Position numbers and translations under genes: made by a program
Part shown: positions 1 through 64,000 of the stretch, piece after piece
How the letters are laid out: every line of letters begins with the position of its first letter
How positions within the stretch are numbered: the first letter of the stretch is position 1
Notes under the pieces: model-generated
What the model saw: the letters and a program-made list of their open reading frames with translations, nothing else
What the model was told of the DNA's origin: nothing
Databases searched by the model: none
Assembly (NCBI GenBank): GCA_048886685.1
Contig: JBHLKM010000018.1
Coordinates: forward strand, 1-64,000
Reading direction: 5' to 3'
Origin: Candidatus Hodarchaeota archaeon
Lineage (GTDB): Archaea > Asgardarchaeota > Lokiarchaeia > Sigyniarchaeales > SOKP01
Length of the DNA: 64,000 nt

Positions 1-272
1 TTAAGATTTTCTTCAAATTTTTTGTTTTCTATAATATCTCTTATTTCTATGAATAAATTAAGTGTTGGAAAGAACATTAAGGCATAGGGGACAAGAGAAA
101 TGAGATTTGAAAAGTAAACAAGCCAAATGAATCCAACATGTTGATTTAATATCCCTATTATAAGAATCATTATTCCAACAATGATGATTACTATCCATAA
201 TACTAAAATTATTAAAGAAATTAGTCTTGAATAATCTTTAAAAAACAGATTGGAATTCTTATTTTGGGACAT
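1..272 (-). CDS. Partial hypothetical membrane protein (runs off left edge)
   Basis: Manual translation from ATG at 272: MSQNKNSNLFFKDYSRLISLIILVLWIVIIIVGIMILIIGIL...; two hydrophobic segments and no stop before position 1. Not in the ORF track. Confidence 0.6.
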   Translation of the reverse strand, partial: MSQNKNSNLFFKDYSRLISLIILVLWIVIIIVGIMILIIGILNQHVGFIWLVYFSNLISLVPYALMFFPTLNLFIEIRDIIENKKFEENL

Positions 273-460
273 AATATATAAAAAACAAAAAAAGTCAAAT
301 ATTTAAGTTTTAACTAAAGTGCTAAATAAAATCAATATTCAAGCATCTCTGAAAGTCTTAGATATTTAAAACATAGAAAAAATTATAAATTGAATACGGA
401 TTTTAATATTAAAAGGCTTGCACTGTGGTTATATAAAAGAACTTAAGTCATAGTAATTTA

Positions 461-1279
461 ATGTTTAGATTTTTTAGTTCTAAAATGACTCAATTAAATA
501 TTAACCTCGGTAATATTAAAGGAATATTAACCGATATAGACGGTACTCTTTATTTTAAAGGAAAACCGATTCCTGGAACAATTGAAACACTTTCGAGACT
601 TCGTAAAAAAGGATTAAAATTTTTATTATTTACAAATACCGATAGCAAATCACCCAAAACTATTCTAAAAATACTACATAACTACGGATTCACCGTTAAT
701 CAGAATGAGATCTTTACACCAATTATCGCTTTAAAAGAATTTCTATCGAGTTATCCGGATAAAAAATCATTTTTTGTCACTACTGACGAAGTTGAGAATG
801 AATTTCAGGAGTTCTCTAAAGTTAAAGGGGCTGAAATACCGGATTTTGTTATTATTGGAGACTTTCATGACAATTGGGACGTAAATCGCTTAAATGAAGC
901 GTTCAAATTTGTGTTCAAGGGAGCAAAACTCCTTGGAACTCAAGGAAATTGGTATTACCTGGACAGTAGAGGTGAACCAGTTATAGATACAGGATCATTT
1001 GTTAATATGATTGCTAAAGCAGCTAATGTTGAACCTTTAATTTTTGGTAAACCATCAAAGGAGTATTTTCTCCAAGCATTAAAAAAGATAAATTTAAAGC
1101 AAGATGAGGTTCTTGTAGTTGGGGATGATATTGATTCTGATATCCAAGGAGCAATAAACGCAGGCATTATGGGAATTTTGGTAAGAACTGGTAAAGGACA
1201 ATACTTTGAATCGGATAAATCTCAAATTCTTCCCTTTAAAATAATTGATTCTTTTAATTCATTGATAGAATTCTTCTAA
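461..1279 (+). CDS. HAD-superfamily IIA hydrolase (LHPP/NagD-like phosphatase)
   Basis: DIDGTL motif I, TN motif II, GKP, and GDDIDSDIQGA motif IV. Start may be the ATG at 485. Confidence 0.9.
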   Translation: MFRFFSSKMTQLNINLGNIKGILTDIDGTLYFKGKPIPGTIETLSRLRKKGLKFLLFTNTDSKSPKTILKILHNYGFTVNQNEIFTPIIALKEFLSSYPDKKSFFVTTDEVENEFQEFSKVKGAEIPDFVIIGDFHDNWDVNRLNEAFKFVFKGAKLLGTQGNWYYLDSRGEPVIDTGSFVNMIAKAANVEPLIFGKPSKEYFLQALKKINLKQDEVLVVGDDIDSDIQGAINAGIMGILVRTGKGQYFESDKSQILPFKIIDSFNSLIEFF

Positions 1280-1462
1280 AATGATAAAATTGATAAAGAA
1301 CTTCGCCTGAGATTTATTATAATATTTAAAAGATTTATAGTCCAATTTTTATTATTCTTCTTATTTATTTGAGTAATTTGGTTTAACAAAAAGATTTATA
1401 TATTCTCTATTGCGTATCATTCGTAGAAACTTAATTTAACATAAAAATGAGATGCATAATCC

Positions 1463-2470
1463 ATGGCATTAACAAAAAGTGAATTTTTTGTAAGAGATCT
1501 TGTAATTGACGACGAATACGGAGTTATCGACTCAAATGCAACAATTCAAGAAGCAGCCAAAAAAATGAAAGAATTAGGAGTTCCCGATTTAGTTGTAGTA
1601 GAAGGAGAAGAACAAAAAGTCCTTGGAGTTATCGCTGATTTTGATATTGTTCAAAACGTTGTAGCAGAAGGGAATGACTGTAAATCTGAGATTGTTGTTT
1701 CTACAATGTATAAAATTACTCCTGTAAACTTAGATACTACTGTAAATGACGCCTTTTTAAGAATGCGTGATCTCAATGTAAATGTAGTTCCTGTAGTTGA
1801 AAATGGAAAACTTATTGGTGTTTGTACCATTCAAGATTGTTGGAGTTATATTCCAGATAAAGTTGTAGACGATATTGGGCTAATCCCCGTGAGAAATACA
1901 AGGGTTGCTGAGTTTTGGTTTGCGAGCGCTTGTGTAATAATAGGGTTTACGCTTGGTATTCTTCTTCCACTTGCGGGAGTTTTTGGATTTTTTACTGGAA
2001 GATATAGTGACCTATCACTTCTTCTTGGAAGCTTACCTCCATCTGGAGATCCGATTTTGTTCTTTACATTATTTGATGTAAGAGGGGCTGGGGTTTTTGT
2101 GCCTTTTATTGAATTGAAGGAGCCAATATGGATAGTAATTGATGTTTTTAGCATTTTAATGTTGATATCAACGATTTTTGGGTTATTCTCAATAGTTTAT
2201 ACGAGTTTTTCTGATACTAGAAATATGCAAACTGGATGGTTAATGAGAACTGTTGTGCCCGGAATAGCAGTATTCTTTATGGCTTTTGAATGGATTTTGT
2301 TTGGTATTGCTTTTACATTGGAAACTCCGCAACCCACCATTACTATTGATCCAATCGGATTAACGCTATCAATTATATCAATGATCTTATTTCTATTAGC
2401 TATAAATCGAGATTACGTATTCAGACAAAAACAAATTCCAAGCTCTAATGGAACTGAGGTGAATGTATAA
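1463..2470 (+). CDS. CBS-pair domain membrane protein
   Basis: N-terminal tandem CBS domains (TIQEAAKKM...VLGVI; VPVVENGKLIGVCT) followed by about 4 TM helices. Confidence 0.75.
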   Translation: MALTKSEFFVRDLVIDDEYGVIDSNATIQEAAKKMKELGVPDLVVVEGEEQKVLGVIADFDIVQNVVAEGNDCKSEIVVSTMYKITPVNLDTTVNDAFLRMRDLNVNVVPVVENGKLIGVCTIQDCWSYIPDKVVDDIGLIPVRNTRVAEFWFASACVIIGFTLGILLPLAGVFGFFTGRYSDLSLLLGSLPPSGDPILFFTLFDVRGAGVFVPFIELKEPIWIVIDVFSILMLISTIFGLFSIVYTSFSDTRNMQTGWLMRTVVPGIAVFFMAFEWILFGIAFTLETPQPTITIDPIGLTLSIISMILFLLAINRDYVFRQKQIPSSNGTEVNV

Positions 2471-2472
2471 AA

Positions 2473-3954
2473 ATGCCTCGCGGCGGTGGTGGTTTTCGAG
2501 GTGGAGGTTTTAGAGGGGGTGGATTTGGTGGAGGTTTCCGTGGTGGAGGTTTTAGGGGGGGTGGATTTGGTGGACGAATAGGAGGAGGTAGACCTTCTGG
2601 GAGACCTTTTGGAAGAACTGGAGCAAATAGAATAGTTTCTCGTTCCCCAAGTGGACCTTACAGACATAATCTTTATAGACCTTATCGAAGGTATTACCGT
2701 CCATGGTGGTGGTATCATCGACCATGGTATTATAGATGGTGGTATTCTCCATGGTGGGCAGGACATTACTATCGTCCCTGGTATTACTCTCCCATGTACA
2801 TTGGAGGGGGGATATTATTTATAATTATTATGGCTTTAATTCTTCTCCCTATTTTTGGTGTCGCATTTCTATTTCCCTTTAGTGAAGCTGATGTTGATGG
2901 ATATGTAAATTACCGATCAACTGAAACATTGTATTTTAATGAATTTTGGTATGAACGTGAATATATAGAAGAAGGGAATGGTATCACTTATTATGTTGAT
3001 TCTAGTCCTAGTTTAATAAATTTTGCGATATCTGACAGCCCTTTTAATTCACTACCTACAAAAACTGTGGATATTTCGGAAATTGGACCCATTACCCTTC
3101 TAAATGATCAATATGAATATGTCTGGATGTTTTTAAGACCAGGATCAGTAATTGATTATGATTTTAACACATCAGGGCCAGTAGATTTCTTCATTGGGGA
3201 TGGAAATGATGTATATGTATGGGATCAAGGAGGTTCCCCCATTTTTTATGTTGATGAACCGAGTACAACAGCAGAAGTAGGATCACTACCAATTTTTGAA
3301 GCTAAAGATTATTTCGTTGTATGGTATAATAGTGGTGGTTCAAGTGTAGATGTGGATTTTACAATAGTTTTTACTGCTACTGGTGTGGTAGACTTTACTG
3401 CTGCTAATTTTTATATAAATCAAACTGACTTTATCTCTGAAGATACGTATTATGTACCTTATTCTGGGAATTGGTATTTTTTCATTTACTTTGATCCAAT
3501 GAATTCACCTGAAGAATCCACCTCAATTACTTTTGATGTAACTTATGATACAGGAAAAACTTCTGTTGACAGATGGTTCGATGTTCAATGGATCCTAATC
3601 ATTATCTTAGTAGTGGTTATAATTCTCTTGGTTGCAGCCTTGATAGCAAGAAGAGGTCAAAAGAAATTGAAACTAAAAGAACCAGTAGAGTCGACTCCTA
3701 AAGTATCACCGTATAAAAAAGTCGTAAAAAAAGTGGAAGAACCAAAAGAGGAAAAAAACTGCATACGATGCGGTGCTCCTCTTAAACCTACAACAAAATT
3801 CTGCACCCAATGTGGTGGAAAAATTGAGGGAAGAAAAATCGGTGAGACTTCAGTAACTACTCCTGCAGAAGCGAAAAATTGCTCTCTCTGTGGTAGTAAA
3901 CTTTCAGGAACTGAAAAGTTCTGTAAATGGTGTGGTACTAAGGTAGAAAATTAG
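2473..3954 (+). CDS. Two-TM membrane protein with Gly/RGG-rich N-terminus, beta-rich ectodomain and C-terminal double zinc ribbons
   Basis: (GGGFR)n repeats, an R/Y/W/P-rich segment, TM at about aa 110-135, acidic aromatic ectodomain, TM at about aa 372-392, four CxxC pairs (CIRC, CTQC, CSLC, CKWC). Confidence 0.75.
   Translation: MPRGGGGFRGGGFRGGGFGGGFRGGGFRGGGFGGRIGGGRPSGRPFGRTGANRIVSRSPSGPYRHNLYRPYRRYYRPWWWYHRPWYYRWWYSPWWAGHYYRPWYYSPMYIGGGILFIIIMALILLPIFGVAFLFPFSEADVDGYVNYRSTETLYFNEFWYEREYIEEGNGITYYVDSSPSLINFAISDSPFNSLPTKTVDISEIGPITLLNDQYEYVWMFLRPGSVIDYDFNTSGPVDFFIGDGNDVYVWDQGGSPIFYVDEPSTTAEVGSLPIFEAKDYFVVWYNSGGSSVDVDFTIVFTATGVVDFTAANFYINQTDFISEDTYYVPYSGNWYFFIYFDPMNSPEESTSITFDVTYDTGKTSVDRWFDVQWILIIILVVVIILLVAALIARRGQKKLKLKEPVESTPKVSPYKKVVKKVEEPKEEKNCIRCGAPLKPTTKFCTQCGGKIEGRKIGETSVTTPAEAKNCSLCGSKLSGTEKFCKWCGTKVEN
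2482..2574 (+). repeat. Coding tandem repeat encoding GGGFR/GGGF units
   Basis: Protein reads GGGGFRGGGFRGGGFGGGFRGGGFRGGGFGG; the DNA unit ggtggaggttttag(a/g)gggggtggatttggtgga occurs in two near-identical copies. Confidence 0.85.
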
Positions 3955-3996
3955 TCTTAAATATTTTTTTTTTTTTATTAATTTGATTAAAGAATT

Positions 3997-4203
3997 TTAG
4001 ACATTTTCGTCTGTAGTCTGAGTTCCACCATTATTTATAAAAGAAGCATAAGCTCCCTTTATTTCGTTAAGTTCTACTGTCATAATGGTATGAGCTGTAT
4101 GTTTTCTTTCAAACTTTTTAATATCAACTTGATTTATTGGATTTTCTGGATGAATAACTATATACTCGCGACATTTAATGCATGCACGGGCTCTAAGACT
4201 CAA
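3997..4203 (-). CDS. Small putative zinc-finger protein
   Basis: CIKC plus HTAH potential ligands; TTG start preceded by AGGTGA SD on the minus strand. Confidence 0.65.
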   Translation of the reverse strand: MSLRARACIKCREYIVIHPENPINQVDIKKFERKHTAHTIMTVELNEIKGAYASFINNGGTQTTDENV

Positions 4204-4479
4204 ATTTAATCACCTAATAATCAGACATAGTAGTTAAATCACAAATGTATTTCAAAGTTTTGGTTTTTTTTTAAAAATGTTCTTGAAGAACTGACAAGTT
4301 CGAACATAATTTTTAAATAGATCTCATAATTGAATAAATCTTTTCAATTTACGAAAAATGAAAAAATGTTTAAAAATCATATTTTTTCTTAAAAAATTTG
4401 TTCCATTAACACGTAAAATTATATGGAAATTTTCCTTTTTCTGCAAAAAAGATTATTGGATTCAAATTCTCTAAAATTA

Positions 4480-6684
4480 TTAAATTTCCATGAAGTTAGG
4501 GATTGTAGAATCATATAATCTCTTCATCTTCAGTGAATCAAGTTTGAATTGTTTTGATTTAATTCCACTAATTATAATTTCCGGTTTTGAAATTAACATT
4601 CCGATTTTTTTGAGAGGTACCTTAAATTGTGTAGCAATATCGACTATGGTATCACGATCTTTTGGATTTGTTTCAATAACAAATCTACCAACAGATTCAC
4701 TGAACAGAAATTCATCATCTCTTAGTTTATTGTCATAACAATTAGTAAAGTCAAGATTTGCACCTAACTTATTCTTAAAACACATCTCCGCAATTGTAAT
4801 TACAACACCACCTTTATTTACATCATGATTTGCTTTAACAAGATTGCGATTATATAATACAAAAAGAAAATCCCAGATAGCCTTTATTTTTTCTTCATTG
4901 ATGAAAGGAGGAGTGCCACCTTCTATATCGTGAATAACTGAATGGTATTCAGATCCTCCTAATTCAGCTTTTGTTTCTCCTATTAGAAAAATATCATTAC
5001 CTACTTCCTTAAAAGGAAGAGTTATAATTTTCTCCTCACCTTCTATGATACCTACAATCATAATTGTAGGTGTTGCTTTGATGGCTGTCTTTTTCACTTC
5101 ATCTTCATTATAAAACGATACATTTCCCCCCACGATAGGGATTTTCAGCATCCTACAAAAGTCATTCATACCATCAACGGCTTTAGAAAAATACCAAAAT
5201 GATTCGGGTATTTCTGGGTTCCCAAAGTTGCAACAATTTACCATTGCCATGGGTTTTGCCCCATTTGCTATAACATTCCCACATTCTTCAACTAAAGCTC
5301 CTTTAACACCTTCATAGGGGTCTAAAAAGCAATGTTTTGAATTAACGCCTACACTTGCTGCAATAAATTTATTAGTACCTATAATTCTAAGAACACCTGA
5401 ATCTCCTTCACCACATTTTACAACAGATCTGACACCAACCTCATGGTCATATTGACGGTAGACCCATTCTTTACTACAGATGTTTTCTGAAGCAATTAAT
5501 TTATAAATAATTTCATCTAAATTTAAAGAAGGTTTAGGTGTTTTTTGAGAGAGAAGATCGTCTAAATAATATGGTCTTTTTTCTTCCCTTTTAAAAGTAG
5601 GAGACTCTGAAAGTGCTTTTGAAGGAATGTTTACAACCAGATTTTCTCCATCAAATACTTTAAGTATTTTTGAATCATCTGTTCTACCAATAACAGCAAA
5701 CGCCATTTCATATTTTCTAAATATATCAAGTACAATATCTAATCCTTCTGGTTTAACAATAAAAGCCATTCGTTCCTGTGATTCAGATAACATTATTTCA
5801 TAGGAATTCATTCCCGGTTCTCTTGTAAATACTTTTCTTAAATCTACCTCTGCACCTGTGTTTCCATCACCAGTTAATTCACTTGTTGCGCAAGTTAATC
5901 CTCCTCCACCGAGATCTTTTAATCCTCTTACATAACCTGTTTTTACAGCTTCTATTGTTGATTCAATAATCATCTTTTTTGTAAAAGGATCACCAATCTG
6001 AACTGCGGGTCTATCTGCTTCCGACATTTCTGTTAGAGTGCGAGAGGCAAAAGTTACCCCATGAATTCCATCTCTTCCTGTAGAACCACCCATTAAAACT
6101 ACATAATCACCAGGATTATATGCTCTACTTGGGGCATGTTCGAAATCTTCTATTGTTCCTAAACCTATACAAGCTACATTCACTATACAATTACTTTCAA
6201 AACTGTCATCAAATTCAACTTCACCTCCAATAGTAGGAATACCAGTACAGTTTCCATAATCTGCAATACCTTTAACGACATACTTAAAAAGCCATTGTGA
6301 ATGTGGATTATCCTTTAAATGTCCGAATCGAAGTGGATCTAATAAAGCGATTGGTCTTACACCCATGCATAGAATATCTCTTATTATCCCTCCAATCCCT
6401 GTAGCAGCTCCATGATAAGGTTCAATTGCAGAAGGATGATTATGAGACTCAATTCGAAATGCTAATGCATAGCCATCACCGATATCAATTACTCCCGCGT
6501 CTTGACCAGGACCAGCTAGAACATAATCATAATTATTCTCAGCATCTTCAAATAATTTTAATTTTGGGCGTGATGATTTATAGGAACAGTGTTCACTCCA
6601 CATAACGTCAAACATGCCTAATTCAGTAATATTCGGATCTCTATCTAGTAATTCCTTTACTTTATTATATTCTTCATTAATCAT
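4480..6684 (-). CDS. purL: Phosphoribosylformylglycinamidine synthase subunit PurL
   Basis: WSEHCSYKSS, ESHNHPSAIEPY, GAATGIGGIIRDI, DLGGGG, LSESQERM, GGNVSFYN. The frame stays open upstream to an ATC at 6726 overlapping the purQ stop. Confidence 0.97.
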   Translation of the reverse strand: MINEEYNKVKELLDRDPNITELGMFDVMWSEHCSYKSSRPKLKLFEDAENNYDYVLAGPGQDAGVIDIGDGYALAFRIESHNHPSAIEPYHGAATGIGGIIRDILCMGVRPIALLDPLRFGHLKDNPHSQWLFKYVVKGIADYGNCTGIPTIGGEVEFDDSFESNCIVNVACIGLGTIEDFEHAPSRAYNPGDYVVLMGGSTGRDGIHGVTFASRTLTEMSEADRPAVQIGDPFTKKMIIESTIEAVKTGYVRGLKDLGGGGLTCATSELTGDGNTGAEVDLRKVFTREPGMNSYEIMLSESQERMAFIVKPEGLDIVLDIFRKYEMAFAVIGRTDDSKILKVFDGENLVVNIPSKALSESPTFKREEKRPYYLDDLLSQKTPKPSLNLDEIIYKLIASENICSKEWVYRQYDHEVGVRSVVKCGEGDSGVLRIIGTNKFIAASVGVNSKHCFLDPYEGVKGALVEECGNVIANGAKPMAMVNCCNFGNPEIPESFWYFSKAVDGMNDFCRMLKIPIVGGNVSFYNEDEVKKTAIKATPTIMIVGIIEGEEKIITLPFKEVGNDIFLIGETKAELGGSEYHSVIHDIEGGTPPFINEEKIKAIWDFLFVLYNRNLVKANHDVNKGGVVITIAEMCFKNKLGANLDFTNCYDNKLRDDEFLFSESVGRFVIETNPKDRDTIVDIATQFKVPLKKIGMLISKPEIIISGIKSKQFKLDSLKMKRLYDSTIPNFMEI

Positions 6685-6725
6685 TTCGACGTCTACTTCT
6701 TTCCCATTAACATTTACCTTTGTGA

Positions 6726-7436
6726 TTAAGATAACCTCTGTGTAATGAATTTTATTATCGACTCAAAAAATTTTTTTCCATGTTCAGTTCCTTTAGGGCT
6801 TAATATTGCTTCTGATGCTCGTTCTGGATGTGGCATTAATCCTATGCAATTATGTTCTAAATTACACACACCAGCTATATTTTCTAAAGATCCATTAGGA
6901 TTCGCATCCTCAGTTAAATCTCCGCCTTCAGTAGAATATCTGAATACAATCTGGTTGTTTTCTTCTAATTCTTCCAGGATATCAGTATAATAACGTCCCT
7001 CACCATGAGCTATAGGAACAGCAAGGACATCACCAACATTCATTTTATTTGTACAGGCTGTTTTATTATTTTCTACTTTGAGATTCACCCATTTACAAAT
7101 AAATTTAAGAGATTCATTCCGCAACAATGCACCAGGAAGAAATTGAGCTTCGGTTAAAATCTGGAACCCATTACAAATACCAATTACAGGTCTCCCATCT
7201 TTAAGCATAATTCTTGCTTCATCTATTGCGGGACTATGGGCAGCAATTATTCCTGCTCTTAAATAATCTCCGAATGCAAATCCACCTGGTAAAATAACTC
7301 CATCAAATTTCGACTCCTTAAAATGGTTATGCCATACTAAATCTGCCTTAACATTAATAACATTATTTAACACATGAATTGCATCTAAATCACAATTCGC
7401 AGCAGGGAATTGGATAACTGCTATTTTAATATTCAT
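6726..7436 (-). CDS. purQ: FGAM synthase glutaminase subunit PurQ
   Basis: LPGGFAFGDYLRAG, GICNGFQIL (Cys nucleophile), PIAHGEG, NPNGS, MPHPER. Confidence 0.97.
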   Translation of the reverse strand: MNIKIAVIQFPAANCDLDAIHVLNNVINVKADLVWHNHFKESKFDGVILPGGFAFGDYLRAGIIAAHSPAIDEARIMLKDGRPVIGICNGFQILTEAQFLPGALLRNESLKFICKWVNLKVENNKTACTNKMNVGDVLAVPIAHGEGRYYTDILEELEENNQIVFRYSTEGGDLTEDANPNGSLENIAGVCNLEHNCIGLMPHPERASEAILSPKGTEHGKKFFESIIKFITQRLS

Positions 7437-7702
7437 GATTTGGATACTCTTAAAATAGTTAAATTTTGAGTAACAGGATTGAATATTCTTAATTTATTAC
7501 ACATATCTTCAACAATTTCTTTTGCCTTCTCTTCATTTTCAGAAGAAATATGAATACGAAGATATTGACCACTACGAACATTTGAAATCATATCATAACC
7601 TTTCTTGGCTAGGAGATCACGTTTTATAGTTTCACCAACCGGATCTCTTGCCATTTCTTTGTTAGTCATGATGATTTCAACTATAAAATTAGTTTGCATC
7701 AT
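7433..7702 (-). CDS. purS: FGAM synthase subunit PurS
   Basis: DPVGETI...VRSG...MCNKLRIFNPV pattern; ATGA-overlap with purQ. Confidence 0.9.
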   Translation of the reverse strand: MMQTNFIVEIIMTNKEMARDPVGETIKRDLLAKKGYDMISNVRSGQYLRIHISSENEEKAKEIVEDMCNKLRIFNPVTQNLTILRVSKS

Positions 7703-7869
7703 TATCAGAAGAAATTAGTAAATTTTTTTTCTGTTTAAGGAACATAAATTCTAGGCAATCCATTTATGAAAAGAGAGGTTGTATATATTATTATTAATTC
7801 TTATTAACTTAAAAATAATTCCCTTCGACAAAAACGACGAGAACACGTTTTTTATTAAGAAGAAGTATC

Positions 7870-8073
7870 TTAGTAGTATGCTAAGCTAATAATTACAGCT
7901 AGTACTAAAGATAAGAGACTGAATAATAAGCTTTGTGAACTACGCTTAGGTAATTCATTTCCTTTTAAATCAATATACCGGTTACCTTGATAACTTTTAA
8001 TATCAAGTATTATAAAGATGAAGCTAAGCAAAAATAGTGCTAAATCAAGAAATAAAAGAATTAAAGCTAACAT
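7870..8073 (-). CDS. Small two-TM hypothetical protein
   Basis: Two hydrophobic helices; occupies the purC-purS gap on the same strand. Confidence 0.5.
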   Translation of the reverse strand: MLALILLFLDLALFLLSFIFIILDIKSYQGNRYIDLKGNELPKRSSQSLLFSLLSLVLAVIISLAYY

Positions 8074-8119
8074 AATACGATAAAATACTGTTATTTATTA
8101 TTTAAAGTTTTCTTAAATT

Positions 8120-9097
8120 CTATAAATAATTGCTTTCCTTTAAATTTTTAAGTATTCTCTGGTTCACATCCGCAACTTCTGCTTTAAAATCCGATCCTGT
8201 AATCTTTTTATAACTTCTCATGTATCTCTTTGCTAATTCTATTTTAATATCCTCTGATATTGGAGGGATTTCTTCGTTAGGCTTAATATCAGGAAAGATT
8301 TCCGGATAAGTATCCATTAACCATCCTCTAAATATCTCTTTATCTAATATTTCCGGTTCCTCATCTTTTTCAAATCGTTCTTCATAGGAATCCAATATCC
8401 AAAATCTTGATGAATCTTGGGTATGGATTTCATCAATGACCATTAATTCCCCATCTTTCAATCCAAATTCATATTTAGTATCAACCATAATAAGTCCATT
8501 TTGCTTACAAAACTCTTGGCCATATCTGAATAAATTTAACGCAGCTTCTTCCATTTCTTCATAGATTTCTTTTCCTACCATTTTCTCGCTAATAATTTTT
8601 TCTTTAGAGATATAAATGTCGTGGCCAGATTCAGCCTTCGTTGAGGGTGTAACTAAAACCTCATCTAATTTTTGATTTTTTTTTAAACCTTTCGGCATTA
8701 TTATCCCTGAAGTAGGTTCACCTTTTAAATAATTACGCCAAGCAGTCCCAGTGATATATGCTCTCACAATTATCTCAACTGGAATAGTCTGACATTGATG
8801 GACAACCGATACACTTGGATCTGGTACCTCAATTATGTGGTTCTTTACTAAATGTTTAGTTTTCTCAAACCAGAAGGAAGAGATCTGGTTTAACATTTGA
8901 CCCTTGAAAGGAATAGTAGTAATTACCCTATCGAAGGCGCTTAGGCGATCAGTGGCGATAATAATTCTTTTATCCTCTTGAATGTAATTATCGCGAACTT
9001 TTCCTCTATATAAATTTCCTAAATTAACGAAATTAGTTTTATTTAGAGTATAATTAAGCTGTTTTTTAATTATCTCTTCAATATTTTGTGCAAACAT
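8120..9097 (-). CDS. purC: SAICAR synthetase
   Basis: YRGKVRDNY, TDRLSAFD, IPFKG, PVEIIVRAY, TPSTKA, DTKYEFG, DEIHTQDSSRFW, LDKE. Confidence 0.96.
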   Translation of the reverse strand: MFAQNIEEIIKKQLNYTLNKTNFVNLGNLYRGKVRDNYIQEDKRIIIATDRLSAFDRVITTIPFKGQMLNQISSFWFEKTKHLVKNHIIEVPDPSVSVVHQCQTIPVEIIVRAYITGTAWRNYLKGEPTSGIIMPKGLKKNQKLDEVLVTPSTKAESGHDIYISKEKIISEKMVGKEIYEEMEEAALNLFRYGQEFCKQNGLIMVDTKYEFGLKDGELMVIDEIHTQDSSRFWILDSYEERFEKDEEPEILDKEIFRGWLMDTYPEIFPDIKPNEEIPPISEDIKIELAKRYMRSYKKITGSDFKAEVADVNQRILKNLKESNYL

Positions 9098-9159
9098 GAT
9101 TTTCTTATAGTTGAAGAAAAAATAAAAATTATTATTATTAATTAAGGAATAAAACTGGT

Positions 9160-9630
9160 TTAATCAACATCGACGTTAATTCCGCATTTATTACATCTAT
9201 TTGTGCCTCGAAACAAGGGATTATCGCATTCAGGGCAATGGTACCTTTTTTCCTCTTCCTCAACCCACTTCTCCGTTCCTATTTCCCTCCACCTTGGAAT
9301 TGCTCTTAAAATTACTTTTTTTCCGACAGGTATTGGAAAATTTTCTATAAATTTACATGGAAAATCATCACATCGATAGCATCCATCTATTCTTTTATTT
9401 ATTATACAATCTCTTATGGGGCATAATTGGCAATATCCAAATATATCTTCTTTATTTTCAGAAAGACACCCTTTACATTTAACATCTTCAATCGTTTTTG
9501 AAAAAGGTTTATATACATTTACAAGACGTTCTTTAAATTTCAAATTATTATCTCTATGAGCAATATATATAGCGCAAACGCCACAATATAATCCACATGG
9601 AGCTAAGAGTTCTTTATTAATGTTAACCAC
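9160..9630 (-). CDS. DUF3795-type Cys-rich protein with C-terminal zinc ribbon
   Basis: APCGLYCGVC, CKGC, CPIRDC, CYRCDDFPC, CPEC/CNKC. Start moved to the in-frame GTG at 9630 to remove the overlap with the upstream gene. Confidence 0.8.
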   Translation of the reverse strand: MVNINKELLAPCGLYCGVCAIYIAHRDNNLKFKERLVNVYKPFSKTIEDVKCKGCLSENKEDIFGYCQLCPIRDCIINKRIDGCYRCDDFPCKFIENFPIPVGKKVILRAIPRWREIGTEKWVEEEEKRYHCPECDNPLFRGTNRCNKCGINVDVD

Positions 9631-9643
9631 ATCTTTTATTTTT

Positions 9644-10018
9644 TTACTTCTTATAATACAATCCGTTATTAAATTCTTTAGTGCTATATTTTTTATTATT
9701 TTTTTCCATTTTTTTTTCAAATATTTGACTCAAATCTAAATCCAATGCATTAATAAGGCTAATTAAATAAATAAAAACATCTGCTATTTCATCAGAAATA
9801 TCAGTTAGAAGTTCTTTATCATTCCAAATATCTTCCTTTCTATAATCTTTAAATAGTAATAATTGAGAAAGTTCACCAGCTTCGCAGTTGATTGCTTGTA
9901 CCAAGTTTTTAGGAGTGTGGTATTTTGCCCAATTACGCTTATTAACAAATTTTCGAACACTTTCTTTAAAAAAAGAAATTGTGGTATTCAAATCACTGAG
10001 ATCGTAAAAATCTTTCAT
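9644..10018 (-). CDS. MazG-like (dCTPase-type) nucleotide pyrophosphohydrolase
   Basis: RNWAKYHTPKNL...EAGEL...DEIADVFIYL...KMEKNNKKY. Confidence 0.9.
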   Translation of the reverse strand: MKDFYDLSDLNTTISFFKESVRKFVNKRNWAKYHTPKNLVQAINCEAGELSQLLLFKDYRKEDIWNDKELLTDISDEIADVFIYLISLINALDLDLSQIFEKKMEKNNKKYSTKEFNNGLYYKK

Positions 10019-10064
10019 AATTATTAAATTAGATGTAATTAAACAAACCTATGTGTTATATTCA

Positions 10065-10886
10065 CTAAAGATCTCTAATAAACTCACATATTAAATCATT
10101 AATAACATCTTTTCTTTGAGCAGGAGCAAAATGACCTGCCATATCAATGATTTTAAGAATTGAATTTGGAATTTTTTTATGTAATTCTTCAGACATTTGT
10201 TCGGGAGCAAAATTATCTAATCTTCCACCAATTATTAAAGTTGGACAACTGATATGAGAAGGATCATATTCATTTATCTCATTGATCATAGTAAAGATTT
10301 GATCTTCAATTTTCATATACAATTCATCTTTAGTTAGATTGATTCCTGCTAAAGAATCTGATAAAGCAGTAATTATGTAAGGAATAGTTTTATCTAGGAT
10401 CTTCTCGATGGAATTTGCTACAACATCCAAAAAGTTCATACGAATGAAATAAGGGAGTAAATTATAGAATATATTTCTAATAACATTGTCTATTATAATA
10501 TATCCTGAATTCATCAAGATTAGGAATTTAATCTTATCAGGATGTTTCATAGTAAATAATTGCCCTATCATCCCTCCAACTAGAGAGTGTCCTATAATTC
10601 CATATTTATTCTCTACACTTAAAAAGTTTAGAAGATCTTCCAAATCTCTAATAATGTCGTATCTTAGATTTTTTGAAAGGTTTAATTCCTTAGGATGATC
10701 GCTCCTTCCATGCCCTAATGCGTCGAAAGCGATAATATTATAATTATCCTTCAATATTTTTATTTGTGCTTTGAAGAATGAAGCAGATGAAGCAAATCCA
10801 TGAAGTAGAATAATAGTACAATCTGAATTCGGGTTTATATTCTCGTAATATAGATTATAATCCTCTTGGTTCTTGAAGTAAGGCAT
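10065..10886 (-). CDS. Alpha/beta-fold hydrolase
   Basis: LLHGF, DALGHGRS, GHSLVGG nucleophile elbow, GRLD acid, AGH histidine. Confidence 0.88.
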   Translation of the reverse strand: MPYFKNQEDYNLYYENINPNSDCTIILLHGFASSASFFKAQIKILKDNYNIIAFDALGHGRSDHPKELNLSKNLRYDIIRDLEDLLNFLSVENKYGIIGHSLVGGMIGQLFTMKHPDKIKFLILMNSGYIIIDNVIRNIFYNLLPYFIRMNFLDVVANSIEKILDKTIPYIITALSDSLAGINLTKDELYMKIEDQIFTMINEINEYDPSHISCPTLIIGGRLDNFAPEQMSEELHKKIPNSILKIIDMAGHFAPAQRKDVINDLICEFIRDL

Positions 10887-10993
10887 GGATCTGAGACATT
10901 ATTCTATTTTATAATCTTTGAAATATAAGATTCAAAAAATACTTTTCTAAAATAGAAACTTTTAACAAAAGTGAAAACAAACAATAAAAAAAA

Positions 10994-12466
10994 TTATAAA
11001 TCTTTAGTAACTCTTTTCTTCTGATGAAGATCCAATAGGGCTGGCATAAATATCCTATTCAATTTCTTGTAAACCTTAACATTTTGCTTTATGGGTTCTT
11101 TAGTATCAACAAATCTAACCATATTATCGACAGCTGCTTCAATATTTTCGAATTTATTGGTACCACAAAAACCTAATATTGCGGCACCCATAGCAGCACC
11201 ATCTTTTACTTCAGGTACAAGGATTTTCTTTGTTGTTATATCTGCTAAAATTTGTGTCCACAAAGGACTATTCATAGCCCCTCCGTCTGCTTTAACTTCT
11301 GAGACTTTTGCACCACCCATTGCTTCTAACATTTGGAGGTACATGTGAGCTGTTAATGCAGCAGATTCCATGATTGCTCGAATCATATGACCCCTTGAGT
11401 GATTCCATCCTAGGCCATGAATCGTACCCTTTCTAAACATATATAATGGTATAAAAAGCAATCCTTCACTACCAGGTGGAATTGTTGATGCTTCATCTGC
11501 TAAGATATTATATACATTGACCTGTTTCTCATAACTCTCCTTTATTTGTAATTGAGAAAAGTTATCTTTAAACCACTTCATAGCTGTTCCTGTTCCTGGC
11601 ATTGCACCTTCAATAGTCCACTTTCCCTTGATAGGCATAGGTAAAGATAAAATAGGAACGTCTCCAGCAGGCTTAATAGGTCTGTTTGTAACATAATCAA
11701 CAAAAGTTCCAGTTCCCGTAGTAATTTTTGCTTGACCTTCTTCAATTACTCCTAATCCTAATGCAGCACATTGTTGATCTCCAGTTCCCATAACTACAGG
11801 AATATTATTTGGCAAATTTAAATCTTTCGCTGCTAAGTTAGAGAGCTCACCTACTATCTCTCCAGCGGGGTAAAGTTCAGGCCATAAATCAATAGGGAGT
11901 TTAAAACGCTCGGACAATTCCTCATCCCACTTCAACGTTTCTAAGTTAAGAATTCCAAAAGTTCCATTCGTATAATCTGTTAAAAATACATCACATAATT
12001 TATTATAAATGATTGTATCCCCAAAAGCAATTTTAAATGTTTTTTCATAAAGTTGTGGTTTTTTTTCTTTCATCCATGCAATCCTAGGCAATGATCTTCT
12101 AGTTCCGCCATTTTGGTCAACCCATTCTTTAGTACTTGGTTCCCCTCTATCATCCATCCATGTTATGGCAGGATGTAAATGATTCCCATTATTATCTATC
12201 AAGGTAAACGTATCTCTAAGAGATGCTACAGAAATGCCTATGATATCATTTGTATTAACTTTCTGTGAAACATTATTACAAGTTTTTTTTATGGTATTCC
12301 ACCACATAAGTGGGTCTTGTTCTGAAATTCCAACAGGTTGCTTAAAGATTTGATATTCTTCATAATCTCTTGCTATTTCTTTCCCATTGATATCAAAAAC
12401 AACCGTTCTTGCTCCAGTTGTTCCGACATCAAAAACACATATTAAATCACTCATAATACGACTCAT
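10994..12466 (-). CDS. FGGY-family carbohydrate kinase
   Basis: FDVGTTGAR, EQDP, WMDDR, GDQQCAALGLG, TTGTG, DGGAMNSPLWTQILAD, GAAMGAAILG. Confidence 0.92.
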   Translation of the reverse strand: MSRIMSDLICVFDVGTTGARTVVFDINGKEIARDYEEYQIFKQPVGISEQDPLMWWNTIKKTCNNVSQKVNTNDIIGISVASLRDTFTLIDNNGNHLHPAITWMDDRGEPSTKEWVDQNGGTRRSLPRIAWMKEKKPQLYEKTFKIAFGDTIIYNKLCDVFLTDYTNGTFGILNLETLKWDEELSERFKLPIDLWPELYPAGEIVGELSNLAAKDLNLPNNIPVVMGTGDQQCAALGLGVIEEGQAKITTGTGTFVDYVTNRPIKPAGDVPILSLPMPIKGKWTIEGAMPGTGTAMKWFKDNFSQLQIKESYEKQVNVYNILADEASTIPPGSEGLLFIPLYMFRKGTIHGLGWNHSRGHMIRAIMESAALTAHMYLQMLEAMGGAKVSEVKADGGAMNSPLWTQILADITTKKILVPEVKDGAAMGAAILGFCGTNKFENIEAAVDNMVRFVDTKEPIKQNVKVYKKLNRIFMPALLDLHQKKRVTKDL

Positions 12467-12491
12467 TAAATTTTTTTTAATTTGATGTTTT

Positions 12492-13757
12492 TCAGAGTAC
12501 TTTTATTAATATTTCAGATATATCTAATATATTATATTTCTCTTTTTCTTGTTCTTTTAAACCATATGCTAAACCTAACTCACAAAGAGGACATGCAGAT
12601 ATAATTGTATTTGCTCCTGTTTCCTTTAATTCATTTACGCGATTCTGAGCTTCCTTAATAGCTAATTCTCTATCTGCCCAGTGAGCTGTACCGCTCCAAC
12701 CACAACAGTGTACAAATTCTTTATTATAAATTGGTTCGACAAGTTCTAAGCCTTCAATACGATTGAGGATATTTCTTATTGATTCAGTATCATTTAAATT
12801 TCGTGCAATGAGACAAGGATCATGAATCGTAATCCTATTTAATCCTTCTGGAGATCGCTTAGTGATTTTTAATTTTCCATCATAAACCAATTTCGCAAAA
12901 AATTTAGTAATGTGCAAAATTTCTTTATCTATTATAATACCAGCTTTCTTATATCTGTTTGATAAAGTTAATATACATCCAGGACAGTCTGATATAATAA
13001 TCTTGGCTCCTGTAGATTCAATAAGTTCTTTATTCTTATTTGCGAACTCTTTAGCAGTTTCTATATCTCTTATATTAAAAGCAGGTCCGCCACAACACAC
13101 TTTCTCGTCCAAATTGGTAGAAAATTTTATTCCAGCAGCTTTTAAAATTGCTATATTTGCTTTAACAACTTCTGGAAATTTCATTGACTCACAACCAATG
13201 TAATAAAACACATCATCCTTTCCATCAGTTTCAACATTTTCTATTCCGTTTTCTTTATAAGTATTGAATATATCATAACCTTCTATTGTATTAGACATTT
13301 TCAATTTTTCAATTTGTTCTTTACAGAAATCTGGCATAAATCCTTTAGCGTTGATATCATCTCTTACAGTTTCAAGTATTGATACAACAGAAAAGTCAAA
13401 GGGGCACCACAACTTACAAGATTCTTCATTCGTGCATTTATACATCAATTTGACAAATTCAGAATCAGTATAATCAATTTTCCCCATAGTTAAATAATAT
13501 CCAATTTTAGATTTATAAGCGGGGCTCATAGTCTCAGTTAGAGATGCTTGCAATGTTCCACAATCGAATCTACACATATTTGGACACAACATACATTTTA
13601 TTAAATCATCCACATTGGCATTTAGATCACCTTCTGGAAAGAAGTTTTTCTTTCTTTGCCTAAGATTTTTCATTAATATTGATCTGGTTTCTCTATCAGC
13701 CCTTTGAAGTAACGGAACCATCCATTTATATTTATTTAAAGTCTCCTCTATACCCAT
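12492..13757 (-). CDS. Fe-S protein with CCG domains (GlpC/HdrD-like)
   Basis: CMLCPNMCRFDC and CTNEESCKLWCP clusters; two CCG domains (VCCGG...DCPGC; HDPC...HCCGW...ACPLC). Confidence 0.85.
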   Translation of the reverse strand: MGIEETLNKYKWMVPLLQRADRETRSILMKNLRQRKKNFFPEGDLNANVDDLIKCMLCPNMCRFDCGTLQASLTETMSPAYKSKIGYYLTMGKIDYTDSEFVKLMYKCTNEESCKLWCPFDFSVVSILETVRDDINAKGFMPDFCKEQIEKLKMSNTIEGYDIFNTYKENGIENVETDGKDDVFYYIGCESMKFPEVVKANIAILKAAGIKFSTNLDEKVCCGGPAFNIRDIETAKEFANKNKELIESTGAKIIISDCPGCILTLSNRYKKAGIIIDKEILHITKFFAKLVYDGKLKITKRSPEGLNRITIHDPCLIARNLNDTESIRNILNRIEGLELVEPIYNKEFVHCCGWSGTAHWADRELAIKEAQNRVNELKETGANTIISACPLCELGLAYGLKEQEKEKYNILDISEILIKVL

Positions 13758-15236
13758 TTAAATCTCACCCCTCTTCCAAGCTTCAACATAAATCTTGCCA
13801 GGATTTAAAATATTATTAGGATCAAGAACCTTCTTAAATTGTCTTAAAATATTCATCGCATTGCCCCATTCATAGTTCATCCAACGAGATCTATTAAGAC
13901 CAATCCCATGATGATGAGCAATGGAACCTCCTGCGTCTAATACAGCTTTAATAGTTGTGTCCCAGCATTCTTGATAAAACTTTAAATCGGAGCTTCCTCT
14001 AGGTGGCACCCCACCAAATGAAAAGTAAATTCCAACTCCATTTGGGTAAAAGTGAGATACATGAGCAGTAATCATTAGGATTCCCTTGAATTGATTCATT
14101 TTTTCGAGAACATGATGGTAAACTTCCGCCGCATTATCCCATAAAGATGCTACTTCAAGAGTATCGAATACGATTTTATAAGGAGGCATTGAGGAAGTTT
14201 CGGTCACTCGAAATCTTGTTTCAAACCAATGTTCTACAGGATGCTCACCGCATTCTACTCCTGAATTTCTTTCACATTTGTCCCTTGTAATTGAATCCTC
14301 TAAATCAACTAGCTTTGAATTTCCTTCACAGATGAAAATGGTCATAACTTTATCTGTGGCATTCTTAACATCAGGAAAATGTCGGGCTGTTTCAAATTTA
14401 TCATAAATTCTTACTACAGCAGGATAAATTTGTTCTCTTAAAATCTGCCTTACAGCATCAAATGATTTCTCAATTGAAGGAAAAGCATATGAAATTAAAG
14501 CTCTTTTTTCTGGGTAAGGCCAAATTTTTAAGGTTGCTTTAGTAACTATACCCAGTGTTCCTTCTCCTCCAATGAATAGTTTATCAAGTTGGGGGCCAGT
14601 AGATGCTCTCGCAATTGTTTTAAAATTTATGACTTCACCTTGTGGTAATACAATTTCCATGCCCAATACAATATCTTCAATTTTCCCATATTTTGTGCTG
14701 AATTGACCTGCAGCTCGATGTGCAATCCAACCACCTAAAGAGGAAGTATATAAAGATTGGGGAATGTGACCAGAAGTGTATCCCTTGGCATTTAGATATC
14801 TCTCTAAATTCATGCCATTAATCCCAGCTTCAGCAGTGACAGTTAGGTTTTTATCATTAATTGTTATTATTTTATTGAATTTCTTCATATCAATGATAAT
14901 TCCCCCATAAATAGGTATAGCGCCCCCAACTACCCCAGATCCTTCACCATAAGGTATTACTGGAATTTTTTCTTGATTTGCTAGTGTTAAGATTTCACTA
15001 ATTTGTTCTACAGTTTCAGGCCATGTAATTAAATCAGGAAGTCCTGCAATTTTACCTTCTATTTCCCAATTAAATGATATTAATGATGAGTCTTTAGTAT
15101 AGGCTAATAAATCTATTTCTTTAGCAGATACATTGTTTTCTCCAACAATTTTACTTAATTTATTTTTAATCTCTAATTTGTTTTTAATGATAGCGCGATT
15201 ATCTTTATAGATTAATTCAAAATCTTCTAAGTCCAT
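13758..15236 (-). CDS. FAD-linked oxidoreductase, VAO/PCMH family, alkyl-DHAP-synthase (AGPS/YgcU)-like
   Basis: PYGEGSGVVGG, GHIPQSLYTSSLGGWIAHRAAGQFSTKYGKIED, GGEGTLGIVT, HVSHFY..GVGIYF, HHHGIG, DPNNILNPGK. Confidence 0.88.
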   Translation of the reverse strand: MDLEDFELIYKDNRAIIKNKLEIKNKLSKIVGENNVSAKEIDLLAYTKDSSLISFNWEIEGKIAGLPDLITWPETVEQISEILTLANQEKIPVIPYGEGSGVVGGAIPIYGGIIIDMKKFNKIITINDKNLTVTAEAGINGMNLERYLNAKGYTSGHIPQSLYTSSLGGWIAHRAAGQFSTKYGKIEDIVLGMEIVLPQGEVINFKTIARASTGPQLDKLFIGGEGTLGIVTKATLKIWPYPEKRALISYAFPSIEKSFDAVRQILREQIYPAVVRIYDKFETARHFPDVKNATDKVMTIFICEGNSKLVDLEDSITRDKCERNSGVECGEHPVEHWFETRFRVTETSSMPPYKIVFDTLEVASLWDNAAEVYHHVLEKMNQFKGILMITAHVSHFYPNGVGIYFSFGGVPPRGSSDLKFYQECWDTTIKAVLDAGGSIAHHHGIGLNRSRWMNYEWGNAMNILRQFKKVLDPNNILNPGKIYVEAWKRGEI

Positions 15237-15358
15237 GAATAATCAGCATAAGTTTTAAGATAAGTAACTTACTAAAATGATTAGATTTACTTTAAAATTT
15301 TTATTTTAAAATTGTGAATGTATATTTTTATAAGATACTACAGAAAAACTAATTATAA

Positions 15359-16837
15359 CTAATAAACGGTTTCTCCAGTAATCCTATTTACCTTTAAATG
15401 CCTGAATTTAGCTTTACTTCTTATAATTTCCTTACTAGTTGAAATTTTTTCAACAATTTCCTGAGGAAATAAGAACTTAGCAAGATGAATTATCATTTCC
15501 TTTGTCTCTATGCAATTAAACAATTTTAAACTCTCTAATGAATAGAATAGTTCACTTACTAAATCAAAATTAGTATCTATTGAAAAATCAAGGAGTTCTA
15601 AATTCCTGTAAATTCTTGAGACTATATTATCTAAAATATCATACTCTCTTAACTTTTCAAGGGTGTTGTTCATATAATGGTGAAATAAAACATAATAAGT
15701 AGCTTCTGAAGAGACAAACCCGTCTCGAAACTGTTTTATTCCTTCAGGAGTAATACGTCTTTCTATTTCTTCAGTTAAAGCGTTTATTTCGCTTTCCATT
15801 TTAGGAATATTTAAATAGCGATAAAGTTTTAGAATAACTACTAATTGAGATGTCTCTAGATTCTTCAAATAATTAGGTTCAAAAAATTCTGGTTCTGTTT
15901 TAATTAATGCATTTATTTGTTCTTGACTCAGCCATAATTTCATCAGTTCAGTTGATTTCAAAAAATAATACGCACCATCAGTGGCTTCAATTAGCGGTGA
16001 AACATATCTATCACCAGCTTCAGAATTTAAATTTAAAAGAAAATTTTTGATTTTTTCCTTATCAAGCTTTACTCGCAGGTGTTTAGCCAAATAGATTCCA
16101 CAAAAATAAATATCCGGATTCTTTAAAGTCACTAAAGGAACATCGATTAGCCATTCATCAATATTTTCCTCAAGATAAGATTCTATATGCGAAAAATCAA
16201 ATGCTATTTGTAGGTGAAAAAAATGAATAATTCGATATATTAAATAAATAATTTGTAGTTTATATTCAGGCTCTTTAATATCTTCTAAACTTTCAATATT
16301 TTTCTTGTTTTCCCAGAATTTCTTAATAATTTGTTTTTGAATTTGAATATATTTCCTTAAATTCTCATGTTTTTCTCTATCACGCTCAATTAAATTTTTC
16401 AAATTTCTTAGTTCCATAATAAATTCTATTGGTAAAAAACCTTCATCCTTAAATTTTAACATTAAAGGTGCCACTTCGGTGTCAACTAAATAATCTACAA
16501 TCTTTTCGAGAAAAATTTCATAAAGAATAGGGGCTATTTTTTTTTCATAAAGTTCGACAGGAGTGTAAGTAACTTGAATATCATCATCTTGAATTTGTAA
16601 AAAAGGGTCTAAGAATTCAGCTTCAACTTCATTGAGCCTAAAACCTAACTCAACAAAAACTTTTATCAGAAATAAGGTGATCTCATCTAGTATTTCTTGT
16701 GTATCCTCTTTTTCGATATGATTAGTTCCAAAAAAATCAATAATTTTATCTCGAAAATAGTGATCTATATTATTATAAAAAAGGTCAATGTCATTAAAGT
16801 ATAAATCTAGTATATTAAATAATCCTTGGAAAATCAT
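15359..16837 (-). CDS. Hypothetical helical protein; C-terminal half may be an alpha/alpha toroid (prenyltransferase-like repeats)
   Basis: 492-aa ORF; recurring segments such as EATDGAYYFL, SEATYYVL and SELFYSLESL. Fold assignment tentative. Confidence 0.6.
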   Translation of the reverse strand: MIFQGLFNILDLYFNDIDLFYNNIDHYFRDKIIDFFGTNHIEKEDTQEILDEITLFLIKVFVELGFRLNEVEAEFLDPFLQIQDDDIQVTYTPVELYEKKIAPILYEIFLEKIVDYLVDTEVAPLMLKFKDEGFLPIEFIMELRNLKNLIERDREKHENLRKYIQIQKQIIKKFWENKKNIESLEDIKEPEYKLQIIYLIYRIIHFFHLQIAFDFSHIESYLEENIDEWLIDVPLVTLKNPDIYFCGIYLAKHLRVKLDKEKIKNFLLNLNSEAGDRYVSPLIEATDGAYYFLKSTELMKLWLSQEQINALIKTEPEFFEPNYLKNLETSQLVVILKLYRYLNIPKMESEINALTEEIERRITPEGIKQFRDGFVSSEATYYVLFHHYMNNTLEKLREYDILDNIVSRIYRNLELLDFSIDTNFDLVSELFYSLESLKLFNCIETKEMIIHLAKFLFPQEIVEKISTSKEIIRSKAKFRHLKVNRITGETVY

Positions 16838-17102
16838 TTTACATTAAAAATAAACTTAATATACATTTTTTTTGTACTACTTGAAGTAAATTATTGGAAA
16901 AATTAATATTTTATCTTTTCTAATTATAAGGTCTAATACAATTAACCTATTGTTTCTTATGATCAAATCTTCTAAAATAATCTAAATAATGAAGAAAATC
17001 AGAAATTAAATATAAAAAGAAGAAAATCTTCTTATTCTTATATTATATAAGAGTTTTATTCATACCAATTATATTCTAATTCTAGAAAAAATTAAAAAAC
17101 CA

Positions 17103-18524
17103 ATGAAAAATTCGATTTTCGGCACATCAGGCATAAGACGTGTATTTCAAACCTACTCAGAATCTGATATGATGTTTACACCGCAAATGGCTTTAGATGT
17201 AGGGCTATCATTAGGAACATATCTCAAAGGAAAAGGTACGGTTGTAATTGGGAAGGACATTAGGTTGTCTGCTTTACCGATAGAACACGCATTAATTTCA
17301 GGAATTATTAGTACAGGGTGTAATGTCCAAACTCTTGGAATAGTAACAACCCCTACTTTAGCTATGTCAGCAAACTATCTTAAAACTGATGCTGCTGTAA
17401 TGATAACTGCTAGTCATAATACACCAGAATATATCGGTTTAAAGCTATGGAATCCTTCAGGATTAGGATTTTCACCGGATCAAGAAGAAAAAATCTCGAG
17501 AATTTATGACAAAAAGAGATTTCTGAATATAAATTACGATCAAATTGGAAAAATAACGCACATAAACGAGATCAACGACATTCACATTTCTGCTATAACT
17601 GATAAGATTAGATTTAATGGAGCTAAATTAAGTGCTATTGTTGATCCTGGAAACGGTTCTGGTTGTGATATTGTTCCCAAACTTCTTACTAGATATAACG
17701 TAAATATCATGACTATTAATGCGCAAATGGATGGTAGCTTTCCAGGTCGAAATTCTGAACCAAGTAAGGAAAATCTCATACAGATCTCAAAATTTTTAAA
17801 AATCTCAGCTCAAGAAAATATAGGAATAGCTTTAGATGGAGATGCTGACAGAGTAATTTTCTTAGACGAAGAAGGTGAGATAGTGGATCCAATTAGATTA
17901 CTAACATTAATAGCTAAGCATTATATTAAAGAAAATCAATTGACTAAGGATGAAATGAAAGTTGCCACACCTGTAAATTCTTCTAGTTTGGTAGAGGATG
18001 TCCTAAAACCTCTTGGATGTGAGGTCATAAGAACAGAAGTTGGAGATATTAAAGTAGCTCTTGCGTTACAAAAATATAATGGGTTTTTAGGTGGAGAAAC
18101 TTCAGGCACATACATATGGCCTAAATTTCATTTGGGTCCCGATTCAATCATTACAATTGCTAAAGTATTGCAGATGATAGTAACAACTGGGAATAATCTA
18201 AAAGCTTTACTCAATGACATTCCGAAATATCCATATTATGCTGAAAAATTTAATTTGAAAAAAGATATACCTTTTTCTGAAAGTGAATATGAAATGATCG
18301 CTAAAAACATGGAAGATGTATTTGATACCTTAGGAATAAAAATAAGATCTATTAACAAATTAGATGGATGTCGTTTTGATTACGATGATGGTTGGATTCT
18401 AATAAGACGTTCAGGTACAAGCCCATACTTGAGAATTTCAGGAGAATCAAATACTGATATGGAAACCACAAAGATGTTTAATAAATACGCAGAAGAGAAA
18501 ATGCGAAAATTAGAGCTAATATAG
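17103..18524 (+). CDS. glmM: Phosphoglucosamine mutase / phosphohexomutase
   Basis: FGTSGIR, ITASHN (catalytic Ser), DGDADR metal loop, GGETSG, RRSGT; directly upstream of glmS. Confidence 0.85.
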   Translation: MKNSIFGTSGIRRVFQTYSESDMMFTPQMALDVGLSLGTYLKGKGTVVIGKDIRLSALPIEHALISGIISTGCNVQTLGIVTTPTLAMSANYLKTDAAVMITASHNTPEYIGLKLWNPSGLGFSPDQEEKISRIYDKKRFLNINYDQIGKITHINEINDIHISAITDKIRFNGAKLSAIVDPGNGSGCDIVPKLLTRYNVNIMTINAQMDGSFPGRNSEPSKENLIQISKFLKISAQENIGIALDGDADRVIFLDEEGEIVDPIRLLTLIAKHYIKENQLTKDEMKVATPVNSSSLVEDVLKPLGCEVIRTEVGDIKVALALQKYNGFLGGETSGTYIWPKFHLGPDSIITIAKVLQMIVTTGNNLKALLNDIPKYPYYAEKFNLKKDIPFSESEYEMIAKNMEDVFDTLGIKIRSINKLDGCRFDYDDGWILIRRSGTSPYLRISGESNTDMETTKMFNKYAEEKMRKLELI

Positions 18525-18636
18525 ACGAAATATCACTTTTTCCAAAATTTGAAGAAAAATTTAATAATTTTAATACTTGCTTAATAATTAAGTTACTTAT
18601 TATTAACACATATACTCATAATATACGTGTTCCTAC

Positions 18637-20496
18637 ATGTGTGGGATATTTGGGATTGTTACTAACCAAGAAAGGGTAGATATCGGGAAAATAGCACTTG
18701 AAGCAATTAAAAGGTTAGAATATCGGGGCTACGATTCTTGCGGGATTGTCTCGCAATATAATTCCAGATTGTTCGTGAAAAAAGATGCTGGAAAAATTAA
18801 TGATATACATGAAAAGCTCCGATTAGATGAATTTCCTAGCGGTTCAAAGCTAGCCCTTGCCCATACACGATGGGCCACTCATGGAGCTCCAACAAAAATT
18901 AATAGTCATCCACATTTAGATTGTACGGATAAAATAGCAGTGATCCATAACGGAATTCTTGAGAATTTTATTGAATTAAGAAAAGAATTAACCTCACATG
19001 GACATATATTCAAATCTGAAACAGATACTGAAATTATATCTCATTTAATCGAAGAAAATATGAAAAAAGGGGATGCTTTTAGAAATGCCGTTGCGAAAGC
19101 AATAGGAAAATGCGTAGGTGCATATGGGATTGCGATTTGTCATGCTGATTATCCTGATACAATTATAGTAGTTAGAAAAGAATCACCTTTAATTGTTGGG
19201 ATTGAAGAAGGTAAAACCACTTATTGTGCCTCAGATATACCTGCATTTTTACCATATACTCGTAATTGCTACATATTGAATGATGATGAAATGGCTGTAT
19301 TGACACCAGGTAAGGTTGAATTTTATAACCTTTTGAATAATGCAGCTCCAATAGTTAAACAAATGAAACATATAGAGTGGAACATAGATGCTGCGGAAAA
19401 AGGTGGATATGATCATTTTATGTTAAAAGAAATCTATGAAGAACCGAATGCGTTAAGACGTACATTGAAAATTTCAAATGATTTAATAAACAAATTTGCA
19501 GAAATTTTGTGTAAAGCAAAAAATATTTATATTACTGCAGCAGGAACTTCATTTTATGCGTGTTTAGCCGGAAAATTTATCATTACCAAATTTTTAGATA
19601 AATACATTGATGCTATTGAATGTTCAGAATTTCAAGTTCAATTAGGAGATGCCCTTCAAGAAGACACAGTAATTTTAGCTGTATCCCAGTCAGGTGAAAC
19701 TATTGATCTGGTAGAAGCAATTAAATGGGCGAAAGACAAATTCAAAGAGAAAATAACAGTCTTATGCATTACTAATGTGGTAGGTTCTTCTCTTACTAGA
19801 ATCTCCGATCAAATTATAGTTACACAAGCAGGTCCTGAAATTGGGGTAGCAGCCACTAAAACGTATTGCACCCAAGTCCTAACTATGGGCTTAATCGCAT
19901 TAGAAATTGCTAAAATCCGTAAAAACATACCTGAAGATGAAATTTCCAAATTTAACTTTGCATTAACTTTCACTCCTGATATAATTGAAAAATTTTTAGA
20001 AAGCAATATAGATATAATAAAAAATGTTGTAGATGGTTTAAATACAGAACACAACTTTTTTTATTTAGCAAGAGGTATTTCTATCGCAACAGCTAAAGAA
20101 GGAGGATTGAAATTAAAAGAAGTTGCTTGTCGATTCATTGAAGGATATTCAGCAGCACATGCTAAACATGGACCAATTTCATTGGTGAGAGAAGGATTTC
20201 CAATAATATTTATTGCTCCTCCAGATGAAACCTATCAACGCCTTGTTGGAAATGTGATGGAATTTAAGGCTAGAGGTGGTAAAATTATTTCAGTTGTCGT
20301 AGAAGATGATGAGGTAATCACCAATTTAAGCGATATAACAATTAGGATTCCACAACCATCAGAAAAATATTATAGTTTATTTAGTCCAATAACATTCATT
20401 CCGGCTTTACAATTATTATCTTATTATGCAGCATTAAAACATGAATTAGATCCTGACCAACCATTAAATTTAGCTAAAACTGTTACCGTTCATTAG
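18637..20496 (+). CDS. glmS: Glutamine--fructose-6-phosphate transaminase (isomerizing)
   Basis: MCGIFG N-terminal Cys, LEYRGYDS, HTRWATHG, HNG, SQSGET, VAATKT, EGGLKLKE, KHGP, NLAKTVTV. Confidence 0.97.
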   Translation: MCGIFGIVTNQERVDIGKIALEAIKRLEYRGYDSCGIVSQYNSRLFVKKDAGKINDIHEKLRLDEFPSGSKLALAHTRWATHGAPTKINSHPHLDCTDKIAVIHNGILENFIELRKELTSHGHIFKSETDTEIISHLIEENMKKGDAFRNAVAKAIGKCVGAYGIAICHADYPDTIIVVRKESPLIVGIEEGKTTYCASDIPAFLPYTRNCYILNDDEMAVLTPGKVEFYNLLNNAAPIVKQMKHIEWNIDAAEKGGYDHFMLKEIYEEPNALRRTLKISNDLINKFAEILCKAKNIYITAAGTSFYACLAGKFIITKFLDKYIDAIECSEFQVQLGDALQEDTVILAVSQSGETIDLVEAIKWAKDKFKEKITVLCITNVVGSSLTRISDQIIVTQAGPEIGVAATKTYCTQVLTMGLIALEIAKIRKNIPEDEISKFNFALTFTPDIIEKFLESNIDIIKNVVDGLNTEHNFFYLARGISIATAKEGGLKLKEVACRFIEGYSAAHAKHGPISLVREGFPIIFIAPPDETYQRLVGNVMEFKARGGKIISVVVEDDEVITNLSDITIRIPQPSEKYYSLFSPITFIPALQLLSYYAALKHELDPDQPLNLAKTVTVH

Positions 20497-20521
20497 AAGT
20501 AGAATACATTAAAAAGATCGA

Positions 20522-21202
20522 TTATATTAAGAAACCTTTAAATATCAATACCATTCCCACATCTATAGCAATCAAGGCACTAATTTCGAGTAAAATCAAA
20601 CCAAACATACCACCAGCTAAATTGATGAAAAGTCCTATTATCACGAAAATTATACCTGCAAAAAACCACTGTATTCTGTTCTTAGTCTCTTCCCCTATTT
20701 TTCTTGTAATCATGGCATATTTGTACACAACATAAACAAGTAATATAATCCTAACAAGATTTACAGAAATTTGCAAACTAAGTTCAGTCTTAGTATTAAC
20801 ATTTCCTTGCGCATATGCTTCATCATCTAATGTTGGGACCCAGATGAAATATCCAAAACTTATAATTATAAACAAAGCAATCATAGTTCCAAGATATTTA
20901 ATGCTCATTGCAACCTTTTCATACTTCTCAAGGATAAATACAGTCATTACTAAGGAAATAGGGATAAAATTGAAAAAGATCTGGGCTGTTATCATAATTG
21001 GAATAATAATTTTTGAATTAAATGTGATTAGATGGTAAGCGGTGTAAGCAATAAATCCCAGAGCAGCGGAGATAAAAAATGCGAAAAACCATCTATTAAG
21101 CCAATTATCAGGATTTAAACGTAATTCATAAACGCCAGCAATAACTGCTAGAATTAATGTAATTATAGCAGCAATAATTTTAATTATATTATAAATATCC
21201 AT
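20522..21202 (-). CDS. Polytopic membrane protein (about 6-7 TM; resembles sensor N-terminal 7TM regions, no cytoplasmic output domain)
   Basis: Hydrophobic helices throughout; NPDNWLNRWFF after TM1. Confidence 0.65.
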   Translation of the reverse strand: MDIYNIIKIIAAIITLILAVIAGVYELRLNPDNWLNRWFFAFFISAALGFIAYTAYHLITFNSKIIIPIMITAQIFFNFIPISLVMTVFILEKYEKVAMSIKYLGTMIALFIIISFGYFIWVPTLDDEAYAQGNVNTKTELSLQISVNLVRIILLVYVVYKYAMITRKIGEETKNRIQWFFAGIIFVIIGLFINLAGGMFGLILLEISALIAIDVGMVLIFKGFLI

Positions 21203-21265
21203 ATTTTAATCTACTGACGCAATCATATATAATATTTTTTTTAAATTTTTGAGATTTATATAATC

Positions 21266-22756
21266 TTATTTTCTTTTGATTTCAAAAACATGTCCCTCCC
21301 AAGCGGGTAATTCTACATATAACCCATATCTAGATAGATCTTCTCCCTTATATGAATAGTTCCTCTGATTTAATAAATCTATAAATATCCAGTTATCGGA
21401 ACCATAGACTATAGGATCTATTTTTATATGACCTTTTGAAAAATGTGTACTATAATTAACAACGACCAAGAAATAGATATCATCTATCCACCATATATAT
21501 GAAATCAGATTCTTGAAAGAGGGGTCATCAGAACCAACTGGATCTATTTTACAAATGGACCATTGGGCATCAGAAAGATCTTTTCCTGGAATGATTCTTA
21601 GTAAGTTTTGATAAAAAGCAAAGAGATCCTGGTTTCTTTCTTCAGTTTGTCGTCTACCTAATTGCACGGGTAATTTGATTTTAAAACCTTCCATTTGTCC
21701 TTCATGTATTAACCTAGCTCCAGGTAATGTCATTGCAATTATTGCAGCTGCGCAACTGCGTTTTTCACCAAATTTAGTAATGGCTCTAGGTTCATCATGG
21801 TTTTCTATAAATCTTATAAGTTTGCTTTGATAATTCCAATCCGCATCGAGATGTGCTCTTATGTTTTGAACATCTCCATGAGATAAACGGTCATACAATC
21901 GTTTATCATAACAAAAATCAAATCCTTGTTGTTGAAGTTCCCATTCCAAATCCCAGTAAACTTCAGCAATAAACAAAAAGTGTGGAAACTTTTCCTTAAC
22001 TGCAGGAATAATCTCTTCCCAAAATTCTTTTTCAGGTATAGATCCAGCTTTCTCTCCCCATGTTTTATTGAATACCTTATTTGTCATTAACATAACCATA
22101 TCACAGCGAACACCATCACATAATTCAGCTATACTTAATAACGTACTAATTGTCTTTTGTCGTGCTTCTTCCGAGAACGCATTAATTTGGATAGTATCAG
22201 TCCACCCTCCGATAAAATTGGGATCTCGACCATGAGCATATACTTTTTCTGAGAGACTAAAAAAATTATAAGGATGGTTCATAAGATCTTCCAATGTTCC
22301 TTTAATAAATAGATTAGAATCCAATGTCCAAAGAGAATCGATTGAAACATGATTAGGAACATAATCTAATAACAAACGTATTCCACGTTTGCTTAATTGA
22401 CTTCGAACCTTTTTTATTCCGTCTATTCCACCAATATTTTTATCAACATGATAATAATAAATGGCGTATGGAGACCCTACTACATCATCTTCACGAAACT
22501 CATGTAAAGCTTTATGAAATTCTTTTTGTAAGTCGGGATGTTCCAGAGCGATTTTTTTACTCGCTGGACTCCTTTCCCATACACCCATTAACCAGACAGC
22601 ATCAAATTTATTAACATATTTATTAAAAATCTCATCTGGGATGTTTTTAAGTGATATAGCAGAACTAAATTTTTCTGATAAAGAGTCTAACCACGGCCAT
22701 GTATTTATTTCATAAATTTTTGGATTTTTTAACCAAGGTTTATGCTCGATCGGCAT
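21266..22756 (-). CDS. GH13 alpha-amylase-family glycosidase
   Basis: LLDYVPNH, GVRCDM (nucleophile), AEVYW (acid/base), ENHDE. Confidence 0.92.
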   Translation of the reverse strand: MPIEHKPWLKNPKIYEINTWPWLDSLSEKFSSAISLKNIPDEIFNKYVNKFDAVWLMGVWERSPASKKIALEHPDLQKEFHKALHEFREDDVVGSPYAIYYYHVDKNIGGIDGIKKVRSQLSKRGIRLLLDYVPNHVSIDSLWTLDSNLFIKGTLEDLMNHPYNFFSLSEKVYAHGRDPNFIGGWTDTIQINAFSEEARQKTISTLLSIAELCDGVRCDMVMLMTNKVFNKTWGEKAGSIPEKEFWEEIIPAVKEKFPHFLFIAEVYWDLEWELQQQGFDFCYDKRLYDRLSHGDVQNIRAHLDADWNYQSKLIRFIENHDEPRAITKFGEKRSCAAAIIAMTLPGARLIHEGQMEGFKIKLPVQLGRRQTEERNQDLFAFYQNLLRIIPGKDLSDAQWSICKIDPVGSDDPSFKNLISYIWWIDDIYFLVVVNYSTHFSKGHIKIDPIVYGSDNWIFIDLLNQRNYSYKGEDLSRYGLYVELPAWEGHVFEIKRK

Positions 22757-22900
22757 TATTCTAGTAAATTTTCGATTTTTTAAATAAATAGATGAATTAA
22801 AAATAGATTTCTTAGCTTATAAAGAAATACTTAATTTGAAAGGAAAAATTTTGCCCAATTTATTGAAGAATAATGAAATCCTTTAAAGAACATCATTAAT

Positions 22901-24451
22901 TTATTTTTTTTTTAGCTTTAGTATCGTTAGTGAATGAGGTTTCAGTAGAATCTGCATCTCAGGGCTAATTCCTTCGATCGTTTCTTCCTTAATCTCAATT
23001 TTAGTGCGGTTTTCAATTGTATTATAATCAAATGGAGATTCACTTGTTAATTCTACTTTTAATCCCTTCTCGGTTGGTATGAAACCATTTAATTCTAATT
23101 CTAATTCTATCTCACTTTCAAAATGTTTATTAATGATTGCAATTGAAATCTCATTGTTAGTATCATTGATTGTAGTGTTTGATTCGATATAGGGAACATT
23201 TTCAAATCTTGGTATAACTCCGTACTTATTAGAATCAAATGTGGGAGATTGAATGTGTACATCCTCAACTAGGCGATTGAAGCAATTATCAACAATAGTT
23301 TTAAAAGCTAAATAAATGGGAGTTAGTATTAAACCTTCGGGATCTGTTTGAATTGTCCCCATACAATTGACTAATTGAGCCCAATTTGCCATTGGACATT
23401 TATCTGTCATTTTCTGAAGAGTCATTAAAACCATCGCTGTCCATAAACCATCTTGAAGATTAAAGTTTGTTTTAACAGCATCTTTAAATAAATACCACAC
23501 CCCCCATTCGTCAAAAGCTATTCTAACATGTGTATCATCACCTAAAGATTTAATTATATCATCCCATGTTTTATTTATGTAATTTTCTATCAATGATTTT
23601 GAAGCCATAAGTGCATGATAGCAGCTATTATTATCAGGATGTTTTTCACCAGTAAATTTCCCAGCACCATGAGGAAGGTATCGATGTATACTTAAATAAT
23701 CAACAAAAGTTTCCCCAACCTTATGTAATAGCGGTTGATTCCAGTCAGAACGCCACGATCCACACGCAACTAATTTAATTTTAGGATCTTTTTCTCTCAT
23801 TTTCTCTGCGAACTTTAAATATTTTGTAGCATAGTCTATTGGATTCTTCTCATAGCCTGATTCCCAAAAGCCAAAAATTTCATTTGCTATTCCCCAAATT
23901 TTCACATTATAAGGATCTTCTCTACCATTTTTAGCTCTTAAATTACCAAATTGTGTATCTATAGTTCCATTACAATATTCAACCCATTCAGCTGCTTCTT
24001 CTGGAGTGCCAGTACCATAATTTATATTAATATAGGGTTCCGCATTTATTTCTTCACAAAATGTTAAAAATTCATCTGTACCGAATTGATTTTGAATAAT
24101 TGGGGCCATACCAGGGACCTTTTTTTCTAATCGATTCCAATGTATATTTTCTACAACTTTCCGTGAATCTCTATCACCTATTGCATCCTTCCAGTGATAT
24201 ACATCCGAATAACATCCCCCAGGCCATCTTAAAACTGTTACCCTCATATCCTTCACAGCTTTTAGAAGGTCTTCTCGAATCCCAATTAAACGGGGATTTC
24301 CTTTAATTAAAGACACTTTTACAGGATCATATGCCCAAATTCCGTTATGAATGCATTCTCCTATATGTTCAATGAAATTACTATAGATCATAGGATTTAT
24401 GTATTTTTTATTAGAATCAATATTAATTACAATCTTATTCCCTATTGACAT
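22901..24451 (-). CDS. GH51 alpha-L-arabinofuranosidase
   Basis: FIEHIG, LRWPGGC..D.YHW, FGTDEF, WGIANE (acid/base), AFDEW (nucleophile), WAQLVN. Confidence 0.93.
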   Translation of the reverse strand: MSIGNKIVINIDSNKKYINPMIYSNFIEHIGECIHNGIWAYDPVKVSLIKGNPRLIGIREDLLKAVKDMRVTVLRWPGGCYSDVYHWKDAIGDRDSRKVVENIHWNRLEKKVPGMAPIIQNQFGTDEFLTFCEEINAEPYININYGTGTPEEAAEWVEYCNGTIDTQFGNLRAKNGREDPYNVKIWGIANEIFGFWESGYEKNPIDYATKYLKFAEKMREKDPKIKLVACGSWRSDWNQPLLHKVGETFVDYLSIHRYLPHGAGKFTGEKHPDNNSCYHALMASKSLIENYINKTWDDIIKSLGDDTHVRIAFDEWGVWYLFKDAVKTNFNLQDGLWTAMVLMTLQKMTDKCPMANWAQLVNCMGTIQTDPEGLILTPIYLAFKTIVDNCFNRLVEDVHIQSPTFDSNKYGVIPRFENVPYIESNTTINDTNNEISIAIINKHFESEIELELELNGFIPTEKGLKVELTSESPFDYNTIENRTKIEIKEETIEGISPEMQILLKPHSLTILKLKKK

Positions 24452-24594
24452 TAAACTAGCTCTCGAAAGAGTTATTTTTAGATAATATAATTATATAACT
24501 ATAGGAGATATTATGTTCTTTTGAAATAAATAGATTTAAAAAATTTTGATATCATATGTATTATAAAGAAAAATATAAAGAATAAAGTATAAAA

Positions 24595-25158
24595 ATGAGT
24601 GAAGAGAAAGAAGCCTTACGGAAGCTAATAATGCTCATATCCGACTTACGTGCAAAGGATGAAGAGCGCTATGAAGCCCATGTTAATTTTATGAATGAAA
24701 CAATTAAAATGATTAGCGCCATTGAATCTCAGATGAATAAGCATTGGAGTACTGTATTGGAATCTCTAAAGGAATTAAATGAAAGTATAAGCGAAAATTT
24801 AGATTCTTTACTTACAGGAATTAATCCAAAAGGACTACGAGAAACATCCAAATCATTAAAGGAAATAATGGATACAATGAACAAAAGTGTACAAACCATG
24901 AATTTAGAAAAAGTAATGAGCGAACTAAAAGTTTTGAAATCTGGAGGTGTTACTTATGTACCAACTCAAGCCGTAGCAGTAGGACAACAACCAGAACCAA
25001 TTTCTGCATCTACAGGCATAAACCCCGTAGGTCTCAAAACTCCAGGAGCAGCCAGTAAAGCAAAAGAGGAGTCAGAATGGGTAGATCCTCATGAAAAGGC
25101 AAAAAAGGAAGAAGAAGATCAGCACTTACTCAAACCATCAGATTTCTTCGGTACGTGA
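24595..25158 (+). CDS. Hypothetical coiled-coil protein with disordered linker and short C-terminal motif
   Basis: Helical heptad-like aa 1-115, P/A/T/G-rich linker, ending EEEDQHLLKPSDFFGT. Confidence 0.7.
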   Translation: MSEEKEALRKLIMLISDLRAKDEERYEAHVNFMNETIKMISAIESQMNKHWSTVLESLKELNESISENLDSLLTGINPKGLRETSKSLKEIMDTMNKSVQTMNLEKVMSELKVLKSGGVTYVPTQAVAVGQQPEPISASTGINPVGLKTPGAASKAKEESEWVDPHEKAKKEEEDQHLLKPSDFFGT

Positions 25159-25173
25159 ATTATGATGTATTTT

Positions 25174-26532
25174 TTATTGAGTAAATAAGTTCATAAAAGG
25201 AGTTAATTTTTCTTTAATATCTTCAATATTCTCCCCGATTTTCTTAAACCGAATAATAACAGTAGGTTTTCTAAGTTCATTCCTAATTTTATTTTTCAGT
25301 AATTCATAACAATTTGAAGAATTTGTATAACAATCAATTACTTGATTGAAGACAACACCATTAAAGCCCAATTTTTTAGAATACTCTAAATATGAATTAA
25401 CTAGCGCATCACAGTTCTTTAAACAATGAATTCCCTTCTTTGAAGCATTCAAAAGAAAGTTGCCATAATCCATGATCGGATCTGAATCTTTGGAAACGGG
25501 AATTTCTTCCAATAACCCTAAAATATCCCAATCTGCATAAATAGTTCTTCCCCCATATTTATAAATGAGTTCATGAATTTCTGGTTCCCATCCATTAAAA
25601 ATAGGGGAAACCAGTAATCGGGGAGTATTTGAAACATCCATACCTATACCCTTCTTCACTCTTTCTCTCATTTCTTTAACGAGCTGACTCATATTTTCGA
25701 GGTATCTCTGGGCATTCGAATTATAATCTTGGAATGAAATTGTAAGAAGGCCTAAAATCTCTGCGAATGTAGCTGGATTACAAGGATAAAAATCGGACGT
25801 ACTGATTTCATGCAGAATTGTTTTATAATATCGTTTTACTTGATTCCCTATACGAAATTGTTTTTTTAAACTATTGTCCGAAACAATATTTCCTGTGATG
25901 TTTTCTAACTCAGTTATAGCTTTATCTATACTATCTTTAATAAGTTCTAAAGATTTTTCTTGATTTCCCTGCTGATTAGAGGGAAGATCTACCCAAATTT
26001 GGTTTGGAATTATCGTTTTTAAAGATTCTGAGTATTTATTCCACTCACTACACCTTATTCTGAATTTCAAATTAGCATCAATATTTTCGTATTGAGATTT
26101 ATGCATACCATAAATTGCATTTACCCCATAACACAAATTAGGTTTCTCATCAATTACTCCTAAATCATACATTTCATTATATTTCTGATTAATTGTATTT
26201 AACACATCGTTTATAATTGAGTCAACAATTTTCAAAAAATCTAATTGACGAGCAATACCTAAGAGATTCGTAGTAATATTCCACCCAAATAAACTTTTTG
26301 CAGTATTGAGTGCTAGCAAATATAGATTAATTTTAAATTTCTCCATACGAATTGGAAACACAGGAATAGAATCTGCGGCATAAACTAAGTCTGGAAATCC
26401 TAAAGCAACAGAAATAAGCTTCTTTTTTTCTTTAGTCTTTTTCTTTATTAAATAATCTCTCCCAGTCAGGAAATTGTAAGCAATTTTCAACACTGAGGTA
26501 AAACTTACAACATCATCAGCGTATATGCTCAT
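25174..26532 (-). CDS. 2-hydroxyacyl-CoA dehydratase-family subunit, paralog of 34505..35863
   Basis: Shares IAYNFLTGRDYL, KKLISVAL.F.DLVYA, PVFPIRM, SDFYPCNPATF.EIL and GIGMDVS with the 34.5-kb gene; Cys in LCYG, RCS.W and IDCY. Confidence 0.8.
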   Translation of the reverse strand: MSIYADDVVSFTSVLKIAYNFLTGRDYLIKKKTKEKKKLISVALGFPDLVYAADSIPVFPIRMEKFKINLYLLALNTAKSLFGWNITTNLLGIARQLDFLKIVDSIINDVLNTINQKYNEMYDLGVIDEKPNLCYGVNAIYGMHKSQYENIDANLKFRIRCSEWNKYSESLKTIIPNQIWVDLPSNQQGNQEKSLELIKDSIDKAITELENITGNIVSDNSLKKQFRIGNQVKRYYKTILHEISTSDFYPCNPATFAEILGLLTISFQDYNSNAQRYLENMSQLVKEMRERVKKGIGMDVSNTPRLLVSPIFNGWEPEIHELIYKYGGRTIYADWDILGLLEEIPVSKDSDPIMDYGNFLLNASKKGIHCLKNCDALVNSYLEYSKKLGFNGVVFNQVIDCYTNSSNCYELLKNKIRNELRKPTVIIRFKKIGENIEDIKEKLTPFMNLFTQ

Positions 26533-27008
26533 TATAATATATAATGCATTAATTTCAAATAATAATATGAAACACTAAACTCTACATTTTAAATTTAATC
26601 ATAAAAGTGTATTAAAATTTATGAGAATTAAAAGATATACTCGAATTTTTTAAAATTTGACGTGAATAGAATAAAATTATCATTTAAAGGGTCGATTTAA
26701 AGAAATATCAAAAATTTACAATCATTTACCGAAAAAATTAAATATCTTGATTTATATTAATGAATTAGAATTAAAAATGATTTGATATCTATTTACCGGA
26801 ATTGTTCCTTTAAATTAGTTTGAATATAAAATAAAATATTCAAGTAGTACCTAAATATAAAGTTAGTTGTTCCTATTTGGGAAATTTTAACTTGTATTAA
26901 TAGAATTAGTCAATTTAAAGGTTAAAATTAAAAAAAATTAAAAAAATTCTGCGAAGAAAGTTATAAAATTAAATCCAAATAATAATGTAAAAATTTATAG
27001 GTGATAGA

Positions 27009-27275
27009 ATGAACAAAGACGAAAGTTTTTTAAAACGAGGATATGAACTTGCTTCAGAGATGAAACTCCCATTAATAGATGAAAGGGTACAAGTTAATGC
27101 CAAATTCAAGGCAAGTAATGCAACTACTATAGTTAAATTCACTTTCGATGAAGATGAATCAATTATACGAGGTTTTCTAGGATTAGCAGAATATTTTCAT
27201 TCAGTAATAATAAAATCAAAAAATAAATTTTACATTCCTCATGACCATAAACTGTTTATTTTAGTAACTGTCTAA
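27009..27275 (+). CDS. Small hypothetical protein
   Basis: 88 aa with an AGGTGA SD just before the ATG. Confidence 0.7.
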   Translation: MNKDESFLKRGYELASEMKLPLIDERVQVNAKFKASNATTIVKFTFDEDESIIRGFLGLAEYFHSVIIKSKNKFYIPHDHKLFILVTV

Positions 27276-27379
27276 TTTTCTTATTAAATCTATCCAATTT
27301 TAAATGTTTTAGGAAAATTGGTATTTATATCATTAATAAAAAATGATTACAGTTAAAATAAGAAATAAATCTGTAGATT

Positions 27380-27601
27380 TTAAGAGATTTTTTTTACTAA
27401 AATCTGTTTAGATGCGTTGATAATTTTAAGTTTAGGCATTTCTTGGATCTTTTTTATTAGTTCAATTTGGTTTTTAATAGTATTCCAATTTGATTTAGCT
27501 TGTTGAGAGATATCGCTTATTGTATGATAATTGCCATCTCCTAAAGCCTTATAAATATTTTCAACTATCTTCCACGTGGTTTTCCTTTGAGTTTGACTTA
27601 T
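27380..27601 (-). CDS. Uncalled small winged-helix/HTH DNA-binding protein (probable ATA start)
   Basis: Manual translation (I/M)SQTQRKTTWKIVENIYKALGDGNYHTISDISQQAKSNWNTIKNQIELIKKIQEMPKLKIINASKQILVKKIS*; TISDISQQAKSNWNTIK is HTH-like; GGTGGA upstream; no in-frame ATG/GTG/TTG at the N-terminus. Confidence 0.65.
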   Translation of the reverse strand: MSQTQRKTTWKIVENIYKALGDGNYHTISDISQQAKSNWNTIKNQIELIKKIQEMPKLKIINASKQILVKKIS

Positions 27602-27810
27602 CGAAATATTTATCCACCATATGATTATATTTGTTTTATAAATAAAAAATAATAATTCCTTAATATATAAATTGTATATAAAAATATATAAGTTTACTTA
27701 TTTTTTGAACAAATATCTTTAAATAAAAGGTTATCTATTTAATTAAATAGTAAGATTATTTCTATTTAAATGATCATTATACTTAAATATTAATCATTTC
27801 TATAATTATA

Positions 27811-27963
27811 TAGTGTTGATTATGTATATTTGTATAACCACTCAGAAAGTAGCAAATATGCCTATTTTTAAATTACAGAAATCGACTTGGGGAAATCCTA
27901 TAAGTCGATTTTGTGAATAATTGAGAAATAACACAACAAAAACTCCTTATTGGAGGTAATTTT
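27811..27963 (+). promoter_or_regulatory. Putative structured 5' leader with an SD-occluding hairpin upstream of the B12-protein operon
   Basis: Perfect 10-bp stem AAATCGACTT (27879-88)/AAGTCGATTT (27902-11); CTCC (27943-46) pairs with the SD GGAG (27952-55); TTAAATA TATA-like box at 27783. Confidence 0.5.
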
Positions 27964-29706
27964 ATGATAAAAATTAATAATAGTATCAAAAAGGAAAAAA
28001 GAGAAAAGATTTTAACCGCATGTATTGGTCAATGTGTACATGTAGCAGGAACCTATAATTTTATGAATATTGCAACCCAATTGGGATTTGAATGTTTATT
28101 TTTAGGCCCTGCAACATCTAATTCTGTAATTATTGACAAATTAAAAGTATTTAAACCAGATATTTTAGGGCTTAGTTATCGACTAACACCCTCTACTCTC
28201 AGACCGATACTTCAAGAATTTAAAGAAAATTATGTAGAATTGAAAGAGAAACCTCAACAACTATTTTTTGCAGGTACTCCGGAAGTTGTTAGAGTTGCCA
28301 AAAAGTTTAATCTTTTCCATGAGTACTTTATCGGGGGAGAATCAAAGCATAAGATAATCTCGATTTTAAGAAAAGATTTAGCAGCTCAAGAAGAAAAGAT
28401 AAAAGTTCCTTTTGATTTAATTTCTCGGATAAAATGGAAAAACCCTTTTCCTATAATAAGAGCCCATTTTGGATTACCAAGTATGGAAGATACTGTAAAT
28501 GGGATAAAAAAAATCGCAGATGCCGAGATATTAGATATAATCTCAATCGCTCCTGATCAGAATACTCAAGCAAATTATTTTCATCCTAAGAATCAAGTCA
28601 AAGAGCTATCTGGGGCGGGAGGGGTTCCTATCAGGACTAAGGAAGATTTTTTGGAATTACATAGTGCTAGATTAACGGGAAATTATCCTTTGTTGAGAAT
28701 TTATGCAGGCACTCGTGACTTTATAAGGTTAGCTGAATTATACCGAGATACTATACATAATGCTTGGGCTGCTATACCGATTTTTTGGTTTAATCAAATG
28801 GATGGAAGAGGGCCATTAACGTTAAAACAATCCATAAAACGACATTTAGAAGTAATAAAATGGCATGGTGAAAACAACGTCCCCGTCGAAATCAATGATT
28901 CTCATCACTGGAGTTTAAGAGATGCTCCAGATGCTATTGCTGTAGCTGATATGTATTTAAGTGGTATAATAGCTAAAGGATTGGGAGTAAAACATTTTAT
29001 CGCCCAATATATGTTTAATACACCGCCTTCAAGTTCACTTGATATGGATTTAGCTAAAATTCTAGCAAAAAATGAATTACTTCATACTTTAATTGACAAG
29101 AAATTTTCAGTAATTAAACAAGTAAGGACGGGATTAGCCAGTTTTCCATTGGATTTAAGTAGAGCTAAAGGTCAATTGGCAACAGCAACTATAGTTCAAC
29201 TAGCAATAAAACCAGATATTGTTCATGTAGTTAGTTATTCAGAAGCTGCTCACGCTGCTCTTCCAGAAGATGTAATTGAAAGCTGTAAAATTGTTGATCA
29301 AGTTATAAATAGGATTTATTCAAGCGAAATTAATGTCGTTAATGAAAAAATATTAAGAAGAAAAGCAGAATTAATTAACCAGGCGAAGTGGATAATTGAT
29401 TCAATACCGTATCTAGCTAAGAATAAAAAGGAAATTCAAAATCCATATATTAATTATAAGGTTTTAAATCGTCTCGTAAAATATGGAATATTTGATGCAC
29501 CTCATTTAGTAAACAATAAATATGCTCAAGGTAAAATTAGAACTAAAATAATTAATGGTGGGTGCTACTCCTGGGATGATTCAAGACAGAAAAAATATGA
29601 TGAAATAGAAAGAGTTAAAGACATTATCATTAATCTCCAAGGTTTACAGTTGATTAAATTATTAAATAAAAGAGAAAAATCTATATTTGGGGTGATATAT
29701 AAATGA
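27964..29706 (+). CDS. Cobalamin-binding domain fused to a putative glutamate-mutase-like TIM-barrel domain
   Basis: N-terminal Rossmann B12 domain (CVHVAG variant of DxHxxG, FLGPA, GLSYRL, FAGT) plus a large catalytic-looking domain (PDQN, GAGGVP, DGRGP, HHW, MFNTP, HVVSYSEAAHAA). Confidence 0.75.
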   Translation: MIKINNSIKKEKREKILTACIGQCVHVAGTYNFMNIATQLGFECLFLGPATSNSVIIDKLKVFKPDILGLSYRLTPSTLRPILQEFKENYVELKEKPQQLFFAGTPEVVRVAKKFNLFHEYFIGGESKHKIISILRKDLAAQEEKIKVPFDLISRIKWKNPFPIIRAHFGLPSMEDTVNGIKKIADAEILDIISIAPDQNTQANYFHPKNQVKELSGAGGVPIRTKEDFLELHSARLTGNYPLLRIYAGTRDFIRLAELYRDTIHNAWAAIPIFWFNQMDGRGPLTLKQSIKRHLEVIKWHGENNVPVEINDSHHWSLRDAPDAIAVADMYLSGIIAKGLGVKHFIAQYMFNTPPSSSLDMDLAKILAKNELLHTLIDKKFSVIKQVRTGLASFPLDLSRAKGQLATATIVQLAIKPDIVHVVSYSEAAHAALPEDVIESCKIVDQVINRIYSSEINVVNEKILRRKAELINQAKWIIDSIPYLAKNKKEIQNPYINYKVLNRLVKYGIFDAPHLVNNKYAQGKIRTKIINGGCYSWDDSRQKKYDEIERVKDIIINLQGLQLIKLLNKREKSIFGVIYK

Positions 29707-30809
29707 AGTTTTGTATAATAGGAGCAGGAAATGGTGGTCGTGCATTCGCCGCATATCTTTCTTCCAGAGGACATAAAGTGAATCTCTATAATCGTTCATT
29801 TTCAAGAATCGTGGATATAAAGAAGAAAGGTGGAATTAAAGTGTCTGGAGAAATAAAAGGATTTTTTCGATGTAATTTGGTCACACAGAATTTAAAATTA
29901 GCAATAAGAGATGTTGATGTAATTTTAATAGTTGTCCCTGCTTCTGCACATAAAGAAATTGCTGATAAGATAGCAAAATATCTTTCTCCCGATCAAATAA
30001 TCCTATTAAATCCTGGAAGAACTTTTGGCGCTATTGAATTTCGACGTACAATTGAAAAAAAAGGTCTCTCATTTCCTATTTTCATTGCCGAAACTCAAAC
30101 ATTAATTTTTACATCAAGGCAACTAAAAAAGAATGGTGTAAAAATCCTTAGAATTAAAGATACTGTCGATCTTGCTGCATTTCCCGAAAAAGATACCTTC
30201 TTTGTATATGATACCTTAAAAGACGTATTTCCTCAGCTAAATGCTGTAGATGATTACCTAGAAATGACATTAAATAATATTGGAATGTTATTGCATCCAA
30301 CACTTTCATTATTAAATGCTGGTGCCATGGATTGTGGAAAAGAATTTAAATTTTATGCAGAGGGTGCAACCCGTCGTACATGTGAAGTCCTTGAAACTAT
30401 TCAGAATGAATTGAATAAAATATTTGAAATTTTGGGTTTCAAACTATTAAGATTTTGTAATTGGGCAAAAAAATCATATCATGTAAAAAAAAATCAGATC
30501 TACAATACTATTCAAAATATAAAAGCATATGAAAATATTAAAGCACCAAAAAAATTAATAACTAGATACTTTACCGAAGATGTCCCTACTGGACTTGTTC
30601 CCATCTCCTCTTTAGCAAAATTTTTAGGAGTTGAAACACCAATAATTGACTCTATAATAAATATCTCATCGATTTTATGTGGAATTAATTTCAAAAATGA
30701 AGGCAGAACTCTTGAAAAACTAGAAATTATAGATTTTATAAAAAAGAGAATAATAATTAAACAAGATTTAGATAAATTAGAGGAAATCTCAATAAAAACT
30801 ACTATTTAA
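29703..30809 (+). CDS. NAD(P)-dependent opine (octopine/nopaline) dehydrogenase family protein
   Basis: IGAGNGG Rossmann motif, LNPGRTFG, AETQT, NIGMLLHP, RYFTEDVPTGLVP; ATGA-overlap with the B12 gene. Confidence 0.9.
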   Translation: MKFCIIGAGNGGRAFAAYLSSRGHKVNLYNRSFSRIVDIKKKGGIKVSGEIKGFFRCNLVTQNLKLAIRDVDVILIVVPASAHKEIADKIAKYLSPDQIILLNPGRTFGAIEFRRTIEKKGLSFPIFIAETQTLIFTSRQLKKNGVKILRIKDTVDLAAFPEKDTFFVYDTLKDVFPQLNAVDDYLEMTLNNIGMLLHPTLSLLNAGAMDCGKEFKFYAEGATRRTCEVLETIQNELNKIFEILGFKLLRFCNWAKKSYHVKKNQIYNTIQNIKAYENIKAPKKLITRYFTEDVPTGLVPISSLAKFLGVETPIIDSIINISSILCGINFKNEGRTLEKLEIIDFIKKRIIIKQDLDKLEEISIKTTI

Positions 30810-30818
30810 TTTTATATC

Positions 30819-31781
30819 TTATTCCTTTTCAATTTCTTCTTTAGAGAATTTCTCCTTTATTTTTTCTTTAATATCTTCAATCATTATTCCTTGTAACTTC
30901 AGGAGTTTATTTACAAAAATTATTGAAGCAATAGAGATTCCGATAAGATAAAATATATTCATAGTCCATAGGAGATTTTCAATAGTGACATAAAGATCAA
31001 ATCTGAGGATAGGAGATAAAACTGCTATTAAGCCACTACAAATAATGGAAATAAGCAGAGCATATTTTTCATATATCTCGGGATCTTTATCAATGATAAA
31101 AACTTTTATCCAGAATAATAAACATACAAATGTTATAGGTGTAAAAATAAGGGTACCAATTGCAAAGGGAATCAAAAGATATATAGCAAATTTATGTCGC
31201 CAAACCTCTAGTAAATCTTTTAATGTCTTCTGGTCCTGTATCTGCTTTTTAGCATATTCCTTTCTGAATCCATAATACTTTTTTTTAATCCCTCGCCCAA
31301 CCTGTTTTGCACCTTTCTTAAATCTCTTAAAAAAACCCTGATCAGCTGCATCTTGAAATTCTTCTCTGATAATAGGGATAATATACAACGTTATCAATAA
31401 TGAGGCTATACCATAAATATATATGATTAAATCAAACACTAATCCAAATCCTTCTTGAGTTCCGCCCCATTCAAAATAGCTCGAAAATATAGCATATGTG
31501 GCATAAACAATTAAAACTATTGGAATCAAAATCTGGAATATGACAATATAATTTACAAATTTTTTATTTTTAGCCATCTTTTCTTTTGTTTTATCGAGAA
31601 GGATAAGAAAACCATTAGCAATGCTTAAGATCAATCCAAATCCCGAAAGAAATTTAACGATCCAGAAAAAAAATAAAAAACTGATAGATAAGATATTTAT
31701 GCTGAATAGAATGAAAAACATCAAAACAGTAGTTATAGCTAGCCCAATAATATAAAGAATAGTATAGTTTCTATCATCCAT
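30819..31781 (-). CDS. Hypothetical polytopic membrane protein with basic cytoplasmic loop
   Basis: About 7 hydrophobic segments; K/R-rich loop at about aa 140-195. Confidence 0.7.
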   Translation of the reverse strand: MDDRNYTILYIIGLAITTVLMFFILFSINILSISFLFFFWIVKFLSGFGLILSIANGFLILLDKTKEKMAKNKKFVNYIVIFQILIPIVLIVYATYAIFSSYFEWGGTQEGFGLVFDLIIYIYGIASLLITLYIIPIIREEFQDAADQGFFKRFKKGAKQVGRGIKKKYYGFRKEYAKKQIQDQKTLKDLLEVWRHKFAIYLLIPFAIGTLIFTPITFVCLLFWIKVFIIDKDPEIYEKYALLISIICSGLIAVLSPILRFDLYVTIENLLWTMNIFYLIGISIASIIFVNKLLKLQGIMIEDIKEKIKEKFSKEEIEKE

Positions 31782-31815
31782 GTGAAATATAAAAGATCGC
31801 GGTATTTAACTTTTT

Positions 31816-32550
31816 TTATCCATGGTTTTTATTGTAAGAGCATAACCATAGAAAATTTTCAATAATTTCCTGCCCGATCATCCTTGTTTTGTTAGCAATT
31901 CGTTCATCAAATAAGCTTGGATGAAAATAGTAAGGATTGTGAGTTTCTGGGTGAAATTGAAGAGCAAAGATTGGTTGTTCAGTATGTCTCATATACTGAA
32001 CCATATTGTATCCTATTGTTCTAGAAGTACTGAGGATTTCAAAATTATTTTGAATATTGCAATCATTGGGAGAAATAAAGTCAAGGTGATGAACATTTAC
32101 GGGGATATTTTTTTGTGTTATTAATTCATCAGTTTTTTTAATTAAGATAAAAATAATTCTTCCTCCTAAACCAAGAATTCTCATACGACATATTTGAGCA
32201 CCAAAAGCATAGGCTACTAAATGAAATCCAAAACAAAGTGCAAGAATAGGTTTTTGATTGCTATTCTGAATTAATTCTAATTGAGAGTTAAATTTCCTTT
32301 TTAATCTCTCATCATAGTAAAAACTGGAAACATTCAATTCAGAGCCTGATAAAATTACTCCTTGATAATCCTTTACCATTTTTAATTTAAATTGAGTAAA
32401 ATGGATAGTTTTTAGCTCCAATTCCGCTATACAATCTTTTATGATAGTTTCGATTCTTGCTATTCGATCTGTTGGAAAACCTCGAGAATAATTGTCTATA
32501 AGAAGTATTTTATTTTGTTTATCATTTTCAGACAACTTTTCTTCAACCAT
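31816..32550 (-). CDS. Class I glutamine amidotransferase-like hydrolase
   Basis: LLIDNY, VILSGS, LALCFGFH (Cys), QFHPE (His-Glu) complete triad. Confidence 0.88.
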   Translation of the reverse strand: MVEEKLSENDKQNKILLIDNYSRGFPTDRIARIETIIKDCIAELELKTIHFTQFKLKMVKDYQGVILSGSELNVSSFYYDERLKRKFNSQLELIQNSNQKPILALCFGFHLVAYAFGAQICRMRILGLGGRIIFILIKKTDELITQKNIPVNVHHLDFISPNDCNIQNNFEILSTSRTIGYNMVQYMRHTEQPIFALQFHPETHNPYYFHPSLFDERIANKTRMIGQEIIENFLWLCSYNKNHG

Positions 32551-32567
32551 CTATCTCATCTAAACAC

Positions 32568-32927
32568 TTATGTAAATTTTTTAATTAAAATTTCAGAAGG
32601 ATAATAAGTAAATGCATCTAATTCTTTTCTATTATCCAATACTATTTTCACTAAAATTCTATGGTATAATTCTCCTTCCCCCTCGATTATATCGATTTGA
32701 GAGATAAGAACATGGTCTAAACCGTAATATATTTCACCGTTAACTCTAGAAGAATCATCTCGAATAATAAATGGAAATCCCAAAGAAGGAGGCGTCACTT
32801 TTCTATAATTAAATAGAGTAGCTTTGTCATACTTCAAACCTCTAAGGATATAATTTCGACTTTGCCCATGTTGTAATGTTCCATAGACAAAAAGATTGTA
32901 AAATTCACTCTTTATTTTCATTTCCAT
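32568..32927 (-). CDS. Gamma-glutamylcyclotransferase (AIG2/GGACT-like)
   Basis: LFVYGTL, VNGEIY, IDIIEGEGELYHR with catalytic Glu. Confidence 0.9.
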   Translation of the reverse strand: MEMKIKSEFYNLFVYGTLQHGQSRNYILRGLKYDKATLFNYRKVTPPSLGFPFIIRDDSSRVNGEIYYGLDHVLISQIDIIEGEGELYHRILVKIVLDNRKELDAFTYYPSEILIKKFT

Positions 32928-32948
32928 CCCAATTTTTCTTCTAAAAAA

Positions 32949-34412
32949 TTAACGAAAGAAATCACCAAACAATCTATCAAGTAAAGATTCTGATTCAGAT
33001 TGTACTCTTAACACATGATCATTTTCTCTTAATGGTATTTTGAGATTTTGAACAACAAGATTATTAATTACTTTTATCCCCGTGAAATTTGTTGCCATTC
33101 CATCTACTTCATCATAGCTAAAATTATATTTTGCTTCCAATGTTCCTCGAACTTGTGTACCGCTCTCAATCCTATAACGATTTCTATTTCGGTCAATTAC
33201 AATTCTTGGATCTATTAATTCTACCATCACATAAGTTTTACCTTGTTGTCTTAATTTCTCAATTTTTCTTGATTGATATTCAACATCAAGCTCTTGTTGA
33301 GACATTTCTAATTGAATTTTTTTTGTTGGTAGATTTTTTATCTGAATACCTAAATATTCTTGATATTTCTTAGTTTCTTCGATCCAAGTTGATATGCTTT
33401 TTTCTAATGATTCTTTTTCCCCATTCTCTCTCTGAAAAATTGCTCTTGTTCCATTTGCAATGGCATTTTCAAGATTAATCATATGATAAGGATCCTGCAA
33501 AATTTCTCCTGTTTTTTGAAGTTTCATCGCATGCAGAGCAGAAACACAACATAGATAGGCAATATCTATTAAATCTTCAGTATTATATTGTACATCAACC
33601 ACTCTAACTTCAATTCTATTCCGGGAAGGTAATTCATCATTATCATCACTAATATTTGTAAATGGACCCCTTGGTGTAATATCTACAAGACGTTCTCCTC
33701 GACTATTTGTAATGACCTTTTTAGAAAACTCGTCCTTTTCAAATCCTATTTTAAGTTTATATCTCATACGCCCATAATATCGCATTGGAACCAAAGTTGG
33801 ACGATTTTCAGGAATTTCTATTACTGCAAATCCGTTTGATTTGAGGACGCTACTATTAGCACATCGATTACTAGCAATATTATTTAAATTTCCCTTAAAA
33901 ATACGCGAATTTGCTGATATTCCTATTATTTCTGGAAGATAATTCCATAAATAATTATAAACCACTTTCATCTCTTCAGGAGTCATCAATCCTCCTTCTC
34001 TTTGAACAGAAACGTTAATATGGGTTCCAGAAATTGGATTTGGATCGCTCTGTACTGGATGAAGACTCTGAGCAAGGATTTTAACTCCAAGCTGTTTCGC
34101 TGCGTCTGTTAATAATTTTCTTCCTTCTATAACAGCTTGTAGTAAAGATTCTGGAGGGAGTGGTAGAGTGACATATTCTATTTGTGAAGGTGACGGTTCA
34201 GCATCTAGCCCTCGTATTTTAACTTGAAGTGAACTCAAAAAATTTTGATCTCTTTCCAGAATTTCTGCAGATTTTACCATTATATCATCCGCAACTTTAG
34301 CTAGAGTGCCATTTTTATTTATGATTAGAAATTCTTCCTCAATTCCGCATAATACTTGATAATCTTTATGTAGATCTTGGTCTAATTCTTTTGTTTTCTG
34401 GTGAAACCTCAT
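32949..34412 (-). CDS. Glutamate--cysteine ligase family 2-like carboxylate-amine ligase with C-terminal extension
   Basis: CGIEEEFLII, EPSPSQIEYVT, GTHINVS, ANS, NRIEVRVVD; about 120 extra C-terminal residues. Confidence 0.8.
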   Translation of the reverse strand: MRFHQKTKELDQDLHKDYQVLCGIEEEFLIINKNGTLAKVADDIMVKSAEILERDQNFLSSLQVKIRGLDAEPSPSQIEYVTLPLPPESLLQAVIEGRKLLTDAAKQLGVKILAQSLHPVQSDPNPISGTHINVSVQREGGLMTPEEMKVVYNYLWNYLPEIIGISANSRIFKGNLNNIASNRCANSSVLKSNGFAVIEIPENRPTLVPMRYYGRMRYKLKIGFEKDEFSKKVITNSRGERLVDITPRGPFTNISDDNDELPSRNRIEVRVVDVQYNTEDLIDIAYLCCVSALHAMKLQKTGEILQDPYHMINLENAIANGTRAIFQRENGEKESLEKSISTWIEETKKYQEYLGIQIKNLPTKKIQLEMSQQELDVEYQSRKIEKLRQQGKTYVMVELIDPRIVIDRNRNRYRIESGTQVRGTLEAKYNFSYDEVDGMATNFTGIKVINNLVVQNLKIPLRENDHVLRVQSESESLLDRLFGDFFR

Positions 34413-34504
34413 AGAAATCCACTTTAACTTATAAATTTCTTGTGATATTAAAAAGAGATCCTATTAAAAAATTATCACATGATTTATAAGATCCTTTCCA
34501 TGAT

Positions 34505-35863
34505 TCATTTAAACATTTCCATGAATGCACCTAGACGGGTCTTTACTTGTTCAACATTTTCCCCCATCTTATTGAAATTAAGTGCGATACTTGGTATTTC
34601 TAATTCTCGACGTAGTTTTTCTTTTAACATGGTATAACAATTCGAAATGGAATGGCATCCGAATACTTGGACAAAAACAAGTCCATCAGCATTTAAATTC
34701 TTAGCTAATCTCACGTAGGAATCTGTTAAAGTATTATTATCGCATCCAATACCATTTGAAGATACTTTCATTAAAAAATGGGCATAAGCTTCGATGGGAT
34801 CAGTCAAATTTGAAATAGGAATGTCCTCTAAAAATAATAATAAATCCCAATCCCCATATAAAACTCTTCCTCCTAATTCATAAATTATATCATGACACTT
34901 TGGTTCCCAACCACCAAACATAGGAGTAATTAGAATTTTAGGCATTTGTGAAACATCCATTCCAATCCCTTTTCTAATTCTCCCTCTCATTTCCTCCAAT
35001 AAAGAAGAGATGTTGTCTCTAAATCGGGTAGCATTGGAATTATAATCATGATAACTAATGTTTAATAAAGCAAGAATTTCACTAAAGGTTGCAGGATTGC
35101 AGGGATAAAAATCTGAGGCACTTATTTCATACATTATTTTTTTATAAGCTTGATGAATTTGGTTAGCTGTTCTAAAGTGGTCTCTTAATGCGTTATCAGT
35201 ATAATTATGGTTACTAATTTTTTCTAATTCATTTAACCCTTTAGCAATATTATCCATAAAAAGTTCCGTAGAATTACCTATATCTCTAGGAGGTATTTCA
35301 ATCCAAATTTGTTTAGAGGGATTACCTATTGCTTTTATTGACTCAAGATATTTATTCCAAGCACTACATCGTATAGTATAATTTAAGTTCGCATCACAAT
35401 TCTTCCCTTTTGATACATTCATTCCATAAAGCGATTTAACACCATAACAGAAATCAGTAGGGATACCACATTCCTCACCAAAATCATACATTTCATTATA
35501 CTTGTCATTTATAGTAGCAATAACATCTTCGATAATATTATCAACGGTTTGACTTATATCTTTAATCCCAAGATCTTTTACAAAACCCAAAAAGTTGGTA
35601 ACTCTATTCCAGCCAAATATATTAGATGCTGATCCCAAATATGTAAGATATTTGTGAATCTTGAATTCATGCATTCTAATTGGGAAGACTGGAATTAGAT
35701 CTGGAAATGCATAAACCAAATCTGAAAATGGTAAAGCAACCGAGATTAATTTCTTTTTTTCTCTGAACTTCTTTCTCTTGAGATAATCTCTTCCCGTTAA
35801 AAAATTATATGCTATTCTTAACACTGAAGAGAATCTAATCAATTCATCAGCAACTAAACTCAT
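34505..35863 (-). CDS. 2-hydroxyacyl-CoA dehydratase subunit (HgdA/FldB/BcrB-like)
   Basis: DFCYG, IRCSAW, ADGLVFVQVFGCHS, C-terminal QVKTRLGAFMEM; in a cluster with the second subunit and the activator. Confidence 0.85.
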   Translation of the reverse strand: MSLVADELIRFSSVLRIAYNFLTGRDYLKRKKFREKKKLISVALPFSDLVYAFPDLIPVFPIRMHEFKIHKYLTYLGSASNIFGWNRVTNFLGFVKDLGIKDISQTVDNIIEDVIATINDKYNEMYDFGEECGIPTDFCYGVKSLYGMNVSKGKNCDANLNYTIRCSAWNKYLESIKAIGNPSKQIWIEIPPRDIGNSTELFMDNIAKGLNELEKISNHNYTDNALRDHFRTANQIHQAYKKIMYEISASDFYPCNPATFSEILALLNISYHDYNSNATRFRDNISSLLEEMRGRIRKGIGMDVSQMPKILITPMFGGWEPKCHDIIYELGGRVLYGDWDLLLFLEDIPISNLTDPIEAYAHFLMKVSSNGIGCDNNTLTDSYVRLAKNLNADGLVFVQVFGCHSISNCYTMLKEKLRRELEIPSIALNFNKMGENVEQVKTRLGAFMEMFK

Positions 35864-35866
35864 CTT

Positions 35867-37009
35867 TTACATCATCTCCAAAAATGCTTCAATTCTTGTT
35901 GATAATTGTCCTCTATTAGCTCTAGAATAATCTCTTTCTAAATTTAATACACTAATTCCTTTCTCTTGTAGTAGGTTTTTTAAATGTGAGGACATAATTG
36001 ACATGTGATCACAAAATTTAATGATGTGGTTTATTACCCCAATTTTTTTTCCCGTAGTGCTTTTATGAAGCTCAAAAAATTCTTCTATATGTGAGATTTT
36101 GGTTTCTAAGAAATTCGGCACCGCATGATCTCCATATAAATTGTTTTTGAATCTGTGAACTAATAGATCAATTGGATCATCTGAGGAATTTATTATTTGC
36201 TCATCAATAATTTGTGAATAATAATTAAATCCAATCCATGTATCAAAAAAAACGACATTTCCACCACCCTCCTCAATCAAATCGATTAAATAATCATTAA
36301 TGAAAATAGAACAACCTGTAAGTAAAACATCCTTAGAACTGTTGAAAACCTGAGCTATTACGTGGTCTTGGAAATATTTTTCTAATTTTGGAAGAAATTC
36401 AGGTCCATATAAGATTGCTCTTTGTAGAAATTTTAATTTTTGAGAACCTTTTATGGTTAAATTGCTTAATTCTGATAATTTTTTCTTAAAATTATTATAT
36501 TTTTCAATACTTTTTGTCAAATCCTGAACTTTTATTTCAGATCCTTTAATTTTTTCAATTTCTTCTTTTAAAGCCATTAATTCTAGCTTAAAATACTTTG
36601 AACTATTTTCCGTTTTAGTGTATGATACATAGAATTTCAGATAAGGAATATTGTGATATTTTGCTATTATTTCTGATGCACAAATGTCTGAAACACAATG
36701 ATTTGAGATTATAAAATAATCAACCAAATCTAGAAATTTATAATTATTAGGTTTTGTAGAAAAGGCTCCAATACATGATTGAGCAAATGAACAAGTCGAA
36801 GGGGGCAGAAAATCATGACTAGCATCCATTAATTCATCATTTCCAGCAAACATCATTCTTAAAGGAATAAAACCAGCAGCATCGATTAACTCTTCTGGAA
36901 TATTATCATGAGATATGAAAGCAATTACTTTTTTACCCTCTTCCTTCTTTTCTTTAAGATAAATATAATAATCTGATAGAAATTCAGAATCTTCCATTTC
37001 TATAATCAT
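35867..37009 (-). CDS. 2-hydroxyacyl-CoA dehydratase subunit (HgdB/FldC/BcrC-like)
   Basis: IPEELIDAAGFIP, TCSFAQSC, NHC, KFCD, LERDY...GQLSTRIEAFLEM. Confidence 0.88.
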   Translation of the reverse strand: MIIEMEDSEFLSDYYIYLKEKKEEGKKVIAFISHDNIPEELIDAAGFIPLRMMFAGNDELMDASHDFLPPSTCSFAQSCIGAFSTKPNNYKFLDLVDYFIISNHCVSDICASEIIAKYHNIPYLKFYVSYTKTENSSKYFKLELMALKEEIEKIKGSEIKVQDLTKSIEKYNNFKKKLSELSNLTIKGSQKLKFLQRAILYGPEFLPKLEKYFQDHVIAQVFNSSKDVLLTGCSIFINDYLIDLIEEGGGNVVFFDTWIGFNYYSQIIDEQIINSSDDPIDLLVHRFKNNLYGDHAVPNFLETKISHIEEFFELHKSTTGKKIGVINHIIKFCDHMSIMSSHLKNLLQEKGISVLNLERDYSRANRGQLSTRIEAFLEMM

Positions 37010-37087
37010 AAAAATTTTGAATTATTAAACAAAAAAGAGTTAATTGTTCATAAAATTTATTGATATAAAAACTAAATAGAAAACAGA

Positions 37088-37867
37088 TTAATCGTCATTA
37101 TGTTCTTGAGCAATTAAAGCTGCTCCGATTGCTCCTGTTAACTGGGGATGATTTGGGATTACTATTTCATAACCTAATTCTTCTTCTAAGAACTTTTTAA
37201 CTGCTACATTTTTAGCAACACCTCCACAAAAAACAAGTAAAGGTGCTACTCCTATACGTTTAGCCATGCCTGCGACTCTCCTAGCAATGGATTTATGAAT
37301 TCCCGCTGCTATATCATGTTTTGCTGTACCTCTGGCAAATAAGGAAATTACTTCACTCTCAGCGAAAACAGTACATGTAGAACTAATTGCTGAGGGTTTA
37401 TTTGAGTTTAATGCGAGATCTCCAATTTCTTCTATTGGAACTTCAAGTGCATGAGCCATGACTTCTAAAAACCTTCCAGTTCCTGCTGCACATTTATCAT
37501 TCATTTGAAAGTCCATAACATTACCAGTTTTTTTGGATATAAGAATGGCTTTAGAATCCTGACCTCCAATATCAATAACAGAGTGTGCTTCTGGAAAAAA
37601 ATATTGTGCTCCACGGGCATGTGCTGTAATTTCTGTGATTCGATCATTAGCAATATCAATTGTATTGCGTCCATACCCAGTAGACATAATGAAAACATCA
37701 CTTTTACTCAAATTATTTTTTTCCAAGATCTCATTAAAAAGATTATTACCTACTCTTTTAAAATCGAATGTAGATCTTTCAACTCGAAAATCAACCAATT
37801 TTCCCTCATTCACTAGTACAATTTTAGTAACGAGAGATCCGATATCTAGTCCAATAAAATTTTGCAT
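37088..37867 (-). CDS. 2-hydroxyacyl-CoA dehydratase activator (HgdC/BadFG ASKHA ATPase, [4Fe-4S])
   Basis: GLDIGS, TGYGR, TEITAHARGA, IDIGGQDSK, MNDKCAAGTGRFLE, SSTCTVFAESE, GGVAKN, GAIGAAL. Confidence 0.95.
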   Translation of the reverse strand: MQNFIGLDIGSLVTKIVLVNEGKLVDFRVERSTFDFKRVGNNLFNEILEKNNLSKSDVFIMSTGYGRNTIDIANDRITEITAHARGAQYFFPEAHSVIDIGGQDSKAILISKKTGNVMDFQMNDKCAAGTGRFLEVMAHALEVPIEEIGDLALNSNKPSAISSTCTVFAESEVISLFARGTAKHDIAAGIHKSIARRVAGMAKRIGVAPLLVFCGGVAKNVAVKKFLEEELGYEIVIPNHPQLTGAIGAALIAQEHNDD

Positions 37868-37946
37868 TTTATTTTTTCCATAATATAGTTAGATGGGTAA
37901 ATGAAAATCAAAAAATAAAATTTATGATAATAATCGAGATAATATT

Positions 37947-38675
37947 TTAACCTAATAAGAATATAGAAATAATTAGTGTTAATGTAAACGCAAAAACCAT
38001 CTGAAGTATATTTTTAACTATAGATTCTTTAGAAATGACTCCTAAAAAGACCCCGAGTAAAATAATACAGATTAGAATTATACTAAATGAAATAATAAAA
38101 GTAGAAAAATTAGCTATTGGTGCATAAAAGAACGGAAATAATGGTACAAGGCCTCCTAAAAATGGTGATAAGCCATTTACAAACGCTACAATAATACTTG
38201 CAAATCTTTCAGCTTTTTCTTGGATGTTTTTAGTTCTTTTTTTCTTTTTTTTCTGATTATTATTTGTATTAATCTCAATACTGTTTGCTTTAATATTTAT
38301 GTTATTCCCTATTTTAGTTAACATTGCTTTTTCAATTTCTTTTCTACTTGCTTCTTCATCAATTTGATCTTCTTTTTCTTCAGTAATTATCATTGCTCTT
38401 TTTAATTCTTCTTTTATTTTTTTTTGTTCTGCTTTTTCTGAAAGATAGGATCCTGTTATCCCTGATATAAACATAGATATAGATGATCCTACTCCCGTTA
38501 GAATAACAAGATGGCTATCGACTGAGATCTGTCCTTCCTTAAGTATTAGTGCAAAGAATCCCAAGAGGATACCCAAAACTGTTAACATCCCATCATAAAA
38601 ATTATTCACAAAATAACGGCGAGCAATTGCCCACAAATTTGTTATTTTTGAATATACTCTGATTTTTTCGAGCAT
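37947..38675 (-). CDS. VIT1/CCC1-like (TIGR00267-type) membrane protein, copy 1
   Basis: ARRYFVNNFYDG, SMFISG..GSYLSEKAE, charged loop, NGLSPFLGGLVPLFPF. Confidence 0.8.
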   Translation of the reverse strand: MLEKIRVYSKITNLWAIARRYFVNNFYDGMLTVLGILLGFFALILKEGQISVDSHLVILTGVGSSISMFISGITGSYLSEKAEQKKIKEELKRAMIITEEKEDQIDEEASRKEIEKAMLTKIGNNINIKANSIEINTNNNQKKKKKRTKNIQEKAERFASIIVAFVNGLSPFLGGLVPLFPFFYAPIANFSTFIISFSIILICIILLGVFLGVISKESIVKNILQMVFAFTLTLIISIFLLG

Positions 38676-38740
38676 TCTTATTAATCTAATTTTACTTTAG
38701 TTTGGATTAAAAATCTGATTTATTAACACACCCTATAATT

Positions 38741-39409
38741 TTAGATACCTAACAATATTGATATAAGAAGAGTAACAATCCCAGCAGTAACTAAATGTAT
38801 GGCATATCTTACACGTCCCCCACCTGAAATCTTTCCTAAAAAGTTACCTAAATAAATAAGCAGTATAGCAAGTACAATATAAGAAAAGATAAAATGTATG
38901 AGAGACAATTTTACGCCAAAGAAAAATGGAATTAAAGGTAAAGAGGATCCTAACACTGGAGCACCTCCGTCAACTAGGGAAGCAACTATAGTTGCGAAAT
39001 CCTCAGCTTTTTCTAGTAAAGTCTTGTCTTTTTTATTTTTCATATTATTTTTTAAATCGTGTTCCAATATATCGCTATTTTCATCTTCTTTTTCCTCGAT
39101 CATTGCCATATCTTTTTTCATGTCATCAACTTTCTTCTTTCTTTCAGCTTCTTCAGAAAGAAAAGCACCCCATAGACCACTTATACCAATAGCTAATGCT
39201 GTAGCGAAACCAGTAACAGTAACGGTTTGAGGGGTGAATTGAGTTGCATTTTTACTCAGAAAAATAATGAAAATACCACTCACGATTCCAGCGCAAGTTA
39301 AAGCGCCATCAAAACAGTTATTGAAAAATTTACGTCGAGCAATTATACCCAAATCGGACATTTTTGAATATTCTTTCCAACTTTTTAACGTTTCACGAAA
39401 TTTTACCAA
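38741..39409 (-). CDS. VIT1/CCC1-like (TIGR00267-type) membrane protein, copy 2
   Basis: ARRKFFNNCFDG, ISGLWGAFLSEEAER, DGGAPVLGSSLPLIPF. Confidence 0.8.
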   Translation of the reverse strand: MVKFRETLKSWKEYSKMSDLGIIARRKFFNNCFDGALTCAGIVSGIFIIFLSKNATQFTPQTVTVTGFATALAIGISGLWGAFLSEEAERKKKVDDMKKDMAMIEEKEDENSDILEHDLKNNMKNKKDKTLLEKAEDFATIVASLVDGGAPVLGSSLPLIPFFFGVKLSLIHFIFSYIVLAILLIYLGNFLGKISGGGRVRYAIHLVTAGIVTLLISILLGI

Positions 39410-39589
39410 TTCTATTCCTCAAAAATCGTTGTTAAACTAAAAATATAGTCTCTTATTCCCAAATTATTCAAGTTGTTTTTAAATACTTATTTAATAATAT
39501 ATTTTATCTTTATTATATTTTTATTGGGAGTGATCTATGTATATTGGATAATTTTGGTATTATAGAAAAAAAAAGTTAAAAAAAATATT

Positions 39590-40375
39590 TTAGTTTCCCT
39601 TAAATTTACCTTCACGCTTTCCGAAAAATGCAGCAACTCCTTCTCTTAAATCTTCCGTTTGAAGGGTTAACATTAATTGATCCATATCCATATGCATTAT
39701 TGCTTGATCTAAGGCACCACAAATGTGATTAATAGTTTTTTTAATCATTTGAGCAGGGATTGGGGGCATCACAGCATATTCTTTACCGATCTCAATAGCT
39801 CGCTCTAAGAGATTCTCCTTTGGAACTATTTCACTTATAAAACCCCACTTTAAAAGTGTTTGAGCATCATTATTTTTGCCTAATATTGTCATTTCTTTTG
39901 CAAATGTAGGACCAATTAGATGAACAACAATAGGAAGTATAGTCCAGCTTAAACTCATTCCTAATCGGCTCTCCGGAAATCCTGCCATACAATTTTCTTC
40001 TCCAATACGAAAATCAAGTGCTGAAGCTATACAACAACCTCCTCCAAATGCACCTCCATTAATGGCAGCGATTGTAATTTGATCCATCATGTATAGCTTA
40101 CGAGTCATTCTCGGCCCATTTTGCATTGCTCTTTGTCTTCCCAGTAATGTAGTTGGACCTTGTTGTTCTCTCAAATCTCTTCCACCACTAAAATGTTTAC
40201 CCGCTCCTGTAAAAATCACAACACGCGTTTCTGTGTCTGATTGAAATTCTTCTGTTAAATATTCAATCTCTGTCATTAAAGCAGTACTTAATGTGTTGAG
40301 TTGTTCTGGTCGATTAAATGTAACAATAGCGATGTAATCGTCGCGTTTTTCTACTATTAAATTTTTATACTCCAT
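39590..40375 (-). CDS. Enoyl-CoA hydratase/isomerase family protein
   Basis: FNRPEQLNTL, FSGGRDL, IAAINGGAFGGG, DFRI, PESRLG, EGVAAFFGKREGKF. Confidence 0.92.
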   Translation of the reverse strand: MEYKNLIVEKRDDYIAIVTFNRPEQLNTLSTALMTEIEYLTEEFQSDTETRVVIFTGAGKHFSGGRDLREQQGPTTLLGRQRAMQNGPRMTRKLYMMDQITIAAINGGAFGGGCCIASALDFRIGEENCMAGFPESRLGMSLSWTILPIVVHLIGPTFAKEMTILGKNNDAQTLLKWGFISEIVPKENLLERAIEIGKEYAVMPPIPAQMIKKTINHICGALDQAIMHMDMDQLMLTLQTEDLREGVAAFFGKREGKFKGN

Positions 40376-40577
40376 ACATACTCACTTTAAAATAAACTGT
40401 CAACTTCATATAAAATGTAATTTTAGATCTAAAAATCCATAATCATTGAAAAACTAATGAGAATTTTCCAAATAAAACAATATAAACTCTCCCTAATTTA
40501 TATTCTACAAATACTAAATTTTTAATAACCTAATTATTAATATTAATATCAGAACAAAATATTTTAAGGGAATTCTT

Positions 40578-41216
40578 ATGAATAAGATTAAAGAAGAAAT
40601 TATTTCAATGTTAATTGAACATTCAAGAATTATATATTCTGTTATTTCGGATATGGGTGTTTACTATTCAACTTGGGCAGAAGATTACGAGGCTAATAAG
40701 GAAACCTTAGAAAAGAAAAAAAGTAAAATGCAACTCCGTGAAGAAGATGCCGATGCTATTAAAATTCAATTGATACAGAATTATTCTGAGGCAGGCGCGC
40801 AAGGTTTAGGAGATTATGTTGCTCTTATTCTCCGGATGGATAATGTAATAAACTATCCGTTGGAATTTGTTGATATGCTTCCAAAAATCAAGTTAGACGG
40901 TGGAGGAGATGATGAAATAAAGAAAAGATATGAAAAATTGATTAATAAAACAATTAATATGGCTAATGTCTTAAAATCTACAATAAAAAGTCTAAGAGAT
41001 AAACCTGAAATGGTTTTGAAAAATACCACTACTATCCATGAGATTGAAAATGAAGTTGATACAATATATCGCCAATTTTTAGAATATCTTTATTCCAATG
41101 ATCAATTAAATATGAGGAAACTTCTTAGAATAAGAGATAGCATAGTTTTAATGGAACAGCTTTGCGATAGAATCCATGATATTGCTGATCAAATAAGAAT
41201 TCTTCTCTATCAATAA
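40578..41216 (+). CDS. DUF47 / PhoU-like helical protein
   Basis: Two repeats E.xAD (EEDADAIK; ENEVDTIY) and MEQLCDRIHDIAD. Confidence 0.8.
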   Translation: MNKIKEEIISMLIEHSRIIYSVISDMGVYYSTWAEDYEANKETLEKKKSKMQLREEDADAIKIQLIQNYSEAGAQGLGDYVALILRMDNVINYPLEFVDMLPKIKLDGGGDDEIKKRYEKLINKTINMANVLKSTIKSLRDKPEMVLKNTTTIHEIENEVDTIYRQFLEYLYSNDQLNMRKLLRIRDSIVLMEQLCDRIHDIADQIRILLYQ

Positions 41217-41363
41217 AAATCTTTTTTGATTCCGTTCTTTGTTGTCAGATGGATAAGAGATCTTTTTTTTATCTTCTTTTAATAACAAAATTTATACGCG
41301 TAATTTAATTTGTATTATTTAAAATTAACAAGTTTTTTAAACAAAAACAAAGATGTTAGATAT

Positions 41364-41726
41364 ATGAAAGGTAAACAGAAATTTTACTTATTACTTGGAA
41401 TATTTCAAGTGGTATTGATTTTCTTAGTAATTTTCACATCAAATGGAATTGTAACTTTTGTTAGTGCTCAGGGTACTACCTTTGATTATTATGATTCAAC
41501 AACAACAGTTGCTTTAGCGATAGCTGTAGCATTATCCGTAAGTTTTTCAGTGCTCGGAAGCGCTTGGGCTATGAAAACAGTAGGAACTGCTGCTATAAGT
41601 GCACTTTCAGAAAGAGAAGAAGCGTTCTTTAAAGCATTTCTTGTGGTTGCCCTATGCGAAGCACTAGCAGTCTATGGACTAATTGTAGGAATTTTACTTT
41701 GGACAAAAATCCCTACGCCCGTATGA
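41364..41726 (+). CDS. atpK: A/V-type ATPase subunit K (c, proteolipid) with N-terminal signal-like segment
   Basis: Single hairpin with GTAAISALSER...LCEALAVYGL carrying the ion-binding Glu; the ATG at 41364 is preferred over the TTG at 41310. Confidence 0.9.
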   Translation: MKGKQKFYLLLGIFQVVLIFLVIFTSNGIVTFVSAQGTTFDYYDSTTTVALAIAVALSVSFSVLGSAWAMKTVGTAAISALSEREEAFFKAFLVVALCEALAVYGLIVGILLWTKIPTPV

Positions 41727-41780
41727 GTTAATTTTTTTTAAAATATTACCACAAAAAATTTTGATTTTGGTGATTTTTGG

Positions 41781-42830
41781 ACGAGTGTTATTGTTGATAG
41801 CTATGCGTTTACTCTAATCAAAATTGGTTTTCTAAAACAACTAATAATGGATGAAATAACTCTAAAAAAGTTAGAAGATATAACCAATATTGAGCAACTA
41901 ATCGAATATATTGATAGGTTTTACCCAGGCTTGACCTTTAATACATACACTATTGAAGAAATTGAGAAGGCATTATTTCATACTTATATTAAATTAATTG
42001 GAAGAATAATAATGAATTCTCCAAGAACTATGCGTATATTTCTTAGAAATTATCTTATGAAGTATGAAATAATGAATATCAAAAGAATTATTTTAGGTAC
42101 AATTCTTGGCATGAGTTTAAACGATAAATCAAAATTAGTCAATAAACAGGTAGAAAAATACTTAAACAACACAGATTTTATTAATGAGCTTCTAGAAATT
42201 ACATCTTTAGATCAAATTCAATTATATATGAGGCATACCAAATATAACAAAGCCATAAGAGAAGGAATTCTTTACTTTCGAAATACTAAAGAAATTTTTG
42301 TCTTGGAAGCTTTTTTAGATAAACTCTATTATGAAACTATGGAAAACGAAATAAAATTTCTAAATCCTAAAGAAAAAGTCATGATTTCTTTCTATGTGAA
42401 GTATAAATCTGAGATATATAACTTGAATATAATTTATAGAGGTATTAAGAATAATATTGACAGGAATCTACTTTCACAGTTCCTTGTTAACAATTATATG
42501 TTCTTAGATCAAAGCTCTCTAAATGATCTACTAAAGCTAAATAATGTTAATGATTTTATTACACTTCTATCTGAATTTTTGATTATAAAAAATGAAATAA
42601 GAACTAATCTACTACGATCTCCGCTTAAAGGAAAACACTTGATTTGGGAAATTGAAAAACTATATTTTAATTACTTTTTTAAGAAATTTCAACTTCAAAT
42701 AGACGATATAGAATATCAATCAATTTTCAAGATTATGGAGTTATTAATTAGAAAAGATAATGAAATTAAAATTCACGTATTACCTAAGGTTGTAGATATT
42801 TTACATGAAAAATATAAGGTGTTAACATAA
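41781..42830 (+). CDS. atpC: A/V-type ATPase subunit C (d); probable ACG start
   Basis: KYEIMNIK, LEAFLDKLYY, EIYNLNIIYRG; the expected N-terminal helix (SYAFTLIKIGFLKQLI) lies upstream of the called ATG at 41847. Confidence 0.85.
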   Translation, partial: TSVIVDSYAFTLIKIGFLKQLIMDEITLKKLEDITNIEQLIEYIDRFYPGLTFNTYTIEEIEKALFHTYIKLIGRIIMNSPRTMRIFLRNYLMKYEIMNIKRIILGTILGMSLNDKSKLVNKQVEKYLNNTDFINELLEITSLDQIQLYMRHTKYNKAIREGILYFRNTKEIFVLEAFLDKLYYETMENEIKFLNPKEKVMISFYVKYKSEIYNLNIIYRGIKNNIDRNLLSQFLVNNYMFLDQSSLNDLLKLNNVNDFITLLSEFLIIKNEIRTNLLRSPLKGKHLIWEIEKLYFNYFFKKFQLQIDDIEYQSIFKIMELLIRKDNEIKIHVLPKVVDILHEKYKVLT

Positions 42831-43141
42831 TGGATCTTTTTGAAAATTTGAAAGATATCGAAAGGGTTTATGAAGAACTTGTGAACAATGCTAAGAATTT
42901 AAACTTAAAAGAAATTGAGAAATTCAGAGAAAATGAACAAATAGCATTTGAGGACTTTATTAACGAAAAGAATAAGCTTGTGAATGAGGTATTAGGAAAA
43001 CTAGCAAAAGATGTTAAAATAAAAATTGATAGTTTTAAAAATAAATTAGATACGGCAATTAAAAAGATTGAGTTACAATTTCAAAAAAGAATTGGAAATC
43101 TTCAGAAATTGATCATCGAAGAGGTGGGATTAGACTTTTAA
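42830..43141 (+). CDS. A/V-type ATPase peripheral stalk subunit H (G)
   Basis: 103-aa charged coiled coil (LKDIERVYEELVNNAK...) at the expected operon position. Confidence 0.7.
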   Translation: MDLFENLKDIERVYEELVNNAKNLNLKEIEKFRENEQIAFEDFINEKNKLVNEVLGKLAKDVKIKIDSFKNKLDTAIKKIELQFQKRIGNLQKLIIEEVGLDF

Positions 43142-43467
43142 TGTTTGATAAAGAAGTTTATGTAGTGGGGGATGAAGATATTGTTTTAATGTTCGGACTC
43201 TTAGGAATAGAGGGCACAATAATCGAACATCGGGATGAGTTCCTAAAATTGTTTAACGATTTGGTAACTCAACCAGAAATAGGAATGATTATTATAACAT
43301 TAAAATTGTCTGATGAATTAATTGATTTTCTGTTAGATTTTAAATTAAATAACAAGAAACCGTTTATATTTATTCTTCCTGACATTTTCCAACCTAATAT
43401 CGAAAGAATGGATGTCCTATTAAATAAAATCTCCAATGCAATTAGCGAGATAGAGCTATTAAAATGA
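43141..43467 (+). CDS. atpF: A/V-type ATPase subunit F
   Basis: VYVVGDEDIVLMFGLLGIEG, IGMIIIT, PFIFILPD. Confidence 0.9.
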   Translation: MFDKEVYVVGDEDIVLMFGLLGIEGTIIEHRDEFLKLFNDLVTQPEIGMIIITLKLSDELIDFLLDFKLNNKKPFIFILPDIFQPNIERMDVLLNKISNAISEIELLK

Positions 43468-43493
43468 GTTGATTAATAATTTCTGAAGAAAAA

Positions 43494-44207
43494 GTGTTTA
43501 AAAAGCAATTAGGAAATTTGGGACGTTATTTAATCGAGAGAGCCCAAATTGAGATAAAAGAATTAAACCAAAAAACTCTTTTTCAAAAAGCTGAAATAAA
43601 AAAAAGGTTTATAGAAAGGAGTGAAGAGAGAACAATTAAATTGAAGCAACATTTTAAAGAGAGCTATGATCAATTTTTAAATCAATCATTATCTTCAACT
43701 CTATTAAGTGGTAAAGAAAAATTTTTGAATATAAAAAATAATCTAATTAAAGAATTAAAGCTGTCGTTATTTAAGCTTATAAAGCAAAGAATTGATAATA
43801 ATTATAAATTCTACATTGATTATCTTTTGAATTCAATAAAAAATGTCACGAAAACTATAGATAATCCCCAGGAAGTAGAATTAATATTTAATAATAAAGA
43901 TTATGACTATTTTATTAAGAATTTTGATAAAATTGTAAATCTTTTTAAGAATCCAATAGAAATTAATAAAGATAAAAGAGATTTTATTGGTGGATTTAAA
44001 ATTTCTCTAGTTGGTGGAGTAATATCTTACGATTACACCATTGATAATTTAATTAATAGAAGTTCGTCTTATCTACAGATGGAAATTTCCAAAATCATTG
44101 ATGACTCTGAAATTAAAGAGATTGAAATTGAATTTGAAGAATTTATAAAAAATCAAAAGAAATTAATTACGGAATACTTAACTAAGTATGATCAAATCCA
44201 AATCTAA
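43494..44207 (+). CDS. atpE: A/V-type ATPase subunit E
   Basis: N-terminal coiled coil, NNKDY, FIGGFKI, YDYTIDNLI. Confidence 0.85.
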   Translation: MFKKQLGNLGRYLIERAQIEIKELNQKTLFQKAEIKKRFIERSEERTIKLKQHFKESYDQFLNQSLSSTLLSGKEKFLNIKNNLIKELKLSLFKLIKQRIDNNYKFYIDYLLNSIKNVTKTIDNPQEVELIFNNKDYDYFIKNFDKIVNLFKNPIEINKDKRDFIGGFKISLVGGVISYDYTIDNLINRSSSYLQMEISKIIDDSEIKEIEIEFEEFIKNQKKLITEYLTKYDQIQI

Positions 44208-46026
44208 TAAAAATTCTCAGCATGGATATATTTCTGCAATCATTGGTTCTTTAATTCATGTAAAAGGACTAGAGAATCAAATAAAACTACATGATTTGAT
44301 TAAAGTTAGAAATATGTTAGGAGAAGTTATCCAAATTTATTCAGATCATATTGTTGCTCAATGTTTTGAAAATACAACAAATTTACGAATTGATGAAGAA
44401 GTTATAAATTTAAATGAACCCTTATCAATGGAACTAGCACCAGGATTGTTGGGAAATATTTTTGATGGAATACAAAGACCACTTCAAAAAGCTTTTGAAA
44501 TACTCAAAGGTGGGCAATTAGAAAGAGGATTAGAAATACCATCACTGTCGAGAACAAAAAAATGGCATTTTATTCCACTAGAGAGAATCAAAGCTAATGT
44601 TATAGGAGGAGATGTGATTGGAATTGTCCAAGAAACTGAGATAATAGAACACAAAATAATGGTTCCACCATATACTAGTGGTATTTTAACCTATCTTGTA
44701 GGTGAGGGAGATTATACAATAGAACAAGAAATATACAGATTAAAGAATGGGCAAGAAGAAAAATCTTTTTCAATGATGCAAAAATGGCCCATAACAACCC
44801 CTAGACCATTTAAAGAAAGGTTATTACCTGATGAGCCGTTGATTACGGGGATACGTGTTATAGATTTATTGTTTCCAATAACCAAAGGGGGGACTTTTGG
44901 TGTTCCAGGAGGATTTGGAACCGGTAAAACAGTTATTCAACAATCATTAGCCAAATGGTGTGATGCTGATATAATTTTATACATAGGTTGCGGAGAACGA
45001 GGAAACGAGATAGCTGACGTATTAAAGCAATTTACTGAGCTAGTTGACCCCAAAAGTAAACGTCCTTTACTAGAGCGAATAATATTAATAGCAAATACCT
45101 CAAATATGCCCGTTTCGGCACGTGAAGCAAGTATTTTTTCTGGAGTAACTATTGCTGAATATTATAGAGATATGGGATATGATATTGCTGTTCTTGCTGA
45201 CAGTACTTCAAGATGGGCAGAATCTTTAAGAGAAATATCTGGATTATTGGAGGAAATGCCTGCTGAAGAGGGATATCCTGCTTATTTACCATCCAAACTC
45301 TCTGGATTTTATGAAAGGGCTGGTATTGTCAAACTTATTGGTAATAAAGTAAACGGAAAAGAAAGAATAGGATCATTAACAATCATAGGTTCTGTTAGTC
45401 CTCCCGCAGGGGACTTTAGTGAACCTGTAACAGCAACCACTAAAAATTTTGTACAAGGGATATGGGCTTTGGATGCCGGATTAGCCTATTCTAAGCATTA
45501 CCCCGCTATAAACTGGTTGGATTCATATTCAAACTATCCTGATTATATCTCTGAATGGTGGTATGAGAGAGATATAAACTGGTCGGAAATTGATATTGAT
45601 TGGTTTGACTGTCGTAATCAAGTTAATGAAATTTTATCTCAAGATAATGAATTAAAATATATAACTCAACTAATCGGAGAAGAAAATTTACCTGATGATC
45701 AACAATTAACTTTATTTATTGCCAAATTAATTAAAAATGGATTTTTAATTCAAAATGCCTATGATGATATCGATAGCTTTACAGATATAGCGAAACTCTT
45801 AGGTATGATAAAAATTATTCTATTATTATTTAAAGAAAGTAAAGAATTATTGAAACAAGGATTTTTAATCGAAGATATAAAATCACTTTTAGTTATTAAT
45901 GATATTTTAAGAATAAATAGAACAATAACTAATGATGATTTCAATAAAATTAAAGATATTAAAAAAAAGCTACTCAGTGAGATAGAATCTTTAAAATTAA
46001 CCAGAGGAGTATTCAAAAAGCTATGA
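44188..46026 (+). CDS. atpA: A/V-type ATPase catalytic subunit A
   Basis: [19 protein letters not shown]-loop [60 protein letters not shown]. Confidence 0.96.
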   Translation: MIKSKSNKNSQHGYISAIIGSLIHVKGLENQIKLHDLIKVRNMLGEVIQIYSDHIVAQCFENTTNLRIDEEVINLNEPLSMELAPGLLGNIFDGIQRPLQKAFEILKGGQLERGLEIPSLSRTKKWHFIPLERIKANVIGGDVIGIVQETEIIEHKIMVPPYTSGILTYLVGEGDYTIEQEIYRLKNGQEEKSFSMMQKWPITTPRPFKERLLPDEPLITGIRVIDLLFPITKGGTFGVPGGFGTGKTVIQQSLAKWCDADIILYIGCGERGNEIADVLKQFTELVDPKSKRPLLERIILIANTSNMPVSAREASIFSGVTIAEYYRDMGYDIAVLADSTSRWAESLREISGLLEEMPAEEGYPAYLPSKLSGFYERAGIVKLIGNKVNGKERIGSLTIIGSVSPPAGDFSEPVTATTKNFVQGIWALDAGLAYSKHYPAINWLDSYSNYPDYISEWWYERDINWSEIDIDWFDCRNQVNEILSQDNELKYITQLIGEENLPDDQQLTLFIAKLIKNGFLIQNAYDDIDSFTDIAKLLGMIKIILLLFKESKELLKQGFLIEDIKSLLVINDILRINRTITNDDFNKIKDIKKKLLSEIESLKLTRGVFKKL

Positions 46027-47414
46027 GTGTTATTTATAGAAAAATCCAACAAATAATTGGACCCCTAGTATTTCTTAAAAATGAGCATCATGCTCAATTT
46101 GGGGAGATTGTTTTAATTAGAACAGATGATGATAATATTCGTATGGGACAAATTGTAAAAATGAGTGAAGAACTTATAGTAGTGGAAGTATTTGAGGATA
46201 CTACTGGATTATCTACAGAAAATGCTGAGATAATTTTCACAGAAGACACGTTTAAAGTAAAGATTTCAAAAGATATGCTTGGTCAAACATTTAATTCTTT
46301 AGGAAAACCAATTGATATTAAAACAAAAGCTTTATTAGATTCAGATATTTTATCAGATGTTCAAAGAGATATAAACGGAGTTCCTATTAATCCATTTGCA
46401 AGGGAATATCCTGTAGATATAATTCAAACGGGAATATCAGTAATTGATGGCCTATTCACATTAATTAGGGGTCAAAAACTCCCAATATTCAGTGGACAAG
46501 GATTAACTCACAACAAATTAGCTGCTCAAATTGCTACACAAGCAAAAGTTTTAGCAGAAGAACCATTTGTCATAATCTTTTGTGGAATAGGGATAATTCA
46601 AGACGAAGCAATTTATTTTTTAAATCGTTTTCAAGAGAGTGGATCCATTCAAAACATAATTTCTTTTATAAATTTTGCAGATGATCCGATAATTGAAAGA
46701 TTAATTATCCCAAGAGTTGCTTTAACAACTGCAGAATATTTTGCCTTCGAAAAAGATATGCATGTTCTTGTTATTTTAATTGATATGACTAACTATGCTG
46801 AAGCTTTAAGAGAACTTAGTTCAGCAAAAGAAGAGATCCCTAGTAGAAAGGGTTATCCCGGATATATTTATTCCGATTTTGCTTCAATTTATGAGAGGAC
46901 GGGGAAAATTAAAGGAAAAAAAGGCACAATAACTCAAATCCCGATTCTTACTATGCCATCAGATGACATATCACACCCTATTAGTGACACCACGGGCTAT
47001 ATAACTGAGGGACAACTAGTACTTAGCCGCAGTTTGCACAAAAAAGGAATTTATCCTCCGTTTGAAGTATTAGCCTCCATTTCACGATTAATGAAAGATG
47101 CAATAGGTAAAGATAAAACAAGAGAAGATCATGCTGATGTTAGCTCACAATTATTGTCTGCATATTCAAATTATCTTGAAGTTAAAGATCTTATTTCAAT
47201 CGTAGGAGAAGATGGTTTAAGTTTTGAACAGAAGAATTTTTTAAAATTTGGGGTAGATTTTGAACAGAAATTTTTAAAACAAGAAATAAATGAAAATCGA
47301 GATTTTGAAACTACACTTAATTTGGCATGGGAAGTGCTTTCAAATTTAACTATAGATCAATTGTTTAGAGTACATTCAAGATTTTTAGATAAATATTATA
47401 AGATCCGGGTGTAG
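46023..47414 (+). CDS. atpB: A/V-type ATPase subunit B
   Basis: GVPINPFAREYP, IQTGISVIDG, RGQKLPIFSG, DMTNYAEALRE, GYPGY, TGYITEGQ, SRLMK (Arg finger), TREDH. Confidence 0.96.
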   Translation: MSVIYRKIQQIIGPLVFLKNEHHAQFGEIVLIRTDDDNIRMGQIVKMSEELIVVEVFEDTTGLSTENAEIIFTEDTFKVKISKDMLGQTFNSLGKPIDIKTKALLDSDILSDVQRDINGVPINPFAREYPVDIIQTGISVIDGLFTLIRGQKLPIFSGQGLTHNKLAAQIATQAKVLAEEPFVIIFCGIGIIQDEAIYFLNRFQESGSIQNIISFINFADDPIIERLIIPRVALTTAEYFAFEKDMHVLVILIDMTNYAEALRELSSAKEEIPSRKGYPGYIYSDFASIYERTGKIKGKKGTITQIPILTMPSDDISHPISDTTGYITEGQLVLSRSLHKKGIYPPFEVLASISRLMKDAIGKDKTREDHADVSSQLLSAYSNYLEVKDLISIVGEDGLSFEQKNFLKFGVDFEQKFLKQEINENRDFETTLNLAWEVLSNLTIDQLFRVHSRFLDKYYKIRV

Positions 47415-47417
47415 GTT

Positions 47418-48065
47418 ATCAGTTTTCGTGATATAAAACCAACAAAATCAAATTTGATAGGATTACAAAAGAGATTAGTTTTTGCTGTTAGAGGAGAAAC
47501 TTTTTTAGAATATAGACGAGAACAGTTAGTCTTTCAAATTAAACGATTAGGGAAAGAATATTTGGAAATACGAAAGAATTTTATTGATTTATTTAAACAA
47601 TCACTTATAAAATTAAATCAAACTTATGAAGAAATGGGTAAAAATGGAGTTGTTCTGATTAGTAAATTAAGCAGAATACAATATAAACCCATGATAGATA
47701 TTCAATATCAAAAGAAAGTAGGAATAGTTGTTCCTAAAATTAATTATGAATTTTTTCAAGAGGAAAAATTACCTGCTTATACCTTTGAAGACACAAGTCA
47801 TTTTCTCGATGATTTAATTATTTTATTGAAAGAATTTTTTAAGGAAATGATAAAATTTACTGAAATTGAAGATTTACTATTGAAACATGCTGTTAGCTTT
47901 AAAAAAGTAAATCGCCGGATTAATGGACTAAAAAATATGATTATTCCAAAAATGAAAACGGATATAAAACAAATTAAAGAAATTTTAGAAGAAATTGAGA
48001 GAGAAAACTATGTAAGACTAAAAAAAACAAAAGATTTAATTATTAGCCAAGGAAAAACCACTTGA
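47418..48065 (+). CDS. atpD: A/V-type ATPase subunit D; probable ATC start
   Basis: The conserved N-terminal IKPTKSNLIGLQKRL..A.RG...L begins upstream of the called TTG (47454); C-terminal RRINGLKNMIIP...LEEIERENYVRLKK. Confidence 0.9.
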   Translation: MSFRDIKPTKSNLIGLQKRLVFAVRGETFLEYRREQLVFQIKRLGKEYLEIRKNFIDLFKQSLIKLNQTYEEMGKNGVVLISKLSRIQYKPMIDIQYQKKVGIVVPKINYEFFQEEKLPAYTFEDTSHFLDDLIILLKEFFKEMIKFTEIEDLLLKHAVSFKKVNRRINGLKNMIIPKMKTDIKQIKEILEEIERENYVRLKKTKDLIISQGKTT

Positions 48066-48077
48066 GTATGATGAAAA

Positions 48078-50552
48078 ATGGTAAAAAAAAGTGAATTTAG
48101 TTTAATAAGAGCAGAAATAAACCATAATTATAAAGATCAATTACTAATTGAACTCTCAGATCTAAATATAGTTCATGTAAAACCAAGAGCAGAAAAAAAC
48201 AAAATTAAGAAGGAATTAGAAGAAAAAGATCCTCTTAAGGAAAAAATTAAAGATATAAGGAAAAATTTAAACAACCTGTATAAAAAACTTGAAATAAGTG
48301 AATATGATGTTTTAAATTTAAAAGTTGCTGAGGATGATAGAATAGAATTTATTGCAAGAGATTTACCAGAATTAATAGACCATATCGAAGAAGAAATCGA
48401 TTTTTATACAAATAGAATGGTTGAGTTAAATAGATATATTACTAAAGGAAAAATCGAATTAGAAAATTTAATGACAATTAAAAATTGTTATAATTATGCA
48501 AAAAAATTAAATCTAAATGTAGAAAAAATAGATAGTTTGGAAATTTTTAAATTTCGAATTTTCACAACTTTTAGCAAAAACTTAACCAATTTAAAAAATT
48601 TATTTGAACATTCAGAATTTCCTAATTTTTATGAAACATTTATGATTTCTGATGATCGAATTGGTTTCTATATTATCTATCCAAAAGATAAGGAGAATGA
48701 GTTTAACGCAAGGATTCGATTAATACATTCTGAAGAAGTTCCAATACTTAAAAGATATTTGACAAAAGAAGGAATAAATTTCCTAAGAATTAATAAGGAA
48801 ATAAATTTTATTGAAAATTTGGTTTCAAGATATAAAAAAGAACAAACTCGAATAATAAAAGATAATATGTTAAGATTTGCGGCGATTAATGAAGTTGTGC
48901 AAAATATTGAGGAATATAATTGGGCGGAACATCAATTTGAAAAAACAACATCAAATCGTCTAATCTTTAAATTCTTTATTCCCTCACAGAAAAAAGAGGA
49001 GATTCTTCAACATTTATTTGCAATCTTTAAAGATAATATTACCATCGAATCAAATGATATCTCAAAAAAAAAACCCATTAAAGAAGCTATTACTGCAAAA
49101 AAAAGAAAAACTATGAAATACAAAAAAGAACCAATACTAAAAGAAGAGTATCTAGAACGAAGTGAAAATGATGGGATAGATAATGGAGTAGACTTAAGAG
49201 AATCTACTCCTACAATAATGAAAAATTTCTTTTTGATTCGCCCATTCGAAACAATTACCAGATTATATGGCACACCAACTTATTCTGAAATTGATCCTAC
49301 TCCGATTATTGCTTTTACTTTTCCAATATTATTCGGTATGATGTTTGGTGATATTGGTCATGGGCTAATTTTAATAATCGCAGGATTTATAGGAGGAATA
49401 GTATTTAGGAAAAGGAAAGGAGACACTGCCAATTTCTCATGGATAATTTTTTTCTGTGGATGGGCTGCATTTTTCATCGGATTTTTATACGGTGAATTTT
49501 TAGGAAAACATGAACTAGAAATTTTTGGCAACATAATTTGGCATCTCGAACCAATTAATTTATTAAGTATTCTTCCTCCCCCATATATTTTAAGAGCTAC
49601 AGCAATTATAGGAGGGGGCATAACTATACTGGGTATAATAGCACTTACTTTAATTCATTCCAGATTAAAAAGAATAGCAAATTGGATTATTGGTATTGGA
49701 TTAACATTTTGTTTGCTGTCATTGATCCTATTAATAATTTCACCAACGTTAGATATTACGTTATATAATCCTTTGCAAAATATAATGAATGTATTTAAAT
49801 TTGCAATTTATATTGGTGTATTTCATATTAATTTGGGATGGTTCATTCAATTTTTGAATTATTGGAAACAAAAAAGAAAATATCTGGGATTTAGTGATTC
49901 TTTAATGAAAATTCTATTGTTGACTGGAGGAACTATTCTAATTTTTGGATTTGGATTCGATATTTATGGATGGTTATCCTCTCCTTACCCAATTTTACTA
50001 GTCTTAATCCCTGGGGTGCTTTTATTGGGATTGAAACCATTTGGAAAACTTCTTGGGATTTCTTATCTAAAAGAAGAATCTTTTAGTGGATTATTAGGTG
50101 AAGGTTCGATTGAAGCCTTTGATACTGTTTTATCAGTAGTGAGTAATGTAGCTTCATATATTAGATTATTAGCTTTAGCATTAGCACATATAGCATTGTT
50201 ATATTCGATTAATGCTATGAGTACCTTGATTGAAGGTGACAATTTTGGAATTGAAATAGTTAATTTAATTGGTCAGATCTTTGGGAATATAGTCGTAATC
50301 TTAATTGAAGGTATACTAGTTTTCATCAACACCTTACGTCTTCATTTTTATGAATTCTTTTTTAAATTCTACCAGGGCTCAGGAATTGAATATTTTCCAT
50401 TTTACCTTGATAATAATTACTCTATGCTTAAGTTTAGGCCAGAGACTGAGAAAGACATCATTTCAGAGGAAATTGAGAGAGAGATTGATACAGAATTTGT
50501 AAAAAAAGAAATAGATAAAGCTATTAATTATCTTTCAAAAAAATTTGAATAA
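48078..50552 (+). CDS. atpI: A/V-type ATPase subunit I (a)
   Basis: PTIMKN..IRPFE..LYGTPTYSEIDPT, FGMMFGDIGHG, SNVASYIRLLALALAH (essential Arg), LRLHFYEFFFKFY.G.G. Confidence 0.95.
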   Translation: MVKKSEFSLIRAEINHNYKDQLLIELSDLNIVHVKPRAEKNKIKKELEEKDPLKEKIKDIRKNLNNLYKKLEISEYDVLNLKVAEDDRIEFIARDLPELIDHIEEEIDFYTNRMVELNRYITKGKIELENLMTIKNCYNYAKKLNLNVEKIDSLEIFKFRIFTTFSKNLTNLKNLFEHSEFPNFYETFMISDDRIGFYIIYPKDKENEFNARIRLIHSEEVPILKRYLTKEGINFLRINKEINFIENLVSRYKKEQTRIIKDNMLRFAAINEVVQNIEEYNWAEHQFEKTTSNRLIFKFFIPSQKKEEILQHLFAIFKDNITIESNDISKKKPIKEAITAKKRKTMKYKKEPILKEEYLERSENDGIDNGVDLRESTPTIMKNFFLIRPFETITRLYGTPTYSEIDPTPIIAFTFPILFGMMFGDIGHGLILIIAGFIGGIVFRKRKGDTANFSWIIFFCGWAAFFIGFLYGEFLGKHELEIFGNIIWHLEPINLLSILPPPYILRATAIIGGGITILGIIALTLIHSRLKRIANWIIGIGLTFCLLSLILLIISPTLDITLYNPLQNIMNVFKFAIYIGVFHINLGWFIQFLNYWKQKRKYLGFSDSLMKILLLTGGTILIFGFGFDIYGWLSSPYPILLVLIPGVLLLGLKPFGKLLGISYLKEESFSGLLGEGSIEAFDTVLSVVSNVASYIRLLALALAHIALLYSINAMSTLIEGDNFGIEIVNLIGQIFGNIVVILIEGILVFINTLRLHFYEFFFKFYQGSGIEYFPFYLDNNYSMLKFRPETEKDIISEEIEREIDTEFVKKEIDKAINYLSKKFE

Positions 50553-50598
50553 TGTTCATTATCAATGAATTGAATAATTAACCAAATTATGATAAATT

Positions 50599-51036
50599 GT
50601 GCCGGAAACCAAAGAGAAACTATTAAATCGAAAAGTACTTATTATTCGGTTATTAATTTTGATCAGTTATTTGCTTATACTGCTTTTTTTTTTCTATTTT
50701 TTAACCAAATTTGGGGCTAATCCTTTCATTGTTCTTATCTTGCTTCTGTTCACGTTTTTGATAACTATCGGTCCATTTTTTAGACGAGGTAAGAGATCTC
50801 TTTACTCTAGGATGTTTCCCAATAGAAAAAGAAAAAGCTCCCTTGAAGGGGGACAGAAAGAAAAGGATCGTAGAATTAAGAGAAAATTTGAACAAGCTGA
50901 ACCTAAAATCTATAAAAAAGTCAATCTGGAAATTAATTATCGTAAACCAATTGTACTTAAATGCGGAAATTGCGGAAATACAATACCCAATTTTGTAAAA
51001 AAATGTCCATTTTGTAATAAACAAGTATCCTACTAA
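50599..51036 (+). CDS. Small two-TM protein with basic linker and C-terminal zinc ribbon
   Basis: Two TM helices, K/R-rich linker, CGNC...CPFC. Confidence 0.75.
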   Translation: MPETKEKLLNRKVLIIRLLILISYLLILLFFFYFLTKFGANPFIVLILLLFTFLITIGPFFRRGKRSLYSRMFPNRKRKSSLEGGQKEKDRRIKRKFEQAEPKIYKKVNLEINYRKPIVLKCGNCGNTIPNFVKKCPFCNKQVSY

Positions 51037-51060
51037 ATTAAACAGAGGATTTTATGAAAA

Positions 51061-52863
51061 ATGAAAGAATTGAGTCAAGGATATATTTCTGCTATTATAG
51101 GTTCCTTAATAAAAGTAAAAGGATTAGAAAATGAGGTAAGACTTTATGATATGGTTAAAATCTCAAAACATAATATTCTGGGAGAAGTTATTCAAATACA
51201 ATCAGATCACATTGTGGCTCAGTGTTTCGAAAATGTCATTAAAGTAAAATTATATGAGAAAGTTGAGAATCTAAATGAACCACTTTCGATGGAATTGGCT
51301 CCGGGTCTAATTGCGGGTGTTTTTGATGGAATTCAAAGGCCTTTGGAGATGATTTTTAAAAATTTAGAATCTGGAGGCTTAGAAAGAGGGATAAAATATC
51401 CTTCTTTATCAAGAAAAACAAAATGGCATTTTACACCCCTAAGGAAATTAGGTGATGAAGTTAAAGGAGGAGATGTGATTGGATCAGTTAAAGAAACAAA
51501 AGATATCGAGCATAAAATAATGGTTCCTCCTAATTCTACTGGGATAATTTCATTTATCGCTGATGAAGGTGATTATACAATAGTAGAAGAAATTTATAAA
51601 CTAAAAGATAAAAATAAAGAAAATTCCTTCCCAATGTTACAAAAATGGCCCATCACTCAAAATAGACCTTTTACAAAGAAAGAAAATCCGAATAAACCAT
51701 TAATAACAGGAATACGTGTTATAGATTTACTTTTTCCAATCGTAAAGGGTGGCACAACTGCTATTCCTGGAGGATTTGGAACTGGCAAGACCGTTATTCA
51801 ACAATCATTAGCTAAGTGGTGTAATGCTGATTTGGTAGTATTTATTGGATGTGGAGAGCCCGGAAATGAAATTGCAAATATCTTGAAGCAATTTTCAGAA
51901 ACTGAAGACCCTAAAAGTGGTACTCCTTTATTAGATCATATAATACTTATAGCTAATACCTCCAATATGCCTGTATCAGCACGAGAAGCCAGTTTATTTT
52001 CTGGGGTAACTATTGCGGAGTATTATCGAGATATGGGATACGATGTTGTTGTGTTAGCAGATAGTATATCGAGATGGGCAGAATCTCTCAGAGAAATCTC
52101 AGGCTTATTGGAAGAAATGCCAGCTGAGGAGGGATATCCTGCATATCTACCTTCAAAACTTTCAAACTTTTATGAGAGAGCTGGCTTGGTTAAAACTTTA
52201 GGCTTAGATCACATAGGTGCAGAGAAAGAAGGGTCTTTAACGATTATTGGAACTATATCACCACCAGCAGGCGATTTCAGTGAACCAGTTACCTCAACAA
52301 CAAAAAGATTGGTACAAGTTTTTTTAGCTTTAGACCCAAAATTAGCCTATTTAAAGCACTATCCCGCTATAGATTGGCTTAATTCTTATTCGAATTACCC
52401 TTCTTATATTGCAGATTGGTGGTATGACAGAGATATTGATTGGCCTGAAATTAATATTGATTGGGACGAATGTCGAAATCAAGTGAATGACATTTTATCA
52501 CAGGAACAGGATTTGAAATATTTGATTCAATTAATAGGTGAAAAGAACTTGCCAGAAGATAAACAACTAGTTCTCTTTATTACAAAATTAATTAAGAATA
52601 GCTTTTTAATCCAAAGTGCTTTTGATGAAATTGATAGCTTCACCGATGTTGAAAAATTATTAGGTATAATTAAATTAATTCTCTTTATTTACAATAAAGG
52701 GAAAGATCTTGTTAATCAAGGAATATTACTTGAAGACCTATTAGATTCTGAACTTATTAATAAAATAATGAGAATCAGTCAAACAGTTCCGAACAATAAC
52801 TTCAATCAAATTGAGAGAATAAAGAATGAACTTATAAGGAAATTTAGACTAGTAAGTATCTAG
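51061..52863 (+). CDS. atpA: Second A/V-type ATPase subunit A paralog (A') with GER-to-GEP substitution
   Basis: Colinear with 44188..46026 and P-loop GGFGTGKT intact, but GCGEPGNE and DSISRW replace GCGERGNE and DSTSRW; GAGGA SD upstream. Confidence 0.92.
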
Positions 52864-52893
52864 GATATTTTACTTATATACCTTTCAATAATA

Positions 52894-53490
52894 TTATGGC
52901 TTAAACCACTCAAAGAAATAATATGAATTTGTAAGAGGATTTGCTATAACAAATTTTTTCCTTACAGATGTTGCTAATCTCCCTGCACGCACCATATCTA
53001 TTGCTGTAATTTCAGCATCATGTGGTAAAACGTGTACCATAAAGAGTGAATGTTCAAGGCCAGGACCACGGCGATAAACTACAAAATCCGCACCGAACTT
53101 TAATCCTGGCCGTGGAATGTATCCTTTTTCCCTTAGATCTTTATAAATTATGAACTTTTCCTCAAATTTATGGTGTATATTCTTCGCTAGCTTATAAAAC
53201 TCCTTTGGGCTTAAATCTTTTTTTTCAATTACATCAAATATTGTAATTTCATCTTTTTCCAATAGGAAATATGCCTCTATTAAAGATAGTTCACTTGGTT
53301 TGGAGAAATATTCCAATCTTGGCTTATTAATTCCAAGTGGGGAACCAAAAAAACCTTTCTTTACATATAAATAAGAAGCGTATAAAGGATTAAAGACAAT
53401 AACTCTAGAATTTATGAATTTGGTTGGAATTCTTTCTGGTACGTCAACCTCATCAAGATTTATTTGATTATCCTTTACTTGATTCATCAT
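52894..53490 (-). CDS. endA: tRNA-intron endonuclease catalytic subunit
   Basis: LSLIEAYFL, YKDLREKGY, GLKFGADFVVY (Tyr), EHS (His), RLATSVRK (Lys). Confidence 0.93.
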   Translation of the reverse strand: MMNQVKDNQINLDEVDVPERIPTKFINSRVIVFNPLYASYLYVKKGFFGSPLGINKPRLEYFSKPSELSLIEAYFLLEKDEITIFDVIEKKDLSPKEFYKLAKNIHHKFEEKFIIYKDLREKGYIPRPGLKFGADFVVYRRGPGLEHSLFMVHVLPHDAEITAIDMVRAGRLATSVRKKFVIANPLTNSYYFFEWFKP

Positions 53491-53616
53491 AAAAGATTAT
53501 TAAAGATAACTTAATAAATCTTACAATTTCTTATTGAATAGATTAAATTATTTAAGCTTCAAAAATATTAAATTTTAAATTTAATATTGAACGTTTAATG
53601 ATTGGTGATTGGTAAA

Positions 53617-54504
53617 ATGGTCCTTAGAAGAGCAACTCATGCGGGCAGTTGGTATCCTGGGTCCAAAAAAGGCTTACAAGAAGCAATACAGGGGTATTTT
53701 ATGGATAAAAAATTTGGTCCCGGTGAAGAACCTTTAACATTGAATAAAGATGAAAGAACTGTTATAGGAGGTGTCTCTCCACATGCGGGTATGACATATT
53801 CAGGACCTTGTGCCGCTTTTACATACCTAAATTTATTCAAGGAGAGAATTCCTGATACAGTTATAGTTTTAGGTACAGATCATATTGGGTATCATAAAAT
53901 TGCATTAATGAAAAAAGGAGAATGGGAAACACCGTTAGGAAATTTGGAGATAGACGAAGAATTCGCAAAACAGATATTAATTAATAGTAAGATAATTGAA
54001 GAAGATAATTCTCTTTTTATAGGTCTTACTGCTGAACAAGAGCATAATATAGAAATTCAATTACCGTTTATTAAGTATTGTTCTCATGATAAAGAAGTAA
54101 AAATTGTTCCAATTAAAATAGCTGGCACTAGAGATTTTAAAACTATGGAAGCAATCGCTATTGATATCTCCAACGCAATAAATTCAAGCAAGAATGATAT
54201 TGTTATTGTAGCGTCTTCAGATATGTCCCACAAACAAGTAATGGATTCAAGCCAATTAAAAATATTTAAGGAGATTGATTTTGCAGCAATTGAAGAATTC
54301 AAAAAATTAAATCCTGAAAAAACACTTGAAGCTTCTTTAAAAACCTCCATATGTGGTCCACAAACAATTACTACTATGATGCTAATTTGCCAAAATCTAA
54401 ATGCCACCAAAGGTGAAATGATGCAATATTATACAAGTTCTGAAAGAACTGGAAGCATTGGAGGCTATTGTGTAGGATATTTTTCAGGAATTATTTTGAA
54501 ATAA
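53617..54504 (+). CDS. MEMO1 family protein (AmmeMemoRadiSam protein B)
   Basis: RRATHAGSWYP, PHAGMTYSG, WETPLG, EHNIEIQLPF, ASSDMSH, ICG, VGY; the ATG at 53617 follows a GGTGA SD. Confidence 0.92.
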   Translation: MVLRRATHAGSWYPGSKKGLQEAIQGYFMDKKFGPGEEPLTLNKDERTVIGGVSPHAGMTYSGPCAAFTYLNLFKERIPDTVIVLGTDHIGYHKIALMKKGEWETPLGNLEIDEEFAKQILINSKIIEEDNSLFIGLTAEQEHNIEIQLPFIKYCSHDKEVKIVPIKIAGTRDFKTMEAIAIDISNAINSSKNDIVIVASSDMSHKQVMDSSQLKIFKEIDFAAIEEFKKLNPEKTLEASLKTSICGPQTITTMMLICQNLNATKGEMMQYYTSSERTGSIGGYCVGYFSGIILK

Positions 54505-54545
54505 AATTAATTTATAGAATAGAAATAAAAATTAGCCTTAAAAAT

Positions 54546-55673
54546 ATGCCAGAAGATAAGGAAAAGGTTGAAGATTTTATTACTTTATGGCGTAAAAAGA
54601 TGATGACTGAATCCGATAAACCAAGTGCCATTGGGGAAACCTTAAAACGAATTCAAGAAGTTGAACAGGAAAACGAACAACTAAGGAATAAAATTCGGGC
54701 AAATATAGATTTAATAAGTAGAACCGAAGAACTTGTAAGAAATACCATTTCTGAAAACGAAAGATTAAAAGAAGAATTAAGAAAGTCGGGATCTATCGGG
54801 GGAAGGAATATTAGTGATATACAACAGGAAAATCTCGAACTTAATAATAAAGTTAAGAGTCTAACTATGATTTTAACAGAAAAAGATAACGCATTAAGCT
54901 TAAAAGACAATGAATTAGCTGAATTACGAGTTAAATTAAATGAAGCAACGATGACAGCACAATTTTTAGCTGATACTGCTTCTGAAGAACCTCCTGATGT
55001 ATCTAAAGCTTTAATTGAAGATTTACAATCAGAATTATCAAAGAAGAAAACTCAAATTTTTGAATTGGAACAAGTGATTACATCACTTAATAATGAACTT
55101 GTTAATCTAAATGAACAACTAATCGAAAAGGAGACTAAATCACCGGTTGATTACTTATTACCTATTGATACATCAAAATCGACTAGTATAAAACCTCAAC
55201 CCTCTCAAACTTCTTCAGCATCATTAGAAATTCTATGTCAAGACCTTCAAGCAGATTTAAACAAGTACAAGAGAATAGTTGAGAAATTAAATCAAGATAA
55301 ATCTGAATTGCAAAAAACTATCGAAAAAGGAGGCTTTACACTTGAACCAGAAGAGTTGAAAGAACTAAAAAAAGAAAATGAAGATCTAAAAGCTGAACTT
55401 TCTCAAATACAAGAAATCCTTAAAATAAAATCAAAACCCACCGTTGAGACTCTATCTATTGTAGAATCTGAGAGATTAATTGAAGATCTCCAAGCACAAT
55501 TAAAACTTAAAGATCAGGTAATAACAGAATTAAAATCATCAAGCCAACCTCAAATTATCACACCACAAGGTCCAATGTCTAATTTAGTAGAGGATTTGCA
55601 GAAAACAATAAATAAATTAAAAATAACGATAGATGAAAAGAATAAAATTATTGAAGAATTAAAATCATCATAG
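54546..55673 (+). CDS. Long coiled-coil protein with repeated EDLQ modules
   Basis: Heptad-rich segments separated by P/S/T linkers; start set at ATG 54546 because the TTG at 54468 overlaps MEMO1. Confidence 0.75.
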   Translation: MPEDKEKVEDFITLWRKKMMTESDKPSAIGETLKRIQEVEQENEQLRNKIRANIDLISRTEELVRNTISENERLKEELRKSGSIGGRNISDIQQENLELNNKVKSLTMILTEKDNALSLKDNELAELRVKLNEATMTAQFLADTASEEPPDVSKALIEDLQSELSKKKTQIFELEQVITSLNNELVNLNEQLIEKETKSPVDYLLPIDTSKSTSIKPQPSQTSSASLEILCQDLQADLNKYKRIVEKLNQDKSELQKTIEKGGFTLEPEELKELKKENEDLKAELSQIQEILKIKSKPTVETLSIVESERLIEDLQAQLKLKDQVITELKSSSQPQIITPQGPMSNLVEDLQKTINKLKITIDEKNKIIEELKSS

Positions 55674-56657
55674 ATGAGTAATCAAAATAAAACCAACACT
55701 TCTTTTTTTTTTGCTGGGCATGTTGCTGTAGATAATGTTATTAGATATAGACGCTTAGGTAAAGCTACTTTGGGAGGCAGCGTTTGCTATGGCTCTTTAG
55801 CTCTAAGAACCTATACTCAAGATGGTAAAATAAGTATTATCTCACATATAGGTAAAAAAAATTTTAGCAAATCTTTGTTGGGTATTATAAAAAATAGAAA
55901 TATTGATTTGAGAGGGGTAAAATATTCTGATGTAGAAAATACTAATTTTATTTTAGATTATTTCGATCACAATAGAACCTTAACTCTCAAATCAAGAAGT
56001 CCAGATCTTGAATTTAATGATATTCCACAAGGTTACCTAAATAGTTCACCTGACATTGTTATTTTAGCCCCATTATGCAATGAAATTTCATTTGAGTATG
56101 TTTTGCAAATATCAAAACAATTTCCGAGTGTATATATTGGGATTGATTTGCAAGGATTTATCCGTAATATTGATGACAATGGAAAAGTTTCCTATGTTTA
56201 TAAGAATCAAAATATTGCAAATCTCAAAAAAATAATAGAAATAATTGGAGATAGATTGATACTTAAAGGATCAGAAGAAGAAATGAAACTTTTAGCAAAT
56301 AAGCATGATGATCTTTACGAGGTAATGAAATTTTTTGAAGTTTTTGATACAAATGGAATATTCATAATGACTTTGGGAGATCAAGGCTCAATGCTTTATA
56401 GAAAAGGAAAAACAATCTTGAAAATCCCCGCATTTAGACCAAAAAAAGTGAATGACGAAACTGGAGCAGGAGATGTCTATTTTTCGATATTTTTATATGA
56501 ATTTTCCCTCTCTGATAAATCCTGGGATTCAATTAAAAAAGTAGCTTTGCTAGCATCCGCAGCTGCTTCATTTTTAGTAGAAAAAAAGGGACCATCTGGT
56601 TTTGCATTAAAAAAGAAAGTATTAAAAAGAGTAGAAAGAAAAGATTATTTCAAATAG
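55674..56657 (+). CDS. PfkB-family carbohydrate/nucleoside kinase
   Basis: GHVAVD, LGGSVCY, DLQGFIR, TLGDQGS, DETGAGD. Confidence 0.9.
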   Translation: MSNQNKTNTSFFFAGHVAVDNVIRYRRLGKATLGGSVCYGSLALRTYTQDGKISIISHIGKKNFSKSLLGIIKNRNIDLRGVKYSDVENTNFILDYFDHNRTLTLKSRSPDLEFNDIPQGYLNSSPDIVILAPLCNEISFEYVLQISKQFPSVYIGIDLQGFIRNIDDNGKVSYVYKNQNIANLKKIIEIIGDRLILKGSEEEMKLLANKHDDLYEVMKFFEVFDTNGIFIMTLGDQGSMLYRKGKTILKIPAFRPKKVNDETGAGDVYFSIFLYEFSLSDKSWDSIKKVALLASAAASFLVEKKGPSGFALKKKVLKRVERKDYFK

Positions 56658-56666
56658 AATAGGTGG

Positions 56667-57263
56667 ATGTTCATACATATAAATTTACATTTTGCTATTG
56701 GAATAATTATTGCTTCAATCTCAAAAGAAGTTCTAAAGCTTAACTTTCTGGAATTTTTTTTAATAGTATTATTCGCCTTTGTGTGTGATTTTGATATCTT
56801 TTTATCAAAGTATGCATTAGATAACAATCATAGAATGCTGATTACTCATTCCATTATCCCTGGAGTAGTTATTACCATTTTAGGATTAATACTTAATTGG
56901 ACCGTTTTGATAATTAGTGGTCTTAGTTATTCAATTCATATTATCATTGACACCCTTGATTGGGGTACTAATTTCTTTTACTTTCAAAAGAAACAAGTAG
57001 GACTCAAATTATTAATCACAAAAGAAGAATTTAACAATATATCTAGATATTTATCTCAATTTAAAAGACCAGAATCCTTTTTTGATAAAAAATATTACGG
57101 AAATGTCGCTTGTGTAATAACAGAAATACTGATTTTCGTTCTAATGATATTATTTATCACATTATTTGCGTTAAAATACTTATTCACTACCACTATTTAT
57201 TTTCTCTTTCTTGCGTTCCATCTGCAACGTCATTTCAATTTGAAAAAAATTGAATCAAACTAA
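56667..57263 (+). CDS. Membrane-bound metal-dependent hydrolase-like protein
   Basis: N-terminal H..., CDFD, NHRMLITHS, HIIIDTLDWG pattern with TM helices. Confidence 0.7.
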   Translation: MFIHINLHFAIGIIIASISKEVLKLNFLEFFLIVLFAFVCDFDIFLSKYALDNNHRMLITHSIIPGVVITILGLILNWTVLIISGLSYSIHIIIDTLDWGTNFFYFQKKQVGLKLLITKEEFNNISRYLSQFKRPESFFDKKYYGNVACVITEILIFVLMILFITLFALKYLFTTTIYFLFLAFHLQRHFNLKKIESN

Positions 57264-57359
57264 GTGGAAAGATATTAAATTCTTTTCATATAATAAAAAA
57301 TAAACATTAAGTATTTCTATTGAAATAAATTCAAATCTAACTAAATATAGGTGATTATT

Positions 57360-57827
57360 ATATCAAATGATATTAAAACTAAAGTTGGGATTAAATTAGA
57401 TGAAGCTGAATCTCAAATGATATTTAAATGCGATTTAGGAGATATGAAGGTCAAGGATTGTTATATTGATGAAGAACATCCCGAAGAAATTGATATGGTT
57501 GGGCCTAATCCCTCAAGACTACTAGCTTTGGGTATATTAGGATGTTTAAGTGCAAGCTTTATTTTTTGTTTAAAAAAGCGGAACTTTAAGGTAGATGATT
57601 TTACAGCAGAAGCAGAAGTTGTAATTGCCCGCAATGAGAAAGAATTTCTGAGAGTTAAAAAAATTGATGTTAATATAGTACCAAAAATATCAGATTCAAA
57701 TGCACTTAAAAGAGCAAAACAATGCTTAAAATCTGTTAAAGACGGTGCAAGTTTCTTTGAACAATATTGTATTGTTACACAATCAGTAAGATCTGGCATT
57801 GAAGTAAATGTAAATCTTAATCTATAA
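57360..57827 (+). CDS. OsmC/Ohr-family protein, copy 1 (probable ATA start)
   Basis: IDE...GPNPSRLL..GILGCLS and FEQYCIVTQSV give both OsmC cysteines; the ATA at 57360 aligns with the ATG of copy 2. Confidence 0.85.
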   Translation: MSNDIKTKVGIKLDEAESQMIFKCDLGDMKVKDCYIDEEHPEEIDMVGPNPSRLLALGILGCLSASFIFCLKKRNFKVDDFTAEAEVVIARNEKEFLRVKKIDVNIVPKISDSNALKRAKQCLKSVKDGASFFEQYCIVTQSVRSGIEVNVNLNL

Positions 57828-57867
57828 TTAAAATTTATCATTATAAAAAATCCAGAGATGATTTTAT

Positions 57868-58305
57868 ATGCCAGACGAGTTGAAAACTAAAGTTGGTTTA
57901 AAACAAGAAGAAGAAATGATTTTTAAATGTGAACTTGGCAACCTTAAAATGGATAATCTCTATATTGATGAAAGGAATAAAAAAGAAGTCGAAAAAATAG
58001 GATCTTCTCCTACAAAATTATTAGCTTCGTCTGTTCTAGGTTGTTTAGCTGCAAGTTTTTCATTTTGTCTACAGAAGAAAAATTTTTCATTATCGGGATT
58101 TGAAGGAAAAGCTGAAGTTACAATTGCCAGAAATGACAAAGGATATTGGAGAGTTAGGAATATTAATATAGAACTGAACCCAAAAATTGATACTCCTGAA
58201 ATGCGTAAAAGGGCAGATCAATGTGAGAAATTTTTCGAGCAATATTGCATTATTTCAGAATCGTTAAGAACCGGATTCGAAGTAAATGTTAATCTAAAAT
58301 ATTAG
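57868..58305 (+). CDS. OsmC/Ohr-family protein, copy 2
   Basis: IDE...GSSPTKLL..VLGCLA and FEQYCIISESL. Confidence 0.85.
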   Translation: MPDELKTKVGLKQEEEMIFKCELGNLKMDNLYIDERNKKEVEKIGSSPTKLLASSVLGCLAASFSFCLQKKNFSLSGFEGKAEVTIARNDKGYWRVRNINIELNPKIDTPEMRKRADQCEKFFEQYCIISESLRTGFEVNVNLKY

Positions 58306-58354
58306 TTCTGGCATTTTTATTAAGTTCTCTGAAAATTAGTAGAATTATTCGGAT

Positions 58355-59392
58355 TTAATCCTTTATCCCTTCTTCAGTTATAGTAAAGACAGTATCACTC
58401 TCAGGAATATTCGGAGCATCAACAACTTTCGCAATTCGTTGTTCTCCTTTTCCTTTCCTTAAGAATATCCGAATAGTAGCCCCATGAGCTACAACATGCC
58501 CGCCTGTATGTGTTAATGGATTACCATAGAACACGTCCGGTTTAGCAGATACCTGATTTGTATAAACAACAACCATCTCGTCATATACTTCAGATAATCT
58601 TAATAAATCATGGATGTGTGTATTCATAATTTGTTGACGAGATGCTAAAGTTCCTCTTCCAATATACTCACTACGAAAATGACCTATTAAGGAATCCACG
58701 ATCACCAATTTGATGTTTTTTTTATCAATTATTCGTGGGGCTTCTCTGATTAAAACAATTTGATGATCACTATTATAGGCTCTACCAATGGTAATATTTC
58801 TTAAAATCTCATTATAGTCCAGATCTAAGGCAGTTGCCATCTGGATAATCCTTTCTGGCCGAAAAGTCCCTTCCGTATCAATATAGAGAGCATTTCCTTC
58901 AAGACCTCCACTTTCGTATTGTAGTTGTACATTCACACATAGTTGATGAGCTAACTGTGTTTTTCCCGTACGATACTCTCCAAAAAGTTCAGTTACTGCC
59001 CCAGGTTCAATGCCTCCTCCTACTAATTCATCAAGATTTTGACTTCCTGTGGTTAATTTATTTAATAATTTACGTTTTTCCCAAATTAAATCAGCTGATT
59101 TGAATCCCATTTTCTCTACATCTTGAGCTGTTTTAACTAATTTTTCTGCTGTTTTTATACCTAAACCTACTTCATCGGTTAGTTTAGTTAAGGGATACAT
59201 TGCAAGTGTTCTAACTGATAAGATTCCAGCATCTTTTAACTTTTTTATGGTTGCATCTCCAACTCCAGGCAGATCTTTTAAACTATAAGAAGATTTTGGT
59301 AAGGATTCTTTATCTTGACTATCTTTATCTAAACTACCTTTTTTTTTTGCCATCACTGAATATAAAGAATCGCTACTATTTGAATTACTCAT
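58355..59392 (-). CDS. radA: DNA repair and recombination protein RadA
   Basis: N-terminal HhH LPGVG, GGGIE, Walker A GEYRTGKTQLAHQL, YIDTEGTFRPERI, VDSL..HFRSEYIGRGTLASRQ, TNQV, GG. Confidence 0.95.
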   Translation of the reverse strand: MSNSNSSDSLYSVMAKKKGSLDKDSQDKESLPKSSYSLKDLPGVGDATIKKLKDAGILSVRTLAMYPLTKLTDEVGLGIKTAEKLVKTAQDVEKMGFKSADLIWEKRKLLNKLTTGSQNLDELVGGGIEPGAVTELFGEYRTGKTQLAHQLCVNVQLQYESGGLEGNALYIDTEGTFRPERIIQMATALDLDYNEILRNITIGRAYNSDHQIVLIREAPRIIDKKNIKLVIVDSLIGHFRSEYIGRGTLASRQQIMNTHIHDLLRLSEVYDEMVVVYTNQVSAKPDVFYGNPLTHTGGHVVAHGATIRIFLRKGKGEQRIAKVVDAPNIPESDTVFTITEEGIKD

Positions 59393-59451
59393 AAAGTATT
59401 ATTATATTATGAAATAAGTATAAAAATAAAAATAAAAAAGTAATAGAAGTT

Positions 59452-60123
59452 CTATTTTATTTCTTTACCAGACCTAGTGATGAGAAGCAGAATAATAAAC
59501 AGAATCACTGAAAATAGAAATGTCAATAAACCTACAGGGGTTTCAGTGCCCCCAATCCAGATAAAATCTAAATACAAGAAAGGCAAGATGAATATCGCAA
59601 CAAACACGAATAAAATTGGTAACGGCGCCTCCTCATCTTTAATATCAAGAATTAACGGTACAATAATAAGGATTATCATTAATGTAGCTGCGAGCTTGAA
59701 TCCTAATGCGACACCCTCTCTAAAAATTGCTGAATGAACATTTGGTAACCAAAAATATCCAACCCTTTCAGTATAAGTTTTCAAATCAGAATCTATTTCT
59801 GGTAAAATTGCACTTGCAATTAGTTGAACAAGGATCCCTAAAGTAAGGTACAATAGAATTTCATTAATTTCTTTATCCTTTTTTAAATAAACTGCAATAG
59901 TATCACGTAATAAAGTAACAATCCACAAGCCAAAAAGGATAATATATGCGAAGAGAACATCATATCCTAATCCCCAATAGATATTTACAGGAATGACCGC
60001 AACTATATAGGCGAGATACCCGGCCTTCTCATTCCTACCGAATAAATCAAATGCAAGGAAAACGGCATATATGATAAAAAAAGTTGTTATAATTATAATC
60101 GAACTAGCATCAACTTCTACCAT
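59452..60123 (-). CDS. Hypothetical polytopic membrane protein
   Basis: About 7 hydrophobic segments. Confidence 0.7.
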   Translation of the reverse strand: MVEVDASSIIIITTFFIIYAVFLAFDLFGRNEKAGYLAYIVAVIPVNIYWGLGYDVLFAYIILFGLWIVTLLRDTIAVYLKKDKEINEILLYLTLGILVQLIASAILPEIDSDLKTYTERVGYFWLPNVHSAIFREGVALGFKLAATLMIILIIVPLILDIKDEEAPLPILFVFVAIFILPFLYLDFIWIGGTETPVGLLTFLFSVILFIILLLITRSGKEIK

Positions 60124-60212
60124 AATATCATCTTTTACTTGTTCTTAAGTTAATTTTTTATTATTATATAATTAGTTCTATTTTTTTTAAATTTTTAATT
60201 CTTAATGGAAAA

Positions 60213-61601
60213 TTAGAGTTTTGAAATTATTTTTTCCAATTTATCGATCATTTTTTGTGCAGTATTTTTATCTTCAGACTCAGCAGATAAAAGTATTGCA
60301 TCCCTATGTAACGCTACTTTAATTAAAGCATAACAATTATTATCTATTATTTTTAATTCGTTGATTATATCATGATATTTATATCCTGTTTCCTCCGCTA
60401 CTTCCCTTAATCGATTATGTATGTTATCAATAAGATCTGGTGAGATTGGTATTGTTTTGTTTATCTTTGTACCTTTGGGAAAACCCCTAGTCAATGAACT
60501 TAAAAGATCTTCTTGTTTTGTCATAATCTCAAGTATTTTTAGTAGTATAAAGTTTCCATCACTGAAAGGTGCGAACTCTGGAAAGTAAAACTTAAGAGTA
60601 TCTGCTGCAGCAAAACAGGCACGTTCTTCTCTAATTTGCCTTGAAATTTCTCCTGGAAAATTTTCAACTTCCTTAATTGGAAACCCACCATCCGCAATAA
60701 AATCCCTGACAACAGGAGGGAGTGATGGTGTTGTTAAAATTGTATTTGCTTTAGAATTTTGTATGCGTTTATCAAATGATACGAATAACATCAGTAAATC
60801 TTCAAAACTTATCTCCAACCCATTCTCGTCAACAACCAATATTCTTGAGCCATCAACATCAAAACACACTCCAAGATGACTATTTGAAGCTTTAACAATA
60901 TCAGCGGTGTTCCTAATTGTATTGATACTTGGAACTGGGCTTGAAGATCTTTCACGATAATGGGTATTTAATGCAATCACTTCAACGCCAATATCATTTA
61001 TTAAAAGAGGTGTGATCTTACCTGTAGGCCCATATGAACAATCTACAACAATTTTTAAATTTGCCTTTTTTATATTCTTCTTATCTACAAATTGTTGCAA
61101 TGATTTAATATATATATCAGCAGTTTGAGGAATCGCAGTTATTTGCCCTATTTCATTAGGATCTACACGTCGTACTTTTCTCGGGTAGGTATTATAAGAG
61201 TTTATTATCTTTTGAATCTCACTTTGCGAAAGCTCAATCCCTCCGGCATCTAAAAATCTAATGCCCACATCTTCGCTATATAAATGGCCTCCTGAAAAAT
61301 AAACGCCACCACTAGCTCCAAAACGCCTAATTGTAAATTGTAATAAAGGAAATGTACAATCTGATAAATTTAAGAGATTTATTCCTGTAGACATCAACCC
61401 TGAAGTATAAGCTCTTTTTAACATTCTGCTATCATTATGATAATCTCTCCCCATAACAATAGACTCATTTTGATTAAATATACTACCATGAATAGATCCA
61501 ATTGAGCTTGATATTTCTGGTGTGAAAATATAATTTGCTCTACCTATAATTCTTCCATTCTTATTTAACTCATTAAGGTTCTTTATTTGAAGATGCTCCA
61601 T
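60213..61601 (-). CDS. Phosphohexomutase-fold protein with degenerate active site
   Basis: PMM architecture (GRD....SRMLKRA..SGL.STG, KIVVDCSYG, GVCFD.DG.R) but SGGHLYSE replaces TASHNP and DVDGSR replaces DGDADR. Confidence 0.8.
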   Translation of the reverse strand: MEHLQIKNLNELNKNGRIIGRANYIFTPEISSSIGSIHGSIFNQNESIVMGRDYHNDSRMLKRAYTSGLMSTGINLLNLSDCTFPLLQFTIRRFGASGGVYFSGGHLYSEDVGIRFLDAGGIELSQSEIQKIINSYNTYPRKVRRVDPNEIGQITAIPQTADIYIKSLQQFVDKKNIKKANLKIVVDCSYGPTGKITPLLINDIGVEVIALNTHYRERSSSPVPSINTIRNTADIVKASNSHLGVCFDVDGSRILVVDENGLEISFEDLLMLFVSFDKRIQNSKANTILTTPSLPPVVRDFIADGGFPIKEVENFPGEISRQIREERACFAAADTLKFYFPEFAPFSDGNFILLKILEIMTKQEDLLSSLTRGFPKGTKINKTIPISPDLIDNIHNRLREVAEETGYKYHDIINELKIIDNNCYALIKVALHRDAILLSAESEDKNTAQKMIDKLEKIISKL

Positions 61602-61793
61602 TTATTATAACTTTTTTGAATTTACGATTAATTTTCTATTGGAAATTGTATATTATACCTAACTAGACTAGAATATATAACTTTACCGATTTTTAAAAAT
61701 TATCGTTTTCTTTTTAGTATATAAGATATGAAAAATTATATACAAACAAGAAATTCTCCTGAATTAAATAATAATTGGAATTTATAAGGTATT

Positions 61794-63512
61794 ATGATTG
61801 AAATTGGTAGTTATTGTCTAGTGTTACATGCTCATTTACCATGGGTTTTGGGACATGGTATATGGCCTCATGGAATGGATTGGGTTAATGAAGCTGCAGC
61901 TGAGACATATATTCCACTTCTTATGGAATTATATAAATTAGTTGATGATGGGTATCATCCCAAGCTTACTATTGGTCTCACACCAGTATTATGTGAAATG
62001 CTCCGTCATCCTAGATTTATTGATGGATTCTTAGGGTATCTGGACGAGAAATATAATGCTGCTGTCCATGATTATAATGATTTTACAGAAAATAGATATG
62101 AAGAGGGAAGGATCAAATTAACAAAATGGTGGCAAGAGTTTTATTCCCGAGTGAAGGAAGATTTTATACATCGATATAATAAAGATATCATAGGTGCTTT
62201 TAAAAATCTACAGGATATGGAACTTTTAGATATTTTAACATGTGGAGCTACTCATGGATATGCACCACTTCTTTCTAAAGAAACCTCTATAGATGCTCAA
62301 TTTAAAACAGCTGTTGATAACTATAAAAGGCATTTTGGAAGAACTCCTACAGGTGCTTGGTTACCTGAGTGTGCGTACCGTCCAGGATATCGATGGAAAA
62401 ACCCTATAACAGGTGAAGAATACAATCGTCCTGGTGTGGAATATTTTCTTGCGAAAAATGGTTTGAAATACTTTTTTATTGATACTGCATTACTACTAGG
62501 AGGAAAATCACAGGGAGTTTACGCTGCTCGGTTTCCTTTGCTTGCAGAGCTTTGGAAGCAGTTTGAATCCCAATATGAAGAAATCCCTATTTCATTTGAA
62601 AAATCTCCATATGAACCATATTTAGTGTCAACTGATCCCAGCACTCCTGGTCCTATTGGATTTTTTACTAGAGATGAAAAAACTGGAATAGTGGTATGGA
62701 GTGGAGAACATGGATATCCTGGTTGTGCAGAATATCTTGATTTTCATAAGAAGCACTATCCTGGAGGGCTTCGATACTGGAAAGTCACGGAAGCTAAGCT
62801 AGATTTAGGAAAGAAAATGTTATACTGGCCAGATGATGTTCCCGGGAAACTAGATGAAAATGGAGGGCATTATATAAATCTGATTAAAGATATTTTAAGA
62901 GATTTTAAAAATAACTTTGGGAGGAAAGGTATAGTTGTAGCCCCATATGATGCAGAATTGTTTGGTCATTGGTGGTTTGAAGGTAATTGGTGGTTATCGA
63001 GAGTTCTTCGATGGGTAGAAGATGACCCAGAAATTGACTTGACAAATACAAGAATATACTTAGAAAATAATCCCCCAAATAAAGTTGTAAGTGTGATTGA
63101 GGGATCTTGGGGTCAAGCCTCATCTCATTGGGTATGGCTTAACGAATGGACAACATGGACGTGGGAAAGAATTTATGAATGTGAAGCTAAGAGTGAAGAG
63201 ATTATAGCTAAACATAAAAACTCACATGATCCTAATTTAATAAAGATTCTTAAACAAATAGCAAGAGAATTATTGCTACTACAAAGTAGCGATTGGCAAT
63301 TTTTAATTACAACATGGTCTGCCCGTGATTACGCAGAAAATAGAGTTGCTTTACATTATGAAAATTTTAATAGGCTCTATAATATGGCAAATACGTATGC
63401 AAGTGGTCAAAATGTTGATGAGGGAGAGTGGCACTTTTTAGGTACAATAGAAGCGAATGATGGATTATTTAAAGCTTTAGATCTTGAACCGTTCGCAAAA
63501 AGTAAGATATAA
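61794..63512 (+). CDS. GH57 1,4-alpha-glucan branching enzyme (DUF1957 type)
   Basis: LHAHLPWV, ETYIPL, GATHGY, WLPECAY (nucleophile), PYDAELFGHWWFEG (acid/base), QSSDWQF. Confidence 0.93.
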   Translation: MIEIGSYCLVLHAHLPWVLGHGIWPHGMDWVNEAAAETYIPLLMELYKLVDDGYHPKLTIGLTPVLCEMLRHPRFIDGFLGYLDEKYNAAVHDYNDFTENRYEEGRIKLTKWWQEFYSRVKEDFIHRYNKDIIGAFKNLQDMELLDILTCGATHGYAPLLSKETSIDAQFKTAVDNYKRHFGRTPTGAWLPECAYRPGYRWKNPITGEEYNRPGVEYFLAKNGLKYFFIDTALLLGGKSQGVYAARFPLLAELWKQFESQYEEIPISFEKSPYEPYLVSTDPSTPGPIGFFTRDEKTGIVVWSGEHGYPGCAEYLDFHKKHYPGGLRYWKVTEAKLDLGKKMLYWPDDVPGKLDENGGHYINLIKDILRDFKNNFGRKGIVVAPYDAELFGHWWFEGNWWLSRVLRWVEDDPEIDLTNTRIYLENNPPNKVVSVIEGSWGQASSHWVWLNEWTTWTWERIYECEAKSEEIIAKHKNSHDPNLIKILKQIARELLLLQSSDWQFLITTWSARDYAENRVALHYENFNRLYNMANTYASGQNVDEGEWHFLGTIEANDGLFKALDLEPFAKSKI

Positions 63513-63673
63513 ATTGGTGAGTTGCTTCACCACCTAATGTATTAAATTTTATTATGCTTAAGAATTTTATATTTTTGTCTAAAATTTTTATAATATTATT
63601 AAGATAGTTTTTTCTTTAGAAAGCTCAAAACCTAAGTAAAATAAAACTTTCGAATCGAGATTTAAACCTACAG

Positions 63674-64000
63674 GTGGATGATATTTCAAATTCATTTTTG
63701 TATAACAAAAAATCAGCAATAAATCATGTGAAATCTCTAGCTTTTGGGAGAAAAGTAGGAACTGAAGGAGAAATAAGAACTATTAACTATATTAGAAATA
63801 ATTTAAAAGAAGAAGGTATAAAATTTGAGATAGAACCGTTTTTATTGTTTTCGATTTGGCGTACTTTAAAACTTTATTCGATAGGTATTACTTTTCTAAT
63901 TTTTGCTGATAGTTTAAGTAGTTTTTTTATGATTGGATTTTTGCTATTTAAGTTAATGATATTAATCCTTCTGTTCTTTCTTATAAAGCAATTTATAGAT
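63674..64000 (+). CDS. Partial membrane protein, possibly M28 peptidase N-terminus (runs off right edge)
   Basis: Manual translation from GTG 63674: ...SAINHVKSLAFGRKVGTEGEIRTINYIRNNLKEEGIKFEIEPF followed by TM helices; R..GTEGE...YI...L is typical of M28 N-termini. Confidence 0.55.
   Translation, partial: MDDISNSFLYNKKSAINHVKSLAFGRKVGTEGEIRTINYIRNNLKEEGIKFEIEPFLLFSIWRTLKLYSIGITFLIFADSLSSFFMIGFLLFKLMILILLFFLIKQFID

Follow-up and report, generated by a model that had tools for sequence, protein, structure and literature searches.

An archaeal gene pair of a B12 mutase-like protein and an opine dehydrogenase, and a possible route to a rearranged acidic opine

Two overlapping genes in the 64-kb stretch of Asgard archaeal DNA analyzed here (the window) encode P0001, a single-chain protein with the domains of a B12-dependent mutase, and P0002, an opine dehydrogenase carrying the specificity residues of enzymes that act on acidic amino acids. 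The best joint explanation, to which we give a probability of about one half, is that the two catalyze consecutive steps of one small-molecule pathway running in the synthetic direction, P0001 as a radical mutase and P0002 as an acidic opine dehydrogenase. P0001 would be a fused sigma plus epsilon member of the adenosylcobalamin isomerase superfamily, closest to GlmE, that performs a radical carbon-skeleton (1,2-shift) rearrangement. From pyruvate and L-Asp, L-Glu or another acidic amino acid related to them, P0002 would make an N-(1-carboxyethyl) amino acid by condensation, and the pathway would most likely end in an acidic opine that is rearranged (branched). The operon of Loki-type Asgard archaea is preceded by a conserved, structured 5′ leader able to hide the ribosome-binding site. 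As the preliminary description of this DNA had stated, we found no characterized pathway in the literature that combines a mutase of this kind with an opine dehydrogenase.

A gene pair kept in two domains of life

The P0001 gene (580 aa; positions 27964..29706, plus strand), an open reading frame with Pfam B12-binding and Met_asp_mut_E matches, runs directly into the gene for P0002 (368 aa; 29703..30809, plus strand), which is recognized by matches to Pfam Octopine_DH and CENDH and predicted to be an NADPH-type enzyme for acidic amino acids. They share an ATGA overlap in which the P0002 ATG occupies 29703-29705 and the P0001 TGA 29704-29706, and a GGGGTGA sits 7-14 nt 5′ of the P0002 start. 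Both reading frames, their overlap and the intact dehydrogenase are as first described. P0001 is a single-copy protein with one match in its own genome and belongs to a family of >7000 homologues; this number and the near invariance of C24, H26 and G29 place the gene pair beyond chance.

A survey of gene neighborhoods upheld the idea of a two-enzyme unit, in both gene orders, and many anaerobes have the two genes side by side. The dehydrogenase is adjacent to the mutase, on the same strand, in 74/74 loci from two domains of life, a count restricted to loci with sufficient flanking sequence. Loki-type archaea and Chloroflexota have it downstream of the mutase, Heimdall-type archaea have it upstream, and the adjacency recurs in four further, distant bacterial loci. 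Trees of the mutases and of the dehydrogenases resolve the same three groups. No other neighbor of the pair conserved across phyla was found, and a dehydrogenase is missing within 7 kb of two distant mutase relatives, P0137 and P0147. The trait is present in 113 of 300 Asgard genomes, in which the pair is apparently inherited as a unit. Within the genus the mutase gene is patchy (7/21 genomes), which points to an accessory function; for Asgard biology, the pair is an accessory trait with little bearing on eukaryogenesis. Beside the dehydrogenase is a gene whose hydrophobic sequence marks it as encoding a multi-pass membrane protein of 320 aa (30819..31781, minus strand). In 10 Loki-type loci a homologue of it, encoded on one strand or the other, adjoins the pair; it has no Pfam family and is possibly an accessory protein or transporter.

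The pairing itself is no novelty, having already been described as an operon. Zhang, Rodionov, Gelfand and Gladyshev (2009, BMC Genomics 10:78) predicted a new family of B12-dependent proteins of ~560 aa with a distant N-terminal B12-binding domain, always encoded beside a PF02317 dehydrogenase, and Mavromatis et al. (2009) reported the Hore_09740/Hore_09750 operon of Halothermothrix orenii. In some genomes these papers place D-Ala-D-Ala-ligase-type (ATP-grasp) and asparagine-synthase genes near the pair, and Chloroflexi are among the hosts.

The upstream region in Loki-type loci

The preliminary description also supposed that the pair had a structured leader and its own regulator, and each is partly borne out. 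A conserved hairpin with arms at 27881-27889 and 27901-27909 (27881..27909, plus strand) is supported by covariation: across 18 Loki-type loci, 92% of cells form pairs, both partners vary in 5 of the 9 pairs, and G-U pairs are seen; its observed value was reached by 0 of 500 shuffles. A second hairpin, CTCC-loop-GGAGG (27943..27956, plus strand), is apparent in the sequence over the Shine-Dalgarno element, 8 nt before the ATG at 27964. It is kept in related loci with a variable loop length (94% of cells paired, 3 pairs) and would sequester the Shine-Dalgarno sequence. The leader has no Rfam match; it is a candidate cis-regulatory RNA in archaea. Further upstream, a TATA-like box, TATAATTATATAG (27802..27814, plus strand), stands out as conserved columns in the alignment of related loci and is the presumed promoter.

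The proposed regulator is represented by a divergent 73-codon ORF without a canonical start codon (27383..27601, minus strand), recognized by tblastn conservation. Counterparts in the corresponding position of 14 Loki-type loci are 61-83% identical to it in amino acids, and a GGTGA motif precedes the conserved part of the ORF. The ORF is a candidate regulator, but it has no significant match to a Pfam or HTH family. Both the leader hairpin and the divergent small ORF are specific to Loki-type loci.

The partner dehydrogenase and the direction of the pathway

P0002 matches Pfam Octopine_DH (PF02317) with 141.9 bits (cut-off 30) and CENDH (1bg6) with an E value of 2e-73. Its H198, R288 and D293 align with the catalytic H202, R292 and D297 of 1bg6, R106 and G194 occupy ArODH positions 111 and 198, and all of these are invariant in 22 partner dehydrogenases. 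N30 and S32, with an invariant R31 between them, replace the NAD-type Asp34 and Asp36 of ArODH, so that P0002 looks NADPH-dependent. In mutagenesis by Telek et al. (2024, Appl Microbiol Biotechnol 108:101), exchange at ArODH 111/198 switched preference between L-Phe and L-Asp, and the metagenomic enzymes mODH-45 to mODH-582, all of which carry Arg at 111 and Gly at 198 (ArODH numbering), preferred NADPH, L-Asp or L-Glu, and pyruvate. The motif LNPGRTFGALEF is among those common to the supplement sequences of that study and the partner-dehydrogenase consensus. Judged by sequence, P0002 is predicted to be an opine dehydrogenase of the mODH type that prefers acidic amino acids. The catalytic efficiency of the characterized mODHs with L-Asp is low, however (kcat/KM 0.04 per s per mM), and Asp or Glu may for this reason not be the native substrate of P0002.

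We lean towards making over degrading on the strength of the NADPH-type residues and of bacterial gene contexts, both of them indirect pointers to direction. A c-di-AMP riboswitch (89 bits) lies directly 5′ of one bacterial dehydrogenase-mutase operon, a gene for a GntR+TrkA_C regulator lies 5′ of another, and other bacterial pairs have ATP-grasp ligases as fusions or neighbors or are found in surface-glycan loci; these contexts belong to bacterial loci, and none occurs in the Asgard window. Of the products suggested at the outset, a metallophore gained no support, and bacterial c-di-AMP control speaks, indirectly, for an osmolyte.

The same enzymes could in principle serve breakdown or salvage, with an opine from the environment or from storage, or a branched acidic amino acid, being isomerized by the mutase and then oxidatively cleaved by the dehydrogenase to an ordinary amino acid and pyruvate. 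In 10 Loki-type loci the pair is followed by an MFS transporter, and the hosts live in sediment and ferment amino acids. The reaction of opine dehydrogenases can run both ways, CENDH itself belongs to a catabolic setting, and most of the known adenosylcobalamin mutases in anaerobes take part in fermentation. We nevertheless regard breakdown as unlikely, given cofactor residues of the NADPH type, the ATP-grasp ligases, genes of glycan assembly and c-di-AMP riboswitch that accompany the pair in bacteria, and the lack of any lyase, CoA-transferase or other downstream catabolic gene conserved beside the pair.

P0001 and its known relatives

The larger part of P0001 is a GlmE-like TIM barrel with a C-terminal lobe (residues 146-550; 28399..29613, plus strand), identified by VIA-align, Foldseek and hhalign. 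In an AF2 model with a pLDDT of 88.6, VIA-align superimposes the barrel on GlmE 6h9e_B with Z 30.2 and rmsd 3.0 over 373 residues (1cb7_B, Z 30.0), ahead of lysine aminomutase (29.1), ornithine aminomutase (26.4) and methylmalonyl-CoA mutase (21.4); all high-ranking matches are adenosylcobalamin isomerases. GlmE is likewise matched by Foldseek (E 2e-17) and by hhalign against a GlmE alignment (probability 96.5%, E 1e-9) at 17% sequence identity, and residues 286-533 match Pfam Met_asp_mut_E (PF06368) with 36.5 bits, over the 26.6 cut-off. The mutase-like fold first suspected from the sequence is therefore upheld, with GlmE as the top match. An FP.D..KA motif is common to both proteins. P0001 E427, at least 90% conserved, aligns with GlmE E330, which reportedly holds the adenosine ribose, but the residue aligned with GlmE K326 is V423.

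The substrate pocket is another matter. The residues said to bind substrate in GlmE, R66, R100, R149, E171 and Y181 (C. cochlearium numbering, positions checked against the 6h9e sequence), align in hhalign with P0001 H168, Q202, Y247, A269 and D280, and all but R66 map alike in a single-sequence run. Since none of the five is kept, the substrate of P0001 is unreadable from homology, and a pocket rebuilt to this extent argues for a mutase acting on something other than free glutamate. The GlmE residue that holds the free amino group is Ala in P0001, which slightly favors an order in which P0002 would act first and P0001 would then rearrange the opine.

We also considered whether P0001 might be a true, diverged glutamate mutase whose (2S,3S)-3-methylaspartate is then condensed with pyruvate by P0002. 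GlmE is the best fold match, the Met_asp_mut_E score exceeds its cut-off, and poor turnover of plain L-Asp by dehydrogenases of the acidic type fits a substituted aspartate as the native substrate of this subfamily. The proposal is nonetheless very improbable, because all five GlmE substrate residues differ and P0001 scores 23.7 bits against the TIGR01503 equivalog model, far under the cut-off of 390.1. Nor is a separate GlmS, GlmL or methylaspartate ammonia-lyase encoded beside P0001, where the S part is fused and the neighbors are others; for comparison, E. coli O157 and Rhizobium loci hold the GlmS/GlmL/methylaspartate ammonia-lyase operon. Among 150 Asgard genomes searched, no canonical GlmE was found. 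From its sequence, P0001 is mutase-like in fold but not a glutamate mutase.

The N-terminal part of P0001 is a Rossmann-type cobalamin-binding domain (residues 12-137; 27997..28374, plus strand) that matches the corrinoid protein 4jgi_A by VIA-align of the model (Z 15.1, rmsd 2.2, 116 residues) and by sequence (E 1e-4); residues 15-77 match Pfam B12-binding (PF02310) with 23.1 bits, under the 32.1 cut-off. Its His-ligand loop, C24-V-H26-V-A-G29 (28033..28050, plus strand), aligns with DlHdiG of 4jgi and has Cys for the Asp of DxHxxG, the remaining His/Gly/SxL/GG elements being present. Across 33 diverse family members, conservation of H26, G29, S71, L74 and G104 is 90% or more, SYRL representing the SxL motif. 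CxHxxG is found in 140/169 full-length homologues, and a ~620-aa subgroup keeps DxHxxG in the same place. The Cys residues of P0001 are at 20, 24, 44, 441 and 534, and a regular-expression search found no CxxxCxxC. The protein is thus the fusion of B12-binding domain and barrel, with CVHVAG and without a radical-SAM motif, that had been proposed.

The Asp of DxHxxG is the hydrogen-bond partner of the His ligand, and changing it in the His-Asp ligand pair of glutamate mutase reportedly lowers activity. With Cys in its place, normal adenosylcobalamin catalysis by P0001 is not assured. Two CxHxxG relatives, P0147 and P0148, carry a fused domain of Pfam MutL, the family of glutamate-mutase reactivases, and such GlmL/MutL reactivase-like fusions point to adenosylcobalamin chemistry. 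The genome encoding P0001 has a CobA/BtuR-type adenosyltransferase, three methylmalonyl-CoA-mutase-type genes and 18 B12-binding domains; it gave no match to a MutL/GlmL-type reactivase (PF13941) and no PduO-type adenosyltransferase. We infer that P0001 is a base-off/His-on enzyme using adenosylcobalamin.

Many members of the family are named methionine synthase by NCBI, a name that would make P0001 a methylcobalamin enzyme of methyl transfer rather than a radical mutase. The B12 domain does score better by sequence against 4jgi and MttC than against GlmS, and corrinoid methyltransferase systems abound in the genome. Yet the model has no N-terminal helical cap, for which there is no room since the first B12-domain strand begins at residue 15. 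The barrel reaches Z 20-30 with adenosylcobalamin isomerases against ~15 with dihydropteroate-synthase/MeTr-like barrels, some relatives carry a mutase reactivase-like domain as a fusion, and no NCBIfam methyltransferase model matches. A methyl-transfer enzyme is accordingly highly improbable; fold and motif evidence speaks against the name in the databases, and P0001 is not the methyltransferase corrinoid protein that the preliminary description had named as an identity counting against its reading. A radical-SAM enzyme and a methyltransferase corrinoid protein were both set aside as identities for P0001 on the absent CxxxCxxC, the absent cap and the barrel type. It is just as improbable that the cobalamin domain is vestigial or regulatory and the barrel chemistry B12-independent, as Cys for Asp in most family members and the sub-threshold Pfam B12-binding score might suggest, because His26, Gly29, SxL and GG are strongly conserved across phyla, Cys24 is nearly invariant and not drifting, reactivase-like fusions exist, and the host relies heavily on corrinoids.

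A more specific form of the opine-rearranging reading, which we offer as a long shot, has the mutase perform a radical 1,2-rearrangement of its partner's secondary-amine opine, an N-(1-carboxyethyl) acidic amino acid, with a Cys-His ligand pair in place of Asp-His, the branched tricarboxylic amino acid so produced decorating surface glycans or acting as an anionic compatible solute, and the Loki-type leader being riboswitch-like and governing the operon. We know of no adenosylcobalamin enzyme that acts on a secondary-amine opine. Were this reading true, the product would be one so far undescribed, and the new riboswitch-like leader a rare archaeal example.

Among known systems, glutamate mutase GlmS/GlmE/GlmL (EC 5.4.99.1, Clostridium cochlearium, PDB 1cb7, 1ccw, 6h9e) shares its barrel and type of B12 domain with P0001, which differs in having the B12 part fused N-terminally, in CxHxxG for DxHxxG, and in a partner that is an opine dehydrogenase instead of methylaspartate ammonia-lyase. 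The barrels of the aminomutases KamDE and OraSE, which use PLP and adenosylcobalamin, are nearly as similar to that of P0001 as is GlmE, as their Z scores show. OraE is also a barrel-B12 fusion, but with the reverse domain order. In residues 1-140 of the 33-member alignment, no Lys that might carry PLP is invariant or nearly so; the sole nearly invariant Lys of the family, K365, is in the barrel. By its general description, the Eubacterium barkeri enzyme 2-methyleneglutarate mutase also resembles P0001, being a single-chain carbon-skeleton mutase that uses adenosylcobalamin and has a dicarboxylate as its substrate. The adenosylcobalamin isomerase reactions known so far number only about a dozen, and with its rebuilt pocket and altered cobalt-ligand motif, the widespread P0001 family probably hides a new one.

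P0002 shares the catalytic His/Arg/Asp of ArODH/CENDH from Arthrobacter sp. 1C (PDB 1bg6), an enzyme that favors hydrophobic amino acids and NADH. With the mODHs it shares the Arg/Gly specificity pair, the NADPH-type replacements at 34 and 36, and motifs; Telek et al. (2024) mention neither genomic context nor a B12 partner for these. The assignment of P0001 to the family of Zhang et al. (2009) draws on architecture and context. The 2009 papers list 11 bacteria and no archaea for the B12 family, and they are silent on the kinship with glutamate mutase, the replacement of Asp by Cys, the rebuilt pocket and the specificity of the dehydrogenase. The in-vitro data for the partner dehydrogenase (Telek et al. 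2024) narrow the search to acidic amino acids and pyruvate, and make the orphan of 2009 testable.

The coupled genes and their neighbourhoods

The preliminary description had reported a fused B12-binding and barrel-like protein with a CVHVAG motif and no CxxxCxxC, overlapping an intact opine dehydrogenase gene at an ATGA, and every one of these observations was confirmed by ORF analysis, Pfam and alignments. The mutase-like protein, P0001 (580 aa), is encoded at 27964-29706 and the opine dehydrogenase, P0002 (368 aa), at 29703-30809, both on the forward strand. The start codon of the second gene (29703-29705) overlaps the TGA of the first (29704-29706), with a GGGGTGA sequence just upstream. 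Pfam matched the B12-binding domain at residues 15-77 of P0001 (23.1 bits, under the cut-off) and Met_asp_mut_E at residues 286-533 (36.5 bits, over the cut-off). The loop C24-V-H26-V-A-G29 pairs in alignment with DlHdiG of the corrinoid protein 4jgi, and a motif search of the protein found no CxxxCxxC. P0002 belongs to the Octopine_DH family (141.9 bits) and matched N-(1-D-carboxyethyl)-L-norvaline dehydrogenase, the Arthrobacter enzyme 1bg6, with an E-value of 2e-73. The nearest homologues of P0001 are in Promethearchaeota MAGs, and the window genome is itself a Loki-type member of that group.

Conservation of the pairing, on which the preliminary description had staked its two-enzyme pathway, was surveyed by tblastn of the dehydrogenase against 80 related loci from species-representative genomes. 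In all 74 loci with enough flanking sequence, the two genes are adjacent and share a strand, and the 6 loci that lack the dehydrogenase all stop at a contig edge. Loki-type archaea and Chloroflexota have it downstream of the mutase gene; Heimdall-type archaea have it upstream. For both proteins, FastTree recovered the same three well-supported groups, a matching split that would fit joint inheritance. The pair also persists in distant bacterial relatives, with P0137 and P0147 as exceptions, and no mutase-dehydrogenase fusion was seen among the 150 best cluster representatives. The pair is real and tightly coupled. Its presence is patchy, with the gene found in 113 of 300 Asgard genomes (38 of 89 when only high-quality genomes are counted) and in 7 of 21 from the genus of the window.

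No further gene is conserved across the Loki-type, Heimdall-type and Chloroflexota groups in the neighbour survey of related loci. Additional genes recur within groups: an MFS transporter (10 loci), an alanine-racemase-fold PLP enzyme (7 loci) and a membrane protein like that at 30819-31781 (10 loci) in Loki-type archaea, GNAT acetyltransferases in Chloroflexota, and biotin carboxylase genes in Heimdall-type archaea. Genes for a class-I amidotransferase/peptidase C26, a GGACT protein and a GCS2-like ligase occupy 31816-34412 on the reverse strand of the window, and 5-7 Loki-type loci have them in the equivalent position next to the pair. The 2-hydroxyglutaryl-CoA dehydratase D-component family is represented by two 452-aa paralogues, at 25174-26532 and 34505-35863, both on the reverse strand; 17 Loki-type loci have one such gene upstream of the pair in divergent orientation. 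SAM riboswitches occur in two Brevefilum (Chloroflexota) loci (L044:9146-9252 and L061:7920-8024), a few hundred bases downstream of both genes, and probably control the next gene rather than the pair.

Fold, cobalt-ligand motif and predicted substrate pocket of P0001

An AlphaFold2 model of P0001 was built from 33 diverse family members (mean pLDDT 88.6). The Foldseek comparison of its barrel with glutamate mutase and the aminomutases, which the preliminary description had proposed, ranked GlmE, the glutamate mutase barrel subunit, at the top (1cb7_B and 6h9e_B, E 2e-17), and ornithine and lysine aminomutases and methylmalonyl-CoA mutases followed. In VIA-align, residues 147-550 of the model superposed on GlmE with Z 30.2 and an rmsd of 3.0 over 373 residues; Z scores were 29.1 for lysine aminomutase, 26.4 for ornithine aminomutase, 21.4 for methylmalonyl-CoA mutase and about 15 for dihydropteroate-synthase-like barrels. 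Residues 12-137 matched the corrinoid protein 4jgi (Z 15.1, rmsd 2.2). By these scores P0001 is a B12 domain fused to a barrel of adenosylcobalamin isomerase type. There is no space in the model for the helical cap found in methyltransferase corrinoid proteins, since the first strand begins at residue 15. The family profile matched only B12 domains among PDB sequences and did not reach the barrel, whose kinship comes from the fold search and from hhalign.

The cobalt-ligand region is conserved across the family. C24, H26, G29, the SYRL (SxL) motif and G104 each reach at least 90% conservation among Asgard and bacterial members, and CxHxxG is present in 140 of the 169 full-length homologues collected. 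A subgroup of about 620 aa carries DxHxxG at the same position (DPHTEG and DAHTLG are examples), ahead of the same SYRL, which confirms that Cys sits at the canonical Asp position throughout a clade and is no local mutation. Two CxHxxG relatives, P0147 and P0148, are fused to Pfam MutL, the family of the glutamate mutase accessory protein GlmL, and these fusions would tie the P0001 family to adenosylcobalamin chemistry. The window genome encodes a CobA/BtuR-type adenosyltransferase, three methylmalonyl-CoA-mutase-type genes and 18 B12-binding domains, and no MutL-type or PduO-type gene; judged by its gene content, the host can supply the cofactor. The sole CobA/BtuR-type match of the genome (locus L089, G000:C17:94889-95431) contains one in-frame TAG. 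No conserved Lys able to carry PLP, as in aminomutases, was found in the B12 domain of the family (33-member alignment).

To compare substrate pockets, a GlmE profile was assembled from E. coli O157 GlmE and eight further homologues from plasmid records (nine sequences). Hhalign against the P0001 family profile gave a probability of 96.5% (E 1e-9, 362 columns), compared with only 22% against a single GlmE sequence. Using the 6h9e numbering, the GlmE residues that we take to bind glutamate, R66, R100, R149, E171 and Y181, correspond to H168, Q202, Y247, A269 and D280 of the family. Of the two presumed adenosine ribose contacts, E330 corresponds to E427 and K326 to V423. Conserved R166 and R245 lie two residues before H168 and Y247 on the same strands, and the FP.D..KA motif is kept. 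This mapping suggests that the cofactor side of the barrel has been kept and the substrate side rebuilt. P0001 is very unlikely to be a glutamate mutase: all five glutamate-binding positions differ, and it reaches 23.7 bits with the TIGR01503 equivalog model, whose cut-off is 390.

Canonical GlmE was not found in the 150 Asgard genomes searched. Among the plasmid records, a "methylaspartate mutase subunit E" gene of about 664 codons in Roseibium aggregatum (L107, record 13163-15157) starts well ahead of its GlmE match and may be a natural fusion joining the S and E parts of the canonical enzyme. Two Streptomyces plasmids (L110, L111) carry diverged "methylaspartate mutase" genes, 27-30% identical to GlmE, flanked by genes for a separate B12-binding protein and asparagine synthetase A, another arrangement of a mutase with an amide-forming enzyme.

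The leader and the divergent small ORF

The preliminary description had credited the pair with its own regulator and a structured leader. A conserved, covarying hairpin and a conserved divergent ORF bear out part of this, although neither the leader nor the ORF could be placed in a known family. The 320 nt upstream of the P0001 start codon are 67-89% identical in about 20 Loki-type loci. A forward-strand hairpin pairing 27881-27889 with 27901-27909 has 92% of cells paired and 5 of its 9 pairs changing on both sides, covariation whose significance our shuffle control overstates because the sequences are related. It also includes several G-U pairs, which a DNA palindrome would not tolerate. A second, CTCC-loop-GGAGG hairpin could hide the Shine-Dalgarno sequence. 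Rfam searches of 26500-28100 at E-values up to 1 detected no known riboswitch, cobalamin and c-di-AMP types included. A leader covariance model run against the window genome found no second copy, only the leader itself, and this single copy gives no clue to a regulon.

The divergent ORF, 73 codons at 27383-27601 on the reverse strand, is conserved in 14 loci and has no significant Pfam match. Across the window and L002-L041 it lacks an ATG, GTG or TTG start in most loci, and several loci have an in-frame TGA, within a conserved TGGTGA, just ahead of its conserved part. From this pattern, translation may begin at a non-canonical (ATT/ATA) codon preceded by a GGTGA ribosome site.

Predicted dehydrogenase specificity and possible role of the pair

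H198, R288 and D293 of P0002 pair with catalytic H202, R292 and D297 of 1bg6 and are invariant in 22 partner sequences, as are R106 and G194, whose counterparts in the Arthrobacter enzyme are A111 and N198. Six metagenomic opine dehydrogenases from hot springs (mODHs), characterised by Telek et al. 2024, favour NADPH as cofactor, pyruvate as oxo acid and L-Asp or L-Glu (also cysteate and homocysteate) as amino acid. Every mODH has Arg at 111 and Gly at 198, and exchanging these two residues flipped the L-Asp/L-Phe preference in both directions (Telek et al. 2024). A pyruvate-binding role for the R106 position (Gln118 of OcDH) found no support in the papers examined; by that mutagenesis it is the side chain of the amino acid that this position recognises. 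Motifs such as LNPGRTFGALEF are common to the published mODH sequences and the partner-dehydrogenase consensus. The mODHs also change D34 to N/S and D36 to T/S/F (Telek et al. 2024); P0002 has N30 and S32 at these positions, with an invariant R31 between them. Their efficiency with L-Asp is low (kcat/KM 0.04 per s per mM; Telek et al. 2024), so the native substrate may be another acidic amino acid.

The NADPH-type cofactor residues of the dehydrogenase would favour reductive condensation. A c-di-AMP riboswitch lies directly upstream of one bacterial dehydrogenase-mutase operon (89.3 bits, cut-off 38), and another bacterial pair directly follows a gene for a GntR+TrkA_C regulator, which we take to be the architecture of BusR, the c-di-AMP-binding osmoprotectant regulator. 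At the bacterial locus L097, a mutase::ATP-grasp fusion precedes a class-I amidotransferase/peptidase C26 gene, and three other bacterial loci are embedded in gene sets for surface glycans that include glycosyltransferases and a MurJ flippase. These contexts, none of which occurs in the window, suggest that the pair makes a product derived from an amino acid, which would either build up under osmotic stress or be ligated to another molecule. Breakdown by the pair is possible. An order with the dehydrogenase first and the mutase second is weakly favoured, since Ala replaces the GlmE residue that holds the free amino group and the extra conserved Arg residues could hold a third carboxylate.

The class-I amidotransferase of the window was considered as an orthologue of the one at L097 and rejected (only 26% identity over 76 residues). 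As the two are only distantly alike, a functional link through amide ligation and hydrolysis of the product is no more than a lead.

The pairing had already been described by Zhang et al. 2009, and the Hore_09740/09750 operon by Mavromatis et al. 2009; no later paper was found that assigns a function to the pair; one Thermoanaerobacter transcriptome paper mentions the dehydrogenase only. No paper found joins an opine dehydrogenase to cobalamin, adenosylcobalamin or a mutase, or links glutamate mutase to Asgard metabolism, and Telek et al. 2024 are silent on genomic context and B12. The pair of the window is a new, Asgard addition to an uncharacterised family first published in 2009. To this our analysis adds the conserved leader of the Loki-type loci and a residue-level demonstration, drawn from aligned profiles, that the predicted pocket of P0001 differs from that of glutamate mutase, and it connects the partner dehydrogenase with the mODH subfamily, which has been characterised biochemically.

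What the first reader, a model, noticed from the sequence alone, without database searches (positions are those of the whole stretch)
51061..52863. Second catalytic A subunit with the phosphate-binding Arg replaced by Pro: a possible pseudo-catalytic subunit
Seen: a full-length, uninterrupted paralog of atpA with its own SD, intact P-loop and catalytic Glu, but GCGEPGNE (CCC at 51859-61) instead of GCGERGNE (CGA at 44998-45000). The codons differ at two bases, so a single-base error is unlikely. Known: this Arg (E. coli F1 beta R182; E. hirae V1 A R262) contacts the gamma-phosphate and is needed for catalysis. Only one B gene is present. Inference: A' binds nucleotide but hydrolyses poorly and could enter the A3B3 ring as a brake or regulator, or build an asymmetric motor, replaying the ancient catalytic-to-non-catalytic A/B split. 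Strongest candidate for an undescribed system in this window.
Basis: partly seen in the sequence, partly recalled or inferred. Interest (0 to 1): 0.82.

Follow-up and report, generated by a model that had tools for sequence, protein, structure and literature searches.

The report
Proline-locked spare motor subunit in Lokiarchaea
One family of Asgard archaea keeps a second, well-preserved copy of the motor subunit of its only rotary ATPase, in which the arginine that holds phosphate is always replaced by proline; it probably fits into the same motor and throttles ATP burning, a kind of built-in brake not described before and not yet tested.

Summary
Observation confirmed. A' (51061-52863) is an intact, 67%-identical paralog of subunit A, with Pro267 in place of the phosphate-binding Arg. 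The genome has two A genes, one B and no F-type enzyme. A' is real and under selection. Pro is invariant in 54/54 orthologs from seven genera of one Lokiarchaeia family and uses all four Pro codons. dN/dS is 0.10-0.28, and Arg267 is the only one of 137 universal A positions that is completely replaced. All other catalytic residues and the rotor-facing loops are kept. A' has further specific changes, three of six at the modelled catalytic interface with B, and five of the six persist in a genus where A and A' were otherwise homogenised. In scans of GTDB genomes and metagenomes this A type appeared only on Loki-type contigs. A' is dispensable: it is cleanly missing in several genomes. Best reading (0.5): an ADP-binding, phosphate-blind subunit that takes an A position and brakes an ATPase working mainly as an ATP-driven proton pump, since redox pumps were not found. 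Rivals: slow isoform, assembly placeholder, gear-shift. No paper found; expression and activity are untested. The scan noted this before in other genomes.

The parts
51061..52863 (+). A': second A/V-ATPase subunit A paralog (600 aa) with Arg->Pro at the phosphate-binding site; last gene of the operon
51859..51861 (+). Pro267 codon CCC, equivalent to E. hirae A R262 and E. coli beta R182; Pro in 54/54 orthologs, all four codons used
51877..51879 (+). Asn273 (Asp in 58/58 A; N/H in 52/54 A'); arm helix, at the modelled B interface
51994..51996 (+). Leu312 (54/54 A' versus Ile in 58/58 A)
52309..52311 (+). Leu417 (L/V/I in all A' versus Phe in 58/58 A)
52351..52353 (+). Leu431 (52/53 A' versus S/A/E in A); at the modelled B interface next to adenine-stacking Tyr434
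52543..52545 (+). Lys495 (K/R in 45/54 A' versus Glu in 57/58 A); charge reversal at the first position of the DELSEED-equivalent loop (E. hirae D480)
   Evidence: loop assignment from PMC3879392
51045..51049 (+). SD-like GAGGA before A' (not conserved family-wide)
50599..51036 (+). Conserved operon gene: N-terminal hydrophobic (probably two-TM) segment plus C-terminal zinc ribbon; also present in genomes lacking A'
44188..46026 (+). Canonical catalytic subunit A (Arg271, CGA at 44998-45000)
46023..47414 (+). Single subunit B with intact arginine finger R355
41364..41726 (+). Proteolipid c/K: one hairpin with one Glu after an N-terminal hydrophobic extension; no Na+-motif residues seen, so probably H+
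   Evidence: ion type is inference
41847..44207 (+). Subunits C, H/G, F, E
   Evidence: F assigned by position and size; H/G by position and a weak Pfam hit
47454..50552 (+). Subunits D (rotor) and I/a (stator)
   Evidence: assigned from sequence, size and operon position; no family search run on these two

Best explanation
A' is a selectively maintained pseudo-catalytic subunit. It assembles with B in an A position of the cell's only A1AO complex (A2A'B3 or similar) and throttles ATP hydrolysis. SHOWN: one residue of the catalytic set is replaced, always by Pro. The P-loop, catalytic Glu, Walker-B Asp, second phosphate Arg, adenine pocket, B-interface and rotor-facing loops are conserved. A few A'-specific residues concentrate at the catalytic interface and in the rotor-contact loop. 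Redox-driven pumps of the complex I/Ech, Mrp, Rnf/Nqr, heme-copper and decarboxylase types were not found in this genome. INFERRED from the E. coli beta-R182 mutants: the A' site still binds MgADP but cannot hold phosphate or form the transition state. INFERRED from the Pi-release/MgADP-inhibition link in F1: such a site is prone to the ADP-trapped state and yields no torque, so a ring containing A' stalls or slows in the hydrolysis direction, more so when ADP is high. The result is a genetically encoded brake that limits ATP spent on proton pumping in an energy-poor fermenter. How the A'/A ratio is controlled is unknown.
For: Pro in 54/54 orthologs with all four codons. 52/52 A-subunit metagenome hits to a pattern allowing any codon without G in second position are Pro. 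dN/dS is 0.10-0.28 for A' against 0.08-0.15 for A. Of 137 universal sites only R267 is fully replaced. E. coli betaR182Q has ATPase 0.020 against 42 for wild type, no ATP synthesis, no Pi binding, and MgADP binding unaffected (PMC3268026). Early Pi release induces MgADP inhibition (PMC3988807). Sleeve loop 350-363 has conservation 0.99 and loop 400-411 has 0.96 in A', equal to A; interface residues are more conserved than the rest of A' (0.85 vs 0.76, p=1.6e-4). The A'-B model scored 0.70 against a best control of 0.00, a mark reached by 58 of 80 solved complexes and 2 of 110 mismatched pairs (counts hold only roughly, since my own alignment was used); runs agree in at least 94% of contacts and partner pLDDT is at least 86. 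This is a textbook pair and may pass from memory of solved A-B structures. Three of six diagnostic residues fall in the 61-residue interface (Fisher p=0.02, post hoc). There is only one B and one set of other subunits. PF00361, PF03116, PF00146, PF00115 and PF03977 were not found in the genome, and PF00146 was found in only 4 of 88 family genomes.
Against: There are no expression or biochemical data. A' is usually the last gene of the same operon with no room for an intergenic promoter, so a constitutive poison would be costly: at a 25% A' share, 58% of randomly assembled rings carry at least one A'. The catalytic Glu is 100% retained, which a fully dead site would not obviously need. F1 mutants of other essential charged residues still rotate 1000- to 10,000-fold more slowly (PMC5380711), so 'dead' may mean 'slow'. 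A membrane pyrophosphatase is present, so the enzyme could also run as a synthase. A' is absent from many close relatives with the same operon. [quoted passage not shown]
Confidence: 0.5

Rival explanations
1. Slow or re-tuned but active isoform: A'3B3 rings still turn over, because the co-fixed interface changes (N273, L312, L/V417, L431) partly compensate for loss of the Arg. This would give a low-rate pump or one with different nucleotide affinity.
For: All other catalytic residues are invariant, including E266. The replacement is specifically Pro, never another residue, and sits just before the arm helix 268-280 in the model, which suggests a required conformation. F1 catalysis is robust to loss of single charged residues (PMC5380711).
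Against: No A'-specific Lys/Arg was fixed near the site; the only new basic residue, K495, is in the rotor loop. Even the conservative betaR182K change leaves 0.6% activity (PMC3268026).
Confidence: 0.16
2. Assembly placeholder or B-sequestering factor: A' binds B (or a partial ring) during assembly or storage and is later exchanged for A, or it titrates B to limit the number of complete enzymes.
For: The B-interface is conserved and modelled. The C-terminal domain and DELSEED-equivalent loop are relaxed or charge-reversed (0.73 vs 0.92). A' is dispensable.
Against: The rotor-facing sleeve and switch loops are as conserved as in A, although they also touch B. Relatives assemble the same operon without A' and show no obvious compensating change in the B or c motifs examined.
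Confidence: 0.13
3. Gear shift: in the synthesis direction, a ring with one or two phosphate-blind sites makes two or one ATP per turn. This raises the H+/ATP ratio 1.5- or 3-fold, allows synthesis at low proton-motive force (for example from the pyrophosphatase), and blocks back-hydrolysis.
For: The H+/ATP ratio sets the minimum pmf, and all F1 studied make three ATP per turn (PMC12229609). With assumed values (50 kJ/mol, c10) the threshold falls from 155 to 104 or 52 mV. The site is predicted to pass ADP without catalysis (PMC3268026). The c subunit is a single hairpin, compatible with synthesis, and a membrane PPase is present.
Against: Each active 120-degree step would be locally uphill, so flux could be negligible. 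Mixed rings are not shown. Few sources of pmf were found in the genome.
Confidence: 0.12
4. Off-ring role: A' is a free nucleotide (ADP) sensor or scaffold with a partner other than the ATPase.
For: In genus g17 A' has moved out of the operon and is on a long branch.
Against: It stays in the operon in six genera, its ring-facing surfaces are conserved, and it has no co-conserved partner gene; the zinc-ribbon gene does not track A'.
Confidence: 0.07
5. Decaying duplicate or assembly artefact.
For: A' has been lost repeatedly and evolves somewhat faster than A (mean identity 66% vs 72%).
Against: Frames are intact, dN/dS is far below 1, Pro is fixed with four codons, the A/A' synonymous distance is above 1 in all but one genus, and two single-contig genomes carry it.
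Confidence: 0.02

Closest known systems
Catalytic subunit A of A/V-type ATPases (P. horikoshii 1VDZ/3M4Y, T. thermophilus 3A5C/7VAI, E. hirae NtpA 3VR4)
   Same: Four-domain architecture including the non-homologous region, P-loop, catalytic Glu, Walker B and adenine pocket; fold match TM 0.83-0.85 at about 40% identity.
   Different: The otherwise universal phosphate-binding Arg is Pro, there is a charge reversal in the DELSEED-equivalent loop, and it coexists with a normal A and a single B.
Non-catalytic subunit B / F1 alpha (the ancient pseudo-enzyme partner)
   Same: A catalytically impaired paralog kept by selection within a rotary ATPase operon.
   Different: B lacks the Walker-A motif (PMC10656485) and donates the arginine finger. 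A' keeps Walker A and the catalytic Glu, has Asn at the position I align (from knowledge of F1) with the finger, is only about 29% identical to B over the aligned part, and arose recently within one family.
Engineered E. coli F1 betaR182Q/K mutants and hybrid F1 with one impaired beta
   Same: Same residue lost; predicted loss of Pi binding with retained MgADP binding (PMC3268026).
   Different: These are laboratory constructs in an F-type enzyme. A' is natural, Pro-specific and carries co-fixed interface changes. I found no test of the equivalent change in an A/V enzyme.
Hydrolysis inhibitors of rotary ATPases (epsilon, IF1, zeta, yeast V1 subunit H, intrinsic MgADP inhibition); from my own knowledge
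   Same: Proposed role: preventing wasteful ATP hydrolysis.
   Different: Those are small accessory proteins or states of normal sites; none is a full-length duplicate of the catalytic subunit.
Genomes with two complete A/V-ATPase operons (e.g. Asgard family f13 in this survey)
   Same: Two A genes per genome.
   Different: There each A is followed by its own B and keeps Arg; here the second A has no B.

Membership tests
A/V-type ATPase subunit A family (homology) | Beta-barrel, non-homologous region, nucleotide-binding and V/A C-terminal domains | tested here: met
   PF02874 (24 bits), PF16886, PF00006 and PF22919 all above their cut-offs; best folds are V1/A1 A chains
A/V-type ATPase subunit A family (homology) | Branches inside archaeal subunit A, not with B | tested here: met
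   Nested among family-f1 A sequences in a tree of A subunits; 67% identical to A, about 29% to B
Catalytically competent subunit A | Walker A Lys/Thr, catalytic Glu, Walker B Asp, second phosphate Arg (beta R246 equivalent) | tested here: met
   K243, E266, D334 and R338 invariant in 54/54; position 244 is T/S
Catalytically competent subunit A | Arg following the catalytic Glu (beta R182 / R262) | tested here: not met
   Pro in 54/54
Catalytically competent subunit A | ATP hydrolysis or synthesis in an A3B3DF ring | not testable with these tools
   Needs reconstitution
Ring-forming A-position subunit | Conserved catalytic interface with B and conserved rotor-facing loops | tested here: met
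   Model score 0.70 vs control 0.00, possibly from memory of solved pairs; conservation analysis
Ring-forming A-position subunit | Second (non-catalytic) A-B interface and physical presence in the complex | not tested
   Only one interface was modelled; no proteomics
Non-catalytic subunit B | Loss of Walker A and provision of the arginine finger | tested here: not met
   Walker A is intact; position 445, which I take from knowledge of F1 to be the finger-equivalent position, is Asn in 49/54 A'; window B keeps R355
Pseudogene / relaxed duplicate | dN/dS near 1, disrupted frames, random residues at lost sites | tested here: not met
   dN/dS 0.10-0.28; Pro only

The most novel reading that the evidence does not exclude
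These Lokiarchaeia build natural mixed catalytic rings (A2A'B3, AA'2B3) in which a proline-locked, ADP-permissive but phosphate-blind site changes the number of ATP per turn. The motor would then have a genetically adjustable gear: one-way against hydrolysis and able to make ATP at lower proton-motive force. This would break the rule that rotary ATPases always couple three ATP per rotation.
Probability: 0.12. Interest if true: 0.93.

Novelty: new variant of a known kind. Interest (0 to 1): 0.72.

Why it matters
Rotary ATPases are assumed to have three equivalent catalytic subunits. A conserved natural paralog that loses exactly one catalytic residue, always to Pro, while keeping ring- and rotor-facing surfaces would be a new mode of control: inhibition, or re-gearing, by swapping in a look-alike subunit. 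It is a recent, datable example of a catalytic ATPase subunit turning pseudo-catalytic, in relatives of the eukaryote ancestor whose V-ATPase control predates eukaryotic mechanisms. It is directly testable by recombinant A/A'/B/D/F reconstitution and single-molecule rotation. It also warns that atpA used as a marker in this family has a hidden paralog with occasional homogenisation.

Tried and rejected
The promoter/terminator scan is sigma-70-type, gave no more sites than shuffles, and is uninformative for an archaeon. Independent origins elsewhere: 8 of 75 genome hits to the motif pattern were bacterial and not ATPase genes (unrelated ORFs or other frames); hits labelled Odin or Thor have Loki synteny and 28-30% GC and are not taken as a wider range. 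Second A copies in other Asgard families keep Arg and most are followed by their own B. The zinc-ribbon protein as a dedicated A' partner was rejected, because it persists without A' and A' can leave it; the Atlas gave only its own unnamed cluster. A compensating basic residue near the site was not found. Recent gene conversion was not seen in this genome (longest identical tract 20 nt). An independent origin of the g12 A' is not established, because a single A' clade was not rejected (p-AU 0.145). Literature: ten searches found no description. PMC10656485, preprint 10.64898/2026.10.01.756066 and PMC7997004 did not mention such a paralog in the passages retrieved; the last reports both an 'A-type' and a 'V-type' ATPase in a Loki MAG without residue analysis. 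The library lacks most subscription papers. The single-chain AlphaFold model was of low confidence around the active site and was used only for fold and helix position.

Full report
OBSERVATION. The window holds an A/V-type ATPase operon in the order c-C-H/G-F-E-A-B-D-I, then a zinc-ribbon membrane protein, then A'. A' (51061-52863, 600 aa) is 67% identical to A (44188-46026). It has Pro267 (CCC, 51859-51861) where A has Arg271 (CGA, 44998-45000). The genome (4.42 Mb, 100% complete) has only three genes of the alpha/beta family, A, B and A', so this is its only rotary ATPase. Public records carrying the same A' motif are titled Promethearchaeota (Lokiarchaeia), including Loki_b31 and Loki_b32.

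DISTRIBUTION. In the host genus 41 of 49 genomes with a match have two or more A matches, and in genus g22 26 of 40 do (counted). I extracted 54 second copies from seven genera of the family; all have Pro, encoded by all four Pro codons. All 58 operon A copies and 22 outgroup Asgard A sequences have Arg. A' follows the zinc-ribbon gene at the operon end in six genera. In g17 it lies elsewhere among unrelated genes. It is cleanly absent from the locus in at least nine genomes, where the zinc-ribbon gene is followed directly by the tRNA endonuclease gene, and it was not found in those searched of several basal genera. The neighbouring family has one A per genome. Two of its single-contig genomes match the cultured Lokiarchaeia in size, but that identification is my inference. 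A motif scan of 185,579 GTDB genomes gave 75 hits: 67 are A subunits of the same Loki type at about 27-36% GC, and 8 are unrelated bacterial sequences. A metagenome scan allowing any codon without G in the second position returned 80 loci before its limit; all 52 A-subunit hits were Pro and of the Loki type. Other replacements with G in the second codon position, or with different flanks, were not covered.

SELECTION. Pairwise dN/dS is 0.10-0.28 for A' (mostly 0.10-0.19) and 0.08-0.15 for A in the same genome pairs. Of 137 positions near-invariant in family A and in outgroup A, 120 are kept in at least 90% of A', and Arg267 is the only one wholly replaced. Besides Pro267, A' carries N/H273 (A: Asp), Leu312 (Ile), L/V/I417 (Phe), Leu431 (S/A/E) and K/R495 (Glu). 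In genus g12, A and A' are far more alike than elsewhere (about 81% identity; dS 0.44-0.46 against 1.1-2.9 in other genera) and group together in the tree. Yet five of the six diagnostic residues persist there, as one- or two-base differences in near-identical flanks. This fits gene conversion that spared the diagnostic sites, or a repeat duplication with convergence. A single A' clade is not rejected (p-AU 0.145), so the history is not settled. The C-terminal domain is the most relaxed part of A' (51% against 64% mean identity in A).

ANATOMY. By alignment offsets to E. hirae numbering (residues named in PMC6371843), K243 = K238, E266 = E261, P267 = R262, Y434 = F425 and Q518 = Q503. K495 corresponds to D480, the first residue of the DELSEED-equivalent loop near rotor subunit D (PMC3879392). 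The model has the normal A fold (TM 0.85 to 3VR4), with Pro267 immediately before helix 268-280, a position where Pro need not disturb the fold. A predicted A'-B dimer scored 0.70 against a best control of 0.00. That mark was reached by 58 of 80 solved complexes and 2 of 110 mismatched pairs (counts approximate here); runs agreed in at least 94% of contacts and partner pLDDT was at least 86. This is a textbook pair, so the pass shows likeness rather than binding. More useful is the interface list. It is the catalytic interface, containing the P-loop and B's finger R355, and it includes P267, N273 and L431 (3 of 6 diagnostic sites in 61 of 553 residues; Fisher p = 0.02, post hoc). It is more conserved in A' than the rest of the protein (0.85 vs 0.76), nearly as in A (0.88). 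The inward loops 350-363 and 400-411, which face the rotor in solved rings (my knowledge of F1/V1), score 0.99 and 0.96, as in A. B keeps its finger in genomes with and without A'.

MECHANISM. In E. coli F1, betaR182Q has ATPase 0.020 against 42 for wild type, no synthesis, no Pi binding and no transition state, while MgADP binding is unaffected; even R182K gives 0.25 (PMC3268026). By homology A' should be ADP-permissive and phosphate-blind (inferred). In F1, loss of Pi before ADP produces the MgADP-inhibited stall (PMC3988807). From memory, one incompetent site nearly stops steady-state F1 turnover (Amano et al. 1996; I saw only its title, in the reference list). A ring containing A' should therefore stall or crawl when hydrolysing. 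The genome has a membrane pyrophosphatase, but I found no complex I/Ech/Mrp, Rnf/Nqr, heme-copper oxidase or decarboxylase pump families, and PF00146 occurs in 4 of 88 family genomes. The enzyme therefore probably often burns ATP to pump protons, which makes a brake useful. Against this, A' is apparently co-transcribed, so random assembly would disable many rings (58% at a 25% share) unless its level is low or regulated, and I could not test expression. Invariant Pro, rather than drift, and a retained Glu suggest a specific locked conformation, not mere loss. This keeps alive a slow-isoform reading (PMC5380711), a placeholder reading, and a gear-shift reading in which fewer ATP per turn lower the pmf threshold (PMC12229609; illustrative numbers).

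COMPARISON AND NOVELTY. A' belongs to the subunit A family by homology, fails the test for a competent catalytic A, and is not a B. It works, most likely, like a hydrolysis inhibitor, but unlike the known small inhibitors it is a full-length look-alike of the catalytic subunit. Ten literature searches found no description (among them), with the caveat of library coverage. Earlier notes of this scan reported the same paralog in other genomes; they are AI notes and were not counted as support.

VERDICT. A real, lineage-restricted, strongly conserved pseudo-catalytic paralog; a new variant of a known kind; interest 0.72. Function is inferred: brake 0.5, slow isoform 0.16, placeholder 0.13, gear shift 0.12, off-ring role 0.07, decay 0.02.

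Noticed in passing
window 50599-51036: Family-wide operon gene after subunit I with a hydrophobic N-terminus and C-terminal zinc ribbon (doubled in most g22 genomes); unnamed Promethearchaeota cluster in the Atlas. It may be a small accessory membrane subunit of the complex.
   Followed up: partly
L115:11124-12977 (-), genome G193: The only A found in this 97%-complete genome has the catalytic Glu replaced by Ile (codon ATA) and an altered P-loop (Ala-Val for Gly-Phe-type residues), and the operon lacks the zinc-ribbon gene. It is a possible second, independent inactivation or a decaying ATPase.
   Followed up: partly
L081 and L082 (G174, G173): A and A' are homogenised along the gene (dS about 0.45) while five diagnostic residues stay different.
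   Followed up: yes
L102, L104 (G189, G190): A' has moved out of the operon and is on a long branch. Two A' rows keep Arg at position 349, where all other family A and A' have Leu; I did not check which rows.
   Followed up: partly
window 45500-45620 and 52400-52480: Both A and A' carry a family-specific Trp-rich insertion of about 6 residues at the start of the C-terminal domain relative to P. horikoshii A.
   Followed up: no
L041 and L231 (G005, single contig): The operon is split: A-B-D lie about 0.86 Mb away from I-zinc ribbon-A', so A' travelled with the stator gene.
   Followed up: partly
L123 (G020), L110 (G252): Extra A/V-ATPase gene sets with Arg-type A and their own B occur in two family genomes (second operons or bin contamination).
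   Followed up: no
window 37947-41216: Two VIT1-like membrane genes (my label from sequence, not searched) and a PhoU-like DUF47 gene sit just upstream of the operon in many relatives; a phosphate-regulation link to a phosphate-blind subunit is untested.
   Followed up: no
window 41364-41726: The proteolipid has an N-terminal hydrophobic extension before a single hairpin in the whole family (about 120 aa).
   Followed up: no
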